A DNA stretch of 64,000 bases from Clostridiales bacterium (GCA_015069415.1 SVIQ01000001.1:158709-222708); one strand, 5' to 3'. Shown: positions 1 to 64,000, counted from the first letter of the stretch. Numbers and translations are program-made. Notes: generated from the sequence alone by a model not told the origin.

Positions 1-1467
1 ACAATTGATGAAACTAAAGACAATTCAGCCCTTGCAAAATCAATTCTTTACTTATTTGCTCCACTTTCGGCAAGACTTGGTCTAGCACACATTAAATCCG
101 AACTTGAAGACGGTGCGTTTAAAATTCTGTATCCAGAAGAATTTTCTAAAATCAGACAAGAATTAGACAAACGTTATGTCGCTCGACAACCTATTGTTGA
201 CAGTTTAACAGAACTAGTTACAAAGAGCATGCAAGAATTAAACATAAGCGGTCGCGTGTTTGGTAGAAAAAAGCATATATATAGTATTTACAAGAAATTA
301 AAAGAACATGACTTTGATCATATTTACGACCTTGTTGCAGTGCGAGCAATTGTTAATACAGTTGATGACTGTTACACGCTTCTTGGAAAATTACACGGGC
401 AACTAGAACCATTACAACATAGATTTAAAGATTACATAGCAATACCTAAATCTAATGGTTATCAATCGTTACATACAACAGTAATTTTCGAGGGTCTTCC
501 GGTCGAAATTCAAATTCGAACAGAGGAAATGCATAAATTTAATGAGTATGGAGTTGCAGCCCACTGGATTTTCAAAGAAAAACGAAAACAAACAAAATTT
601 GATGAAAGATTGTCTTCTATTAGACAGATGATGGAAGATGAAAATTCATCTTTGGACGAAATTGCTGAATCGTTAAATTCAGACATTTACAGTGAAGAAA
701 TATTTGTTCAAACCCCTAAAGGTAAAGTTATTTACTTACCAACGGGTGCTACTGCCATTGATTTTGCATACGCAATTCATTCAGAAGTTGGAAACAAATG
801 TGTTGGAGCAAAAGTAAACAACAAAATGATTTCAACATCTGCTCCTCTTCGCAATGGAGATATTGTAGAAATTATCACTAACCCAGCAAGTAAAGGACCA
901 TCTCGAGATTGGCTAAAAATTGTTAAAACTTCTGGAGCAAAAGCTAAAATTAATGCATTTTTTAACAAGAATATGAAAGACGAAAACATAAAAACTGGTA
1001 AAACCATGCTTGAAAATGCAATTAAAGACAAAGGATTTGCTGTTAATAAAATTTTAAACAGTAAAAACTTAACAGATGTTTTAGATTACTACAATTTTAC
1101 CGAAGAGGATGAACTTTTCGCAAACATCGGAACTAATGCAATCAGCGCTAAATATACTGCTAACAAATTAATTCAAAATCACAATAAGTCATTAAAAAAT
1201 GAAACAGTTGAATTTAAGCCTAATCTTCCAGTCACTTTACATGCTCCTAGCGAGAAAAACGTTGACATTAAGGGATTAAACAATATCCTTATGAAATTCG
1301 CAGGATGTTGTCAACCAATGTATGGAGATGACATTATTGGATTTGTTTCTGCAGGACGTGGCGTGATTATTCATAGATCAGTTTGCCCAAATGTAAATTA
1401 CTTTAATCCAGATCGTCTTATCGAGGCTTCATGGAAAGAAATTAAAGAAAAACCTAAGAAAAAATAG
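1..1467 (+). CDS. relA: RelA/SpoT-family (p)ppGpp synthetase/hydrolase, 5' end outside window
   Basis: Frame 1 is open from nt 1 (TIDETKDNSALAKSILYLFAPLSARLGLAHIKSELEDGAF...) and runs into tracked ORF 229..1467. It has the synthetase signature DYIAIPKSNGYQSLHTTV, a TGS-like block (VFVQTPKGKVIYLPTGATAIDFAYAIHSEVG) and an ACT-like C-terminus. Confidence 0.9.
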   Translation, partial: TIDETKDNSALAKSILYLFAPLSARLGLAHIKSELEDGAFKILYPEEFSKIRQELDKRYVARQPIVDSLTELVTKSMQELNISGRVFGRKKHIYSIYKKLKEHDFDHIYDLVAVRAIVNTVDDCYTLLGKLHGQLEPLQHRFKDYIAIPKSNGYQSLHTTVIFEGLPVEIQIRTEEMHKFNEYGVAAHWIFKEKRKQTKFDERLSSIRQMMEDENSSLDEIAESLNSDIYSEEIFVQTPKGKVIYLPTGATAIDFAYAIHSEVGNKCVGAKVNNKMISTSAPLRNGDIVEIITNPASKGPSRDWLKIVKTSGAKAKINAFFNKNMKDENIKTGKTMLENAIKDKGFAVNKILNSKNLTDVLDYYNFTEEDELFANIGTNAISAKYTANKLIQNHNKSLKNETVEFKPNLPVTLHAPSEKNVDIKGLNNILMKFAGCCQPMYGDDIIGFVSAGRGVIIHRSVCPNVNYFNPDRLIEASWKEIKEKPKKK

Positions 1468-1484
1468 CAACAACCTAAAAAAAT

Positions 1485-1518
1485 ATCCACAATCTGAAAA
1501 AATTTTGTGGATTTTTTT
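1485..1518 (+). terminator. Rho-independent terminator after relA
   Basis: Stem atccacaa (1485-1492) pairs with ttgtggat (1505-1512) and is followed by a T-run. Confidence 0.6.
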
Positions 1519-1592
1519 AATTTTTTTAAGAAATTATTTGCGAAATTGGAATTTTTACGTTATAATTATAATATCATATAAAAGGAGAGCTT

Positions 1593-1826
1593 ATGAAAGG
1601 TTTTGTTAAATGGTTAGATGACGCTCCAGTATGGCTCAAGTTGGTATTCTGTATTCCACTTCTTGACATTATCTGGGCAGTTTATCGTATCGTTAAAGGC
1701 ATTGCTTACAAGAAAACTTTGGTTTTAATCATAGGTATTCTATGGATTATCCCAGGTGCATTCTTTGGCTGGCTAATTGACTTAATTAGTATTGCTATTA
1801 TGCGTAAGCCTATTTTGGCAGACTAA
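1593..1826 (+). CDS. Small integral membrane protein, unknown function
   Basis: SD aaggagag lies just upstream of the ATG. Two hydrophobic helices are present (VWLKLVFCIPLLDIIWAVY and LVLIIGILWIIPGAFFGWLIDLISIAI). A hairpin tctggc-attc-gccaga plus T-run follows. Confidence 0.6.
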   Translation: MKGFVKWLDDAPVWLKLVFCIPLLDIIWAVYRIVKGIAYKKTLVLIIGILWIIPGAFFGWLIDLISIAIMRKPILAD

Positions 1827-1940
1827 AAAAATTCTGGCATTCGCCAGATTTTTTTATTGCAATAAGACCAAACTATTTTCTTAAACAAAAGAAAAAATGA
1901 GTTTAATAGCACTAAAAAAATCCACTAATAGTGGACTTTT

Positions 1941-3671
1941 TTATTCCTTAATTAATTGAATATGAACATCTCTTAAAAGCTTTTCATCAACTGAGTTTGG
2001 AGCATTTGTCAACGGATCACATCCGTTTTTATTCATAGGGAATGCTATTACATCACGTATAAAATCATTGTGTGTTAGCAACATCATAAGTCGGTCAAAT
2101 CCTGCACCCATTCCACAATGAGGAGGTGCTCCATAAGAGAAAGCGTTGTAAAGAGCTGGGAACTTGTTTTCAACAATTTCTTTTCCGTATCCCGCAATTT
2201 TAAACACTTCAACCATTAAGTCTGGTCTATTGTTTCTTACTCCTCCAGACAAGCATTCATATCCATTGATTACTAAATCATATTGGAAAGCTTTTGCGTC
2301 AAGAGGGTTTTTCTTTAATTCTTCAAGGCTTACCTGAGGCATGCTGAATGGATTGTGAGAAAATTCGATTTTACCCTCATCATCTAATTCGTAGAATGGG
2401 AAGTCAACAATCCACACAAAGCTGAACGCATTTTCGTCGATCAATTCAAGCTTTTTGCCCAATTCTTGTCTTAACATATCGGCAAATTTTATTACTCTAG
2501 TTTTTTCATCTGCAACGAAGAAAATTGTATCGTTATCTTCAAAGCTTAACAAATCTTTTAGTTGAGCTTTTTCTTCAGATGTTACGAATTTACTTATACC
2601 AGTTTCAAATTCTCCGTTTACAACTTTTACATATGCAAGACCCTTAGCTTCTCTTGATTTTAAGAACTCTGTTAACGAATCGTAGAATTTTCTTCCTTTT
2701 TCACCACAATTTACTTTAATTGCTTTAATTACATTTCCATTAAATGCATTAAATGTTGAATTTTTGAATATTTCTGTTACGTCATAAACTTTTAAAGGAT
2801 TTCTAAGGTCCGGCTTGTCACTACAATAATCTCTCATTGCATCTTCATAGCTCAATCTAGCAAATGGCGTTACTGGACGCTTACCAGCAAACTTTTCAAA
2901 TATTCCAGCATATAATTCTTCCGTAACTTGGAAAACATCTTCTTGTGTTGCAAAAGCCATTTCCATATCTATTTGATAGAACTCAGTTGGAGAACGATCT
3001 GCTCTTGCATCCTCATCTCTAAAACAAGGTGCAATTTGGAAATACTTATCCACTCCACTAGTCATTAATAATTGTTTAAATTGCTGAGGAGCTTGAGGAA
3101 GCGCATAGAATTTACCTGGATTAAGTCTACTAGGAACCAAGAAATCTCTCGCTCCTTCTGGACTTGATGCAGTTAGAATTGGAGTTTGAACTTCCAAAAA
3201 TCCTAAGCCATGCATGAAATTTCTAACGTACAACATCAAATCACTTCTTAATTTCAACATTTTTTGATTGTACTCAGCTCGCAAATCCAAATATCTGTGT
3301 TTTAATCTTAAATCTTCGTTAACTTCTTGACTATTCTTAATTTCAAATGGTAACACATTGTCGTTTTTACCTAAAATTTCAACAGTTTCAACTAAAATTT
3401 CAATTTCTCCAGTTTCCATGTTTGGATTTTTGCTAGTTCTCTCAGTAACTTTTCCTTTAATGCAAATAACATCTTCTTTGTTAAGTTCAATGTTTAACGT
3501 TTCAGGAATTATGGCTTGAGTTTTGCCATAAAAATCTCTAAGAACTACAAATGTAATTCCACCCAACTTTCTAATGGTGTCAACAAAACCCGAAAGAGAA
3601 TGCTCTTCTCCAACGTTTTCAATTCTTAAACTTCCGCAATCAACGGTTCTATATTTGTTTTTGTGAATCAT
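1941..3671 (-). CDS. aspS: Aspartyl-tRNA synthetase (bacterial type, class II)
   Basis: 576 aa with class II motifs: ALPQAPQQFKQLLM, CFRDEDARADRSPTEFYQIDMEM and GMGAGFDRLMML. An Asp-specific T-box leader lies upstream. Confidence 0.95.
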   Translation of the reverse strand: MIHKNKYRTVDCGSLRIENVGEEHSLSGFVDTIRKLGGITFVVLRDFYGKTQAIIPETLNIELNKEDVICIKGKVTERTSKNPNMETGEIEILVETVEILGKNDNVLPFEIKNSQEVNEDLRLKHRYLDLRAEYNQKMLKLRSDLMLYVRNFMHGLGFLEVQTPILTASSPEGARDFLVPSRLNPGKFYALPQAPQQFKQLLMTSGVDKYFQIAPCFRDEDARADRSPTEFYQIDMEMAFATQEDVFQVTEELYAGIFEKFAGKRPVTPFARLSYEDAMRDYCSDKPDLRNPLKVYDVTEIFKNSTFNAFNGNVIKAIKVNCGEKGRKFYDSLTEFLKSREAKGLAYVKVVNGEFETGISKFVTSEEKAQLKDLLSFEDNDTIFFVADEKTRVIKFADMLRQELGKKLELIDENAFSFVWIVDFPFYELDDEGKIEFSHNPFSMPQVSLEELKKNPLDAKAFQYDLVINGYECLSGGVRNNRPDLMVEVFKIAGYGKEIVENKFPALYNAFSYGAPPHCGMGAGFDRLMMLLTHNDFIRDVIAFPMNKNGCDPLTNAPNSVDEKLLRDVHIQLIKE

Positions 3672-3862
3672 AATCTCTCCTTTTAATTTGATTGTGTAAT
3701 ACTCGTATTGAAACGAGCAAATTAAAGGTGGTTATATCGTTAGATATAAATCCACTTAAAATTTGATTGTTTAATGCTTGCGTTTTAACAAGCGGATTTT
3801 TAGGAGTTAATATATCGTTAGATACAATCTCTCCTTTTAATTTGATTGTGCAATACTCGTAT
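3672..3862 (-). repeat. Tandem array of about three ~77-nt units in the aspS 5' UTR; the outer units share a 37-nt repeat with one mismatch that includes the Shine-Dalgarno
   Basis: 3672..3708 and 3826..3862 both read aatctctccttttaatttgattgtg[t/c]aatactcgtat. A degenerate middle copy lies around 3751..3776. An inner repeat tatatcgttagata occurs at 3733..3746 and 3811..3824. Confidence 0.85.
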
Positions 3863-3871
3863 CATTAAGAA

Positions 3872-4098
3872 AAATAAAAAATCCCAATGTACTTTGTACA
3901 TTAGGACGAAAATCTTTCCGCGGTGCCACCTAATTTGCTAAAAAATTTAGCCTCTTATTTTGCTTTTGCAAAACTCAAAAGTGTCCTTCATTTTAGCATC
4001 ACTAGTAGGTTCACACTATCTCTACTTCACTTTGAGGTCAAACTAAAACTACTCTCTTTCTCAACGTTTGCATTAAGATGTCTTGATGTTACCATCAT
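3872..4098 (-). promoter_or_regulatory. T-box riboswitch leader (Asp specifier GAC) controlling aspS
   Basis: On the minus strand the T-box sequence is AAATTAGGTGGCACCGCGG (plus 3919..3940). A stem I AGAGAGTAG motif is present. Candidate specifier GAA-G-GAC-A has its GAC at plus 3983..3985. The terminator cctaatgtac-aaa-gtacattggg plus U-run is at 3871..3906. Confidence 0.85.
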
Positions 4099-4105
4099 TA
4101 GTTTT

Positions 4106-4134
4106 ATTATAATTAATTATCTCAAACTTGTCAA
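4106..4134 (-). promoter_or_regulatory. Sigma-70-type promoter for the aspS T-box leader
   Basis: Minus strand reads TTGACA, a 17-nt spacer, then TATAAT (ttgacaagtttgagataattaattataat). Confidence 0.65.
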
Positions 4135-4189
4135 TCCATTTTATTTATTTTTTTTACAAAAGCTAAACAAATTTTTATAAAGAAATTAA

Positions 4190-4218
4190 TTGACAAACAA
4201 CATATTAAATGCTACAAT
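4190..4218 (+). promoter_or_regulatory. Sigma-70-type promoter upstream of tRNA-Thr
   Basis: TTGACA (4190-4195), a 17-nt spacer, then TACAAT (4213-4218). Confidence 0.65.
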
Positions 4219-4320
4219 CTTGTAAATATCTTGGCAAGGAAAAACCAAGTAAATAAAACCGCTAAACAAGGAGGACCATTATGGGATGCTAATTTAGGAC
4301 GAGGGCTTTTGCCCTCATAT

Positions 4321-4396
4321 GCTGATGTGGCACAGTCGGTAGCGCACTGCCTTGGTAAGGCAGAGGTCACGGGTTCAAGTCCCGTCATCAGCTCCA
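4321..4396 (+). tRNA. tRNA-Thr (anticodon GGU)
   Basis: Cloverleaf read by eye: acceptor GCTGATG/CATCAGC, anticodon arm CTGCC-TTGGTAA-GGCAG, T arm ACGGG-TTCAAGT-CCCGT, encoded CCA. The D stem has one A-C mismatch. Confidence 0.85.
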
Positions 4397-4398
4397 TG

Positions 4399-4425
4399 AA
4401 GCACAATATAATTGTGCTTTTTTTA
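4399..4425 (+). terminator. Rho-independent terminator after tRNA-Thr
   Basis: aagcacaat-ata-attgtgctt followed by tttttt. The stop codon of the convergent S-subunit gene starts at 4426. Confidence 0.7.
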
Positions 4426-5529
4426 TTAATTAGAAACATGTTTTGTCTGTTTTATTATCTCATCTTTATATTTAACAACATCTTTAATTACTAACTTTTC
4501 AATTGCTCTAATGTATTCTTCCATATAGTTATAATCAGGATTAATTCCATCAGCAGTAGGTAAAGAAACTTCAAAGTTAAGTGCTAATTTTCGATTAAAC
4601 TTATTTGCATAATCAAAATTTTTACTTAATGCCACATTTTTAAAAACAGTCATAAAATATTGTAAGGATTTTCCATTCCATAAGTCATTTAACGGATACA
4701 TTCCTTGAACATGACTAAACCCGATAAAATCATTAGGCTGATAAAATATTGAATCTGCTGTAGTAGTATCAGAAAAAGTAATAATCCCACCCTTTTCATT
4801 TGGTTTTAGATTAGAATAGCCTCCTATGCCATTATTATTGCTTGTATTTGCAACAACTGGAGTTACTCCATCTTTTGATAGTAAATCAGAATTGTTAATA
4901 CCATATGTTTTTGTTGGATGAATGTCAAATAAGTTACTCACTTTGTAGATTTTGAATTTTTTTGTTGCATTGAGTATTGATATATCATGATCATCTAAAC
5001 ACCAATCATTCAATCCTGTTGCTGTTAAACATTTATCTAATTTATTTATACGTTCTCTTTCCAATTCATTTATCAGTCTTTCCATATAATTATAATCAGG
5101 AGAGACTCCATCGCTTGAGGGCAAATAAACATAATCCTCTTTTAAAGTTTCTTTTCTTGGATAATTATTATATCCTCCATATCCTATTTTTGAAATAGCT
5201 GAAGCCATGAAGAGTTTTTGTTTGGAACTTAATCCAGGCATTTTCATAACTAAAATATTGTTTGCTAATAAAAATTTCCCTTCATGATAAGTTATTGTTC
5301 CACTATATTCACCTCGAGTAGAAATTGTAAGATCATTTTCGAAAACTTCTTCGTTAGAATAATTATCTGTTGTATAATAATTTATTCCATTATTAATTGT
5401 TATCCCACTAATTACTGGAATTCTACCATTAGCTGGATTAGTAAATCTAGATATCCACTGCTTATTTTTACCATAGACCCAACTATCCACATCAAATAAA
5501 TTACCCAACTTAAATCTTTTATATTCCAT
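4426..5529 (-). CDS. HsdS-like DNA specificity subunit (two target-recognition domains); probable BcgIB-like partner of the upstream nuclease-methylase
   Basis: 367 aa with two variable halves. Each half is followed by a conserved helical spacer: SPDYNYMERLINELERERINKLDKCL and NPDYNYMEEYIRAIEKLVIKDVV. It starts 3 nt after the methylase stop. Confidence 0.85.
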   Translation of the reverse strand: MEYKRFKLGNLFDVDSWVYGKNKQWISRFTNPANGRIPVISGITINNGINYYTTDNYSNEEVFENDLTISTRGEYSGTITYHEGKFLLANNILVMKMPGLSSKQKLFMASAISKIGYGGYNNYPRKETLKEDYVYLPSSDGVSPDYNYMERLINELERERINKLDKCLTATGLNDWCLDDHDISILNATKKFKIYKVSNLFDIHPTKTYGINNSDLLSKDGVTPVVANTSNNNGIGGYSNLKPNEKGGIITFSDTTTADSIFYQPNDFIGFSHVQGMYPLNDLWNGKSLQYFMTVFKNVALSKNFDYANKFNRKLALNFEVSLPTADGINPDYNYMEEYIRAIEKLVIKDVVKYKDEIIKQTKHVSN

Positions 5530-5532
5530 AAA

Positions 5533-7590
5533 CTACTCCATCTTTAATATACAAGACATCTTCCACGCCAAATAATCAGATATAGTCTTTTTAAAATCTT
5601 CCATTTGAGGAGCTGTGTCAACTTTTTTATGTTGAGAAAACGTCCAGTCATTACCTTCTAATGATATTGTGTCTTCTATGTATAAACCATTTTCTTTTGT
5701 GTAGTAATTTGTTTTTGGTTTTTTGCCTAAAATCAGCGATTCTATTTCTTCGTATCTTCCTTTTGCATTGTCTGTATCTCTCAAATTCACTTCCTGACTA
5801 GACTTCTTCCTATTTTGCCTTGTATAACCATCTTCTGAAAAATCTATAAATTTAACTAAATCATCTTGTTCATGCGGTCTATTGACTTTAAATAAATATA
5901 TAGCAGTCTGAACTGAAGATTTTCCACAAAAGATATCTGCCATATGTATTGATGCACACAATGTATTGTTTTTTAAAATTCTTTTTGTATAAGGCAATCC
6001 ATTTCCTGAACCTGCATTTTCTTGAATTAGAATACATGCATAACCTGTTGTCATTTTTGAAAGAGCTTCTTCCACAAAATTAAATCCTTTACCCAATGCT
6101 GAATATGGTGGATTTAATAAAAATACCGTTGCCGGGAAAGTGGAGGACACACCCGAATATCTATGACCATCTCCATAAACCATATTTGAAGAACCATCAC
6201 CCATTAATATCATATTTAATATTGCTAGAATATATATATTGCCCAAAATTTCAACACCAAGTAATTGATTTTGTTTAATTTGTGTAATTTTTTCATTTAG
6301 CTTGTCAGTATCTTTTATTTTTTCATGGGCATCTTTAATCATAATATCCATGGCTGACACTAAAAATCCACCTGACCCCATAGCTCTGTCCCATACAAAA
6401 GAATTCATATCTGTCCTTGCAAGTTTCGCCATAAGTCTTGTCACATATCTAGGTGTTAATACAACATCATTTGCAATATCGTTTTCTATAGATACCCAAT
6501 CATTTAAAGAATTCAAAATTTTGCCAGTAAAATCTAAACGCAAATTACTTTCAAGGCACGGTATAATATCCTTATTAACCTGATCAAATAAACCTTTTAA
6601 AATACTTTCACCGTTAACAGGCTTCCACAAAATAGATTTTTCAAAAACAGGATTAAGTAAACTGCATATCATTTTAACTTTATCATTTGAACAATTTTTT
6701 TTATTTAAAAATCCTTTTATTCTTTTTATAATTATTGTTCCATCATTATCATCTTTATCATCATTCCCCTTAAAATCAAAGATATTTAATGGAGCTAAGT
6801 ATTCAGTTTTTAAACTCGCCATTATTAGCCCACAAAATAAGTATAATTTCTCATTGGTTGACAATGCAGTTTTTAATCTATCATTATCATATAAACTTTG
6901 GTGTATTGACTTAATTTTTTGTTCTAATGTTACTTCTGCTTTTAAAGTCATTTGTTCAATTTCTTTTTCAGTCAAAATTAATTTATCTAATATTTCACAA
7001 AGTTTTTCAGAGTTTGAAAATTTTAATAAAGACAAATCATCATCTAATTCCATAATATGCTTTGGCAACCTATTGTTTTTTGTTGATATATAATATGCCT
7101 TGCATTCAGAATTCTTCACGCTTCCATCAACATTTAATTCTGTACCATTAATTCCTATTGCAATAACTTCATTATATGCATTACTATCCAATATAGCATT
7201 TGCGTAATGTATTGCTCCGTTGACAGCATAATTAACCACACTTGAATAATTAGCTTCTCCTGCTTTGTGTTTAATATTTCCAAATTTATCTTTAGTATCA
7301 GCAGAATAAAAAGTAACACCCTCAATTAAACCATATTTAGTTAATTTTTCCAGTTTACCCTTTTCTCCCTTTGCTTCAATCATTATAGGGATTCTCCTTG
7401 CATGCTTGTTTTCAAACAAAACTTGAATATCTGGGAAATTATTTCCGCTCCCCCCAGATTTAGAGTTACTATCTTTTAAAGCCTTTGTAATTGTTGGATT
7501 TATTTCTTCAGTTTTACCGTAATGTCGAATACCAAAATTATCCAAAATCTTTTTAAAATGTTCTTCAACTTTTTCTTCGATACTTCTCAT
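5533..7590 (-). CDS. Fused PD-(D/E)xK-like nuclease / gamma-class N6-adenine DNA methyltransferase (type IIB BcgIA-like or type IIG-like)
   Basis: 685 aa. The N-terminus has FPD(54)...IMIE(72)AK(74)G, encoded at 7369..7431. The SAM motif VWDRAMGSGGFLVSA precedes the catalytic LLNPPYS. No HsdR or helicase gene is in the window. Confidence 0.75.
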   Translation of the reverse strand: MRSIEEKVEEHFKKILDNFGIRHYGKTEEINPTITKALKDSNSKSGGSGNNFPDIQVLFENKHARRIPIMIEAKGEKGKLEKLTKYGLIEGVTFYSADTKDKFGNIKHKAGEANYSSVVNYAVNGAIHYANAILDSNAYNEVIAIGINGTELNVDGSVKNSECKAYYISTKNNRLPKHIMELDDDLSLLKFSNSEKLCEILDKLILTEKEIEQMTLKAEVTLEQKIKSIHQSLYDNDRLKTALSTNEKLYLFCGLIMASLKTEYLAPLNIFDFKGNDDKDDNDGTIIIKRIKGFLNKKNCSNDKVKMICSLLNPVFEKSILWKPVNGESILKGLFDQVNKDIIPCLESNLRLDFTGKILNSLNDWVSIENDIANDVVLTPRYVTRLMAKLARTDMNSFVWDRAMGSGGFLVSAMDIMIKDAHEKIKDTDKLNEKITQIKQNQLLGVEILGNIYILAILNMILMGDGSSNMVYGDGHRYSGVSSTFPATVFLLNPPYSALGKGFNFVEEALSKMTTGYACILIQENAGSGNGLPYTKRILKNNTLCASIHMADIFCGKSSVQTAIYLFKVNRPHEQDDLVKFIDFSEDGYTRQNRKKSSQEVNLRDTDNAKGRYEEIESLILGKKPKTNYYTKENGLYIEDTISLEGNDWTFSQHKKVDTAPQMEDFKKTISDYLAWKMSCILKME

Positions 7591-7844
7591 TTCTCTTCTC
7601 CCTTTTTAATAACCGTTTTTGATTTTTTGTTTTTTAATTTAACATTTATATTGTTTAAGTTTGTTAAAACAACTTGTCCATCTTCTACATAAAAAGCCAA
7701 ACTATCACCAGATTCAACTTGTAAAATATCTCGTATCGTTTTTGGTACAGTAATTTGACATTTAGATGAAAGAATAACTTCTTTTATTTTTTGCATTTCA
7801 CTACTCCATTTTTCTTTACTTTCTTTACTTTTTAAGTATAGCAT
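7587..7844 (-). CDS. AbrB/SpoVT-family DNA-binding protein (likely start at 7796, 69 aa)
   Basis: The swapped-hairpin-type sequence CQITVPKTIRDILQVESGDSLAFYVEDGQVVLTN is present. GGAG lies 7 nt upstream of the internal ATG at 7794..7796. The stop overlaps the methylase start in an ATGA arrangement. Confidence 0.75.
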   Translation of the reverse strand: MLYLKSKESKEKWSSEMQKIKEVILSSKCQITVPKTIRDILQVESGDSLAFYVEDGQVVLTNLNNINVKLKNKKSKTVIKKGEEK

Positions 7845-7913
7845 AAAATAACAACAAATGCAAATAAATAGCTAAAAAACTAGCAAAATTAAATATTGCT
7901 AGTTCACCATTCT

Positions 7914-8510
7914 TTATTCGTTAAACTTTTGACTATATATTTTATCAAAATCCCATCTGTAGTGTAAAACTCTTGTCACATTACCTCTTGTAAGGTTTAA
8001 ATCATATCTAAACTTGTCATAATTTTTATTTATATGTTTAGCAATAAAATCAGCTAGTAAATTATATAATTTCAAACAATAATAATTAAAAGTAAACAAA
8101 AATATTTCATCTATAGCTTCTGCATTACTTTTTTTACTACAACTTATTATAGGCAAAGATTCAAATTCAAAGAACTCGGTTTTACTATGCAACGAAAACA
8201 ATTCCGCATCACAGAAGAAATGTGTAATTAATCCTCTCATCGTTCTAATGTGTTTATATAATTCTTTAATATAGTCATCTTTAATTACTTCATTTATAAT
8301 ATTAACTGTATCCATATATTTTTCATGTTCTTTATATTCTGGGTCCATCCATATTCCGAACAACTTCCATTTTTCTCCAAAAGTTTTTGGATGTTCCACT
8401 TTATGATACCACCAACCAATTTGAATAATTAACCATCTAAGTTGATTAAATATAGATTGCGCTTCACCAATATGTTGATAAATTGATTTTCCTGTTCGCT
8501 GCATAATCAT
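7914..8510 (-). CDS. Hypothetical protein with a possible HEPN-type R-x4-H motif
   Basis: 198 aa, with SD aaaggag upstream. The motif RGLITH (R92..H97) is encoded at 8220..8237. A minus-strand terminator ctagcaa-tatttaatt-ttgctag plus T-run lies at about 7877..7905. Confidence 0.5.
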   Translation of the reverse strand: MIMQRTGKSIYQHIGEAQSIFNQLRWLIIQIGWWYHKVEHPKTFGEKWKLFGIWMDPEYKEHEKYMDTVNIINEVIKDDYIKELYKHIRTMRGLITHFFCDAELFSLHSKTEFFEFESLPIISCSKKSNAEAIDEIFLFTFNYYCLKLYNLLADFIAKHINKNYDKFRYDLNLTRGNVTRVLHYRWDFDKIYSQKFNE

Positions 8511-8532
8511 CTCCTTTTTTGTGATAAATAAA

Positions 8533-9156
8533 TTAAAATATCTTTATTCTATTAGAAAATTCGCAACCACAATAATCTTGTCTGTAAAGACCAAATTCTT
8601 TAGAGTTTTGGATACTTTTTAGGTATCCATTTTCTTTTTTAAAATCAGCAAATAAATACTTTACACCAAACTTTTCTTCTAATTCTTTTCCTAAGTTGTT
8701 TATGAATTCGGCATTTTTATAAGGACTTACAGAAAGAGATGTTGTAACATAATCATATCCATTATCCAATGCAAATTGAAAAGATTTTTCAATTCTTAGT
8801 CTAATACATTTTTCACAACGTGAACCGCCTTCTTTCTCTTGTTCTAACCCTATTGCTTTTTCTAAAAATTCATTATGATTATATTTTTCTTTAACAATTT
8901 TATTTTGATTAAACTTTTCGAATTCATGGTATCTAACTTCATATTCTTCTTCTGGATAGGTGTTTGGATTGTAGTAATAAAGAGTTAAATCAAAATCCTT
9001 TAATCTCTCAAAAACTCCAGAGTAACAAGGAGCACAACAAACATGCAAAAGAAGTTTAGGCTTTCCTTCTAAACTGTCTATGATTTCGTTAAACATTTTG
9101 TTGTAATCTTTTTTCATTGAATTAATTATACAATAAAATTTAATATTTGTAAACAT
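8533..9156 (-). CDS. queH: Epoxyqueuosine reductase QueH (DUF208 family)
   Basis: It has the LLLHVCCAPCYSGV cysteine motif, GGSRCEKC, and a C-terminal YRQDYCGCEFS. An alternative start is the ATG at 9117 (MKKDYNKMF...). Confidence 0.8.
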   Translation of the reverse strand: MFTNIKFYCIINSMKKDYNKMFNEIIDSLEGKPKLLLHVCCAPCYSGVFERLKDFDLTLYYYNPNTYPEEEYEVRYHEFEKFNQNKIVKEKYNHNEFLEKAIGLEQEKEGGSRCEKCIRLRIEKSFQFALDNGYDYVTTSLSVSPYKNAEFINNLGKELEEKFGVKYLFADFKKENGYLKSIQNSKEFGLYRQDYCGCEFSNRIKIF

Positions 9157-9248
9157 GTATTTAAATAAATATTTTTTGTAAAAAATTTATAAAATTCTAG
9201 TTATTTTATTGTTATCATTAAAAAATTACAGAAAAATCTGCAACTTTT

Positions 9249-9431
9249 TTATTTAACAATAACTTTAACGAATGTTTTTTTGCCTTTTTTCACAACAAAT
9301 TCTTTTTTACCATTTAAATCAATTGAATCTGAAATGTTACATATCTTTTCGCCGTCAATAGATATTCCGCCTTGTTCAATTAATCTTCTTGCTTCGCTTT
9401 TTGAACTGATAATAGAAACTTTTGATAACAT
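9249..9431 (-). pseudogene. Isolated S4 RNA-binding domain ORF resembling the C-terminus of tyrosyl-tRNA synthetase (probable gene remnant)
   Basis: The 60-aa ORF reads SKSEARRLIEQGGISIDGEKICN...VVKKGKKTFVKVIVK. An in-frame TAA directly precedes the ATG, there is no SD, and no catalytic domain lies upstream. Confidence 0.5.
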
Positions 9432-9539
9432 TTAAGACGATTAGTTATTTGCAGTTATCAAAAATTTTACTTTTACTAATTTAAAATGTTGATTTTTTCC
9501 CATCAAATTTGCTATAATAATACAAAGACAGTAGTTTTT

Positions 9540-10015
9540 ATGGATTATAATATTACACCAGGCATCTACAAACACTTTAAATGTGGATTTTCTTTAGTAT
9601 TATGTACCGCTCAACATTTTGAAAGTGGAGAAAAATTTGTTGTTTACAAGGGTTTAAATAACGGCAAGTTTTACGCAAGACCAGTGTCTTCTTTTATTGA
9701 AAAAGTAGAAACTGAAAACGGAACAGTTCCGCGATTTGAAAAAGGAATTGAAAGTGAGTATATTCATTTAATTGAAAACGAAATTGACCCCCCCCCCAAG
9801 ATCAAGATGTAAAACGTGGTATTTACAAACATTTTGAAGGTAATTATTATACTGTTTTATGCGTCGCAAAACATTCTGACCTTGAAGAATTTTTAGTTAT
9901 ATACCAACTTTTAAACGGTGGAACAATGTACGCAAAAGAAAAAGACATGTTTTTAGAAACTGTCACCAATTCAGATGGCAAAACAACTCAAAGATTTTCT
10001 TTTATTAACAGATAA
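9540..10015 (+). pseudogene. Tandem DUF1653-domain gene interrupted by a frameshift at a poly-C tract
   Basis: Domain 1 (GIYKHFKCGFSLVLCTAQHFESGEKFVVYKGL...) ends at the TAA at 9810..9812. Domain 2 (PPPQDQDVKRGIYKHFEGNYYTVLCVAKHSDLEEFLVIYQLL...RFSFINR*) reads in another frame from the C-tract to the stop at 10013..10015. An extended -10 TGCTATAAT lies at about 9510..9518. Confidence 0.65.
9788..9797 (+). repeat. Homopolymeric C10 tract
   Basis: Ten consecutive C residues counted in the sequence, in an otherwise AT-rich context. Confidence 0.95.
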
Positions 10016-10025
10016 TCACACGAAT

Positions 10026-10051
10026 AAAAAACAGCAGTCCTGCTGTTTTTT
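10026..10051 (+). terminator. Rho-independent terminator after the DUF1653 gene
   Basis: aaaaacagca-gtcc-tgctgtttttt. Confidence 0.65.
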
Positions 10052-10199
10052 ATTTCAAAAGCTCTTAATCCTATTTTTACATTAAAATCTTTTTATTAAG
10101 ATTATATTAAGTTACATATATTCTAGCATCTATTTTACTAAACAGTAAACAAATTATTTATTAAACTTTTTAAATATAAAATTTGATACTTGACTTCAT

Positions 10200-11240
10200 T
10201 TATACTGTCTCGTCATAACCAATATTGTAACTATCTATTAATCTTTCATACATTTCTTTCAAACCATACTTTGGTGACCATCCCAACTTCATAAGTTTTG
10301 ATGTATCTAACTTTATTACACTTGGAGCCATATATTTACTATTATCACCTTCTTGAATAAGAACATCTATACTTCCATTTGCAATATTTGCGCAAACAAA
10401 TTTTGCCATTTCATATATACTCATATGTGTGTTTTCATTGGCGATATTATAACATTCGCCAGCCTCACCCTTAACCGATATTATTAAAATAGCATTTATA
10501 GCATCAGTAGTATAACAATAATCCCTGGCAGATTCCCCTTTTGTTGATAAAATAATATTATTGTTTTCAATTACAGATCTAGCTATTAAATTAAATATTT
10601 TCGGATTATCATAAGAGATTCCTGGTCCGAAAGTCTGTGTTAGTCTTGCTGTTGTAACATTTAAATTATACTGTTCCGCATAGCATCGCACTAAATTTTC
10701 TACCATTCTCTTACTTTCTGGATAACAATTTCTAATACTACTTAAATCAATATATCCCAATTCCTGTTCACCGAGTCTTCTTTTAGCATCGATAGTTCCG
10801 TACACTTCCATTGAAGATAAATATACTACTGATTTTGCATTATGTTTAACAGCAAAATCAAATACATTTTTAGATCCGTTAACCGATATGTCAATAACAC
10901 CTACAGGATTAGAAATCATTGTACTAGAAGTTGTAATTGCAGCCGCATGATAAATAATATCAACATCCTCCGAAATGTCAATTTCGTCCCTTATGTCGCC
11001 TTGAACAACTATTATTCCATCTAAATACATGTCAGAAAAAACCAAATTCGCTTTTTCTTTTGTTCTAACCAATGCATAAATTTTGTTGTTCAATTTAAAA
11101 TTTTGATTTGCACAAACAAATCCTTTCACCATTAACGAACCTATTAACCCAGTAGCTCCCGTAATTAATATCTTTTTATTTTTTATTTCTAAATTTTTAA
11201 TATATCTTGCTATTTCTAAAATATCTTCATCGATAATCAT
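10200..11240 (-). CDS. Extended SDR (NAD-dependent epimerase/dehydratase/reductase family); candidate pentose-phosphate reductase partner of the cytidylyltransferase
   Basis: Rossmann motif ILITGATGLIGSLMV and catalytic YPESK (YxxxK). It starts 11 nt after the upstream cytidylyltransferase gene. Confidence 0.75.
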   Translation of the reverse strand: MIIDEDILEIARYIKNLEIKNKKILITGATGLIGSLMVKGFVCANQNFKLNNKIYALVRTKEKANLVFSDMYLDGIIVVQGDIRDEIDISEDVDIIYHAAAITTSSTMISNPVGVIDISVNGSKNVFDFAVKHNAKSVVYLSSMEVYGTIDAKRRLGEQELGYIDLSSIRNCYPESKRMVENLVRCYAEQYNLNVTTARLTQTFGPGISYDNPKIFNLIARSVIENNNIILSTKGESARDYCYTTDAINAILIISVKGEAGECYNIANENTHMSIYEMAKFVCANIANGSIDVLIQEGDNSKYMAPSVIKLDTSKLMKLGWSPKYGLKEMYERLIDSYNIGYDETV

Positions 11241-11251
11241 TTTTAACTCCT

Positions 11252-11959
11252 TTAATCTTGAAAATTTTCGGAATCTATAATTCCTGTTGCCGCATAAAAA
11301 TCTATTGCTGTTGTAACTTTAATATTTTCAGCTAATCCATCTACTAAATTTAGTTTATCACCATAATAAAACGCAAGACTTGCTGAATCAATTATTTCAG
11401 TTTTGTCATCCTTGATTGATCGCAAATATAAATCGTAAATTCGGTTTAATTTAAATGTTTGAGGAGCTCTTGCTAGTGTACAAAATTCTCTATCGATAAT
11501 TTGCAATTCTCCTTTACTATACATTATTGTTTCTGTAGCCTTTGCTGTAGTAATAGCATTACCATGTAATGTTGCAACTCTAATATTGTCATCAATTAGT
11601 TTATTGTTTATAAAAGGCCTTACCCCATCATGAAGTAAAACAATATCATCATCCGAACTTTTTGTATCATATAAATATTGTAGACCTATCATTCTAGAAT
11701 CAAAACCTGTAGCTCCGCCTGGCAATATTTTTGATATTTTTCTAAGTTTAAAACTTTTAATCATCTCTTCTAAAACAGGAATCCAAGATTCAATACATAC
11801 AACAACTATATCATTAATATTGTTGTTATTCTCAAACTTTTCTAATGTATGTATAATAATAGGCTTTCCCTTTATTTCCAAAAATTGTTTAGGTGTTGAA
11901 CCATTTATTTTCATTCTTTCACCTTTGCCACCGGCAAATATTAAAGCTCTATTCATCAT
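11252..11959 (-). CDS. IspD/TarI-family cytidylyltransferase (candidate ribitol-5-phosphate cytidylyltransferase)
   Basis: N-terminal ALIFAGGKGERM nucleotide-binding loop, 235 aa, typical IspD/TarI length and layout. Confidence 0.75.
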   Translation of the reverse strand: MMNRALIFAGGKGERMKINGSTPKQFLEIKGKPIIIHTLEKFENNNNINDIVVVCIESWIPVLEEMIKSFKLRKISKILPGGATGFDSRMIGLQYLYDTKSSDDDIVLLHDGVRPFINNKLIDDNIRVATLHGNAITTAKATETIMYSKGELQIIDREFCTLARAPQTFKLNRIYDLYLRSIKDDKTEIIDSASLAFYYGDKLNLVDGLAENIKVTTAIDFYAATGIIDSENFQD

Positions 11960-12072
11960 TAACCCTCCAATCTTTAAAACAAAAACTAATTCATAAATAT
12001 TTTTAAACTACAACAGTTTAACAAAAATTCAATCAAAAATCAATCAAAATTGTTATTTTATCACATTTTTAT

Positions 12073-12924
12073 TTGACTTTATTAAACATGAATAATATAA
12101 TGATTATTATGAGAGAGATAACAGAAACAAAAGAAATACAATCAATTTTACTAAATATTTTAAAGTATGTAGATAAAGTTTGTAAAGAAAACAACATTAA
12201 TTATTCACTTGCTGGTGGAACTCTTCTAGGCGCAGTAAGACATAAAGGTTTTATTCCTTGGGATGATGATATTGACATTATGATGCTAAGACCAGATTAT
12301 GAAAGATTCTTAGAAATAATGGATAAAGATCACAATAATCAATTCAAATGTTTGCATTATGGCGAAAACTTCCCTAATTATTTTTATAGATTTGCCAAAG
12401 TTGTTGACCTTACAACAGCTGTTCAAGAAGGTGAGTATATTACAAACGAAGATATGGGTCTTTATGTTGATATTTTCCCATTTGATGGTTTAGATATTAA
12501 AAAATCTAAGAAATCAATAAATAAAGCACTATTCTATAGCAGAATGATAAATATATCTGCTACTAAAAAATTTGTTAGAGAAAAAACAGACGGCACTGGT
12601 AAACACATTTTGAAATTATTAACGGCTCCTTTTGCAAAACTATTTGGTTGGAAATTCTGGTTAAAGAAACATGAAAAATTAGCAAAAAAAATAAGTGTGA
12701 ATGACATCGATAATGTTGTATGCTACTCTGGTTGCTATAGAGAGAAAGATATTGTTCCACGAGAAATTTTTAACGACTATGTATTGTTAGATTTTGAAGA
12801 TGTTAAACTTCCTTCTATTGCAAACTACGATTATTACCTAACAAGTCTATATGGAGATTATATGACTCCACCACCACCAGAAAAAAGGGTTGCTAAACAC
12901 GATTTAAAAATATACAAAAAATAG
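12073..12924 (+). CDS. licD: LicD-family phosphotransferase
   Basis: LAGGTLLGAVRHKGFIPWDDDIDIMM signature. The tracked start is TTG; the ATGs at 12088 or 12109 are alternative starts. Confidence 0.8.
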   Translation: MTLLNMNNIMIIMREITETKEIQSILLNILKYVDKVCKENNINYSLAGGTLLGAVRHKGFIPWDDDIDIMMLRPDYERFLEIMDKDHNNQFKCLHYGENFPNYFYRFAKVVDLTTAVQEGEYITNEDMGLYVDIFPFDGLDIKKSKKSINKALFYSRMINISATKKFVREKTDGTGKHILKLLTAPFAKLFGWKFWLKKHEKLAKKISVNDIDNVVCYSGCYREKDIVPREIFNDYVLLDFEDVKLPSIANYDYYLTSLYGDYMTPPPPEKRVAKHDLKIYKK

Positions 12925-12944
12925 AGCATTCGCTCTATTTTTTT
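12916..12944. terminator. Bidirectional terminator between licD and the flippase gene
   Basis: An A-run, atagagc-attc-gctctat, then a T-run. Confidence 0.65.
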
Positions 12945-12946
12945 AC

Positions 12947-14227
12947 TTATTGTTGCACATTTAAAGAACTTGAATCTTCAGCATTAGGTTTAACAAATTT
13001 ATGCTTATTTTTATATACTATTGTCATTCGTATCAAACAAAGTGCAATTTCGGTCACACTTCGTACAACCGCTAATGCTATTAAATTGAAACAACCAATT
13101 AAAGCTATAAATCCTAATCCCACGACTTGAACAACCGCACTTACTATTGTAGATATAGATGTTGCTTTTTGCTTTTCAATCGCTCCCAAACAAGGCCAAC
13201 CATATAGCATTGCCGGAAAACCTGCTATCATCACAGGAATCAACCATTTTAATAGAGTCGAAGACATTAAATACTGTTCTTTAAACACAAGAGTTACAGC
13301 CCAATCTCCTAAAACTATAATCAATCCACATCCTACAAAAATTAAAGGCATATACAATAGCATTATTTTGTGAATCAGTTTCAAATCTTTATTTTTTACC
13401 ATTGTAGGGAACACGCTATTTATTATAGGGTTATACAAAGCTTGTACAGCGCAAACTAATTGTATTGCTACGTTCCAATATGCAACATCTGATTTTGTCA
13501 AAGCCAATCCAATCAATAAAGTATTTAAGAGAGAAAATGCAGTAGTTGCAAAATTTGAAATAAAATAAACAAATGAACTCTTTAAACTTAACCAAGCCTC
13601 TTTAATTCTAGATAAACCAAGGTCAATTTTAATACCAAATTTTTTAAGTTGAAATATTACCAAAACAATAGCAATTAATGAGGATACTATATCAAATATT
13701 GGAATTAGCAATATATCCGCATCACTTTTCACGAAAATTATTGTCAATATTAAAGCAATAACTTTCATAACTACAAATCGCACTGCAATTGAACCCATTT
13801 TTTCATATGCTTTAAAAACATATTCAAAAAGGAATATAGATAAAATTGCAGGTATTAACGACAACAACGAGTATATTTCGTAACCTTCTAAAATATCAAA
13901 GCAAAATGTACAAATTAACATCAAGATAGCAGACAGACCACATAGTAAAATTTGAGCATACAATGTATTTCCTATTGTCTTGTTTACTTCTCCTTTGTTT
14001 TTTATAACCGCAATTACATCTTTAGTTGCAGAAAGTAAAAATCCAAAATCAATTAAAATTTGCATATATGAAATTATACTTTTTACAAACGACACACTTC
14101 CATAACACTCTACAGTTAAAACTCGGGTTAAATAAGGCAATGAAATAAGAGGTATAACCAATTTGGCTATACTAAGCATATACATTGCAATTGTATTACT
14201 AATTAAGACTTTATTTTGATTTTTCAT
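12947..14227 (-). CDS. wzx: Wzx-type polysaccharide flippase (MOP superfamily)
   Basis: 426 aa and polytopic. The N-terminal pattern NTIAMYMLSIAKLVIPLISLPYLTRVLTVECYG is typical of polysaccharide biosynthesis flippases. Confidence 0.75.
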   Translation of the reverse strand: MKNQNKVLISNTIAMYMLSIAKLVIPLISLPYLTRVLTVECYGSVSFVKSIISYMQILIDFGFLLSATKDVIAVIKNKGEVNKTIGNTLYAQILLCGLSAILMLICTFCFDILEGYEIYSLLSLIPAILSIFLFEYVFKAYEKMGSIAVRFVVMKVIALILTIIFVKSDADILLIPIFDIVSSLIAIVLVIFQLKKFGIKIDLGLSRIKEAWLSLKSSFVYFISNFATTAFSLLNTLLIGLALTKSDVAYWNVAIQLVCAVQALYNPIINSVFPTMVKNKDLKLIHKIMLLYMPLIFVGCGLIIVLGDWAVTLVFKEQYLMSSTLLKWLIPVMIAGFPAMLYGWPCLGAIEKQKATSISTIVSAVVQVVGLGFIALIGCFNLIALAVVRSVTEIALCLIRMTIVYKNKHKFVKPNAEDSSSLNVQQ

Positions 14228-14301
14228 TTCCAGTTATGCCCTTTATTATATCATAAAATCTATTATAATAAAATTCACTATCATACATGTTCTCTAGATC
14301 T

Positions 14302-15270
14302 TTAATTAAACACTTTACAACAAAACATAAACAATCTTGACATTTTATTTTTTATTAAATAGAAAGCTATCTTCTCTGCTACACCGACAGATTTAGCCTG
14401 TTTTGCAGACGCAATCACTATCTCATTGTTTAAAAAGTTTTTTACTCTTTTTCTTTTCTCATCATTAGAAAACTTATTAGATTTCATCAAAGATTTTGTA
14501 ATTGAACACACATCTCTCAAAATCAATCTTCCAATTATTTTATTTGAATCAATTTTATTTTCTATAAAATATTCTTTTAAAATGTTAGATGTCTTTAACA
14601 TATCGTCGAATCTTTTGTCTGTGTATCTTTTGGTTAAAGATTCTTTATTTTCATAATAATAATTATAAGAAATATCGTTTGTTAGAACAATTTTTTGACA
14701 ACTTCTTAAATAATTAATATTAAATATTGCATCTTCACCGTTATGAATGTCTTCTGGGAAATAATGTTTAATCTTTTCTCTTAAATATAATTTATTACAA
14801 GAAGATGACATAAGTCCATAAAAATTATCTTGTGTGAAAAATCTATTAAATTTATTTTTTTCTAAAATTGCATTTTCGTTAAATCCTACAAACTTATTTT
14901 TAAATCCTTCAATTCTTATAGCAGATATAACTAGGTCTACACCTTTATTTTCAAATCCTTGAATCAATTTTTCTAAAAAATCTGAATCTATGGAATCATC
15001 TGAATCTATGAAGGAAACATATTGTCCTTCTGATACAGATAAACCTTTATTTCTTGCAGAAGAAGGACCTCCGTTTTCTTTATGAACAACTTTGATTCTT
15101 GAATCTTTTTTTGCAAATTCAAAACAAATATTTAAACTATTATCCTTAGAACCATCATCGACAAGTATTACCTCATAATCTTTATGAGTTTGAACAATAA
15201 CACTATTTAGACATCTTTCCAAAGTTTTTTCAGAATTATACACTGGAATTATTACACTTATCTTTTTCAT
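14302..15270 (-). CDS. Family 2 glycosyltransferase
   Basis: ISVIIPVYNSEKTLERCLNSVIVQTHKDYEVILVDDGSKDNS and a DSDD motif. Confidence 0.85.
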   Translation of the reverse strand: MKKISVIIPVYNSEKTLERCLNSVIVQTHKDYEVILVDDGSKDNSLNICFEFAKKDSRIKVVHKENGGPSSARNKGLSVSEGQYVSFIDSDDSIDSDFLEKLIQGFENKGVDLVISAIRIEGFKNKFVGFNENAILEKNKFNRFFTQDNFYGLMSSSCNKLYLREKIKHYFPEDIHNGEDAIFNINYLRSCQKIVLTNDISYNYYYENKESLTKRYTDKRFDDMLKTSNILKEYFIENKIDSNKIIGRLILRDVCSITKSLMKSNKFSNDEKRKRVKNFLNNEIVIASAKQAKSVGVAEKIAFYLIKNKMSRLFMFCCKVFN

Positions 15271-16489
15271 AATTTTTCCTTTTATAAAGTAATCTCAAAC
15301 TATTAATTATAATTGCAAGAATAAGAGATACTAAGCATATAACACTTATCCACCAGAGAACAGAAAATTCTTGAAAAGTTAAATAATATGAATATATACC
15401 GTTAGATTTTCTGACTTTCACAGATATAATGAAATAAATAGCCGCAAAGATATAGACCAACGCAGAATATAAATATACCAAATTTTGTTTGAAAAAATAC
15501 TTTATAGAATACGGTATTAAAACAATCAATGCCCAAAAGAAATATGCACCAAATCTGTTTACTAACATAAATGAACTGCTGAAAGTTGCAATAAATCGTA
15601 AGCATACACTAATATAAAATATTATCAAAAAAAAGTTAAAAATAGATTTCTCTTTTTTATCTTTAATATTTCTTTTTGTATACCATAAAAATACAAATAT
15701 AGCAATCATCCCTAACAAGTAACAAATGTTGTAAAAATCGGGAGTAGATATAAACATTTTGCTTTTGTAGTAAAATTCATAATAATCACGACCAGTAAAT
15801 TTAGAAACGATTTGAATTAAATAAGGCATTGCAAAAATTGAGAGTATACAACATATGAATGTTATTAAAACAAATTGCCAATTTATTTTAATATATTTAA
15901 TCAAAATAATAGGAAACAAAACAATAGCTGAATTGTGTGTTAAATACGCAAGACAACAAAATAAAACATATTTTAATTTTTTATTCGAATATGCACAATC
16001 TAATCCTAAAATGAAAAAACATAAAGCAATAAATTGTCTTAACCCGTTAAAACTCATCGCATATATGCCTAAACATACAAAAAGATAAATTGAAATATAC
16101 GGCATTACAGAATATTTTTTTAATATCTTAAAAAAAACAATACAAGTAAAAACGGAAACGATAATTAATAATGCTGGAAATGGAAGTTTTAAACACTTCA
16201 ATACAAAACATAATATCCAGAAAACAGGCTCTCGGGCATTTTTTATATTTTTGAAATCGCAATCAAATTCTTGATAAATTTTTAAATAAGTTTCAGTATC
16301 TGTCCCAACATTTTTACCTCTTAATGAAAAAACTAAAATAATTAAAAAAGCAATTAACAAAAAATTTATGTCTCTATTTTTTTTGTTAAAAGATTCGATA
16401 TTTAAAGTTCCAGTCTTAACCATATATAATTCTTTGCTACATAATGATGCAATCAAAATCACAATAGCTACTGCGATATATAAATACAT
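15236..16489 (-). CDS. EpsG-family polysaccharide polymerase-like membrane protein
   Basis: 417 aa and polytopic, with an N-terminal RGKNVGTDTETYLKIYQEF motif (EpsG-type G-x-D-x3-Y). It overlaps the GT2 start by 35 nt. Confidence 0.6.
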   Translation of the reverse strand: MYLYIAVAIVILIASLCSKELYMVKTGTLNIESFNKKNRDINFLLIAFLIILVFSLRGKNVGTDTETYLKIYQEFDCDFKNIKNAREPVFWILCFVLKCLKLPFPALLIIVSVFTCIVFFKILKKYSVMPYISIYLFVCLGIYAMSFNGLRQFIALCFFILGLDCAYSNKKLKYVLFCCLAYLTHNSAIVLFPIILIKYIKINWQFVLITFICCILSIFAMPYLIQIVSKFTGRDYYEFYYKSKMFISTPDFYNICYLLGMIAIFVFLWYTKRNIKDKKEKSIFNFFLIIFYISVCLRFIATFSSSFMLVNRFGAYFFWALIVLIPYSIKYFFKQNLVYLYSALVYIFAAIYFIISVKVRKSNGIYSYYLTFQEFSVLWWISVICLVSLILAIIINSLRLLYKRKNYEKDKCNNSSV

Positions 16490-16491
16490 TA

Positions 16492-17643
16492 CTAACTCAA
16501 TCCATTATCTTTATAAATTTCTCTTAATTGTTCATCGACTTTTGTTATTGTATAATTTTCACTTTCTTGTTTGTTGAATTCTCCAAATGAATTACTTAAG
16601 TTTTTATCTGCAAATATTTCAGATATTTTTTCAGCAAACATTTTGCTATCTGTAGCGTCTCCAACAAAACCACCTTTGCCATCTATAATAAGATCTCTGT
16701 TGCCCCTAACATTACTTACAACGCAAGGCAATCCATAACTCATTGCCTCAATTACAGACAATGTTAGACCTTCTTGGAAAGAGGCTAATAAAAACAAGTC
16801 GGAACAAGTTAAAATTCTGTTAATATCTTTTCTATATCCAAGAATCATTACTTCGTTTTCAATGTCTAGATTTTTAATTTGATCTTTAATTTCTTGCTCT
16901 AATTGTCCTCTACCACAAATTAGATATTTGACAGAAACTCCTTTATCTTTCAATGCCTTAATTGTCCTGAGCATTGTGTCATAATTTTTTCGTTTAATGA
17001 ACTCCGCAATAGAAACTATTACTTTTTCATCTTGTTTTATTCCTAAAGATTGTCTAATCTCTTCTTTTGTTTCAGTCAAAGATTCATATTTCCCAAACTT
17101 CATTCCAATGCCGTTAATCTTGTAGACTTTTTTTGCCTTCATTTTCTTAGCATTTTCGAAATCTTCTTCATTCATAGTAAGTAGAATGTCAGTATATTTA
17201 GAAAGCCATTTTTCAACATTCTTATATACAACTTTATTTACAAGGGAACAGCCTTTAAAGAAATGGAATCCGTGTGCTGTGTAAATGCAAGGGATTTTAA
17301 ATTTCTTAGCAATAAGTCTTCCCATCAAACCACCAACAGGCTGTTGGCAGTAAATTAAATCATATTTGTTTTGTTTATGTAATTTTTTAAGAGTGCTGTA
17401 TGCTTTAATATTTTTCAACAAATTAATAGGACTTCTAGCCATCGGCACTTCAATCATGTTTAATCCAAATTTGTCTTTTAGTTCGTCAAACCAAAATCCT
17501 GTTTTAGCACACACGCAATCAACCGTCGCACCTAATTCTTTTAATGTTTCAATATGTGGAATTAAAAATTGCCAAATCATGTTGTCAGTAGTACAAAGCA
17601 TCATAACTTTAGAATTTTTTAATTCTTTAAATTCTTTTTCCAT
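16492..17643 (-). CDS. GT-B glycosyltransferase (family 4 / group 1)
   Basis: C-terminal E-x7-E region SFQEGLTLSVIEAMSYGLPCVVSNVRGNRDLI. Confidence 0.85.
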   Translation of the reverse strand: MEKEFKELKNSKVMMLCTTDNMIWQFLIPHIETLKELGATVDCVCAKTGFWFDELKDKFGLNMIEVPMARSPINLLKNIKAYSTLKKLHKQNKYDLIYCQQPVGGLMGRLIAKKFKIPCIYTAHGFHFFKGCSLVNKVVYKNVEKWLSKYTDILLTMNEEDFENAKKMKAKKVYKINGIGMKFGKYESLTETKEEIRQSLGIKQDEKVIVSIAEFIKRKNYDTMLRTIKALKDKGVSVKYLICGRGQLEQEIKDQIKNLDIENEVMILGYRKDINRILTCSDLFLLASFQEGLTLSVIEAMSYGLPCVVSNVRGNRDLIIDGKGGFVGDATDSKMFAEKISEIFADKNLSNSFGEFNKQESENYTITKVDEQLREIYKDNGLS

Positions 17644-17820
17644 TTAACATACCTCTGTGTTTATAGTATAACCAAAATGGGAATTTAACACAAGTAAAAA
17701 TGCTGAATTTTTGATTTTTTTGTCGGTAATTTATTCCATTTTTTTCTTTTAACAATCCATATGCGAATTTTGGATAAATAAATCGAAAAGACTTTGACAA
17801 AATAGTAAAAATGTGTTATC

Positions 17821-19155
17821 ATGTTAAAAATTTATTTTTTTGACAACAATATGGTTATGACTTCTAGTATAAAAAACAAAATCAAAAAGTTAACAACAAG
17901 CAAACTCTTCATTTCTTGCTTTTTTTTCTGTTTTTTGTTTTTAGCTGGAAGTTATTCCGTGCAAGTAGAAAAGATTTTGTTCTTTTACTCTTGTGTATGT
18001 TTTCTGTTTTTGCCAGTAGATGAAAGTTTCTACTTTTTCCTTTTCACAAGATCTTTTATCTGCTCCAATATCGACATATGCCAATCAACTTTTAACGCAT
18101 TTGTATTTATCTTTATCGTAAAATATATTTTTGGATTAATTTATAAGGATTACAAAATTAACAAAAATTTCTTAATCATATTAATTTGTTTTCTTTTATA
18201 TTCATGCATTATCACCATGTTTTACAGACAATCAAACAATTATGAGGTAATTTTCTATTTTCCTTTATTCTATCTTCTCTTTGTATTAAAGGATAAAATA
18301 AACTTTAGAAAAGCATTAGACTTTCTTCTAATTGGAGTACTGACTTCTGTCGCACTTTCACCTCTATGTTTAATTTTACCTAGCTTTTCATACAATTGCT
18401 TTTTAAATTCTAGATACCACGCATTTCACGGCAATCCTAATCGCTTATATATGAAAACTATTTTCCTTTTAGTTTCGTATAGCGTTCTATTTTTAAGAAA
18501 AGAATTAGCAGGATTTAAATTTATTTCTATATACGTTATATTAAGCGCTCTCACAATTTTAACATTATCAAAAACAGGAATTTTAATGCTAATTTTATTT
18601 AGTTTCATTATCACAATAATTTATTTAAAACAAGATTTTAAAAATCATATAGAATATGTTTTATATGCCATTCTAGGATTACTGGTAATATCGTTAATTT
18701 TCCAAAATCAAATTTTTACAATTATCCAACGTTTCACGTCTTCTAACAATAACAGTTTAAATTCGCTTTTTACTGGAAGACTTGATATCTGGATTGACTA
18801 TTGTAAGCAAATTTTCAAAAACCCTATAACACTTCTCTTTGGTAGAGGAATTTTTGCAAAATACGCTTATATTTTTGAACAAGACTTAGCACGCGCACCG
18901 CATAATTTATATCTTTACTTAATTTATTTCTATGGAGTTGTTGGAATAGTTTTCATATGGATGATGATTAGAGAAATTTTTGTAAATCGCCAAGGTTTTA
19001 AATTCTCTTTCTTGAATTTCCTACCTTTACTTTACTTACTTCTTGAAGGATTATTTGATAATATTCACACATCATTCAACATCCCAATGTTTGCAATTGC
19101 ATTTGCATTCCTGTTCTTAAAAAATAATCCTAAAAAAGAGGAATTAAAAGAATAA
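17821..19155 (+). CDS. Wzy_C / O-antigen ligase-family membrane protein
   Basis: Polytopic, with an APHNLYLYLIYFYGVVG motif (the H-N-x-Y-L...G-x-x-G pattern of the ligase/polymerase family). A start at the ATG at 17851 is possible because a -10-like element abuts 17821. Confidence 0.6.
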   Translation: MLKIYFFDNNMVMTSSIKNKIKKLTTSKLFISCFFFCFLFLAGSYSVQVEKILFFYSCVCFLFLPVDESFYFFLFTRSFICSNIDICQSTFNAFVFIFIVKYIFGLIYKDYKINKNFLIILICFLLYSCIITMFYRQSNNYEVIFYFPLFYLLFVLKDKINFRKALDFLLIGVLTSVALSPLCLILPSFSYNCFLNSRYHAFHGNPNRLYMKTIFLLVSYSVLFLRKELAGFKFISIYVILSALTILTLSKTGILMLILFSFIITIIYLKQDFKNHIEYVLYAILGLLVISLIFQNQIFTIIQRFTSSNNNSLNSLFTGRLDIWIDYCKQIFKNPITLLFGRGIFAKYAYIFEQDLARAPHNLYLYLIYFYGVVGIVFIWMMIREIFVNRQGFKFSFLNFLPLLYLLLEGLFDNIHTSFNIPMFAIAFAFLFLKNNPKKEELKE

Positions 19156-19220
19156 ACTTATCTTAGTTTACAAGACAAAACAATTCTAAATACAAAAAAA
19201 TGACTGTTTAAAGTCATTTT

Positions 19221-20000
19221 TTATTTTTCCTCTTTGCTTTCTTCTTTGTTGTGAAGTTCTTCCATATATGTTACTGTTCCGTTTTCAGCAATAACATTTT
19301 TTGCCATCAACAAGCCTTTATCATATTGCTCTTGATTGATTTTTCCTGTTCTTAAAAGATAATCTGCATAATAATAATCTTGAACTAAATCACCAACCAA
19401 AATTCCTTGTTTGTCTTTCTTAAATAAAGATAATGCAGTTTTAAACAAAATCTTTATATCTCCCCACAAGGTAATCTTTTTCGCATATTCCATATTGCTT
19501 TTGAAAACATTATCCCAATGAGTAGTTGTACGACCTTCGCTAATTACAGACAATCCTGCGATTCCTGGACGTGCTGTGTAATTTTCCACAACTTCTTTGT
19601 CGTAGAAAATCATATCTTTAACAAGTTTTGGTCTTGGACCAACAAAACTCATATCGCCTTTTAAAATGTTGAACAATTGAGGCAACTCGTCAATTCCTGT
19701 TTTTCTGAGCACCTTACCAAACTTTGTGATACGTTGAGAATCTGGAAGAAGATCTCCTTTTTCGTCAAAAGTATTTTTCATACTTCTAAACTTGTACATT
19801 TTGAAAACTTTTCCGTATCTTCCAGGTCTATATTGACAAAATAAAATAGGTCCTTTAAGCGAAATCTTTTGAATAATTGCAACTGTCAATAAAATTGGTG
19901 ATAAAATTACAATTAATAACAATGAAAATAAAATGTCAAAAAATCTTTTAAAAAACGCTTCGTATGGTCCTTTTCTTTTCTTTTTTGCTTTATCTTTCAT
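19221..20000 (-). CDS. Polyprenyl-phosphate sugar-phosphate transferase (bacterial sugar transferase, priming enzyme) with a C-terminal extension
   Basis: A single N-terminal TM helix, then PGRYGKVFKMYKFRSM and DELPQLFNILKGDMSFVGPRP. About 70 extra residues follow the catalytic domain. Confidence 0.85.
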   Translation of the reverse strand: MKDKAKKKRKGPYEAFFKRFFDILFSLLLIVILSPILLTVAIIQKISLKGPILFCQYRPGRYGKVFKMYKFRSMKNTFDEKGDLLPDSQRITKFGKVLRKTGIDELPQLFNILKGDMSFVGPRPKLVKDMIFYDKEVVENYTARPGIAGLSVISEGRTTTHWDNVFKSNMEYAKKITLWGDIKILFKTALSLFKKDKQGILVGDLVQDYYYADYLLRTGKINQEQYDKGLLMAKNVIAENGTVTYMEELHNKEESKEEK

Positions 20001-20068
20001 AATTATCTCCTCTATTTTTTTTTATTATATCATACTAGTTTTTTTATTTCAAGCAATTTTCGACATAA

Positions 20069-20467
20069 TTAATTTGCTAATTTTTGGTTTAAAAATTTTA
20101 GGTCATTTTCAGCAAGTGACAATTTTTTTATTTTCTTTATTAAATTTTCATTAATATCTTTCAAATATTTAAAATTTTCGTGAATATTCTTCTTTAATGT
20201 TTCTTTATCCAAACCCACATCGTAAACTTTAGGCAAGCTTTCAATTTCTCTTTTCAAAATTACATATGACATGTCTACTGCTTTTATCTTTTTAAACACA
20301 AACTCGTACGCAGTCTTTAAACTCAGATCTAAAGTCTTTGTTTGTAAGTAAACATTAGTATCAAATTCTTCTAAAATCTCTTTTCTAACTCCAAGGTTAA
20401 AATTTTCTATGGACAATATCTTTATGTAGTCATCAATTAATGATAATTTTAATTTTTCTTTAATCAA
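20069..20467 (-). CDS. Hypothetical protein (TTG start)
   Basis: AGGAG lies 6 nt upstream of the TTG. 132 aa, Lys/Glu-rich and helical-looking. I recognise no motif. Confidence 0.5.
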   Translation of the reverse strand: MIKEKLKLSLIDDYIKILSIENFNLGVRKEILEEFDTNVYLQTKTLDLSLKTAYEFVFKKIKAVDMSYVILKREIESLPKVYDVGLDKETLKKNIHENFKYLKDINENLIKKIKKLSLAENDLKFLNQKLAN

Positions 20468-20677
20468 AATTTACTCCTAAAACTAGTTTACTTTGATTAA
20501 AATTTTTTATTTATAAAAATAATGACAACTTTTGTAAAAATTCAAGAACATTTGTTTCTCTTTGTAATATTATAACTTTTTAGTAGATCTTTCACTATAT
20601 TTATCAGCTATTTAAATTTTCTTGACTTTTACTGAAAAATACTTTAATATAATGGTAATTTTTATAGGGAGAAATTT

Positions 20678-21319
20678 ATGACAAACGAAAAAACAAATTC
20701 ACCAGTAGTTGAATTCAACGGAGAAATTAAAAAAATTAACGATGATAAACTTTCTTATGATGCAATAAGAGAAATGATTGCTTCTAGAAAAGTTGCAACT
20801 GAACTATCTAAAGAAGATTTTGAATCTAAAAGAAAAAGTGGAGAAATTGTATGCTTAAATGGAGACGGAGCTTCTTCTCCAGTCTACTTGTACCAACTAA
20901 CAGATATCGATCAAGAGATGTATCGCTTTGCATTCTATGACAAAGATGGACAATTAATGTTTACTTTCCCTTGGAATGGTGATCTTGATAGTCGTATTTA
21001 TTGTCCACTGATAGAATCAATGCCTGCACTATATTGGGAATCTGTAAAAAATATTAAATTTGGAGCAACAGAAGATGGATGGGTTGCTGTAACAATGGAA
21101 ATGACAGGTTGGATAGAATACAACTACCCTCTAGAAGGCGAAGTATATAGTGAAATCATTAATCCAACAGGAACAGAATTCGCTAGTTTTACAGACAACG
21201 TTACTTCAAGTGAATTTTATCCTTACACTAATGAAGACTGGATTTATTCTATTCACACAAAGAAAGCTGAAATCCTATTAGAAGAAAATGAAAAAAATTC
21301 AATAAATATCAATTATTAA
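20678..21319 (+). CDS. Hypothetical protein
   Basis: Promoter TTGACT-17-TAATAT and SD gggag are upstream. 213 aa, no recognised motif, no signal peptide. Confidence 0.55.
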   Translation: MTNEKTNSPVVEFNGEIKKINDDKLSYDAIREMIASRKVATELSKEDFESKRKSGEIVCLNGDGASSPVYLYQLTDIDQEMYRFAFYDKDGQLMFTFPWNGDLDSRIYCPLIESMPALYWESVKNIKFGATEDGWVAVTMEMTGWIEYNYPLEGEVYSEIINPTGTEFASFTDNVTSSEFYPYTNEDWIYSIHTKKAEILLEENEKNSININY

Positions 21320-21370
21320 TAACAAAAAAATCACCAAACGGTGATTTTTTTATCTCAATTAATATCTTCT

Positions 21371-21628
21371 TTATTTATTACTTTCGTCTAAAGCTTTTCT
21401 TACCGCCCTTGCTAATTGGTCTGCACATGAAGTAGGTCTAAACCCGCAAGTGTTTCCTTTAAGTTTTTCTTCTATGTATTCCACAGTTTTACCGTCACAC
21501 AATTTTGAAACCGCTTTTAGATTTCCATTACAACCGCCAGTAAAAGAAATATTGGTAACAACATTTCCGTTTAAATCAAATTTTATAAGACTAGAGCAAA
21601 CTCCTTGAGTTCTGTAAGTATATTCCAT
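21371..21628 (-). CDS. TSCPD-domain small protein (TIGR03905-like)
   Basis: 85 aa with GGCNGN and CGFRPTSCADQLARAV (a TSC-x-D motif). Confidence 0.7.
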   Translation of the reverse strand: MEYTYRTQGVCSSLIKFDLNGNVVTNISFTGGCNGNLKAVSKLCDGKTVEYIEEKLKGNTCGFRPTSCADQLARAVRKALDESNK

Positions 21629-21688
21629 AATTTCTCCTTTGTTTTTACCATTGTAACATTTGATTAAATTTTAGTCAAACAAAGACGA

Positions 21689-22381
21689 TTATGTTGTTTT
21701 TGAATTTAAAAATCTTGAAATATTTACAGTTAAAAAGTCATGAGGCCATTCAATTCTGCTTTCAGTCTGATCATAATATGTTGATAAGAATTGTGTTGAA
21801 AAAATTTTAACACTATAAGGTTCACGAGAAGAAATAAAATTATTAATGGCTTGTTGCAAATATTTGTTACTAGCATTTAAAATGAAGAAATTCAATTCAA
21901 TTTTACCCAATTTCTTAATCATATCCATTAAATCAATTGCAGTAGGACAATTCTGACTTTGCACATACTTTTTTACCCTTTCAAAATCTCCACTCAAAAG
22001 ATCTTGCACTCCTCTAAGCATAATGGTTTGTGTGTAGTCATCTCTTAAAAATCGGCTTAATTGCAACATAAACATTGAGAACACAAATTCTCTTGCTACT
22101 ACCTTTTTCTGGATCTCTGTTTCGCACCTTGATAATGTCAAATTTAATTTTGCAACAATATCATCCGTTATTGTAATACAGCAAGATTTAACATCAACAG
22201 AAGATACACTCAAAAATTCATTTGCCATTTCAACCATTTCTGTTGGACAATCTTCAAAAATAAAATTATCTCTAGTTTTTCCGCATGTTAAGTAACTTTT
22301 TATAAATGTTTCATCTAATTTCATGTGGTTAGTATAACTAAAAAATTCAATCTTGTCAAGATAAAAGAATCCACTTTGCAA
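21689..22381 (-). CDS. Hypothetical protein (tracked TTG start; ATG at 22324 is an alternative)
   Basis: The ORF lies 12 nt downstream of the MBL gene on the same strand. No recognised motif. Confidence 0.5.
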   Translation of the reverse strand: MQSGFFYLDKIEFFSYTNHMKLDETFIKSYLTCGKTRDNFIFEDCPTEMVEMANEFLSVSSVDVKSCCITITDDIVAKLNLTLSRCETEIQKKVVAREFVFSMFMLQLSRFLRDDYTQTIMLRGVQDLLSGDFERVKKYVQSQNCPTAIDLMDMIKKLGKIELNFFILNASNKYLQQAINNFISSREPYSVKIFSTQFLSTYYDQTESRIEWPHDFLTVNISRFLNSKTT

Positions 22382-22393
22382 GCGGATTCTTTT

Positions 22394-23236
22394 TTACAAT
22401 TTAATTTCCATACCGTCGTATGCCACTAAACAAGAATATTTTTTGAGTTGTTTTTCAAGTTCTTCATGCAAAGGATTTCCATCATGAGTAATATGAGTAG
22501 CATAAATCAAACAATTATCTTTTAATAATTCATTCTCTTTCAATGTTTCAACAAACTGAACAAATCCTTTGATATTTAAGTGTGAGAAACAATAATCGCT
22601 ATTTCCAAATGATTCATCTAAGAAAATACAATCAATTTTTTCATTCTTTAACTCTCTTAAAGCAATGTCTGAAATTTGTGGAGTATCTGTCGCATAAAAC
22701 AAAGTCTTATTTTTTTCTTTAATTAAATACAATTGAGCACCCAACTTCTCATCGTGCGTTGTATGTATCGCTTTGATTTGATATTTATCTAGTTTTAATA
22801 ATTCACCATGATTAACTATCTTTACTTCACAATTAATTTTCTTTAGATAATCCTCATTTTTCAAATTTATATTATCATATAAATTGACTTTAGTATTTAT
22901 ATCTTCAAAACATTTTTTTGAACAAACTAATGAAAGTGATTTTTTTCTAATAGTTGCATATTTGTAATCAAGGGTTGTGAACTGATTTATATCAAAATGG
23001 TCAAGATGAGTATGTGTTTGCAATAAGTATTTAACATTAGACATATTTTTTCCATACATGTTCATCGCGGTTTGACAATCTCCGGTTAAATCCACTATCA
23101 TTTCATCGTTTACTAAGATAGAGGCTCTTTTCCTAATGTTCTTTCCACCCATTTTTCTGGCCTTGCTACAATACTTACAATCACAAAATGCTAATGGATA
23201 CCCAAATCCTCCAGAACCCAACACTGTTATTTTCAT
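22394..23236 (-). CDS. MBL-fold metallo-hydrolase, PhnP-like
   Basis: N-terminal VLGSGG, a CDCKYC cysteine cluster (CxCxxC as in PhnP) and the HTHLDH metal motif. Confidence 0.7.
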   Translation of the reverse strand: MKITVLGSGGFGYPLAFCDCKYCSKARKMGGKNIRKRASILVNDEMIVDLTGDCQTAMNMYGKNMSNVKYLLQTHTHLDHFDINQFTTLDYKYATIRKKSLSLVCSKKCFEDINTKVNLYDNINLKNEDYLKKINCEVKIVNHGELLKLDKYQIKAIHTTHDEKLGAQLYLIKEKNKTLFYATDTPQISDIALRELKNEKIDCIFLDESFGNSDYCFSHLNIKGFVQFVETLKENELLKDNCLIYATHITHDGNPLHEELEKQLKKYSCLVAYDGMEIKL

Positions 23237-23446
23237 AATTTTCTCCTTTTTTTAGTATAACATAAACAAAAAATAATTGTCTAGAGAAATTTTAATTTAT
23301 TTAAACCGTATTGACAAAAGTTAATATATAATACATTTAAAAAACTAGGAACTCTCCTAGTTTTTTTCTTTTAAAACTTACTAATATCATAACATCGTTT
23401 TTCAAAAGACTTTAACATTTTTTGTAGATTTTCCAAAATATATTAC

Positions 23447-23523
23447 TGGTGCGAGTGGAGGAACTCGAATCCCCAACCCTCAGTTCCGAAGACTGATGCT
23501 CTATCCAATTGAGCTACACTCGC
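23447..23523 (-). tRNA. tRNA-Arg (anticodon UCG)
   Basis: The reverse complement folds as GCGAGTG-TA-GCTC-AATTGGATA-GAGC-A-TCAGT-CTTCGGA-ACTGA-GGGTT-GGGGA-TTCGAGT-TCCTC-CACTCGC-A-CCA. Confidence 0.9.
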
Positions 23524-23552
23524 ATGATGCATTTAGCTTATGCTAAACGCTT

Positions 23553-24590
23553 TTATTTTTTCTTTAACAAATAATCTTGAAGGTCTAAACTAGGATTTGG
23601 AGAAAGAGTCATATCCGCCACCCCAATTCCATCGCGATATGCGTAATATCCAGCACTTCCAATCATACCGGCATTATCTGTGCAATACTCAAATTTTGGA
23701 ATAAAACATTCAATTCCGTTTTCGTTTGCTTTTTTAGTTAGTTCTTCTCTAAGTCTCCTGTTTGCACTAACACCGCCCGCAACAACTACTTTCTTAAAAC
23801 CTTGTTCAAGACACGCTTTGATAGTTTTACTAACAAGTTCATCAACCGCCCATTTTTCAAAACTTGCGCAAATATCAGCCTTTGGAATAGCTTCACCATT
23901 TTGTTCAATCTTGTGAACATAATTAATAACCGCAGTTTTCATTCCGCTAAAACTAAAGTTGTAACCTAAATCATTAGGTTTTGTAAATTTAATGTTAGCT
24001 TCTCCGCTTTCAGCCAACTTACTCACTTTAGGTCCACCCGGATAACCAAGACCTAAGACTCTTGCAACCTTGTCAAAACACTCGCCAACCGCATCATCCA
24101 TAGTTTCGCCTATTACTTCATGATGATTGTAGTCTTCAACCTTTATTATCGCCGTATGTCCACCACTTACTAAAAGACACATAAAAGGAGGTTCAAGGTT
24201 TTCATTACTCAAATAGTTTCCTGCAATATGTCCATAAATATGATTAACTGCAATCAAAGGTTTTTTTGTTGCATAGGCAAGACCTTTTGCATAGCACACT
24301 CCAACCATTAACGAACCAATTAGACCCGCTCCATATGTTACAGCAATAGCATCGATTTCATCTAATGTGCATTTTGCCTCCTTTAATGCAAGTTTTACAA
24401 CGTTGTCAATCGCAGTTACATGATTTCTGCTTGCTACTTCTGGAACCACTCCTCCAAAACGAGTGTGAATATCAATTTGACTTGTTACAATATTAGATAA
24501 GCAAAAACGGCCGTCTACAACAACAGCACAACTTGTTTCATCACAACTAGACTCAATTGCTAGTACTTTAAAATTCTTCTTCATTTCCAC
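23553..24590 (-). CDS. tsaD: tRNA N6-adenosine threonylcarbamoyltransferase TsaD
   Basis: VLAIESSCDETSCAVV N-terminus, HIYGHI and SGGHT motifs, 345 aa. Confidence 0.9.
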   Translation of the reverse strand: MEMKKNFKVLAIESSCDETSCAVVVDGRFCLSNIVTSQIDIHTRFGGVVPEVASRNHVTAIDNVVKLALKEAKCTLDEIDAIAVTYGAGLIGSLMVGVCYAKGLAYATKKPLIAVNHIYGHIAGNYLSNENLEPPFMCLLVSGGHTAIIKVEDYNHHEVIGETMDDAVGECFDKVARVLGLGYPGGPKVSKLAESGEANIKFTKPNDLGYNFSFSGMKTAVINYVHKIEQNGEAIPKADICASFEKWAVDELVSKTIKACLEQGFKKVVVAGGVSANRRLREELTKKANENGIECFIPKFEYCTDNAGMIGSAGYYAYRDGIGVADMTLSPNPSLDLQDYLLKKK

Positions 24591-24690
24591 GCCCTAATTT
24601 TAGCACAAACACATAGAAATATCAAGTATTTTAAAAATCTAGGTCTTGACAAATCTTAAAATTGTGATATATTAATTAAAAGAGGAAATT

Positions 24691-25056
24691 ATGAATCAAA
24701 CAAATAGATATACAAAACAATTTTTAATTCACATGGCAGATTTATACAACTTTTCTGAAGATGATGACATTTTAACCATAAGAGAAAAATTTTTTAACAA
24801 AAAAATAAAAAAATGGTTTATGGATTATTTAAAAAATTATAAAAATGTTCAAACAATTACAGAGTTAGAAAATAGAACTAATTTAATTGAAAGAGAAAAA
24901 AGAGCAAGATTTTTAATAAAACTTTTTAAAGAGCATGAAATTCCTACAACTCAATTAAATCAAAAATTTATGCAATTAGCTAGACTTCTTTACACTATTA
25001 CTGAAATGAAAACCGAACATGGATACACTTTCGTCCCTAAAGACTTTGAACAATAA
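24691..25056 (+). CDS. Hypothetical protein
   Basis: A TTGACA-16-TATATT promoter with an upstream TGTGA, and SD agagga. 121 aa, no recognised motif. Confidence 0.5.
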   Translation: MNQTNRYTKQFLIHMADLYNFSEDDDILTIREKFFNKKIKKWFMDYLKNYKNVQTITELENRTNLIEREKRARFLIKLFKEHEIPTTQLNQKFMQLARLLYTITEMKTEHGYTFVPKDFEQ

Positions 25057-25095
25057 ATTTTATTATAAAACTTGAAAAATAAGATAATTATCAAT

Positions 25096-25127
25096 ACAAA
25101 AAAATCCACAAATTGTGGATTTTTTTA
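25096..25127. terminator. Bidirectional terminator
   Basis: An A-run, atccaca-aat-tgtggat, then a T-run. It lies between the convergent 24691 gene and prfB. Confidence 0.7.
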
Positions 25128-26234
25128 CTCTTTATTAACATGACTTTTTCTTAAATACTCGTTTATAAAAGATGTCAAATCTCCATCCATAACTGCTTGA
25201 ACATTGCTAGTTTCATAATCTGTTCTGTGGTCTTTAACCATTGTGTAAGGTTGGAAAACGTAACTTCGAATTTGACTACCCCATTCGATTTTCTTTAAAT
25301 CTCCCTTGATTTCGTTAAGGTGATTTCTGTGCTTTTCTTCTTCAAGTACTACCAATTTACTAGTCAAAATTTTCATTGCATTTTCTCTGTTTTGCAACTG
25401 ACTTCTTTCGTTTTGGCAAGTAACCACAATTCCTGTTGGAATGTGAGTAATTCTAACCGCAGTTTCAACTTTGTTTACATTTTGTCCGCCAGCACCGCTA
25501 CTTCTGTATGTGTCAATTCTAATGTCATCATTGTTGATTTTTACATCTGTTTTCTTGTTGATTTCTGGAAGAACTTCAACTGAGGCAAAACTTGTGTGCC
25601 TACGTTTGTTTGAATCGAATGGACTAATTCTAACAAGTCTGTGAACTCCCATTTCGCCTTTTAGTTTTCCGTAAGCATATTCACCCTTAATCCAAATAGA
25701 AACAGATTTGAGTCCTGCGTCTCCTGTGTCAACTTTGTCAACAATATCAAAACTAAAATTGTTTTTGTTTGCATACATATTATACATTCGTGCAAGCATT
25801 ACAACCCAATCTTGAGCCTCTGTTCCACCGGCTCCAGCATGAATTGTTAAAATTGCGTCACTGTTGTCATACTTTTCGTCAAGAAGCGTTCTAACATTTA
25901 AATCATCAACCTTTTCTTTTAATGAAAGCGTTTCAGTGTAAGCAAGATTAAGTAATTCAATATCTGTATCTTGCTCCAACTCTTTAACTGTTTTAATCAA
26001 CCCACTAATTTGAGCCTGAAGAGAACTTACTTCATTAAACAAATCTTGAAGAGATTTAATTTCTTTGTTAGTTTGCATTGCGTAATCTAAGTTGTTCCAA
26101 AACGACAAAGACTCTCTTTCTTTCATAAGTTCGTTTAATTTTTCTTGATTTTCTTCTAAATTTAAGCATGATTTAGTAAGTTCAAATTTCTGAACTAAAG
26201 CTTCTAATTCATCTCCAATGTTTTCTATATTCAT
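25125..26234 (-). CDS. prfB: Peptide chain release factor 2, encoded in a single frame
   Basis: SPF tripeptide ([18 protein letters not shown]) and GGQ ([11 protein letters not shown]). The likely start is MNIENIG at 26234, because the tracked N-terminal extension runs into rpsR. Confidence 0.9.
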
Positions 26235-26304
26235 ATTGTCATTATAACAAAATATATTTGTTAAAGCAAATGATTGAAAAAAAAAGAAGGCATAAGCCTC
26301 TTTT

Positions 26305-26592
26305 TTAGTCACCGCTGAATGGTAATAAAGCGATGTTTCTAGCACGTTTAATAGCAACTGTCAATTCTCTTTGGTGACGAGAACATGTGCCAGTTTGTCT
26401 GCTAGGGATAATTTTGCCTTTTTCTGTAACGAATTTTCTAAGTCTGTTAACATCTTTGTAATCAATAACTTTTAAATTCTTATCTTCACAGAAAGCACAA
26501 ACTTTTTTCTTGCTCTTAGCTTTGAAGAATTTTTTCTTTTCAACTTTAACTTCTTTAGCTGGAGCCACTTGTTCGATAATTTCTTCTGCCAT
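26305..26592 (-). CDS. rpsR: 30S ribosomal protein S18
   Basis: [50 protein letters not shown]. Confidence 0.9.
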
Positions 26593-26611
26593 ATATTCCT
26601 CCTATTTAAAA

Positions 26612-27034
26612 TTAGAATGGAAGAGAGCTGTCATCAATAGGTTGAAGGTCAGCAACGTTCATACCGCCACCAATGTTAGCAGTACCACCTTCGCCTTGTC
26701 CTTCTACATTTCCATCGTTTTTGCTTGTTAAGAATTCAACTTCGTCAGCAACAATGTCAACTGAAAAACCTTTTGTTCCATCATTCTTCTCATAGTTTCT
26801 AGTTTGAATTGAACCAGAAACTGCAATTTTGTTACCTTTCTTTAAGTACTTAGCGCAATTTTCTGCATTGCCTCTCCATGCTGTAATGTTGAAGAAATCA
26901 ACATCTCTAGCACCATCAGCATTAGCAAATCTTCTGCTAACAGCGATTGACATACGGCATAATGAAATACCGCTAGTTGTAGTAGACAATTCAGGGTCAC
27001 GTGTAAGGTAACCAGTCATATAAACTTTGTTCAT
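26612..27034 (-). CDS. ssb: Single-stranded DNA-binding protein
   Basis: An OB-fold N-terminus (MNKVYMTGYLTRDPEL), a Gly-rich tail and an acidic tip DDSSLPF. Confidence 0.9.
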   Translation of the reverse strand: MNKVYMTGYLTRDPELSTTTSGISLCRMSIAVSRRFANADGARDVDFFNITAWRGNAENCAKYLKKGNKIAVSGSIQTRNYEKNDGTKGFSVDIVADEVEFLTSKNDGNVEGQGEGGTANIGGGMNVADLQPIDDSSLPF

Positions 27035-27069
27035 TTAATTTCTCCTTTATGAGTAAAACTCATTTAGCA

Positions 27070-27351
27070 TTATTTCGCAATAATGATATAACGCATGATA
27101 CCATTAGTAATTGAAAGAAGTGCACCTAAAGTGTTAGGGACATTAGCTTCAGCAGTAAAGTTAACTAAAACATAGTAACCTTCACGCTTCTTTTCGATTT
27201 CGTAAGCTAACTTCTTGTTTCCAATACGTTCAACTGAATCGATTTTTCCGCCTTCTTTCTCAATGATTCCATTAACAAGAGCAATCAAACTTTCTTTTTC
27301 TTCGTCTGTAGACTGACTAGGAATAATGTACATCATCTCGTAAGTGTTCAT
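27070..27351 (-). CDS. rpsF: 30S ribosomal protein S6
   Basis: MNTYEMMYII...KLAYEIEKKREGYYVLVNF, in the conserved rpsF-ssb-rpsR order. Confidence 0.9.
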   Translation of the reverse strand: MNTYEMMYIIPSQSTDEEKESLIALVNGIIEKEGGKIDSVERIGNKKLAYEIEKKREGYYVLVNFTAEANVPNTLGALLSITNGIMRYIIIAK

Positions 27352-35015: not shown

Positions 35016-36689
35016 TTACATTTCTTGCATTGTGTCAATGCAAATTATTTCAAATCCTATTTTCATAGTGTCACGAAGAGCTTTAACGAGCATAATTTTA
35101 GCTTTAGTTGTTGCGTCGTTTCCGTCAAGCACTTTAGTCGTTGTGTAGAACTTGTTAAATGCTTTACATAATTCCATTACACGTTTTGTAATAATGCTTA
35201 TATCTCTCTTTTCAAGAGCATTTTTCATCGTTACACCGAAACCGTTTACTTGTTTTATAAGTTCAAAAGCTTCATTGTTAACCCAAGAAAAATCAGGTTT
35301 TACGTCTTTCTTTTCATACTTTCTTAAAATGCTTTCAAGACGAGTGTAAGTATATTGCATATAAGGAGAAGTTTCTCCTTCAAAACTAAAGGCTTTGTCC
35401 ACATCAAACACACAGTCTTTAATTTGTTCAACTTTTAAAACTGCAAAACTTAATGCTCCACGTGCAACTTTTTTAGCAACGTCTTCTGGATTTTCAATTA
35501 AAAACTTTCTGTCTTTTATGATTTCAGTTGCTTTATCTTGCGCTAATTTTAACAAATCCTCAAGAACTGCTTGTTTACCTTTTCTTGACGCAATTTTCCC
35601 GTCCGGCAAACTAAATCTACCATAGCCAATATGCTCCATATCCTTGTAAAAATCAAATCCTGCAAGTTCCATAATCTTAAACAATTGTTGGAAATTCAAT
35701 TTTTGAGCAACGTCTGTAACATAAATCATTTTGTCAAAATTATATTCTTTATGTCTGTCAATTACAGCACAAATATCACGAGAAGTGTAAAGAGATGCTC
35801 CATCCGTCTTAAACAACACTGCCGGTGTCAAACCATACTCTTGTAAATCTACAATTTTAGCACCTTGACTGTCTATCAAAAGATTTTTATCTTCAAGCAT
35901 TTTTTTAATTTCAGGCATGAATTGATTGTAGTACATTTCACCACGGTAATCATCAAATTTTAAACCTAAAATATCAAACATTTTCATTGCTTCTTTAAGT
36001 CCAATTTCAATTACTTTTTCGTAAATTGGATAAACTTCAGGGTCCTTATCTTCAATTTTCTTGAAAATATCTCTTGCTTTTTGAGAATAAGTTTCATCTT
36101 CTGCTTCTTTAGCATTAAATTTTACATAGTACTCTTGAAGGGCGTCATTTCCACGTTTTTCAACATCTTCCATGCTACCCCATTCTTGCATTCCACCAAT
36201 AATTTTCCCAAAAGGAGTTCCGTAATCACCAATATAATTTAAACGTTTTACTGTGTAACCGAAGTTTTCAAAAAGACGAGCAAAACTTTCTCCAATAATT
36301 AAAGTTTTAAGGTGTCCAATATGCAAATACTTTGCTAAATTTGGACTGCCGTAATCAATACAGATTGTTTTTCCTTCTCCTTCATTTGATTTAAAGTTTG
36401 AGACAGAGAATTTTTCCAAAATTTCTTTAGAAAGTTCTTCCTTTTTTAAGAAAAAGTTTAAATATCCACCCATCACTTCACATTTTTCAATCAAATCACC
36501 TATTTCGATGCTTTCAGCGATTGTTTCAGCAATTTTTACTGGATTTTGCTTTAATTCTTTAGCAAGCGTAAAACAAGGCAAAGAAAAATCTCCTTTGTCT
36601 GCACTAACACTTTCAATAATTAAATCTTCTAGATTTACGTTTTCAAAATTTGCTTTAATTTTACTAGCAATTAACTTTTTAATATTCAT
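35016..36689 (-). CDS. argS: Arginyl-tRNA synthetase
   Basis: NLAKYLHIGHLKT (HIGH motif), 557 aa, and a C-terminal DALR-type anticodon-binding region ending ...IDTMQEM. Confidence 0.9.
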   Translation of the reverse strand: MNIKKLIASKIKANFENVNLEDLIIESVSADKGDFSLPCFTLAKELKQNPVKIAETIAESIEIGDLIEKCEVMGGYLNFFLKKEELSKEILEKFSVSNFKSNEGEGKTICIDYGSPNLAKYLHIGHLKTLIIGESFARLFENFGYTVKRLNYIGDYGTPFGKIIGGMQEWGSMEDVEKRGNDALQEYYVKFNAKEAEDETYSQKARDIFKKIEDKDPEVYPIYEKVIEIGLKEAMKMFDILGLKFDDYRGEMYYNQFMPEIKKMLEDKNLLIDSQGAKIVDLQEYGLTPAVLFKTDGASLYTSRDICAVIDRHKEYNFDKMIYVTDVAQKLNFQQLFKIMELAGFDFYKDMEHIGYGRFSLPDGKIASRKGKQAVLEDLLKLAQDKATEIIKDRKFLIENPEDVAKKVARGALSFAVLKVEQIKDCVFDVDKAFSFEGETSPYMQYTYTRLESILRKYEKKDVKPDFSWVNNEAFELIKQVNGFGVTMKNALEKRDISIITKRVMELCKAFNKFYTTTKVLDGNDATTKAKIMLVKALRDTMKIGFEIICIDTMQEM

Positions 36690-36796
36690 GCTGGTATTCT
36701 AGCATAAAATAAATTATATTGCAATAATTTTCCTTAATTTTAGTCTTTTTTTAGTTTAGATCTTGACAAGTCTTCTTTTTGTGATAATATGATTTC

Positions 36797-37504
36797 ATGG
36801 AAAAATATTTACAAGAATTATCAGATTATTTTTATTCAATTTTTGAACATCATGAAGTATCTACTATAGAAACAACTAATGCTATGATGAGTTATTTAAA
36901 AGAAATTTTCAAACTTTCACAAAAAGATGTCACCAAATATGATATAACTATTAAACCTAAGAACCTTTCTAAACACCATGACACTCAAGCGCTTTTAACT
37001 TTTCCATATAACGATAATGAAACGTACGTTATAAGCATTTCAAAAAATCTTCTTAACATGAAAAATCAAGAAGATTTGAGCGATATTATATTTGGATTTT
37101 TCTCATTAGGTCACGAAATTAAACACATACTCCAATATGAACTAGAAGATGAGTTGATGCTTTCTCATTACCTCAGTCTAATAGAAATCAATGAACAAAT
37201 TGAAAGATATGAAGAAGTAGAAAATAAAAAAGTTGTTGATAATTTAAAAAAATTACTTAACAACTTATCTTACATTTCTCCAATAGAACAAGATTGTGAT
37301 GATTTTTCTTATAAAAATTTAATTTATATTTTAAAATTAATTCAAGAAAAAGCCCATGGAGACTTTAAAAATTTCATGAATTTATGTCTTGAATTATGTT
37401 ATGAATTTCAACATAAAACTAAAACTAATAGAAAACGTAAAAACCTAGACAAGCGATATCTTGAAGAACTATTAAAAAGACAAAATGTCAGCATTAATCC
37501 ATAA
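36797..37504 (+). CDS. Hypothetical protein with an HExxH zinc-metallopeptidase-like motif
   Basis: FSLGHEIKHILQYE. The promoter is TTGACA-16-TAATAT with an upstream TGTGA. Confidence 0.45.
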   Translation: MEKYLQELSDYFYSIFEHHEVSTIETTNAMMSYLKEIFKLSQKDVTKYDITIKPKNLSKHHDTQALLTFPYNDNETYVISISKNLLNMKNQEDLSDIIFGFFSLGHEIKHILQYELEDELMLSHYLSLIEINEQIERYEEVENKKVVDNLKKLLNNLSYISPIEQDCDDFSYKNLIYILKLIQEKAHGDFKNFMNLCLELCYEFQHKTKTNRKRKNLDKRYLEELLKRQNVSINP

Positions 37505-37847
37505 CGCTTGCGCATGATTTCGTATAAGCTCTAGTCAGTCCTCCAGCGCCAAGTTTAATACCGCCAAAATATCTAACCACAACAACAAGTGTGTTAGATA
37601 TATTTTTTTTCTTAATAACATTCAAAATAGGATAACCCGCCGTACCATTTGGCTCTCCGTCATCGCTACATTTTTCACTCACTTGTTCCTTATTATATAC
37701 GTACGCGTAACACACGTGCGTAGCTTTTTTATGTTCTTTTCTTAAAAGATCCAAAATATTCTTTACCTCTTCAAGACTTTCTAGAGAATATCGATAAGCA
37801 ACAAATCTTGATTTATTTATTATTATTTCTTCTGTTTTTTCTAACAT
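37494..37847 (-). CDS. IMPACT/YigZ-family protein, N-terminal domain only
   Basis: INKSRFVAYRY...ATHVCYAYVY...DDGEPNGTAGYPILNVI. At 117 aa it lacks the usual C-terminal domain. Its 3' end overlaps the convergent ORF by 11 nt. Confidence 0.7.
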   Translation of the reverse strand: MLEKTEEIIINKSRFVAYRYSLESLEEVKNILDLLRKEHKKATHVCYAYVYNKEQVSEKCSDDGEPNGTAGYPILNVIKKKNISNTLVVVVRYFGGIKLGAGGLTRAYTKSCASVMD

Positions 37848-37858
37848 TTTAACCTCAT

Positions 37859-38536
37859 TTAGTACTTAAAAATAATTTTAGCAATATGTTTTATTACAGC
37901 ATTAAAACGTGACTCATTTTGTTTTACTACAAGCTCAACCTTTCCTATTACTTGATTTTTTAAAACAAATCCATGTGTTACGCTGTCTGTCGTTTCTCCC
38001 CAGTTGTCACCCATTAAAAAATATTGATTTTTTCCACATTTTAAAGCCAAATCTCCACTTTTGTCAATTACTACGTTGTCCGCCATTTGGGGATTAGCTA
38101 ACAATGAATTAAAACTTTTGAAATATTCATATGTTCCACCAGTCAATCCATGCTGAGACACATAAGTTATTTTTTGTTTTTCTACTTCAACATTGTTTAC
38201 ATACAAAACATAGTTATCATTTTCTTCTTTGATTGTCAAAATATCGTTTGGTCCTGCAACTATACGTTTAATTATATCTCCTCTAACAGGCCAATTTGTT
38301 TTTATAACAACAATGTCTCCAACATCAAAATCCTTGAAATTGTTAACATAAACAATATCTCCTATTTCATCAGAGTTTTCTGCATTTTTGTTTAATGTGG
38401 GATACATTGAATAACCAACGACTCCATACGCAGAGTAACTAATTTTAAAACAAAGTGAAAACAAACAAAAAAATCCTAACGCAACAAGAAGTAGCGTTAA
38501 AACTAAATCAACTAAATCTTTTAGTTTTGCTTTCAT
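37859..38536 (-). CDS. lepB: Signal peptidase I (S26 family)
   Basis: An N-terminal TM helix, GYSMYPTL (catalytic Ser box), DIIKRIVAGPND (Lys box) and GDNWGETTDS. Confidence 0.85.
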   Translation of the reverse strand: MKAKLKDLVDLVLTLLLVALGFFCLFSLCFKISYSAYGVVGYSMYPTLNKNAENSDEIGDIVYVNNFKDFDVGDIVVIKTNWPVRGDIIKRIVAGPNDILTIKEENDNYVLYVNNVEVEKQKITYVSQHGLTGGTYEYFKSFNSLLANPQMADNVVIDKSGDLALKCGKNQYFLMGDNWGETTDSVTHGFVLKNQVIGKVELVVKQNESRFNAVIKHIAKIIFKY

Positions 38537-38611
38537 ATTTAAATTATATCACAAAAAAAGAAAATTTAAAAGAAATTAAGGACACAAAAAGAAAAAGGCA
38601 GTGCCTTTTTC

Positions 38612-40045
38612 TTACTCTTTGTCCACTATTACTAAATCAGAATTTTGAATTGTGGTTTCTGATGTATTAAATGTTACTCCATTTCTTAAAACCACGAATG
38701 CAACCTTATCTTGATTTCCACAAGCCAACAACCAATCTCCTATTTCGAAAGCTCTGTTTGCCAGGTGAGTTGTTCCATTTATGATTACACCTTGCACAAC
38801 ATCATCTTTTTGAATTCCGCATCTATCTGCCACTTTACCGCTAGTAACGTCAACAATCTTAAATTCATCTTTTAAAGTAATTAATCCATTTTCATAAACT
38901 TGATGAGCGTTATCTGTATTATATGTTACACCCATAAGAACTCTTGTTACTTCATGTAAATATCCATCATATTTTTCGATTACTTGATCAGCAACTTTAA
39001 CAACCATATCAACAGGTAAAGCATAAGCATAATTTTCTAAATCTTTACCTTCTGAATTCGTGTACGTTTTAGCATTTACTAAACCAATCAATTCGCCCTT
39101 CTTATTATACAATCCGCCACCAGAATTACCTCCATTTACAGAAGTGTCAATTCTCATAACTCTAAATCTATGTTCCTCACTTGAATCACATCTTTGCATT
39201 GTAAGATTTTGGCTTTCCACAGAAACAACACCTTTTGTAACACTAACGCCTTCGCCTTCAGGATTTCCAATTGCAATAGCGTCTTCTCCGGCACTATACA
39301 TGTCTGCTACATCTACCGCTCTTGCTGTAGGATTTTGCTCTTTTAATTTCGCCGTTTCCACTCTTACAACTGCAGTGTCATAAACCGCTGCTCCACCTAG
39401 AATTTCAACTTCTAAAGCGTCTTCGCTCATTGTATGTTCAACATATCCATTTGCACTTGCGGTAGAGTTTGTAACAAATCCAACCTGTCCACCATATGTG
39501 TAGATATAAGTGTTAGTAGCATAATTATTTACAGTATAATTGTCAGCACTTTTGTAAAGATATACAACATGATAATTTGTTAAAATGTATGAATAATCCT
39601 CATCCATTTTGTAAATCACACCAGCACCACAGTACATTTCTGACTTCTTAGTTTGAGGAATATGGAATTCTGAGTAAAAAATTACTGCAGACTGTAAAGC
39701 TTTGTTTGTGAACTGGAGCGATAAATTATTTTCATATTCTTCGTATTCATCTTTAAAGTAATCATGTAAAAAGACGTCAAACTCAGTTTCTTCATAAAGC
39801 CCTTTTTCAACTAGCTCATCAAATAAAGTTGTGATTGTTAAATCTTCTCCATCTTTACCGTCTTGACCTTGAACCACTTGAATAATTTCAGATTCTTTAG
39901 AGCCATCAGACATATTTGAAACAATTTTTACAATGTCGCCTTCTCTAACAACATCTATTGACTCAACATAATTTGTGCTACAACCACTTAAAAGGAAAAC
40001 AGGAAGTAACAAAAACATTAAAACTATCACTCGTAATTTTTTCAT
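38612..40045 (-). CDS. Lipoprotein-anchored trypsin-like serine protease with C-terminal PDZ-like domain (HtrA-like)
   Basis: Lipobox FLLSGC. Candidate catalytic His in TNYHVV, Asp in YDTAVVRV, and Ser in GNSGGGLYNKKGELIGLVNA. Confidence 0.8.
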   Translation of the reverse strand: MKKLRVIVLMFLLLPVFLLSGCSTNYVESIDVVREGDIVKIVSNMSDGSKESEIIQVVQGQDGKDGEDLTITTLFDELVEKGLYEETEFDVFLHDYFKDEYEEYENNLSLQFTNKALQSAVIFYSEFHIPQTKKSEMYCGAGVIYKMDEDYSYILTNYHVVYLYKSADNYTVNNYATNTYIYTYGGQVGFVTNSTASANGYVEHTMSEDALEVEILGGAAVYDTAVVRVETAKLKEQNPTARAVDVADMYSAGEDAIAIGNPEGEGVSVTKGVVSVESQNLTMQRCDSSEEHRFRVMRIDTSVNGGNSGGGLYNKKGELIGLVNAKTYTNSEGKDLENYAYALPVDMVVKVADQVIEKYDGYLHEVTRVLMGVTYNTDNAHQVYENGLITLKDEFKIVDVTSGKVADRCGIQKDDVVQGVIINGTTHLANRAFEIGDWLLACGNQDKVAFVVLRNGVTFNTSETTIQNSDLVIVDKE

Positions 40046-40178
40046 TTAATTCCCCTTCATTAATCTATAGTTATATTATACTGAATAAATAATAAAATTC
40101 AAAATAATTTAAAAAACTTTTTGTAAAAATCTTGTCAAGAATTAAAAAGTATGATATTCTTCCTAAAAGAGGAACATA

Positions 40179-41045
40179 ATGTTAAGCAAAGAAAATCTAG
40201 AAGAATTATTAACTATGAGTGATGAAGAATTTGCTAGAAAAACAAGTAACACGCCTAAAGTAAAACATAAGGAAGAAAAAGAAGTAATTAAAAGCAAATC
40301 ACCTCAATTTAGCAAAAACATTCATTTCGCGCACAGAGAAAGAATGAGAGACAAATATTTAGACACTGGTTTTGAAAACATGTTAGAACACGAAAAGATT
40401 GAAATGTTTCTATTTTTCTTACTCCCACGAAAGAATACTAATGAAATTGCTCACGTAATTAAAGAAAGATTTGGTAATTTGAATAATTTTCTTAATGCTC
40501 GTCCAGCAGACATCTTAGAAGTTACCGGTCTTGGCAAGAACAGTCTTGTCGGCATAGATTTTCTCAAGAAAGTTTCCTCATCTTATCATTTAAATAAAGA
40601 CGTTGGTATCACAGTAGATTTATCAACATCTAAAAACTTTATTGATTACATAAAATCTAAACATATTGTTGGCGACAACGAAGAATTTTTCTGTTTCTGT
40701 ATGAATGCTTACTACAAATTCATAAAAGAATTTAAAATTACTAGTGAACATTCTGAATTTATTGAAATCAGTAAACGATCTTTTATTAAAAAAGTTGCCG
40801 ATCCAGATATAAAACATGTTGTAATTATTCACACTCATCCAAAAGGTTCTGTAAAACCAAGTCGCATGGATTTGAAATCAACTTTGAATTTAATTGAAGC
40901 ATGTTCCAGCATTGGCATTGATGTTTACGACCATTTTATATTAAGCAGAACAGAATCTTTCTCTATGAGAAATGAAAAAATACTAGACCATTTAAAGAAC
41001 AATGATCTAGTAAGAGCCAAAGAATTATTAGGCTATTTCGATTAA
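40179..41045 (+). CDS. radC: RadC-like JAB/JAMM-domain protein
   Basis: HVVIIHTHPKGSVKPSRMDLKST (the HxHPxG...PSxxD pattern), with an HhH-like region upstream. Confidence 0.8.
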   Translation: MLSKENLEELLTMSDEEFARKTSNTPKVKHKEEKEVIKSKSPQFSKNIHFAHRERMRDKYLDTGFENMLEHEKIEMFLFFLLPRKNTNEIAHVIKERFGNLNNFLNARPADILEVTGLGKNSLVGIDFLKKVSSSYHLNKDVGITVDLSTSKNFIDYIKSKHIVGDNEEFFCFCMNAYYKFIKEFKITSEHSEFIEISKRSFIKKVADPDIKHVVIIHTHPKGSVKPSRMDLKSTLNLIEACSSIGIDVYDHFILSRTESFSMRNEKILDHLKNNDLVRAKELLGYFD

Positions 41046-41885
41046 TTATTTTTTACGGAAGAAGATTGAAATTAAATCTGGACCCGTATGACAACCAATA
41101 ACTTGTGTTAAATCGCAAATTATTGGTTTTTTGTTAATTTCCTTTTCAACCAAATCAGCAACAACTTTTGCATCCGCCATTGATTCAGCGTGACAAATGA
41201 AAACATCACTACCTGAAGCCATATTTTCCAAACAAATTCTTGCTAATTCTTGTAAAGATTTTTTTCTTGAAATAACTTTCTTGTGTGCTACAAGATGTCC
41301 TGTTTCATCAACCTTTAAAACTGGTTTAATGCTAAGAAGTGAACCAATTAAAGCCGTAACTTTGCTAATTCTTCCGCCTCTCATTAAGTACTTTAATTGA
41401 TCAACAGTGAAGAATGAACAAATATCAAACTTGATTTTGTTTAATTTTTCAGCAATTTCATCAATTCCCATGCCTTGTTTTCTCATTTTGTCAGCTTCAA
41501 GAACAAGTAATCCTTCTCCCATTGCTGCATTTAAAGAGTCAATGATAACAAGTTTGTTTGAATGAGTTTTGTTTAAATCCTCTGCTATCTTGAACATTGT
41601 GTCAGTGTTTCCACTTAAGGCGCTTGACAAACTTATATGTAAAACATCTTCACCGCTAGACAAAAGTTCTTCAAAGTACTCACGTCCAACTTCTCTGTTA
41701 ATTTGAGCAGTTTTAGGAGTGGCTCCTTTTTTCATTTTGTCGTAGAACTCACTTGGAACAAGTTCTTCACTTAAATCATTGTAAACGTCATCGTTTAAAA
41801 TTATTTGTAAAGGAATCATTTTAATATCTAATTCCTCATAATACCCTTGCGGTAAATTTGCTGTTGAATCTGTTGATAAAATCAT
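41046..41885 (-). CDS. DegV-family fatty-acid-binding protein
   Basis: STDSTANLP N-terminus, LSSALSGN and KYLMRGGRISK motifs. Confidence 0.85.
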   Translation of the reverse strand: MILSTDSTANLPQGYYEELDIKMIPLQIILNDDVYNDLSEELVPSEFYDKMKKGATPKTAQINREVGREYFEELLSSGEDVLHISLSSALSGNTDTMFKIAEDLNKTHSNKLVIIDSLNAAMGEGLLVLEADKMRKQGMGIDEIAEKLNKIKFDICSFFTVDQLKYLMRGGRISKVTALIGSLLSIKPVLKVDETGHLVAHKKVISRKKSLQELARICLENMASGSDVFICHAESMADAKVVADLVEKEINKKPIICDLTQVIGCHTGPDLISIFFRKK

Positions 41886-41943
41886 ATTTTTTCTCCTCTA
41901 ATTTTTCTTTAAAAGAAACTTAATTCTATTTAAAGAATGAAAT

Positions 41944-43191
41944 TTACTTTATTTTTAATTTTACTAGCGTTTCTACGTTTTTTGTGTTTGGAAACATATC
42001 AAACGCTTCGATTTTTTCAATTTCATAAAAATCTAAAATCTCTCGTAAATCTTTCGCTAGAGCAATAGGATTACACGAAATATATATTAAATTTTCTACT
42101 CCGATTATACCACACATTATATTTTTTCCGCAACCCTTTTTCGAAGGATCCAGAATTAAAGTGTCAATATTTTTCAAATTTTTCTTAAATTTTACATTAA
42201 AATCGCCTAAAACATTAGTCAAATTTGTTATTTTGTTAAAATTTTTCAACTTTTCAGCAGACAAATGTGATGATTTCTCAATTTCAATTCCTACTACACT
42301 TTCCGCTTTTTTAGCTAAAACTGCACTAAGAAGTCCTTGTCCGCTAAAACCATTTAAGACTTTTGAATTAGGATTAATCAAATCTAAAACTCGCTCATAC
42401 AGCACCTCTTGTATCTCATCATTCGTTTGATGAAAACTCATGATATCTATCGGGTACTTAACTCCAAAAGTTTCATTTTCAAAACTATCAATCCCGGCAA
42501 CATGAATTACCTTACCGCTTAAAACAACACTATCGTTACGTTTGTTAATTATGTTAAATAATCCACAATTTTTTAAATTTAATTCTTTTGAAAAATTATC
42601 CAAATTACAAGGAGAATTAGAAACAACTCCAATTAACGTATTATTTTTAATATTTCTTACAACTAAATTTTTAATTTTGTTTTTTTCATTGGAATTTTTA
42701 ATGAATTTTTTAAATTTTTCTAAAATATTATTAATTTCTAATTTAGAAATTAAACACTTATTTATATCTACAATTTCATGAGAATTTTTTTTAAAAAATC
42801 CAATATTATTATTTTTTATCATAAATGATGCTTTATTTCTGTAAAAATAATCATTTTTTGAAAAAATATTTTCAACTTTTACTTCAATATTTGCAATTTT
42901 TTTAATTGTTTTTTCAATTAATAATTTTTTAAAATTTAATTGTTCTTCTTTTGACATATGTTGTAAGTCGCAACCTCCACAAACTCCAAAATAAGGACAT
43001 GGAGGATTAACTCTTTGTTCGCTTTTTAATAAAATTTTATTCAATTTACAAACAGAGAAATTTTTATTATCTTCAACAATTTCTGCTTCAATTTTTTCTC
43101 CCAGCATTGCATTTTCCACAAGGCAAACTTTGCCATCTTGCTTTGCAACACCTTCACCATTCATTCCATAATCAAAAATTTTTAATTCCAT
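41944..43191 (-). CDS. RNA (uracil-5-)-methyltransferase, RumA/TrmA family
   Basis: TRAM-like N-terminus, Fe-S cysteines CPYFGVCGGCDLQH, DPSKKGCG, and the nucleophile motif YISCNP. Confidence 0.8.
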   Translation of the reverse strand: MELKIFDYGMNGEGVAKQDGKVCLVENAMLGEKIEAEIVEDNKNFSVCKLNKILLKSEQRVNPPCPYFGVCGGCDLQHMSKEEQLNFKKLLIEKTIKKIANIEVKVENIFSKNDYFYRNKASFMIKNNNIGFFKKNSHEIVDINKCLISKLEINNILEKFKKFIKNSNEKNKIKNLVVRNIKNNTLIGVVSNSPCNLDNFSKELNLKNCGLFNIINKRNDSVVLSGKVIHVAGIDSFENETFGVKYPIDIMSFHQTNDEIQEVLYERVLDLINPNSKVLNGFSGQGLLSAVLAKKAESVVGIEIEKSSHLSAEKLKNFNKITNLTNVLGDFNVKFKKNLKNIDTLILDPSKKGCGKNIMCGIIGVENLIYISCNPIALAKDLREILDFYEIEKIEAFDMFPNTKNVETLVKLKIK

Positions 43192-43334
43192 AATTTACCA
43201 ACTTTTTTTAAATTTTACTTAAAGATCATCAAAAAGTCAAAGAAAATATGTAAAATTTTAGCTTTTTATATTATTTTTGTTTGAAATATATATTTTTTTA
43301 TGTTATATTATATCTTGTTATCAAAGGAGAAAAT

Positions 43335-44237
43335 ATGGCAAAAGTTGCTTTGATTGCAGACAACTCTGCAGGTCTTACTGAACAAGAAATTAAAGATTAC
43401 AATGTCGCAAAAATTATTCCAATTTCATTTATTGTTAACGGTGATGAATATTATGAACATGTAAATATGTCTTACACGGATTTTTATAATTTTTTGAAAG
43501 ATAAAAACACAACTGTTAGCACCTCTCAACCAAGCGTAGAAGACGTAAAAGATGCGTGGAGAGAAGTTTTAAAAGAATATGATGAAATTGTTTACATTTT
43601 ACTTTCTAGCGGTCTTAGTGAAGCATGTAACAGCGCAATCAATGCTAGCAACGACGATGAATTTTCAGGCCGTGTTTTTGTTGTAAACAATCAAAAAGTT
43701 TCATACCTTAACAAGCTCGCAGTTTTTGAAGCTAGACATTTAATCAATCAAGGTAAATCTGCAAAAGAAGTTAAAGATTACTTAGAAAAAACAAAAATGG
43801 ACTGTGGAATTTACATTGCAGTAGACACACTAAAATATTTAAAAAAGGGTGGAAGAATTACTCCTGCAGCTGCAACCATTGGAACTTTGTTAAATATTAA
43901 ACCAATCCTACAAATTCATGGTGGAAAACTTGACGCTTACGCAAAAGTTATGTCTATGAAACAAGCAAAAACGAAAATCATTTCAGCAATCAGAAAAGAA
44001 GTTGAAGAAAAATTCCCAGAAGAATTAAAACAAGGAAAAGTACATATAGGAATGGCTCACTCCAATCCAACATTAGACGAACATGAATTAAATCTAATTG
44101 AAGATGAAATAAAAGAGGCTTTCCCAGATATGTCATTATTTAAATTTGACCCATTGCCATTATTTATCGCATGTCACACTGGTCCTGGAGCATTAGGAAT
44201 TGGTTATTGCGTTGACCATTTAGGAATTATAAAATAA
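43335..44237 (+). CDS. DegV-family fatty-acid-binding protein
   Basis: SD aaaggagaa precedes MAKVALIADNSAGL. LSSGLSEA and KYLKKGGRITP motifs are present. The tracked TTG start at 43281 lies upstream of the SD. Confidence 0.85.
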   Translation: MAKVALIADNSAGLTEQEIKDYNVAKIIPISFIVNGDEYYEHVNMSYTDFYNFLKDKNTTVSTSQPSVEDVKDAWREVLKEYDEIVYILLSSGLSEACNSAINASNDDEFSGRVFVVNNQKVSYLNKLAVFEARHLINQGKSAKEVKDYLEKTKMDCGIYIAVDTLKYLKKGGRITPAAATIGTLLNIKPILQIHGGKLDAYAKVMSMKQAKTKIISAIRKEVEEKFPEELKQGKVHIGMAHSNPTLDEHELNLIEDEIKEAFPDMSLFKFDPLPLFIACHTGPGALGIGYCVDHLGIIK

Positions 44238-44317
44238 AAAAGACTTTCAAAAAGTCTTTTTTTTAATTTGTACTTTTTAGCCTTATTATACTCTTTATTA
44301 TATATTAATATGTAATA

Positions 44318-44980
44318 TTACTTTTTTATTATATGGAATTCACGTTTGTCAAAATCAATTATACCATCTTCTCGTAGTTTTGTTAGTTCCCATGACATAG
44401 CACTTCTATCCACACCCAAGTACTCAGCAAGTTCTGTTTTACTCATGCTAAGTGTAAAATAATTCGAATTAGCCTTATTTGACTCTGTAGTCAAGTAAGA
44501 CAACAACTTTTCTCGCGTTGTTCTTTTTGACATATGTCCTAATTTTTCTAACAATTTAGCATTACTATCCGCCACCATTTCCATTAGGTTTTTAATGACG
44601 AATTCATGACGCTTGCATCGATTATCACACATAGTAATAAGTCTATGTTTATCCATAAAAAGTACTAAAGTTTTTTCTGTCGCAAGCAAATTATCTTTGT
44701 GAAATTTTGCTTTTGCAAATGCTAATTCAGCTCCAAAAACGTCTCCTTTCTTAAGTCTCATCACAGCCGATATATTGCCCATAGAGTCAACAGTCTCCAC
44801 TACACATTCCCCTTTTAAGACTAAAATCACGTCTTCAAAAGGATCATCTTGACTCACAATATACTCATTTTTCTTGTAGGTTTTGAACCTAGTTTTTAAG
44901 CAATACATCATTGCTTGGCACTCAAATTCGCTAGCAACAGAAAACAATTTTGTGGCTTTTAATTCTTCATAATTTTCCAT
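44318..44980 (-). CDS. Crp/Fnr-family transcriptional regulator
   Basis: An N-terminal cNMP-binding-like beta-roll and a C-terminal HTH MSKTELAEYLGVDRSAMSWELTKLREDGII. The likely start is MENYEEL, preceded by SD aaagga. Confidence 0.8.
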   Translation of the reverse strand: MENYEELKATKLFSVASEFECQAMMYCLKTRFKTYKKNEYIVSQDDPFEDVILVLKGECVVETVDSMGNISAVMRLKKGDVFGAELAFAKAKFHKDNLLATEKTLVLFMDKHRLITMCDNRCKRHEFVIKNLMEMVADSNAKLLEKLGHMSKRTTREKLLSYLTTESNKANSNYFTLSMSKTELAEYLGVDRSAMSWELTKLREDGIIDFDKREFHIIKK

Positions 44981-44994
44981 AATTTTTTCCTTTT

Positions 44995-45010
44995 TGTTGT
45001 AAAAACAACA
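44995..45010. promoter_or_regulatory. Perfect 6-4-6 palindrome TGTTGT-AAAA-ACAACA upstream of the nrdD promoter
   Basis: Read directly from the sequence. TATAAT is at 45032..45037, which puts the palindrome centre about 41-42 nt upstream of the expected transcription start. Confidence 0.45.
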
Positions 45011-45096
45011 CAATTCTTAAAAAAATGATACTATAATGAGGGTATAAAGTCAAACGAAAAGCGCTTAGTTTGATGAAAAAATTTACGGAGGGGAAC

Positions 45097-47259
45097 ATGA
45101 AAGTTATTAAAAGAAATGGAAAAGAAGATGAGTTCGTTCCATCAAAAATAGAACTAGCCGTTTCGAAAGCAAATCTTTCGGTAGACGACGAATCTTTAAG
45201 ACTTAGCGATGAGCAAATTAAAAGTATTGTATCTAATGTAGTCGCTAAATGTGAAAACATGAACAGAGCAGTTGGCGTAGAAGAAATTCAAGACTTGGTA
45301 GAGTTTGAAATTATGTCAAAAGGAGCTTATCTTGTTGCTAAGAATTACATTACATATAGATATAAACGTACTCTTGCCCGTCACGCAAACACAACAGACG
45401 CACAAATTTTAAGTTTAATTGATTGCACAAACGAAGAAGTTAAACAAGAAAATTCAAACAAAAATCCAGTTGTTAACAGCGTTCAACGTGATTATATCGC
45501 CGGAGAACTTAGCAAAGACTTAACTAAGAGAATTTTACTCCCTGAACACATTTGGAAAGCTCATGAAGAAGGACTAATTCATTTCCATGACGCCGACTAT
45601 TATGCACAGCGTATGCACAACTGCGACCTTGTTAACCTTGAGGACATGTTGCAAAATGGAACAGTTATTTCTGGAACAATGATTGAAAGACCAAAATCTT
45701 TTTCAACAGCATGTAACATTGCAACTCAGATTGTAGCTCAAGTTGCAAGTAACCAATATGGTGGACAAAGTATATCACTCGCTCACCTTGCCCCTTTTGT
45801 AGAGGATTCACGTAAGCGCTTTAGAAAAGAAGTTGAAGAACAACTCAAAGAATCTTGTGGTGAAGTTGATGAAGCACTCCTTCACAAATTCACTGAAGAA
45901 CGCGTAAGAAAAGAAATTGACAAAGGCGTTCAAACTATTCAATATCAAATCATTACACTTATGACAACTAATGGGCAAGCTCCTTTCTTGTCAGTATTTA
46001 TGTACTTAGGAGAAGCTAAAAACGAACGTGAACGTGAAGATTTAGCTATGATCATTGAAGAAACTTTAAAACAAAGATATATTGGTGTAAAAAATGAAAA
46101 AGGAGTTTACATTACTCCAGCATTCCCAAAACTTATTTACGTTCTTGAAGAAGACAACATTAGACCAGACAGCAAATATTATTACTTAACTGAACTTGCA
46201 GCTAAGTGTACAACTAAACGTCTTGTTCCAGACTATATCAGTGAAAAGAAAATGAAAGAATTGAAAGAAGGACACTGTTTCCCTGTTATGGGTTGTAGAA
46301 GTTGTCTTTCTCCTTGGTATGATGAAAATGGAAAAGCTAAATTCTATGGCAGATTTAACCAAGGTGTTGTAACAATCAACCTTCCAGACGTAGCCCTTTC
46401 TAGCGGTGGCGATATGAAAAAGTTCTGGCAAGTTATGGAAGAAAGATTATCATTATGCTTTGAAGCTATAATGTGTAGACATGAAAGACTAAAAGGAACA
46501 TTATCTGACGCAGCCCCTATTTTATGGCAACACGGAGCATGCGCAAGACTAAAACCAGGCGAAACCATTGACAAGTTATTATTCGGTGGATATTCATCAA
46601 TTTCACTTGGATACGCAGGACTTTACGAATGTGTTAAAGCTATGACCGGAAAATCTCACACAGATCCAGAAGCTACACCTTTTGCTTTAAAAGTAATGAA
46701 ATGCTTAAATGACCATATCGCAGAATGGAAAAAACAAACAAACATTGGATTTGCTCTTTACGGAACTCCGCTTGAGAGCACAACATATAAATTTGCTAAA
46801 TGTTTACAAAAACGTTTTGGAATTATCCCAGGCGTTACTGATAAAAATTACATTACAAACAGCTACCACGTACACGTTACAGAAGAAATCGACGCGTTTA
46901 CAAAACTTTCATTTGAAAGTAAATTCCAAGAATTGTCTACAGGTGGCGCTATCTCTTATGTAGAAGTTCCAAACATGCAAGACAACATTCCTGCCGTTCT
47001 TGAAGTAATCAACTTCATTTATGATAATATCATGTACGCAGAACTTAACACAAAATCAGACTTCTGTCACGTTTGTAGTTATGACGGCGAAATCCAAATT
47101 GAGGAAAAAGACAGCAAGCTAATTTGGAGATGCCCAAACTGCGGAAATGAAGACCAAACAAAAATGAACGTAGCAAGACGTACTTGTGGTTACATTGGAA
47201 GCCAATTCTGGAATCAAGGACGTACTCAAGAAATCAGAGATAGAGTACTACATTTATAA
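45097..47259 (+). CDS. nrdD: Anaerobic ribonucleoside-triphosphate reductase (class III)
   Basis: SD ggagggg precedes MKVIKRNGKEDEF (ATP-cone). A C-terminal Zn site CHVCSYDG...CPNCG and the glycyl-radical motif RRTCGYIG are present. Confidence 0.9.
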   Translation: MKVIKRNGKEDEFVPSKIELAVSKANLSVDDESLRLSDEQIKSIVSNVVAKCENMNRAVGVEEIQDLVEFEIMSKGAYLVAKNYITYRYKRTLARHANTTDAQILSLIDCTNEEVKQENSNKNPVVNSVQRDYIAGELSKDLTKRILLPEHIWKAHEEGLIHFHDADYYAQRMHNCDLVNLEDMLQNGTVISGTMIERPKSFSTACNIATQIVAQVASNQYGGQSISLAHLAPFVEDSRKRFRKEVEEQLKESCGEVDEALLHKFTEERVRKEIDKGVQTIQYQIITLMTTNGQAPFLSVFMYLGEAKNEREREDLAMIIEETLKQRYIGVKNEKGVYITPAFPKLIYVLEEDNIRPDSKYYYLTELAAKCTTKRLVPDYISEKKMKELKEGHCFPVMGCRSCLSPWYDENGKAKFYGRFNQGVVTINLPDVALSSGGDMKKFWQVMEERLSLCFEAIMCRHERLKGTLSDAAPILWQHGACARLKPGETIDKLLFGGYSSISLGYAGLYECVKAMTGKSHTDPEATPFALKVMKCLNDHIAEWKKQTNIGFALYGTPLESTTYKFAKCLQKRFGIIPGVTDKNYITNSYHVHVTEEIDAFTKLSFESKFQELSTGGAISYVEVPNMQDNIPAVLEVINFIYDNIMYAELNTKSDFCHVCSYDGEIQIEEKDSKLIWRCPNCGNEDQTKMNVARRTCGYIGSQFWNQGRTQEIRDRVLHL

Positions 47260-47267
47260 GGAAAACT

Positions 47268-47825
47268 ATGAACTACGCAAACATTAAAAACAACGATATC
47301 GCAAATGGAGAGGGAGTTAGAGTTTCCCTCTTCGTAAGCGGTTGCACTCACAGATGTAAAAACTGTTTTAACAAAATCGCATGGGATTTTAACTATGGAA
47401 ATCCTTTTGATGAAGAAGTTGAAAAGAAAATTATTAAAATGCTTGAACCTAATCACATTAAAGGATTAACTCTTCTCGGAGGAGAACCTATGGAACCAGC
47501 AAATCAATCTGCTCTTTTACCTTTTGTTAAAAAAGTAAAAGAAATTTATCCAAACAAAACTATTTGGTGCTACACCGGTTACTTATTCGATAAAGAACTT
47601 TTAAGTGAGAGCAGAGCTCATCTTCCGATTACAAAAGAATTACTAAGTTATTTTGACGTTTTAGTTGACGGAAAATTTGTTGAAGAATTAAAAGATATCA
47701 CTTTAAGATTTAAAGGCTCAAGTAATCAAAGAGTTATCGATGTACAAAAAAGTTTGCAAGAAAATACTGTAGTTTTTAGTAAATATAATGAGAAAAAACA
47801 TCAAGAATTCCACATTATTTATTAA
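47268..47825 (+). CDS. nrdG: Anaerobic RNR activating protein (radical SAM)
   Basis: GCTHRCKNCFN (CxxxCxxC), directly downstream of nrdD. Confidence 0.9.
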   Translation: MNYANIKNNDIANGEGVRVSLFVSGCTHRCKNCFNKIAWDFNYGNPFDEEVEKKIIKMLEPNHIKGLTLLGGEPMEPANQSALLPFVKKVKEIYPNKTIWCYTGYLFDKELLSESRAHLPITKELLSYFDVLVDGKFVEELKDITLRFKGSSNQRVIDVQKSLQENTVVFSKYNEKKHQEFHIIY

Positions 47826-47965
47826 TTTTGTGGATTTTTTTATTTTAATATTGCAATTTTCTATTTTTATGCTATAATATATTTATTAAAATAATTAAAA
47901 TATTAATTAATATTATTAAAAAAATTAAAAAATATGCTTATTTTAAGCAGTTTTAAGGAAAATTT

Positions 47966-48127
47966 ATGGCAAAAATTAAAATATTAAAAAAATTACCAAA
48001 ATCAAAAATAAAATATAAAAAAAATGAAAAAATAAAAAAACAAACGCAAAAAGAAGACAAATTTAAAGATAATTATTTAAAATTTTATGACGACATTAAA
48101 ATTCCTTCAAGACGTTATGATTGGTAA
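47966..48127 (+). CDS. Possible small lysine-rich protein (53 aa)
   Basis: SD aagga lies 6 nt upstream of the ATG. The ORF reads MAKIKILKKLPKSKIKYKKNEKIKKQTQKEDKFKDNYLKFYDDIKIPSRRYDW. It is absent from the ORF track because it is under 60 aa. The composition is close to the AT-rich background. Confidence 0.3.
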   Translation: MAKIKILKKLPKSKIKYKKNEKIKKQTQKEDKFKDNYLKFYDDIKIPSRRYDW

Positions 48128-48141
48128 TAAAAAAATCTCGA

Positions 48142-48972
48142 TTAATTTCGAGATTTTTTATTTGTTTTCTTTATCAAATTAATTACAAGGACAACAACTG
48201 AAACAGTTAAACTTACGCCAATAATAGCCAGCAAACAGTTGCCCGGTTCAGCAACTAGATAATAACGTTCTATTTTTTCATTTAAATTGTTATCATCTAC
48301 TTTCCATGTGTGAAAATAATAATCGCCTTGCTTTACAACTTCATCAGCGTTGCTGTGTTCTCTCCTTAATTCTGTTCTGTATGTGTAAAACAATTTCTTA
48401 TTTAAACTGTCCTTTAACTCTGGATATTTATTTTTAAATTCTGTACTTATATCCTTATAAAATTCGCCATAAACGGCATATTTTGTAATGCTCTTATAAA
48501 TTATTTTAGTATAGAAGAAATGTTCCTCTTTAATAGGCTCGGACTTAACTGAATCATCTATTCCATAAAAGAATTTGTAAACATTGTAATTTTTAAATCT
48601 AATACCACATGTAAAAGTTGATTCTTCCCACACTCCTTCGAGCGCCGAAATCCCGTTTAAATACGAATTTAATTTAGAATCATAAACCAAACCACGGTCA
48701 ACTAACTCTTTTTCAATCTTTGCATTTAAAATATCATTTAATTGAACAGATGTTTTACGAGCCATGTCTTCAATATTGTCAGTCAATTCGTTTTTATCTA
48801 CTCCAGCTTGAGATATTTCCTCATCATTAAGAGTTATAGTAACAATTTCATCAATTGTCCCGTCCGAATTATCAATTGTCATCATGCGAACTTCGGCACA
48901 AGCGCAGAAAGTGATAGTTACCACGAAAAGTAACAAAATCATCATCAAACGTTTAATGCCAAATTTCATCAT
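48142..48972 (-). CDS. Membrane protein with N-terminal signal and C-terminal TM anchor, unknown function
   Basis: N-terminal MILLLFVVTITFCACA and a C-terminal LLAIIGVSLTVSVVVLVINLI followed by basic residues. Confidence 0.55.
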   Translation of the reverse strand: MMKFGIKRLMMILLLFVVTITFCACAEVRMMTIDNSDGTIDEIVTITLNDEEISQAGVDKNELTDNIEDMARKTSVQLNDILNAKIEKELVDRGLVYDSKLNSYLNGISALEGVWEESTFTCGIRFKNYNVYKFFYGIDDSVKSEPIKEEHFFYTKIIYKSITKYAVYGEFYKDISTEFKNKYPELKDSLNKKLFYTYRTELRREHSNADEVVKQGDYYFHTWKVDDNNLNEKIERYYLVAEPGNCLLAIIGVSLTVSVVVLVINLIKKTNKKSRN

Positions 48973-48978
48973 AATATA

Positions 48979-51489
48979 TTATTCTTGATTTTCCTCTTTA
49001 TTCTCAGTTTCTACGGTATTTTCACCCTCAGCAATTTCATCTTCAGCTCTTTCAATGATAGCAACACTTACAACTTTGTCTTGCGCACTTACTTTCATAA
49101 GTCTTACACCCATACTTCCTCTTCCTACAAGGTTAATTGTGTCCGCATGAGTTCTAATCATAACGCCATCAGCAGAAATTGCTAAAATATCCTTGTCGTT
49201 AAGAACTGGCATCATTGTTACAACTTTTCCAGTTTTGTCTGTAAAGTTACCGGCCTTAATACCTTTACCACGACGACCTTGAACACGATAATCGTCAATA
49301 TGAGTACGTTTAGCATAACCTTTTTCAGTTACTGTTAAAAGTTCCATATCTGGTTCAACCTTAATCATGTCAACGATGTTTTCACCGTCCTCAATTTTCA
49401 TACCTTTAACACCTTGAGAACCACGTCCAACAAGTCTAATAGTTTTTTCGCTAAATCTCAAACATTTTCCGTTGTCACTAGCAACCATCAACTCATCATC
49501 TTCTTTAACAATACATGCTCCGATAAGAACGTCATCATCAATAAGTTTTAAAGCAATTTTACCATTCTTTCTAACATTATCAAATTCGCTAAGTCTTGTT
49601 TTCTTAATTTGACCGTTCTTTGTTGCCATTACCAGATAAGCATTTTCTTCATCAACGTAAGGTACAATTGTGTTAATCTTTTCTTCTCCTTCAAGAGGAA
49701 GTAAATTAACCAATGCTCTACCTTTGTTTTGTCTTCCAGCCTCTGGAATCATATACGCTTTTAACACATACACTTTACCTGTACTACTAAAGAACATCAA
49801 CTTATCGTGACTGTTTACTACAAACATATCTGTCAAATAGTCTTCTTCTTTAGTTTTGTGAGCGTTAACTCCACGTCCGCCTCTGTTTTGAGAACGATAC
49901 TCGCTTACAGGAAGACGTTTAATATATCCTTGACTAGTGAGTGAAATAACAACATCATGGCGTTCAATCAAATCTTCAATGTCAATATCATCATAATTTT
50001 GAATTATTTCTGTTTTTCTTGGAGTTGGATACTTAGCCTTAATTTCAAGAAGTTCGTTTTTAATAATTTCATCAACTTTTTCTTTGTCTGACAATATTTC
50101 TTTCAAGTGTTTAACCAAAAGTTCCAATTCTTTTAATTCGTCTTTTAATTTTGCAATTTCAAGACCAGTTAATCTACTTAACTTCATTTCAAGAATAGCG
50201 TTTGCTTGTCTTTCAGTCAAATCATATTGTTGCATTAAGTTTGCCAAAGCTACTTGTTTGTCGCTACTTTCTTTAATTGTCTTAATTACTGCATCAATAT
50301 TATTTACAGCAACAACTAATCCTTCTAAAATATGAGCGCGTTCTTCAGCCTTCATTAAATCATATTTTGTACGTCTTGTGATAATTTCGCGTTGGAATTG
50401 AAGATAATGGAAAATCATTTCTTGTAAATTCAAAACCTTAGGTTCTCCATTAGCCAATGCAAGCATAATTATTCCTGAAGACATTTGAAGTTGTGTTTGT
50501 TTGTAAAGATGATTTAAAACTACTTGCGGATTTGCATCTCGTCTTAATTCGATTACAATTCTCATTCCGCCACGACCAGAAGATTGATCGCCCACATACG
50601 TAATTCCATCTATCTTTTTCTCTTTAACCAGTGTTGCAATTTGCTTAACTAATTTTGCCTTATTTACTTGATAAGGAATTGCAGTAACAATAATTCTCCA
50701 ACGTTTTCCATCATCAAAACTTTCAAAGTCTGTTTTGGCACGCATTACCACGCCACCGTGTCCAGTTCTATAAGCTTCACGAATAGCATTGTTTGCTAAA
50801 ATTTCTCCACCGGTTGGGAAATCTGGAGCAGGAATATATTCCATTATTTCATCAATTGTAATGCTAGGATTGTCTATCATAGCAACAACTGCGTTGATAA
50901 CTTCATTTAAATTATGCGGAGGGATATTTGTAGCCATACCTACAGCAATACCATCACTACCGTTTACGAGCAAGTTAGGGAAACGGCTAGGAAGAACTTT
51001 AGGCTCCATTAAAGAAGCATCAAAGTTTGGTATAAAGTCAACAGTGTCTTTGTTTATATCTCTTAAAAGTTCGTTGGCAATTTTGCTCATTCTTGCTTCT
51101 GTATAACGATACGCAGCAGCTTCATCACCATCGACAGAACCGAAGTTTCCGTGACCATCTACTAAAGGCTCGTTAATAGTAAAGTTTTGAGCAAGACGAA
51201 CTAAAGCATCGTAAACAGAACTATCTCCATGTGGGTGATATGATCCCAACACGTCACCGACGATTTTCGCACATTTTCTAAAAGGTTTGTCGCTTGTTAA
51301 ACCCTTTTCATGCATTGAGTACATTATACGTCTGTGAACAGGTTTAAGTCCATCTCTTACATCTGGAATAGCACGCGAAACATTAACCGCCATAGCGTAA
51401 GCTATGAAAGATTCTTTCATTTCGTGTTCTATGTCTATGTCTATATAATGGGTGTTGTCTATTTTTTCAAAAATTGTTTTATCTTTCAT
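48979..51489 (-). CDS. gyrA: DNA gyrase subunit A
   Basis: AIPDVRDGLKPVHRRIMY, HPHGDSSVYDALVRLAQ, and the active-site region AAAYRYTEARM. Confidence 0.95.
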   Translation of the reverse strand: MKDKTIFEKIDNTHYIDIDIEHEMKESFIAYAMAVNVSRAIPDVRDGLKPVHRRIMYSMHEKGLTSDKPFRKCAKIVGDVLGSYHPHGDSSVYDALVRLAQNFTINEPLVDGHGNFGSVDGDEAAAYRYTEARMSKIANELLRDINKDTVDFIPNFDASLMEPKVLPSRFPNLLVNGSDGIAVGMATNIPPHNLNEVINAVVAMIDNPSITIDEIMEYIPAPDFPTGGEILANNAIREAYRTGHGGVVMRAKTDFESFDDGKRWRIIVTAIPYQVNKAKLVKQIATLVKEKKIDGITYVGDQSSGRGGMRIVIELRRDANPQVVLNHLYKQTQLQMSSGIIMLALANGEPKVLNLQEMIFHYLQFQREIITRRTKYDLMKAEERAHILEGLVVAVNNIDAVIKTIKESSDKQVALANLMQQYDLTERQANAILEMKLSRLTGLEIAKLKDELKELELLVKHLKEILSDKEKVDEIIKNELLEIKAKYPTPRKTEIIQNYDDIDIEDLIERHDVVISLTSQGYIKRLPVSEYRSQNRGGRGVNAHKTKEEDYLTDMFVVNSHDKLMFFSSTGKVYVLKAYMIPEAGRQNKGRALVNLLPLEGEEKINTIVPYVDEENAYLVMATKNGQIKKTRLSEFDNVRKNGKIALKLIDDDVLIGACIVKEDDELMVASDNGKCLRFSEKTIRLVGRGSQGVKGMKIEDGENIVDMIKVEPDMELLTVTEKGYAKRTHIDDYRVQGRRGKGIKAGNFTDKTGKVVTMMPVLNDKDILAISADGVMIRTHADTINLVGRGSMGVRLMKVSAQDKVVSVAIIERAEDEIAEGENTVETENKEENQE

Positions 51490-51498
51490 AGTTTACTC

Positions 51499-53457
51499 CT
51501 AAACGTCAAGGTTCTTAACCAAGTTGGCATTCTTCTCAATGAATTCACGACGAGCTTCAGGTCTATCTCCCATAAGAGTGTCGAAAATTTCATTTGCTGT
51601 AATACCATCTTTTAGCGTTACCTTCTTTAAAGTTCTGGATTCTGGATTCATAGTAGTTTCCCACAATTGATCATCATCCATTTCTCCAAGTCCTTTGTAA
51701 CGTTGAATGCTTGAGATTTGACCAAGTTGTTCTAACCCTCTTTCTTTTTCTTCTTCTGTGTAGTAGTAATAAGTTTGTTTACCCTTTTCAACCTTGTAAA
51801 GAGGAGGTTGTGCAATATACACGTGACCGGTTTCAATGACAGGTCTCATGTATCTGAAGAAGAATGTAAGCATTAATATTGCAATGTGACTACCGTCAAC
51901 GTCGGCATCTGTCATAATGATAATTTTGTCATAACGAAGTTTGTCTGGATCGCAATTTTCATGAATACCGCAACCAAGAGCAGTAATCATCATATTTATT
52001 TCTTGGTTTTCAAGCGCTCTAGCAAGACGAACTTTTTCAACGTTCAAAATTTTTCCTCTTAGAGGCAAAATCGCTTGGTAATTTCTGTCTCTACCTTGTT
52101 TTGCAGTACCGCCCGCTGAGTTTCCTTCGACAATGAAGATTTCACAAATGCTAGCATCTCTACTTGAACAATCGGCAAATTTATCAGGCATACTCATAGA
52201 ATCAGTAGCCGTCTTTCTTCTTGTTTCTTCTCTTGCGTTACGTGCTGCCTCTCTTGCCTTTTGAGACAAAGTACATTTATCAATCAATTCTTTAGCTTCT
52301 TTTGGATGTTCTTCCAAATAATCTTTGAAGTACTCTTCCATTGCCTTGGCTGTAAATCCCTTGATTTCATCTGTTCCAAGTTTTGTTTTTGTTTGACCCT
52401 CAAATTGAGGTTCTTCAACTTTAACTGAAATTACGGCAACAATACCTTCACGAGTGTCTTCACCGCTAAGCTTGTTCTTTTCCTTAATGAGATTGTTGTT
52501 CATTGCATACTCATTAATGATTTTCATTAAGCTATTTTTAAATCCTTCAACGTGTTTACCACCTTCTTCTGTGTTAATGTTGTTACAATAACTGTGAAGA
52601 TTTTCGTTGTACGCGTCAATATATTGGAAACTAAATTCTATTTCACAAGTTGCAGGAACAGAATTTCCATTTTCATCTTTACGATTGTAATGATAAATCT
52701 TGTCTACATAAATTGGGTCTGGGAAAATCTTTTGTTTGTTTTCAGTAAGGTCTGCAACAAATTCTTGAATTCCTCCCATAAATTGGAAAAGATTTTCTTG
52801 TTCTCTGTCAATTCTTTCATCTTTTAGATTAATTCTAAGTCCTTTGTTAAGGAAAGCAATTTCTCTAAGTCTTGCTTTTAAAACGTCGTAATTAAATTCA
52901 GTGATTGGGAAAATTTCTTTGTCTGGCAAGAAAGTAACCATTGTTCCAGTGCTCTTTTCATCTACCGTACCAATTACAGCAAGTCTTGCTTCAGGTACTC
53001 CTCTATGGTAAACTTGATGATAATGATTTCCGTTTTGGAAGATGTCCAAAATCAAATTTTCACTAAGAGCGTTAACTACTGACAAACCAACCCCGTGAAG
53101 ACCTCCGGAGATTTTATATCCCCCGCCTCCAAACTTTCCACCGGCATGAAGTTTCGTTAAAACTAATTCAGCAGCGCTAATCCCTTCTTTTTCATGAATA
53201 CCTGTTGGAATTCCACGTCCATTATCTTTAACACTAACAGATCCGTCTGGATGAATTATAATAGAAATTTCATTACAGTATCCAGCAAGAGCCTCATCAA
53301 TAGAGTTGTCAACAATTTCTGTTACAAGGTGATGAAGTCCTCTTTCATCTGTTGAGCCGATATACATACCGGGACGTTTTCTAACTGGTTCAAGTCCTTC
53401 TAACACTTGAATTGCACTTGCACTATAATCTTGTGTTACTTTCAAATCGTCTGTCAT
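51499..53457 (-). CDS. gyrB: DNA gyrase subunit B
   Basis: VLEGLEPVRKRPGMYIGS, GGLHGVGLSVVNALS, EGNSAGG and PLRGKILNVEK motifs. Confidence 0.95.
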   Translation of the reverse strand: MTDDLKVTQDYSASAIQVLEGLEPVRKRPGMYIGSTDERGLHHLVTEIVDNSIDEALAGYCNEISIIIHPDGSVSVKDNGRGIPTGIHEKEGISAAELVLTKLHAGGKFGGGGYKISGGLHGVGLSVVNALSENLILDIFQNGNHYHQVYHRGVPEARLAVIGTVDEKSTGTMVTFLPDKEIFPITEFNYDVLKARLREIAFLNKGLRINLKDERIDREQENLFQFMGGIQEFVADLTENKQKIFPDPIYVDKIYHYNRKDENGNSVPATCEIEFSFQYIDAYNENLHSYCNNINTEEGGKHVEGFKNSLMKIINEYAMNNNLIKEKNKLSGEDTREGIVAVISVKVEEPQFEGQTKTKLGTDEIKGFTAKAMEEYFKDYLEEHPKEAKELIDKCTLSQKAREAARNAREETRRKTATDSMSMPDKFADCSSRDASICEIFIVEGNSAGGTAKQGRDRNYQAILPLRGKILNVEKVRLARALENQEINMMITALGCGIHENCDPDKLRYDKIIIMTDADVDGSHIAILMLTFFFRYMRPVIETGHVYIAQPPLYKVEKGKQTYYYYTEEEKERGLEQLGQISSIQRYKGLGEMDDDQLWETTMNPESRTLKKVTLKDGITANEIFDTLMGDRPEARREFIEKNANLVKNLDV

Positions 53458-53643
53458 AAATTCTCCTTGAAATTATAAAATTTTTGTCTTATCCTGTAAA
53501 TTTTATATTATATATAAATATATAATATAAGTATACCAAAAAGAAAGAAAAAAAACAAGTGTTTCTAAAATAAAAACACTTGAATTTACAATCATTTTTA
53601 GATAATAATTGACATTATACTACGCTTATAATATAATAAAAAT

Positions 53644-53970
53644 ATGAAAAATAAAACAAAGTACAATTTAAGCATTATTATGCTCGCATTTTCAATCATT
53701 TTGTTCGTTGCTAGTATAATACTAACTTCTTATTTTCATCAACATTGGTGGACAATCTTAATTAGTTCATTGCTTTTTATTACGTCTATTGTCTTGACTT
53801 TTTACTTTTACATAAGGTTCACAGAATTCAAATGTTCTAAATGTGACACAACTTTTAAACCTAAAGCAGTAAGCGTTATATTTTCAATTCACACTATCTC
53901 ACACAGACTTTTCAGATGTCCAGAATGCCATAAGTTTTCATGGTGTGAAGATAAATTTATAGATGACTAA
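53644..53970 (+). CDS. Small membrane protein with C-terminal zinc-ribbon
   Basis: Two TM helices followed by CSKCDTTF...CPECHKF. Confidence 0.55.
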   Translation: MKNKTKYNLSIIMLAFSIILFVASIILTSYFHQHWWTILISSLLFITSIVLTFYFYIRFTEFKCSKCDTTFKPKAVSVIFSIHTISHRLFRCPECHKFSWCEDKFIDD

Positions 53971-53996
53971 AAAACACTTCAAAAATGAAGTGTTTT
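53971..53996. terminator. Bidirectional terminator
   Basis: aaaacacttca-aaaa-tgaagtgtttt, between the convergent 53644 gene and metG. Confidence 0.7.
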
Positions 53997-54001
53997 TATT
54001 T

Positions 54002-56005
54002 TTATGAAATGTTACTTCCGTCTGCAATAATATCCTTTTCTGGAGACAACAATGAAATGTTTCCAATCTCGTCTTCAGCGCAAATTATCATTCCTTCACT
54101 CATAAATCCTTTCATTTCTCTTGGAGGAAGATTTGTAACTACCACAACCTTCTTTCCGATCATTTGTTCAGGAGTGTATGATTTTGCAATACCACTAAGA
54201 ATTGATAATGTTTTAGTTCCAACCTTTACAGTTGAATGTAAAAGTTTAGATTTTGGAACAGCTTCACAATCAACCACCAAACCAACTTTTAATTGAATTT
54301 TTGCAAAGTCATCAATTGTTATAGGTTCCATTTCTTTAAATTCAATAGCTGGAGCATTTTCAGCAATTTGTTTTGCTTGAATTTCGTCAATTTTTGGTTG
54401 GATGTCAACCATACGAATTCTTTCAAACAAGATTTGAGGATTATTTGTAACATTAAATTCACTTAATAATCCAAACTCAGCAATTTCTTCAAATTCTCTT
54501 GCTTTTACATTTAATTCTTTGAAAATTTTGTTTGCAGTTTCTGGCATAAATGGAACAAGTAAATTAGCTCCAATATTAATGCACTCTAAAAGATTAAACA
54601 ACACTGTTGACAATCTTTCTTTTTTACTTTCATCCTTGTTTAAATTCCATGGCTCTGTTTCATCAATATATTTGTTCGCACGTCTAAACAATGTCCAAAG
54701 TTCTTCAAGTGCGTCTGCAATTTTGTATTCATTTACTTTATTAAGAACTTTATCTTTAATGTTAGATGCAATTTCAATTAACTCTTTATCTACGTCTTCA
54801 TGAACGTTGTAATTTACGATTTTTCCCCCGAAATATTGATTACTCATTCCAAGAGTACGTTTTACAAGGTTTCCTAAAATATTACTTAAATCTGTGTTGT
54901 TTCTTTCTGTAACAAGGTCCCAAGTAATTGTTCCATCTGTTGCATAAGGCATTTCTCTCAACACATAATATCTAACACTGTCAACACCAAAAATACCCGC
55001 TAAATCATCAGCATACAAAACATTACCTCTAGACTTACTCATTTTTTCACCACCTTGAAGAAGCCAAGGATGTCCTAGAACTTGTTTTGGTAATGGTTCA
55101 CCTAAAGCCATTAAGAATATTGGCCAATAAATTGTGTGGAAACGAACAATGTCTTTACCCACAACATGAACGTTTGCTGGCCACAATTTTTTGTATAAAT
55201 CACTAGGATTTTCAGTGTCGTAACCGATTCCTGTAATGTAGTTATTCAATGCGTCAAGCCAAACGTATGTTACATGTTTAGGATCAAAATCCACAGGAAT
55301 TCCCCATTTGAAAGTTGTTCTACTTACACATAAATCTTGTAACTTAGTTTTAAGAGTTCCATTTTCGATAGCTTTTAAAATTTCTTCATCGCTCTTTCCC
55401 ACGAACTCATCGTCAAGCAAGAAATTATTCATCATTTCATTTTTTCTTGAAACAGGTTGAATGAATTCAGGATTTTCAATGATATGCTTAATCAATTGAT
55501 TAACATAATTGCTCATCTTGAAGAAATAAGCTTCTTCTTTACTTGGCTGAACATCTCTACCACAATCTGGGCATTTCCCGTCTACCAACTGACTTTCAGT
55601 CCAGAAACTTTCACAAGGAGTGCAGTACATTCCCTCGTAATATCCTTTGTAAATATCGCCTTGTTCATAAAACTTCTTGAAAATCTTTTGAACGCATTTT
55701 TCATGATCTTCGTCTGTTGTACGAATGAACTTATCATAAGAAATATTCATAGAATCAAAAAGATTCTTTATCATTCCAGCAACATCGTCCACAAAAGCTT
55801 TAGGAGTTACTCCTTTTTCTTCCGCTTTCATCTCAATTTTTTGACCGTGTTCATCAGTTCCCGTCATAAAGAAAACATCATAACCTTGCATTCGTTTTGC
55901 TCTCGCAATAGCATCGGCAAAAATAATCTCATAAGTATTTCCAATATGAGGTTTGCCAGAAGTATAGGCAATCGCTGTAGTTATATAAAATTTTTCTTTA
56001 TCCAT
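54002..56005 (-). CDS. metG: Methionyl-tRNA synthetase with C-terminal tRNA-binding domain
   Basis: AYTSGKPHIGNTYE (HIGH), KMSKSRGN (KMSKS), the Zn knuckle CTPCESF...CPDCG, and a C-terminal Trbp111-like domain. Confidence 0.95.
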   Translation of the reverse strand: MDKEKFYITTAIAYTSGKPHIGNTYEIIFADAIARAKRMQGYDVFFMTGTDEHGQKIEMKAEEKGVTPKAFVDDVAGMIKNLFDSMNISYDKFIRTTDEDHEKCVQKIFKKFYEQGDIYKGYYEGMYCTPCESFWTESQLVDGKCPDCGRDVQPSKEEAYFFKMSNYVNQLIKHIIENPEFIQPVSRKNEMMNNFLLDDEFVGKSDEEILKAIENGTLKTKLQDLCVSRTTFKWGIPVDFDPKHVTYVWLDALNNYITGIGYDTENPSDLYKKLWPANVHVVGKDIVRFHTIYWPIFLMALGEPLPKQVLGHPWLLQGGEKMSKSRGNVLYADDLAGIFGVDSVRYYVLREMPYATDGTITWDLVTERNNTDLSNILGNLVKRTLGMSNQYFGGKIVNYNVHEDVDKELIEIASNIKDKVLNKVNEYKIADALEELWTLFRRANKYIDETEPWNLNKDESKKERLSTVLFNLLECINIGANLLVPFMPETANKIFKELNVKAREFEEIAEFGLLSEFNVTNNPQILFERIRMVDIQPKIDEIQAKQIAENAPAIEFKEMEPITIDDFAKIQLKVGLVVDCEAVPKSKLLHSTVKVGTKTLSILSGIAKSYTPEQMIGKKVVVVTNLPPREMKGFMSEGMIICAEDEIGNISLLSPEKDIIADGSNIS

Positions 56006-56016
56006 GATTTTCTCCT

Positions 56017-56598
56017 TTAAATTTTTTCAATTAAATAGGCAACGTAATGTTTGCTAATAAATTCAAGTTTGTACTTATCGTATTTTACTTTTGGATACTT
56101 TTCCGGTTTTGGATTTCTAAATTTCTTTTTCTTTAAAATTTTAAAACCCTTTTCCTTTAAGTATTGTTCCATATATCTAAAATGCACTGCTGGATCTTCA
56201 AGAATATCTATAATCAAATAATACTTTGATTTTATATCCATAACTTGATGAAATAAATCTGAAAAGTGATTTCCGAAATTATGAGCTTCTCCTAAAGTCA
56301 AATGCGCCAAACAAAAATCATATTTCTTTCTAAAACAATTTTTACAGATATCGGCTTCGATAACATCAAGTCTATCACTTCCAATAGCACTTTCAAGCGG
56401 ATTTTTCTTTCTGTTATCTCCAGGATAAACAATTGCATCAACTTTTGCAAACGGAAAATATTTGAGCAAAATACTTGCACTGGTTTTTCCGCTTCCCGCG
56501 TCCATTATTTTTTTAACTTTTTCTTTTTCAATCGATTTAATCATTCTTTTAATGATTTTGTCATGAATCGATTTTGACGTATCGTACAACTTTTCCAT
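56017..56598 (-). CDS. Class I SAM-dependent methyltransferase
   Basis: Motif I IMDAGSGKTSASILL. It lies 11 nt upstream of metG. Confidence 0.65.
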   Translation of the reverse strand: MEKLYDTSKSIHDKIIKRMIKSIEKEKVKKIMDAGSGKTSASILLKYFPFAKVDAIVYPGDNRKKNPLESAIGSDRLDVIEADICKNCFRKKYDFCLAHLTLGEAHNFGNHFSDLFHQVMDIKSKYYLIIDILEDPAVHFRYMEQYLKEKGFKILKKKKFRNPKPEKYPKVKYDKYKLEFISKHYVAYLIEKI

Positions 56599-56618
56599 AT
56601 TACCCCTTTTAGTTGTTA

Positions 56619-57017
56619 TTACGGCAACGTTTTTTCTCTTTGATTTTGTTTTGATTTTGCATGCAAGTATCTACTTGCAACATACATGTTGTCATGATTT
56701 AATAATTCATTTCTTAAATTTGGAATAACTCTGTTAACATCTCTTAAAAATCTAAATTTGAAGAATTTCTTCTTAAGTAGTTCATCAAGATCTTCCTGTG
56801 TTACGTCTTGATTGGCAAATAAGAATGCATGCAAAGCAACAATTTCTTCCCATAAATCAATTTGAATTTTAGTAGAAGATGTCATCTTTCCTGAAACTCT
56901 ATCAAATCTTCCTTCAACAACCATTTCATCTGAACCTGTAATAATTTTAGTTTTTTCACCTAAAGATTTCGAATACTCAATACTCTCAATCAATTTTCTA
57001 ATTAAACTTTTTTCCAT
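56619..57017 (-). CDS. Hypothetical 132-aa protein, paralog B of a tandem pair
   Basis: Shares MEKSLIRKL... and KKFFKFRFLRDVNRVIPNL with the upstream paralog. Confidence 0.55.
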   Translation of the reverse strand: MEKSLIRKLIESIEYSKSLGEKTKIITGSDEMVVEGRFDRVSGKMTSSTKIQIDLWEEIVALHAFLFANQDVTQEDLDELLKKKFFKFRFLRDVNRVIPNLRNELLNHDNMYVASRYLHAKSKQNQREKTLP

Positions 57018-57415
57018 TATATGCTCCTATGTAAATCTTCAAGTTTTTTTGTGTAAACTAAATGAGCGTATTCTTCTGCAACAGATTTTGGTCCATTTTC
57101 TCTAATTTTTTCAACCATATCCGGTATCATAGAATGTAATTTTCTTAAAAATTTAAATTTAAAGTGTTTTGAATTTAAAACTTCATCAATATTATCATCA
57201 TTTACTTTTGGATAGCATTTTAAAAATTGTGATAAAAACATAATTTGTTGAAATTCTTCACCAGAAATGCAATCGGGATTTAATCCCGTTACTCCATAAT
57301 AAGGAACAAATAGAATTCCTTTACGCATATCTTTTCTCACAACACTTTTTGATGCTTCTTCTTTTGCCCTATTTAAGTTGTAAGTAAGTTCTCTGATTAA
57401 ACTTTTTCTTTCCAT
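57017..57415 (-). CDS. Hypothetical 132-aa protein, paralog A of a tandem pair
   Basis: MERKSLIREL... and KHFKFKFLRKLHSMIPDM. Its stop overlaps the start of paralog B in a TAATG arrangement. Confidence 0.55.
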   Translation of the reverse strand: MERKSLIRELTYNLNRAKEEASKSVVRKDMRKGILFVPYYGVTGLNPDCISGEEFQQIMFLSQFLKCYPKVNDDNIDEVLNSKHFKFKFLRKLHSMIPDMVEKIRENGPKSVAEEYAHLVYTKKLEDLHRSI

Positions 57416-57423
57416 ATATACTC

Positions 57424-57861
57424 CTAAAACTCTTTGTAAATTGTAACGGGTCCGTCAAGATGAGCGTCTGTTTGCATATCTGCACCAAACACCCCAGTTT
57501 TAGTAGGTACAAATTTGTTTAATTCATCTCTTAATTTTAAATATAATTCATTCGCTCTTTCCGGATTTTCTGCATCTCCAAAATATGGACGATTTCCTTT
57601 TGCTTTAGTTCGGTCAGTGCAAAGTGTGAAATTGCTAACAAGCAAAATTTCGCCAGCAACGTCTAAAACACTTAAATCCATTTTATCGTCGCGCTCGAAT
57701 ATTCTAAGATTTGCAATTTTTTCCGCCACACACGGGATTTTGCTTTCATCTTCGCCTTTTTCAATTCCGCAAAGCACCAAAAGTCCATTTCCTATCTCAC
57801 TTATCAATTCGTCGTCTACCTTAAGACTTGCCGACTTAACTCTCTGAATTACAACTCTCAT
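57424..57861 (-). CDS. dtd: D-aminoacyl-tRNA deacylase
   Basis: MRVVIQRVKSASLKV...GLLVLCGI...SNFTL...GNRPYF, 145 aa. Confidence 0.9.
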   Translation of the reverse strand: MRVVIQRVKSASLKVDDELISEIGNGLLVLCGIEKGEDESKIPCVAEKIANLRIFERDDKMDLSVLDVAGEILLVSNFTLCTDRTKAKGNRPYFGDAENPERANELYLKLRDELNKFVPTKTGVFGADMQTDAHLDGPVTIYKEF

Positions 57862-57870
57862 TTTTATCCT

Positions 57871-58281
57871 TTACAAAGAACGTGCAATTTTGTTAACTAT
57901 TCCCATATCAACTTTTCCAGCATATTCAGTTTTGAAAAGTTTCATAATGCTTGGAATTGATTTATCATCTAAACCATCAATGATGTTTTTAATTTCTTCT
58001 TCACTTAACATTTGAGGTAGGAACTTTGAAACAATATTCTTTTGGTATTCAATGTTTTCAGCTTCAACACTATTTCCAGCCTTGATGTAATTTTCTTTTT
58101 CGTCGTTAAGTTCTTTAAGTGTTTTTTGTAAAATTTGAACTACGTCAACATCTGTAACTTCCTTACCGCTTTTAGACAAAAGCAAAATCTTATTTAAAAC
58201 AACACCATAGATTGCACGAGCAACTTGGTCTTTTGCTTTCATTGCTTCAATGTTACCTTTTTTAATTTCGTCTACTAACAT
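57871..58281 (-). CDS. GatB/YqeY-domain protein
   Basis: 136 aa, with AMKAKDQVARAIYGVVLNKI and a helical C-terminal region typical of YqeY. Confidence 0.7.
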   Translation of the reverse strand: MLVDEIKKGNIEAMKAKDQVARAIYGVVLNKILLLSKSGKEVTDVDVVQILQKTLKELNDEKENYIKAGNSVEAENIEYQKNIVSKFLPQMLSEEEIKNIIDGLDDKSIPSIMKLFKTEYAGKVDMGIVNKIARSL

Positions 58282-58292
58282 AATTTCTCCTT

Positions 58293-59720
58293 TTAATCTT
58301 TAAATGCGTCGTCAATATCTGTATCGCTCGCTGCTGTCAAAACTTCATCTTTTTGAACTTTTGATGTGTTCTTTGTATATAAATGATCTTTTCCTGGTTC
58401 GTAGAATTGAGTGAATTCACTCTTCCACTTAATTGGAATTGTTCCACGCATACCATTTCTATGTTTTGCAATAACTAATGAATAATCCAGCGCATCATCA
58501 TTGTCGTCTTTAACATTTTCTCCAGCAATATCGGCAATAAACATAACGATATCGGCATCTTGTTCGATTGATCCTGATTCTCTTAAGTCACTAAGTTGTG
58601 GTGTTTTGTCTGCACGTTTTTCGCTTTCACGGTTTAATTGTGACAACAAGAGAATTGGAACACCTAATTCACGCGCTGCAAGTTTAATTGAACGAGTGAG
58701 ATCAGCAACTTCTTGTTGACGGTTGCCGTCTTTTGATGCTTTTTCAGCTTTCATAAGTTGTAGATAGTCAATAATTACCATGTCAAGACCGTGTTGAGCT
58801 TTTAATCTTCTACACTTTGACAAGATTTCAGCCGGTGTAATTGTTGTTGTGTCATCAATGTAAATGTTTGAATTTTCTAAAATTTTCTTTGTTTCAAACA
58901 AACTTGCCCATGCTGTGTTGTCTTTTGTTCCACCTTTCACCATATCCATTGGAATTCTACCTGTTGAACAGATGAAACGTTGAGCAACTTGAAGAGATGA
59001 CATTTCTAAGTCAAACATAGCAACTGACTTGTTGTATTTCAAAGCTGAATTAATGGCAAAGTTAACTGCAAGCGTAGTTTTACCAATACCTGGACGTGCC
59101 GCGATAATGATAAGTTCGCCCGGCTTAAATCCGTTTGTAATTTTGTCTAAAGTAGGGAAACCAGTTTTTACTCCAGCATTAGAATTAGGGTCAATTGAGA
59201 TTTTCTCCATTAAATCAATAGCCTCTGTTACACCTTTTCTAATATGCTCAAGTGAATTTGTGCGTCTAATTTGAGAAATGTCAAACACACGTTTTTCAGC
59301 ACTCGCAAGAACAACGCTAGCATCTGAAACTTCAAACGCGTCGTTGATTGTCTTTTGACTTGCTTCGATTACTTTTCTTAAAATGCTGTCATTTCTGATA
59401 ATATCAACATAGTACTTATAGTTCGCAGCACTTGGAACAAAGTTTGTTAAGTCGGTAATATATCCCATTCCGCCAACTTCTTCAAGTTCGCCTTTTTGTT
59501 CTAACACTTTACTTACAGTAATGTAGTCTACAGCAATATCTTTTAAGTAATTATCCAACATTGCTTGATAAATCTTTTTATGCGCAGTTGCATAAAAATC
59601 TTCAGCAGTAACTGTTGGGAATGTGTCAGCACACGCATCTTGAGAAATAAACAAACAACCAAGTAGACTTTGTTCTGCTTCCATGTCGTTTGGTAAAATT
59701 CTCGCTCTTGTTTCAGACAT
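58293..59720 (-). CDS. dnaB: Replicative DNA helicase (DnaB family)
   Basis: PNDMEAEQSLLGCLF N-terminus, Walker A ARPGIGKTTLAVNFA, and IIDYLQLM. Confidence 0.95.
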   Translation of the reverse strand: MSETRARILPNDMEAEQSLLGCLFISQDACADTFPTVTAEDFYATAHKKIYQAMLDNYLKDIAVDYITVSKVLEQKGELEEVGGMGYITDLTNFVPSAANYKYYVDIIRNDSILRKVIEASQKTINDAFEVSDASVVLASAEKRVFDISQIRRTNSLEHIRKGVTEAIDLMEKISIDPNSNAGVKTGFPTLDKITNGFKPGELIIIAARPGIGKTTLAVNFAINSALKYNKSVAMFDLEMSSLQVAQRFICSTGRIPMDMVKGGTKDNTAWASLFETKKILENSNIYIDDTTTITPAEILSKCRRLKAQHGLDMVIIDYLQLMKAEKASKDGNRQQEVADLTRSIKLAARELGVPILLLSQLNRESEKRADKTPQLSDLRESGSIEQDADIVMFIADIAGENVKDDNDDALDYSLVIAKHRNGMRGTIPIKWKSEFTQFYEPGKDHLYTKNTSKVQKDEVLTAASDTDIDDAFKD

Positions 59721-59772
59721 AATTTTCTCCTTTATTTTCCCCTATCTTAAATACTTTCTTGATCTTTTTATT

Positions 59773-60036
59773 CTATTTAAACACATCTTTCTTGGGTTTA
59801 AGTTCTTCAACTGCTTGTTTCCTTGCTTCTCTTTTTCTTGTTACGATTTCTTCAATTAAAACTGCAGTTCCCATAAACAAAATAAAAATCATCATTAAAA
59901 TCCAATCTTTAGTGATAATGTTTCTTGTGAAATATGCAAAGAACACAAGCGGAATAATACAAATTAATATTGTAATAGTTATTCTTTTTGCAACTTTTAA
60001 AAAACTTTGCACAATATCATTTTGATTAGCTTTCAT
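59773..60036 (-). CDS. Small membrane protein
   Basis: Two TM helices. Its start overlaps the typA stop by 1 nt. Confidence 0.5.
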   Translation of the reverse strand: MKANQNDIVQSFLKVAKRITITILICIIPLVFFAYFTRNIITKDWILMMIFILFMGTAVLIEEIVTRKREARKQAVEELKPKKDVFK

Positions 60037-61856
60037 TAATCCTCCACTACAGGTTTTTTACTCTTAGCTCTTAATGAATGGTCTAAAATTCTCTTTCTAA
60101 TTCTAATTGATTTTGGAGTTACTTCAACTAATTCATCATCAGCAATAAATTCAATCGCTGCTTCCAAATTCATTTGTTGAATTGGAGTAAGTTTTAAAGA
60201 TTCATCACTTGAAGTACTTCTCATATTTGTCAATTGTTTACGTTTACATACGTTAACAACAATATCTTCACCTTTAGGATTTGCACCAACAACTTGTCCT
60301 AAGTAAACTTTTTCTCCAGCTGTTACAAGCAAACGTCCACGTCCTTGAGCATTGTACAATCCATAAGTCACAGCGTCTCCTGTTTCAAATGAAATTAATG
60401 ATCCAAAATTTCTTCCTTCGATTGGTCCTTTGTAAGGTTCGTAAGCATGGAATATACTTGACATTACACCTTCACCACATGTGTCTGTTAACATTTGAGA
60501 TTTGTAACCGAACAATCCTCTAGAAGGCACCAAGAATTGAAGTCTTGTTCTTGTTGTTCCAATTGGATTCATTCCTAAAAGTTCACCCTTCTTAATTCCC
60601 ATAGCACTCATGATAGTTCCAACCGATTCATTAGGAACGTCAAGCACAACTAAATCGATAGGCTCGCATTTTACTCCGTCAATTTCCTTGTACAAAACTC
60701 TTGGTCTACTTACTTGGAATTCGAATCCATCGCGACGCATATTTTCAATTAAGATTGACAAGTGCATTTCTCCACGACCACTAACCTTAAATTGGTCTGC
60801 AGTTTCACCATCTTCAACTCTAAGTGATAAATCTTTAACGGCTTCCTTGTAAAGTCTATCCTTAATATGACGACTTGTTACAAATTTTCCTTCTTTACCA
60901 GCAAACGGACTGTCGTTTACCATAAATGTCATTTCAACACTTGGCTCACTAATTTTTACAAATTCAATTGCAGGCATATCTGGAGTTTCAACCGCAGTGT
61001 CTCCAATTGTAATATCTGGAATTCCAGCAATACAAATAATATCTCCAGCAGTTCCTACTTCAACAGCATCTCTCTTAAGTCCGTTGAAACTAAAAATGTT
61101 TACAACCTTTCCAGAATAATGTTTGTTTTCATCAAAGAAGTTTTTAATGTAAATAGTTTGATTTAATTTAATCTTACCAGTTTCAACTTTACCAACTGCA
61201 AGTTTTCCTAAGTAGTCATTTTGTTCAGTTGATGAAATTAACATTGAGAATGGTTTGTCTTCTTCCATTTTAGGCGGATCAATATGAGAAACAATTGCTT
61301 CAAACAAAGGTTTCATATCTGTTCCCTCAGTTTTGTAATCTGTAGTTGCAATTCCATTTCTTGCTGAGCAGTAAACAATTGGACTGTTTAATTGTTCGTC
61401 TGTTGCATTAAGTTCAAGCATGAGTTCAAGTACTTCATCAGCAACAACATCAAGACGAGCGTCCGGTCTGTCAATCTTGTTTACAACAATAATAACCTTA
61501 AGATTTAATTCAAGAGCTTTTTCCAAAACAAAACGAGTTTGTGGCATTGGTCCTTCAAAAGCATCCACAACAAGTAAAACTCCGTCTACCATTTTTAAAA
61601 CACGTTCAACTTCTCCACCGAAATCTGCGTGTCCTGGAGTGTCCACAATATTAATTTTTGTGTCGCCAAAAAAAGCAGAGCAATTTTTACTTAAAATTGT
61701 AATTCCTCTTTCTCTTTCTAAATCGTTGGAATCCATAACTCTGTCTTTAACTTCTTGGTTATCTCTAAAGATTCCACCTTGTTTTAAAAGCGCATTAACC
61801 AAACTTGTTTTACCGTGGTCAACGTGCGCAATAATTGCTATATTTCTAATATCCAT
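60036..61856 (-). CDS. typA: Translational GTPase TypA/BipA
   Basis: IRNIAIIAHVDHGKTSLVNALL, DTPGHADFGGEVER and NKIDRP motifs, 606 aa. Confidence 0.95.
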   Translation of the reverse strand: MDIRNIAIIAHVDHGKTSLVNALLKQGGIFRDNQEVKDRVMDSNDLERERGITILSKNCSAFFGDTKINIVDTPGHADFGGEVERVLKMVDGVLLVVDAFEGPMPQTRFVLEKALELNLKVIIVVNKIDRPDARLDVVADEVLELMLELNATDEQLNSPIVYCSARNGIATTDYKTEGTDMKPLFEAIVSHIDPPKMEEDKPFSMLISSTEQNDYLGKLAVGKVETGKIKLNQTIYIKNFFDENKHYSGKVVNIFSFNGLKRDAVEVGTAGDIICIAGIPDITIGDTAVETPDMPAIEFVKISEPSVEMTFMVNDSPFAGKEGKFVTSRHIKDRLYKEAVKDLSLRVEDGETADQFKVSGRGEMHLSILIENMRRDGFEFQVSRPRVLYKEIDGVKCEPIDLVVLDVPNESVGTIMSAMGIKKGELLGMNPIGTTRTRLQFLVPSRGLFGYKSQMLTDTCGEGVMSSIFHAYEPYKGPIEGRNFGSLISFETGDAVTYGLYNAQGRGRLLVTAGEKVYLGQVVGANPKGEDIVVNVCKRKQLTNMRSTSSDESLKLTPIQQMNLEAAIEFIADDELVEVTPKSIRIRKRILDHSLRAKSKKPVVED

Positions 61857-62040
61857 ATTTACCTCTTATAATATAATTCATAATATAATAACATAAATAA
61901 AAGAAAATTGCAATAATATTTTTGAATTTAATATTAAGAAAAATTTTGAAAAAGTGCTTAAAAATAGTTGATTTTTTGTTTTTTATTTGTTAGCATTTTA
62001 TCAGTTGAAGTAATTCAGCAAAAAAAAGGAGAAAAAATTT

Positions 62041-62325
62041 ATGACTACAATCAGTTCAGGAGATTTCATTAAACAAGTCGCAGAGGCTACTGGTTTTACT
62101 CAAGTTCAAGTTAAAGCTGTGCTTAATGCAGCAGGTGAACAACTTAAAGCCAACTTAAAAGACGGAAAGGAAATGCATTTCATTGGTTACTTTAACTTTG
62201 GAATCAAAGCAAAGTCTGCTCAAGAAAAAATCAATCCTTTCACAAAGAAGAAAATGAAAGTTGCAGCATGCAAAGTTCCTACTGTTAAATTGAGTGCTTC
62301 TTTCAAACAATTATTGAAGAAATAA
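62041..62325 (+). CDS. hup: HU-family DNA-binding protein
   Basis: 94 aa. FIKQVAEATGFTQVQVKAVLNAAGEQL, and a beta-arm region with INPFTKKKMKVAACKVP. Confidence 0.85.
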   Translation: MTTISSGDFIKQVAEATGFTQVQVKAVLNAAGEQLKANLKDGKEMHFIGYFNFGIKAKSAQEKINPFTKKKMKVAACKVPTVKLSASFKQLLKK

Positions 62326-62328
62326 GTT

Positions 62329-62351
62329 AAATGACCTAATAGGTCATTTTT
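62329..62351 (+). terminator. Rho-independent terminator after hup
   Basis: aaatgacct-aat-aggtcattttt. Confidence 0.7.
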
Positions 62352-62456
62352 CGTGTTTTTTAGAAAAATTTTTCTCATGTTTTGAGAAAATTTTTTTACA
62401 ATTGTTTGTGAAAAGTGTTTATATTTGGTATAATAACATTATCTTAAGGGGGAATT

Positions 62457-63224
62457 ATGATTGAACAAATCGCAATGTGGGGAGGATTTGCAGGAATTAT
62501 CGTTGCTCTTATCTCCATCACAGCATTAATATTTATTAAAAAATCTATTGTTGACATTGTTGACAGAGATTTAATATTTTTTGACAAAAATTTTGAATTG
62601 AAAAAGGAAGCAATTGAATCGTCTCTTCATATTTTAGACAAACTAAATAAAGACGGATACATTGTTAAAAACGATCCAAAGTTTGTTGACGAAGCAAACG
62701 CTTGCTACAATCAACTTTTGTGTGTAGTTACAGACATTAAGCTTGCCGAAAACTTTTATTCTATGGTTTTTGAAAGAGACGATATTCCAACTGAATTAGA
62801 AATTGCAAAATTTAAATTAAGTGCAAGAAAAGATATTGGTTTAAGTGTCAAAGGTTCAAAAGCAGTTAAACATGTTGTAAAAAATGTAAAACCTACAAAT
62901 TTTGAAACAGAAAAGAAAGTTGAAGAAAAGAAAGAACCTTCAACAAGATACGAAGAACCAACTCCTGAGGTGGGTGTAAAAGTCAACCACACTCCTATCC
63001 CAGAAAAAAAGTTTGAACAAGTCGAAGTTAGTGAAAAGAAAAGTGAAATTGAAAGAAAACCTTTAGCAACACAAAGACCAATCGCTAGACCAACAACTCA
63101 GGCCAGACCAATTAATGAACCAACTCAAGCAGTTAGACCTATGGCAAGAACAACTAGACCTACTAGCCAAACTACTTCAATTCAACCAATTAAAAGATCA
63201 GTTGGAAGACCAAAAAAACAATAA
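62457..63224 (+). CDS. Membrane-anchored protein with a Pro/Thr/Arg-rich tail ending in an AT-hook-like GRP motif
   Basis: N-terminal TM helix WGGFAGIIVALISITALIFI. The C-terminal repeats are RPIARPTTQARPINEPTQAVRPMARTTRPT, and the protein ends KRSVGRPKKQ. Confidence 0.55.
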   Translation: MIEQIAMWGGFAGIIVALISITALIFIKKSIVDIVDRDLIFFDKNFELKKEAIESSLHILDKLNKDGYIVKNDPKFVDEANACYNQLLCVVTDIKLAENFYSMVFERDDIPTELEIAKFKLSARKDIGLSVKGSKAVKHVVKNVKPTNFETEKKVEEKKEPSTRYEEPTPEVGVKVNHTPIPEKKFEQVEVSEKKSEIERKPLATQRPIARPTTQARPINEPTQAVRPMARTTRPTSQTTSIQPIKRSVGRPKKQ

Positions 63225-63287
63225 AAAATTGAGGAAATTCCTCAATTTTTTTCGACCTTGTCTAACTAAATTCTTAAACGAAGAAAT

Positions 63288-63830
63288 TTATTTTTTGCCA
63301 TTAACAGCTTTAGACATTGTTTTCTTTAGCAATGTTTTCAATTGTTCCAAATCACCTTTTAAGGCTGATTTTTTTATTACTGTAAATTCCACATTATTAA
63401 ATACTAAAATCAGTCTTTCATTATCTTCAATAAAACTTGTTAGATTTTTCAAAGAATGAATATTTTTAGCTTTTTCTTCGCCATCTTTGATTAGTTTTTC
63501 AACGCTTACATTGTTGTCAATTGTAATTTGAAGTTCGTCCATTTCATCTAATTTTTGTTTCTTAAATGATTTCTTTTGAGAAGACACCAACATAATCGGC
63601 ATAGTTACATAAAGTAATTCTAAAACAACCAAAGCAACGATTAGAACAATATCCCAAACAATACTTTTTCCTTTTACAATGTCAAGGACTAGCAATCCGA
63701 CCATTATCACAAGCAAAACCGGAATCATAATTGCCATAACTTTGTCTTTAGTTCGTTTTTGAGATTTGTAAACATATTTTGCGCCAGCGATGCTGTCTTC
63801 TAATGTAAATTTGTAATTGCATTCAAACAT
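63288..63830 (-). CDS. Membrane protein with YcxB-like topology
   Basis: Two adjacent TM helices (VMAIMIPVLLVIMVGLLVLDIV and IVWDIVLIVALVVLELLYVTMPIML) followed by a soluble C-terminal domain. Confidence 0.45.
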   Translation of the reverse strand: MFECNYKFTLEDSIAGAKYVYKSQKRTKDKVMAIMIPVLLVIMVGLLVLDIVKGKSIVWDIVLIVALVVLELLYVTMPIMLVSSQKKSFKKQKLDEMDELQITIDNNVSVEKLIKDGEEKAKNIHSLKNLTSFIEDNERLILVFNNVEFTVIKKSALKGDLEQLKTLLKKTMSKAVNGKK

Positions 63831-63846
63831 TTTCTACTCTCCTATA

Positions 63847-64000
63847 TTACATCATTCATTTCGTATCTATTTAATTTCTTCTTTCTCAAGATTACAAGAG
63901 CCACAACAACACCTGCCATTACTGCAACTATTGAAACAACAATAACCGCAATTTGCCAAGCTTTAAATAAGGTTCTTTTTTGCACCAACACTAAGTAATC
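63847..64000 (-). CDS. 3' end of a gene encoding a C-terminally membrane-anchored protein (5' part outside window)
   Basis: The reverse frame is open to the window edge and reads ...AWQIAVIVVSIVAVMAGVVVALVILRKKKLNRYEMNDV, with its stop at 63847..63849. Confidence 0.4.

Follow-up and report, generated by a model that had tools for sequence, protein, structure and literature searches.

To our knowledge, little is known about the regulation of restriction-modification (R-M) systems other than classical type II, and enzymes in which nuclease and methylase are fused (RM) cannot use the order of methylase first and nuclease later. BcgI, BveI, Hso63250II and HpyUM are among the type IIB enzymes with an 'RM + S' layout (PMC3592470, PMC11997821). 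BcgI has E53 in its PD..EXK motif and is assembled as A2B with an HsdS-like B subunit (PMC3592470), and BsaXI is a (RM)2S type IIB enzyme with a cryo-EM structure, 8w0p (PMC11997821). Among the regulators, C proteins are Xre-type helix-turn-helix (HTH) proteins, which activate as well as repress through inverted-repeat C-boxes placed at or upstream of the -35 element (PMC3874152). RptR is a small repressor specified by the first ORF in type I R-M systems, binding 9-bp direct repeats at the -10 element of its own promoter; it is all-alpha (bZIP-like), its three repeats contain TAGCTA palindromes, and it occurs in Gammaproteobacteria (PMC12255303, 2025).

Here, we analyzed an R-M locus within a stretch of 64,000 nucleotides from a Clostridiales bacterium (the window). 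Taken as a whole, the locus is probably best explained as a BcgI-like type IIB RM + S operon under a portable AbrB-type autorepressor cassette, and, judging from sequence comparison, this AbrB-like cassette looks like a type of restriction-system controller not described before. The features of the locus are as follows.

4321..4425, plus strand: tRNA-Thr(GGT) followed by its terminator; together a conserved border, on the right-hand side, of a variable R-M site (ARAGORN, Rfam, folding)
4426..5529, minus strand: S subunit, 367 aa, HsdS-like, with two TRDs and two conserved regions (Pfam, PADLOC, internal repeat)
5533..7590, minus strand: RM subunit, 685 aa (PADLOC, Pfam, invariant motifs, Foldseek, AF2)
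7587..7796, minus strand: AbrB/SpoVT-fold DNA-binding protein, 69 aa (MQKIKE...), predicted autorepressor (Pfam, TIGR01439, homologue lengths)
7804..7807, minus strand: Shine-Dalgarno sequence GGAG for the abrB-like gene, lying 7 nt ahead of ATG 7796 (sequence)
7811..7828, minus strand: 'AbrB box', 18 bp, tandem 9-bp direct repeats GTAAAGAAA-GTAAAGAAA, candidate operator (conservation across loci)
7835..7863, minus strand: sigma-A/sigma-70-type promoter (direct reading, promoter scan, conservation)
7874..7904, minus strand: terminator-like hairpin after a 198-aa ORF, 9-bp stem CTAGCAA.../...TTGCTAG with a U-run (folding)

The three ORFs, abrB-like, RM and S, were borne out on the minus strand by an ORF check of the window. 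The abrB-like stop overlaps the RM start as ATGA (7587-7590), and S begins 3 nt after the RM stop, both as a first-pass annotation of this DNA had described; the ribosome-binding site of RM, GGGAG, is carried within the last codons of the abrB-like gene. That annotation had placed the abrB-like start at 7844, giving 85 aa (our P0121 as originally called). The gene almost certainly starts at ATG 7796 and encodes 69 aa, as all 44 homologues are 66-71 aa long and align from MQKIKE. ATG 7844 falls within the promoter spacer, and GGAG or GAGG occupies the same Shine-Dalgarno place in other cassette loci. The small protein scored above the curated cut-offs for PF04014 (Pfam MazE_antitoxin/AbrB; 28.5 bits against 24.7) and TIGR01439 (29.4 against 28.3), and a family profile searched against PDB retrieved SpoVT 2ro5 (E 0.002) and then the N-domains of AbrB and Abh, which places it by profile in the AbrB/MazE/SpoVT swapped-hairpin family. 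Its AF2 model was of low confidence (pLDDT 64), and the Foldseek matches came in the right order at non-significant scores. The proteins form a narrow subfamily with the signature S-K-C/G-Q-I-T-V-P-K and a repeat box of their own.

In the RM subunit, a predicted PD-(D/E)xK nuclease domain occupies the N-terminus (roughly residues 1-190, with D54, E72 and K74); it is followed by a helical connector (roughly 190-370), a part with the gamma-class N6-adenine methyltransferase motifs X-I-IV, TPR (379-381), DrAMGSGGF (401-409) and NPPY (493-496), and a C-terminal helix (663-682), AF2 secondary structure being among the evidence for this layout. The PD...ExK, GSGGF and NPPY motifs were found where they had first been noticed, and P53-D54, E72-A73-K74, G405-S-G-G-F409 and N493-P-P-Y496 were invariant in 13 homologues of 66-100% identity, as was TPR379. 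The PADLOC model REase_MTase_IIG PDLC03616 matched residues 3-683 (E 1.4e-150), whereas the type I MTase models of PADLOC covered the catalytic core only. Foldseek with the RM model returned HsdM chains and the BsaXI RM chain 8w0p_A (E 5e-5, 724 columns), the latter being the sole near-full-length structural match in PDB, at low TM-scores (0.17) and with a poor AF2 query model (pLDDT 61). In S, Pfam Methylase_S was found in two stretches, PADLOC Specificity_II ('Type II specificity subunit') models matched, and an internal direct repeat joins 4519-4569 and 5080-5130 (...PDYNYME...). S directly follows RM in nearly all of 45 genome loci, and the two genes were the only conserved pair in these genomes, which come from Firmicutes, Actinobacteria, Campylobacterota, Bacteroidota and others. 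By these comparisons, RM + S is of the type IIB/IIG kind, and its family is widespread and has spread horizontally. The full-length match, the invariant motif and S as sole conserved neighbour agree with the earlier reading of a BcgI A+B-like type IIB system and support the view that the enzyme itself is an ordinary two-subunit BcgI-like R-M. Identity as a type I R-M system was rejected, as no HsdR was found among the window's ORFs of at least 450 aa and the RM N-terminus holds the nuclease motif instead of the HsdM_N domain seen in L062 and L088.

The promoter consists of a -35 TTGCAT (7858-7863), a 17-nt spacer and an extended -10 TGcTATACT (7835-7843), and the promoter scan lists it as TTTGCA-18-TATACT with TG. 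Across 10 cassette loci, conservation was 97% at the -10, 85% at the -35 and 66% in the spacer, and nothing was conserved upstream of or overlapping the -35 in the cassette loci compared. The AbrB box begins 6 nt past the -10 and thus covers the expected transcription start. It occurs once in the window and was 100% identical in the 10 loci, where flanking non-coding DNA was 55-67% identical, and 91% conserved in 17 loci, against 42-52% for the flanks; part of this conservation is inheritance, because close cassettes share ancestry. At L230 the box was retained although the promoter itself was replaced, and at L230, L120 and L065 it sits behind non-homologous promoters. Both repeats read GTAAGG at three distant loci (L066, L088 and L120), a concerted change, and the box of L065 has three repeat units. 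The leader RNA over the box showed no structure on folding, which was counted in favor of the controller reading. Among 80 AbrB-relative loci the box was found only with this subfamily, and a control set, in which about 55 AbrB-type relatives stand beside PIN-like toxin ORFs (VapB-VapC-type), lacked it. The operator had been proposed at 7845-7913; this region holds the -35 and the upstream terminator hairpin, and the conserved candidate operator is 7811-7828 instead. The hairpin at 7874..7904 (-13 kcal/mol, z = -3.8) was missed by a simple terminator scan because its loop has 9 nt. Near-identical hairpins stand upstream of the cassette in L228, L058, L146 and L229, and it may insulate the cassette promoter against upstream transcription.

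We compared gene contexts in 11 look-ups (one with the window's RM and 10 with AbrB-like proteins, a family of 64-100% identity) and seven metagenome loci. The cassette, about 290 bp, consists of the promoter, the 18-bp box, the ribosome-binding site and the abrB-like gene, and DNA homology between loci is confined to it (window 7588-7888). Close AbrB-like homologues (54-87% identical) had an N6-adenine methyltransferase gene directly downstream, abutting or overlapping them, in every locus examined, in five RM + S classes, one RMS fusion and one split R/M arrangement. The AbrB-like proteins were 54-87% identical between cassette loci, whereas the adjacent RM and S proteins were only 22-34% and 22-37% identical, respectively. 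All RM classes behind the cassette scored as REase_MTase_IIG in PADLOC, PDLC03616 differing from the model that best fits the other classes. More distant relatives (43-51% identity) precede classical type I hsdMS genes and keep the box. A small gene in first position with a conserved candidate operator therefore stands before unrelated R-M systems, which favors the controller proposed in the first-pass annotation over a MazE remnant. L004 and L005 share only the RM gene with the window and have a different gene upstream, and in other members of this RM family the abrB-like position is taken by ribbon-helix-helix (RHH) or HTH genes. The AbrB-like regulator family is not exclusive to R-M, as the box family is also found ahead of an operon of the K+/H+ antiporter type (L065) and of a gene that stands alone (L120).

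At the right-hand border, tRNA-Thr(GGT) lies at 4321-4396 (+), beside the module as first described, with a terminator hairpin at 4398-4420 (-10.2 kcal/mol, z = -3.75), and the stop codon of S (4426-4428) falls in the T-tail of this terminator. In L142 and L146/L147, whose RM is of a different class, S is followed by this tRNA as well. The synteny comparison suggested earlier for this junction thus revealed a hypervariable R-M site, with different RM modules behind the same cassette; the description as an inserted islet did not hold, as att repeats, an integrase and a GC anomaly were all absent from the locus. At L230 the TRD1 part of S (5073-5491) has been replaced.

These observations suggest the following mechanism. 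One promoter (7835-7863) would transcribe abrB-like, RM and S as a three-gene operon; the 69-aa AbrB-fold protein would be made first, with RM translationally coupled to its gene. A dimer or tetramer of the AbrB-like protein would bind the two tandem GTAAAGAAA repeats and block initiation or promoter escape, shutting off its own operon, and only repression is predicted because the tandem direct-repeat site lies downstream of the -10. Such negative feedback would hold a self-toxic nuclease-methylase at a low level independent of copy number, and after transfer to a new cell a short burst of expression would be followed by repression. RM and S would assemble, probably as (RM)2S, into a BcgI-like type IIB enzyme, in which S would read a bipartite site, the gamma-class domain of RM would methylate adenine, and its PD-ExK domain would cut unmodified DNA with no ATP-dependent motor. 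The cassette would be a separable module, joined by recombination to many R-M genes exactly at the start codon. A fused RM cannot delay R relative to M, which makes the need for a controller puzzling and was counted against the controller reading. With confidence slightly short of even, we propose a class of R-M controller not described so far, after the HTH C proteins and all-alpha RptR: a plug-in autorepressor on IIB/IIG-like fusions and type I hsdMS systems, which may also serve as a homology anchor for swapping R-M modules in the arrangement orf198 / cassette / RM-S / tRNA-Thr.

Several other readings of the small gene and its box were weighed. The box could be a promoter-proximal or leader element, such as an initial-transcribed-region element or an enhancer of translation rich in A, or some host factor could target it, with the AbrB-like protein regulating something else or binding elsewhere. 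Transcription would place the box in the 5' UTR, it is rich in purines, as translation enhancers are, and of low complexity, and as a 19-mer it is common in AT-rich DNA, with 79 occurrences in IMG/VR contigs in which no relative of the AbrB-like protein is encoded, so that the box sequence alone is not diagnostic. We regard this as unlikely: the box keeps to one AbrB-like subfamily and persists behind non-homologous promoters, its paired A-to-G changes and the third unit at L065 fit a repeated protein-binding site, and it is the only conserved non-coding element available as an operator. It is very unlikely, in our view, that the protein, whether or not it also binds DNA, is an antitoxin-like inhibitor acting on the RM nuclease at the protein level (type II TA logic), although its best Pfam match is the MazE/PrlF antitoxin family, the small first gene, gene order and ATGA overlap resemble TA operons, and RM enzymes are self-toxic. 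The same protein is paired with highly divergent RM partners and even with type I HsdM devoid of a nuclease domain, a diversity that makes a specific protein fit improbable; its C-terminal tail is lysine-rich, partly dictated by the downstream ribosome-binding site, rather than acidic and toxin-binding, and the partner with which it co-varies is the DNA box. That the gene is a decayed MazE/VapB remnant lying beside R-M genes by accident has next to no probability and was refuted to the extent that comparative data permit. Defence islands are rich in AbrB-type antitoxins, and most AbrB relatives retrieved were VapB-VapC pairs; yet every locus examined showed R-M adjacency, across at least six chromosomal contexts, no toxin gene lay downstream of the close family in any of them, PIN-like partners occurred only with distant relatives lacking the box, and the ORF is intact, conserved in length and equipped with its own ribosome-binding site, promoter and box.

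A dual activator and repressor, needed to turn the operon on and delaying the nuclease in a new host, would match C genes in position and translational coupling, and C proteins are a known solution for R-M establishment (PMC3874152). Its probability is also very low: the single site lies downstream of a near-consensus extended -10 with a good -35, the region over and upstream of the -35, where an activator would sit, is not conserved, and a delay of R after M is impossible here because both are one polypeptide. As to the enzyme, it is highly improbable that RM + S acts solely as a methyltransferase, or as an M2S core of type I-like kind using HsdR from elsewhere, with an inactive N-terminal domain. 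The methyltransferase part is HsdM-like and Pfam recognized it as N6_Mtase, while the N-terminal domain had no significant sequence match in PDB and a weak, non-significant one in Pfam (VRR_NUC at 33-82, E 0.022); the HsdR search covered the 64-kb window, where ORFs of at least 450 aa contained no HsdR or helicase domain, as had been noted before. Set against this, the PD...ExK motif is invariant in the family and has an equivalent in each of the four other RM classes, the models matched over the full length are REase-MTase fusion models derived from REBASE, no helicase gene was conserved near RM at the 45 homologous loci, and the mutation E53A in the same motif of BcgI abolishes cleavage (PMC3592470). 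The reading of a BcgI-like operon under an AbrB-type autorepressor is therefore retained.

If this reading is true, a portable autorepressor acting through an 18-bp operator would account for the way in which self-toxic enzymes stay at safe levels and can move between hosts, and a new fold would be added to the short list of R-M regulators. R-M systems would then draw their regulators from the same interchangeable folds (HTH, RHH, AbrB) as type II antitoxins. The box together with an AbrB-like gene of 66-71 aa would be a simple annotation marker for R-M operons in gut Clostridia, and the pair would offer a compact, orthogonal repressor and operator for engineering. In addition, replacement of R-M modules anchored on the cassette beside tRNA-Thr could offer a concrete way for restriction specificity to turn over rapidly.

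Compared by layout, the enzyme is like the BcgI group in that one polypeptide combines a PD..ExK nuclease, a helical connector, a gamma N6A methyltransferase resembling HsdM and a helix at the C-terminus, and in that an HsdS-like subunit with two TRDs is encoded separately downstream. The BcgI group has no ATPase or translocase, and within the 64-kb window none was found for RM + S; the sizes are similar as well (71.6 and 39.2 kDa for BcgI, 685 and 367 aa here). BsaXI has the same R-H-M order and separate S subunit, but its RM of 916 aa contains 'knob' and 'paddle' inserts, for which the 685-aa RM has no room. The accounts of BcgI and BsaXI mention no regulator gene (PMC3592470, PMC11997821), whereas an abrB-like gene is present here. 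The small protein has in common with AbrB, Abh and SpoVT, and with MazE and VapB, the looped-hinge-helix N-domain and first-gene autoregulation (predicted here), and differs from AbrB/SpoVT and MazE/VapB in lacking both a toxin partner and a C-terminal oligomerisation domain like that of AbrB/SpoVT. Like C proteins, it is a small first-gene DNA binder that overlaps or couples to the nuclease gene and precedes unrelated R-M systems. C proteins autoregulate through a conserved box at their own promoter, as is predicted here; unlike them, it has the AbrB fold (swapped hairpin), its candidate site, downstream of the -10, consists of tandem direct repeats, and the enzymes controlled would be RM fusions and type I systems, so that it would be C-like in predicted function and not a member of that family. 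It differs from RptR in its AbrB fold, its Clostridia-type genomes, its GTAAAGAAA x2 box and its position mostly before type IIB/IIG-like fusions; as in RptR, however, protein and site are conserved together before R-M systems, which provides a precedent for the control logic proposed here.

The window carries three closely packed ORFs on the minus strand, a small one, one of 685 aa and one of 367 aa, which are arranged and bordered as follows.

3899-4073, minus strand: T-box leader upstream of aspS (Rfam, 95.6 bits)
4321-4396, plus strand: tRNA-Thr(GGT), bordering the end of the S gene
4398-4420: tRNA-Thr terminator hairpin
4426-5529, minus strand: 367-aa ORF (S, HsdS-like subunit with two target-recognition domains, TRDs), starting 3 nt past the TAG of the 685-aa ORF
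5533-7590, minus strand: 685-aa ORF (RM, nuclease-methyltransferase fusion), ending in TAG
7587-7844, minus strand: small ORF as first listed, its TGA overlapping the ATG of the 685-aa ORF as ATGA
7587-7796, minus strand: AbrB-like gene as corrected, 69 aa, ATG at 7796, protein start MQKIKE
7804-7807, minus strand: Shine-Dalgarno GGAG preceding ATG 7796
7811-7828, minus strand: box of two tandem 9-bp direct repeats, the predicted operator
7835-7863, minus strand: promoter, -35 TTGCAT (7858-7863), 17 nt, -10 TGcTATACT (7835-7843), with the ATG of 7844 in its spacer
7914-8510, minus strand: 198-aa ORF between queH and the cassette, with no Pfam, NCBIfam or PADLOC match

The first-pass annotation had assigned the small gene to the AbrB family and placed its start at 7844. 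The AbrB-family domain scored over the curated cut-offs of PF04014 and TIGR01439, which confirmed the family, and PDB searches with the family profile hit SpoVT, AbrB-family regulators, AbrB and Abh, in each case at the N-domain that binds DNA. The start had to be moved: 44 database relatives (64-100% identical) measured 66-71 aa and all aligned from MQKIKE, the sole length exception being P0121, the window's own sequence, called at 85 aa. Because the relatives begin with MQKIKE, GGAG precedes 7796 and the 7844 ATG lies within the promoter spacer, we assigned the gene to 7587-7796 and rejected the 85-aa ORF. An AF2 model of the monomer reached a pLDDT of 64, and Foldseek placed AbrB, SpoVT and MazE on top but with E above 0.4, so these matches were not counted as evidence of fold. 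No relative of the protein was found in IMG/VR viral contigs, and plasmids gave a single weak match, to a PrlF antitoxin.

Within the operon, the GGAG upstream of the 367-aa ORF lies in the final codons of the preceding gene, and the position of the tRNA-Thr hairpin puts the S stop codon inside its T-tail. Beyond the tRNA follow the T-box leader and aspS, and the intergenic region upstream of aspS contains a family of 37-nt direct repeats (3672-3980) with copies at 3672, 3747, 3826 and 3944. The opposite flank is formed by the 198-aa ORF and then queH, and three JGI contigs carry identical loci. The 198-aa ORF was rejected as a system component because it has no family matches and most other cassette loci lack it; beside the cassette of locus L228, which has a different RM class, its 3' part is conserved at 88%. 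An 847-aa ORF at 30122-32665 (minus strand) had no Pfam family at E 1e-5 or better and is surrounded by mostly housekeeping genes (tRNA synthetases, gyrase, NrdD, BipA).

As an enzyme, RM + S is a new member of an already known kind. RM contains Pfam N6_Mtase (E 2e-16) with methyltransferase motifs in gamma-class order and a sub-threshold VRR-NUC match at residues 33-82, and it matches PADLOC REase_MTase_IIG PDLC03616 end to end (E 1.4e-150). P53-D54, E72-A-K74, the motif-X TPR, motif I (D-x-AMGS-x-GF) and NPPY were invariant in 13 RM homologues of 66-100% identity. S showed Methylase_S in two stretches (Pfam) and matched PADLOC 'Type II specificity subunit' models, and no helicase or HsdR domain was found among the ORFs of 450 aa or more within the 64-kb window. 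In the A2B assembly of BcgI, the A subunit joins a PD..EXK motif (containing E53) to a methyltransferase, and the B subunit is HsdS-like (PMC3592470). RM and S share this layout, and we therefore provisionally classed the enzyme as type IIB and BcgI-like, a sequence-based reading already put forward by the first-pass annotation and backed by the full-length REase_MTase_IIG match, the invariant motifs and the S partner. In the RM+S group, the C-terminal tail of RM docks on the S coiled coil (PMC11997821), and the predicted helix 663-682 would fit such a tail. PDB sequence searches with the RM protein and family profile returned HsdM cores only, and a profile of the N-terminal 205 residues gave no meaningful match. 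An AF2 model built from the 13-sequence alignment was poor in the methyltransferase domain, where residues 349-502 had a pLDDT below 50, for which reason its Foldseek matches at E ≤ 0.001 give weak support. These were M subunits of type I or type I-like systems (HsdM, PacII), the methyltransferase PglX of BREX, and BsaXI, a type IIB enzyme whose RM chain aligned over 724 columns. The RM family is very large, numbering over 7,800 clusters at an E-value under 1e-5. Sampled as one genome per species, it was found in 45 loci, among them loci from Clostridia, Lactobacillaceae, Bifidobacterium, Gardnerella, Eggerthella, Succinivibrio, Campylobacter jejuni, Helicobacteraceae, Paludibacteraceae and Saccharibacteria, almost all with the S gene directly 3' of RM and with no further conserved neighbour.

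The AbrB-like gene was found upstream of RM homologues in 0 of these 45 genomes. L004 and L005, whose RM proteins are 88 and 86% identical to that of the window, encode a protein of about 105 aa that overlaps the RM start and has weak HTH-like matches only, at least eight other RM loci have small ribbon-helix-helix genes abutting RM (RHH_1, TacA1 or NikA-like above cut-off for L006, L021, L027 and L030), and many of the 45 have no small gene at that position. The small genes lie at L004:5687-6001, L005:653-973, L006:3926-4162, L014:1433-1663, L017:3635-3865, L021:304-531, L027:3784-4032, L030:5826-6002, L035:5798-5992 and L043:3895-4206. These other folds at the same position suggest non-orthologous replacement of the controller in front of the RM family. 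The ribbon-helix-helix proteins themselves are of several unrelated types.

Seen from the AbrB-like gene, an N6_Mtase gene came directly next (overlap or 1-4 nt gap) in every locus of a close homologue examined, within a limited set of contexts. The RM+S pairs behind it had RM proteins of 595, 610, 621, 685/686 and 750 aa, one locus had a 787-aa N6_Mtase-Methylase_S fusion and another a split arrangement (215-aa + 450-aa). Compared across these loci, identity is 54-87% for the AbrB-like proteins, only 22-34% for RM and 22-37% for S; all RM classes have the N-terminal (P)D/E...E-x-K motif in common and score best against REase_MTase_IIG. The chromosomal contexts differ as well, including Fic + HATPase/Z1 genes, a phage-integrase neighbourhood, YpsA + an HTH gene, PFL + pyrophosphatase and tRNA-Thr/aspS. 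On this comparative evidence, the AbrB-like gene is linked to R-M genes generally, not specifically to this RM gene. In L049:1-5800, L145:1-4800 and L227:86-1477 the cassette-R-M modules lie among Fic, HATPase_c_3 + Z1-domain and ApeA/HEPN genes, company that points to defence islands. A 67-aa Xre-type HTH gene, with a divergent YpsA gene beside it, was located just upstream of the cassette terminator hairpin at L058:5650-5853, L146:4650-4853 and L229:913-1116.

DNA homology between the window and loci with other RM classes was limited to about 7588-7870/7888 (75-86% identity), bordered by the RM start codon at one end and ending just past the -35 at the other; L004 and L005 displayed the opposite pattern, with only 5510-7608 common with the window. 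Inside this cassette of about 290 bp, the best-conserved non-coding block was TGTTATACT-n6-GTAAAGAAAGTAAAGAAA.

Mean pairwise identity of cassette segments in 10 close loci anchored on the box; the close cassettes have common ancestry
18-bp box: 100%
-10 element: 97%
-35 element: 85%
Promoter spacer: 66%
DNA upstream of -35: 64%
Box to start codon: 55%

L230 and L231 contain the same RM-S module at another genomic place behind another promoter, TTGCAA-17-TATAAT. Homology between these two loci and the window stops exactly at the box, which is retained 6 nt past the -10. The box occurs once in the window, and the leader RNA containing it is unstructured. The box is of low complexity, and its 79 exact matches in IMG/VR viral contigs were regarded as background. 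These sequence patterns mark the box cassette as portable.

When metagenomes were scanned with the AbrB alignment, 80 loci were retrieved, mostly generic VapB-type relatives, which were used as a negative control. About 55 of them were AbrB-type antitoxin genes of the ordinary kind, each with a PIN-like ORF of about 130 aa overlapping it at -4, and none of these had the box. Allowing up to 2 mismatches, the box was present in only seven of the 80, each time 20-60 nt ahead of the AbrB-like ORF. In four of these (L062, L063, L064 and L088; protein 43-51% identical) the next gene is a classical type I hsdM, followed by hsdS in L062, L064 and L088 and matching PADLOC MTase_I in L062 and L088 (E 1e-224 to 1e-239). 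In L065:150-1874, the gene of a 72-aa AbrB-like relative is followed by genes for a TrkA_C protein and a Na+/H+ exchanger (KhtT/KhtU-like operon) and has three tandem box units, GTAAGGAAA GTAAAGAAT GTAAGGAAT; the regulator/box pair is therefore not confined to R-M operons, which account for 16 of the 18 resolved box cases. The AbrB-like gene of L120 stands alone, and L066 reaches the contig end. In L066, L088 and L120 both box units read GTAAGG, so that the repeated half-site has changed in concert. The S-K-[C/G]-Q-I-T-V-P-K subfamily and the repeat box thus accompany each other across differing promoters and operons.

The module beside tRNA-Thr had been read as consistent with an inserted defence islet. 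This was not supported as such, as no integrase, att-like or tRNA-derived direct repeats, or GC/composition shift was found around it. Other RM-S modules occupy the same site: L146 and L147 read cassette, RM621, S, tRNA-Thr, aspS; L142 reads cassette, RM621, S, tRNA-Thr; and L228 matches the window at 88% over 7568-8341, having the 198-aa ORF and cassette in common with it, then runs into RM595-S. For this reason the tRNA-Thr-adjacent site is a hypervariable R-M site, whose flanking cassette and tRNA could act as homology arms for RM-S replacement. Among modules of the 685-aa class, L230 has an unrelated sequence (L230:7307-7740) in place of the S segment that encodes TRD1 (5073-5491), a swap of half of the specificity; the rest of that module is 80-82% identical to the window. 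A partial 5' copy of tRNA-Thr (42-44 nt, 86-98% identical to window 4317-4360) sits a few hundred bases past the complete tRNA-Thr beside the R-M module at L142:8464-8505 and L146:8221-8264; no such second copy was found in the window.

With few exceptions, among them L065 at 11 nt, the box starts 4-7 nt past the -10 and therefore covers the expected transcription start (about 7828-7829 in the window). This is where a repressor would sit, and the cassette loci have no conserved element where an activator would bind. We propose that the AbrB-fold protein is made first and exerts negative autoregulation, binding the two direct repeats and shutting off the operon, with RM translationally coupled to it through the ATGA overlap and an RBS within its last codons. 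The self-toxic nuclease-methylase would thereby be held low, independent of copy number, and a burst of expression would be possible on entry into a new cell. Were the protein instead an antitoxin acting at the protein level, one conserved protein would have to serve barely related RM partners and also HsdM proteins without a nuclease domain, which makes this role unlikely. The genes described by the first-pass annotation were confirmed, and comparative evidence supports the controller role suggested there, with the start codon corrected and the predicted operator moved from 7845-7913 to the box.

We found no literature linking an AbrB-fold protein to R-M control and no R-M controller of AbrB or RHH type. 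As far as could be found, the AbrB-type cassette would be a form of R-M controller not described before, a reading supported by comparative evidence. A counterpart is RptR (2025), a small first-ORF repressor acting on direct repeats near the -10 in type I systems of Gammaproteobacteria (PMC12255303): the cassette resembles it in its small first-ORF protein and direct repeats near the -10, with binding predicted here, and differs in that RptR is all-alpha whereas the present protein has an AbrB fold. Classical C proteins, in contrast, have an HTH fold and recognise inverted C-boxes (PMC3874152), whereas the cassette combines an AbrB fold with a direct-repeat box.
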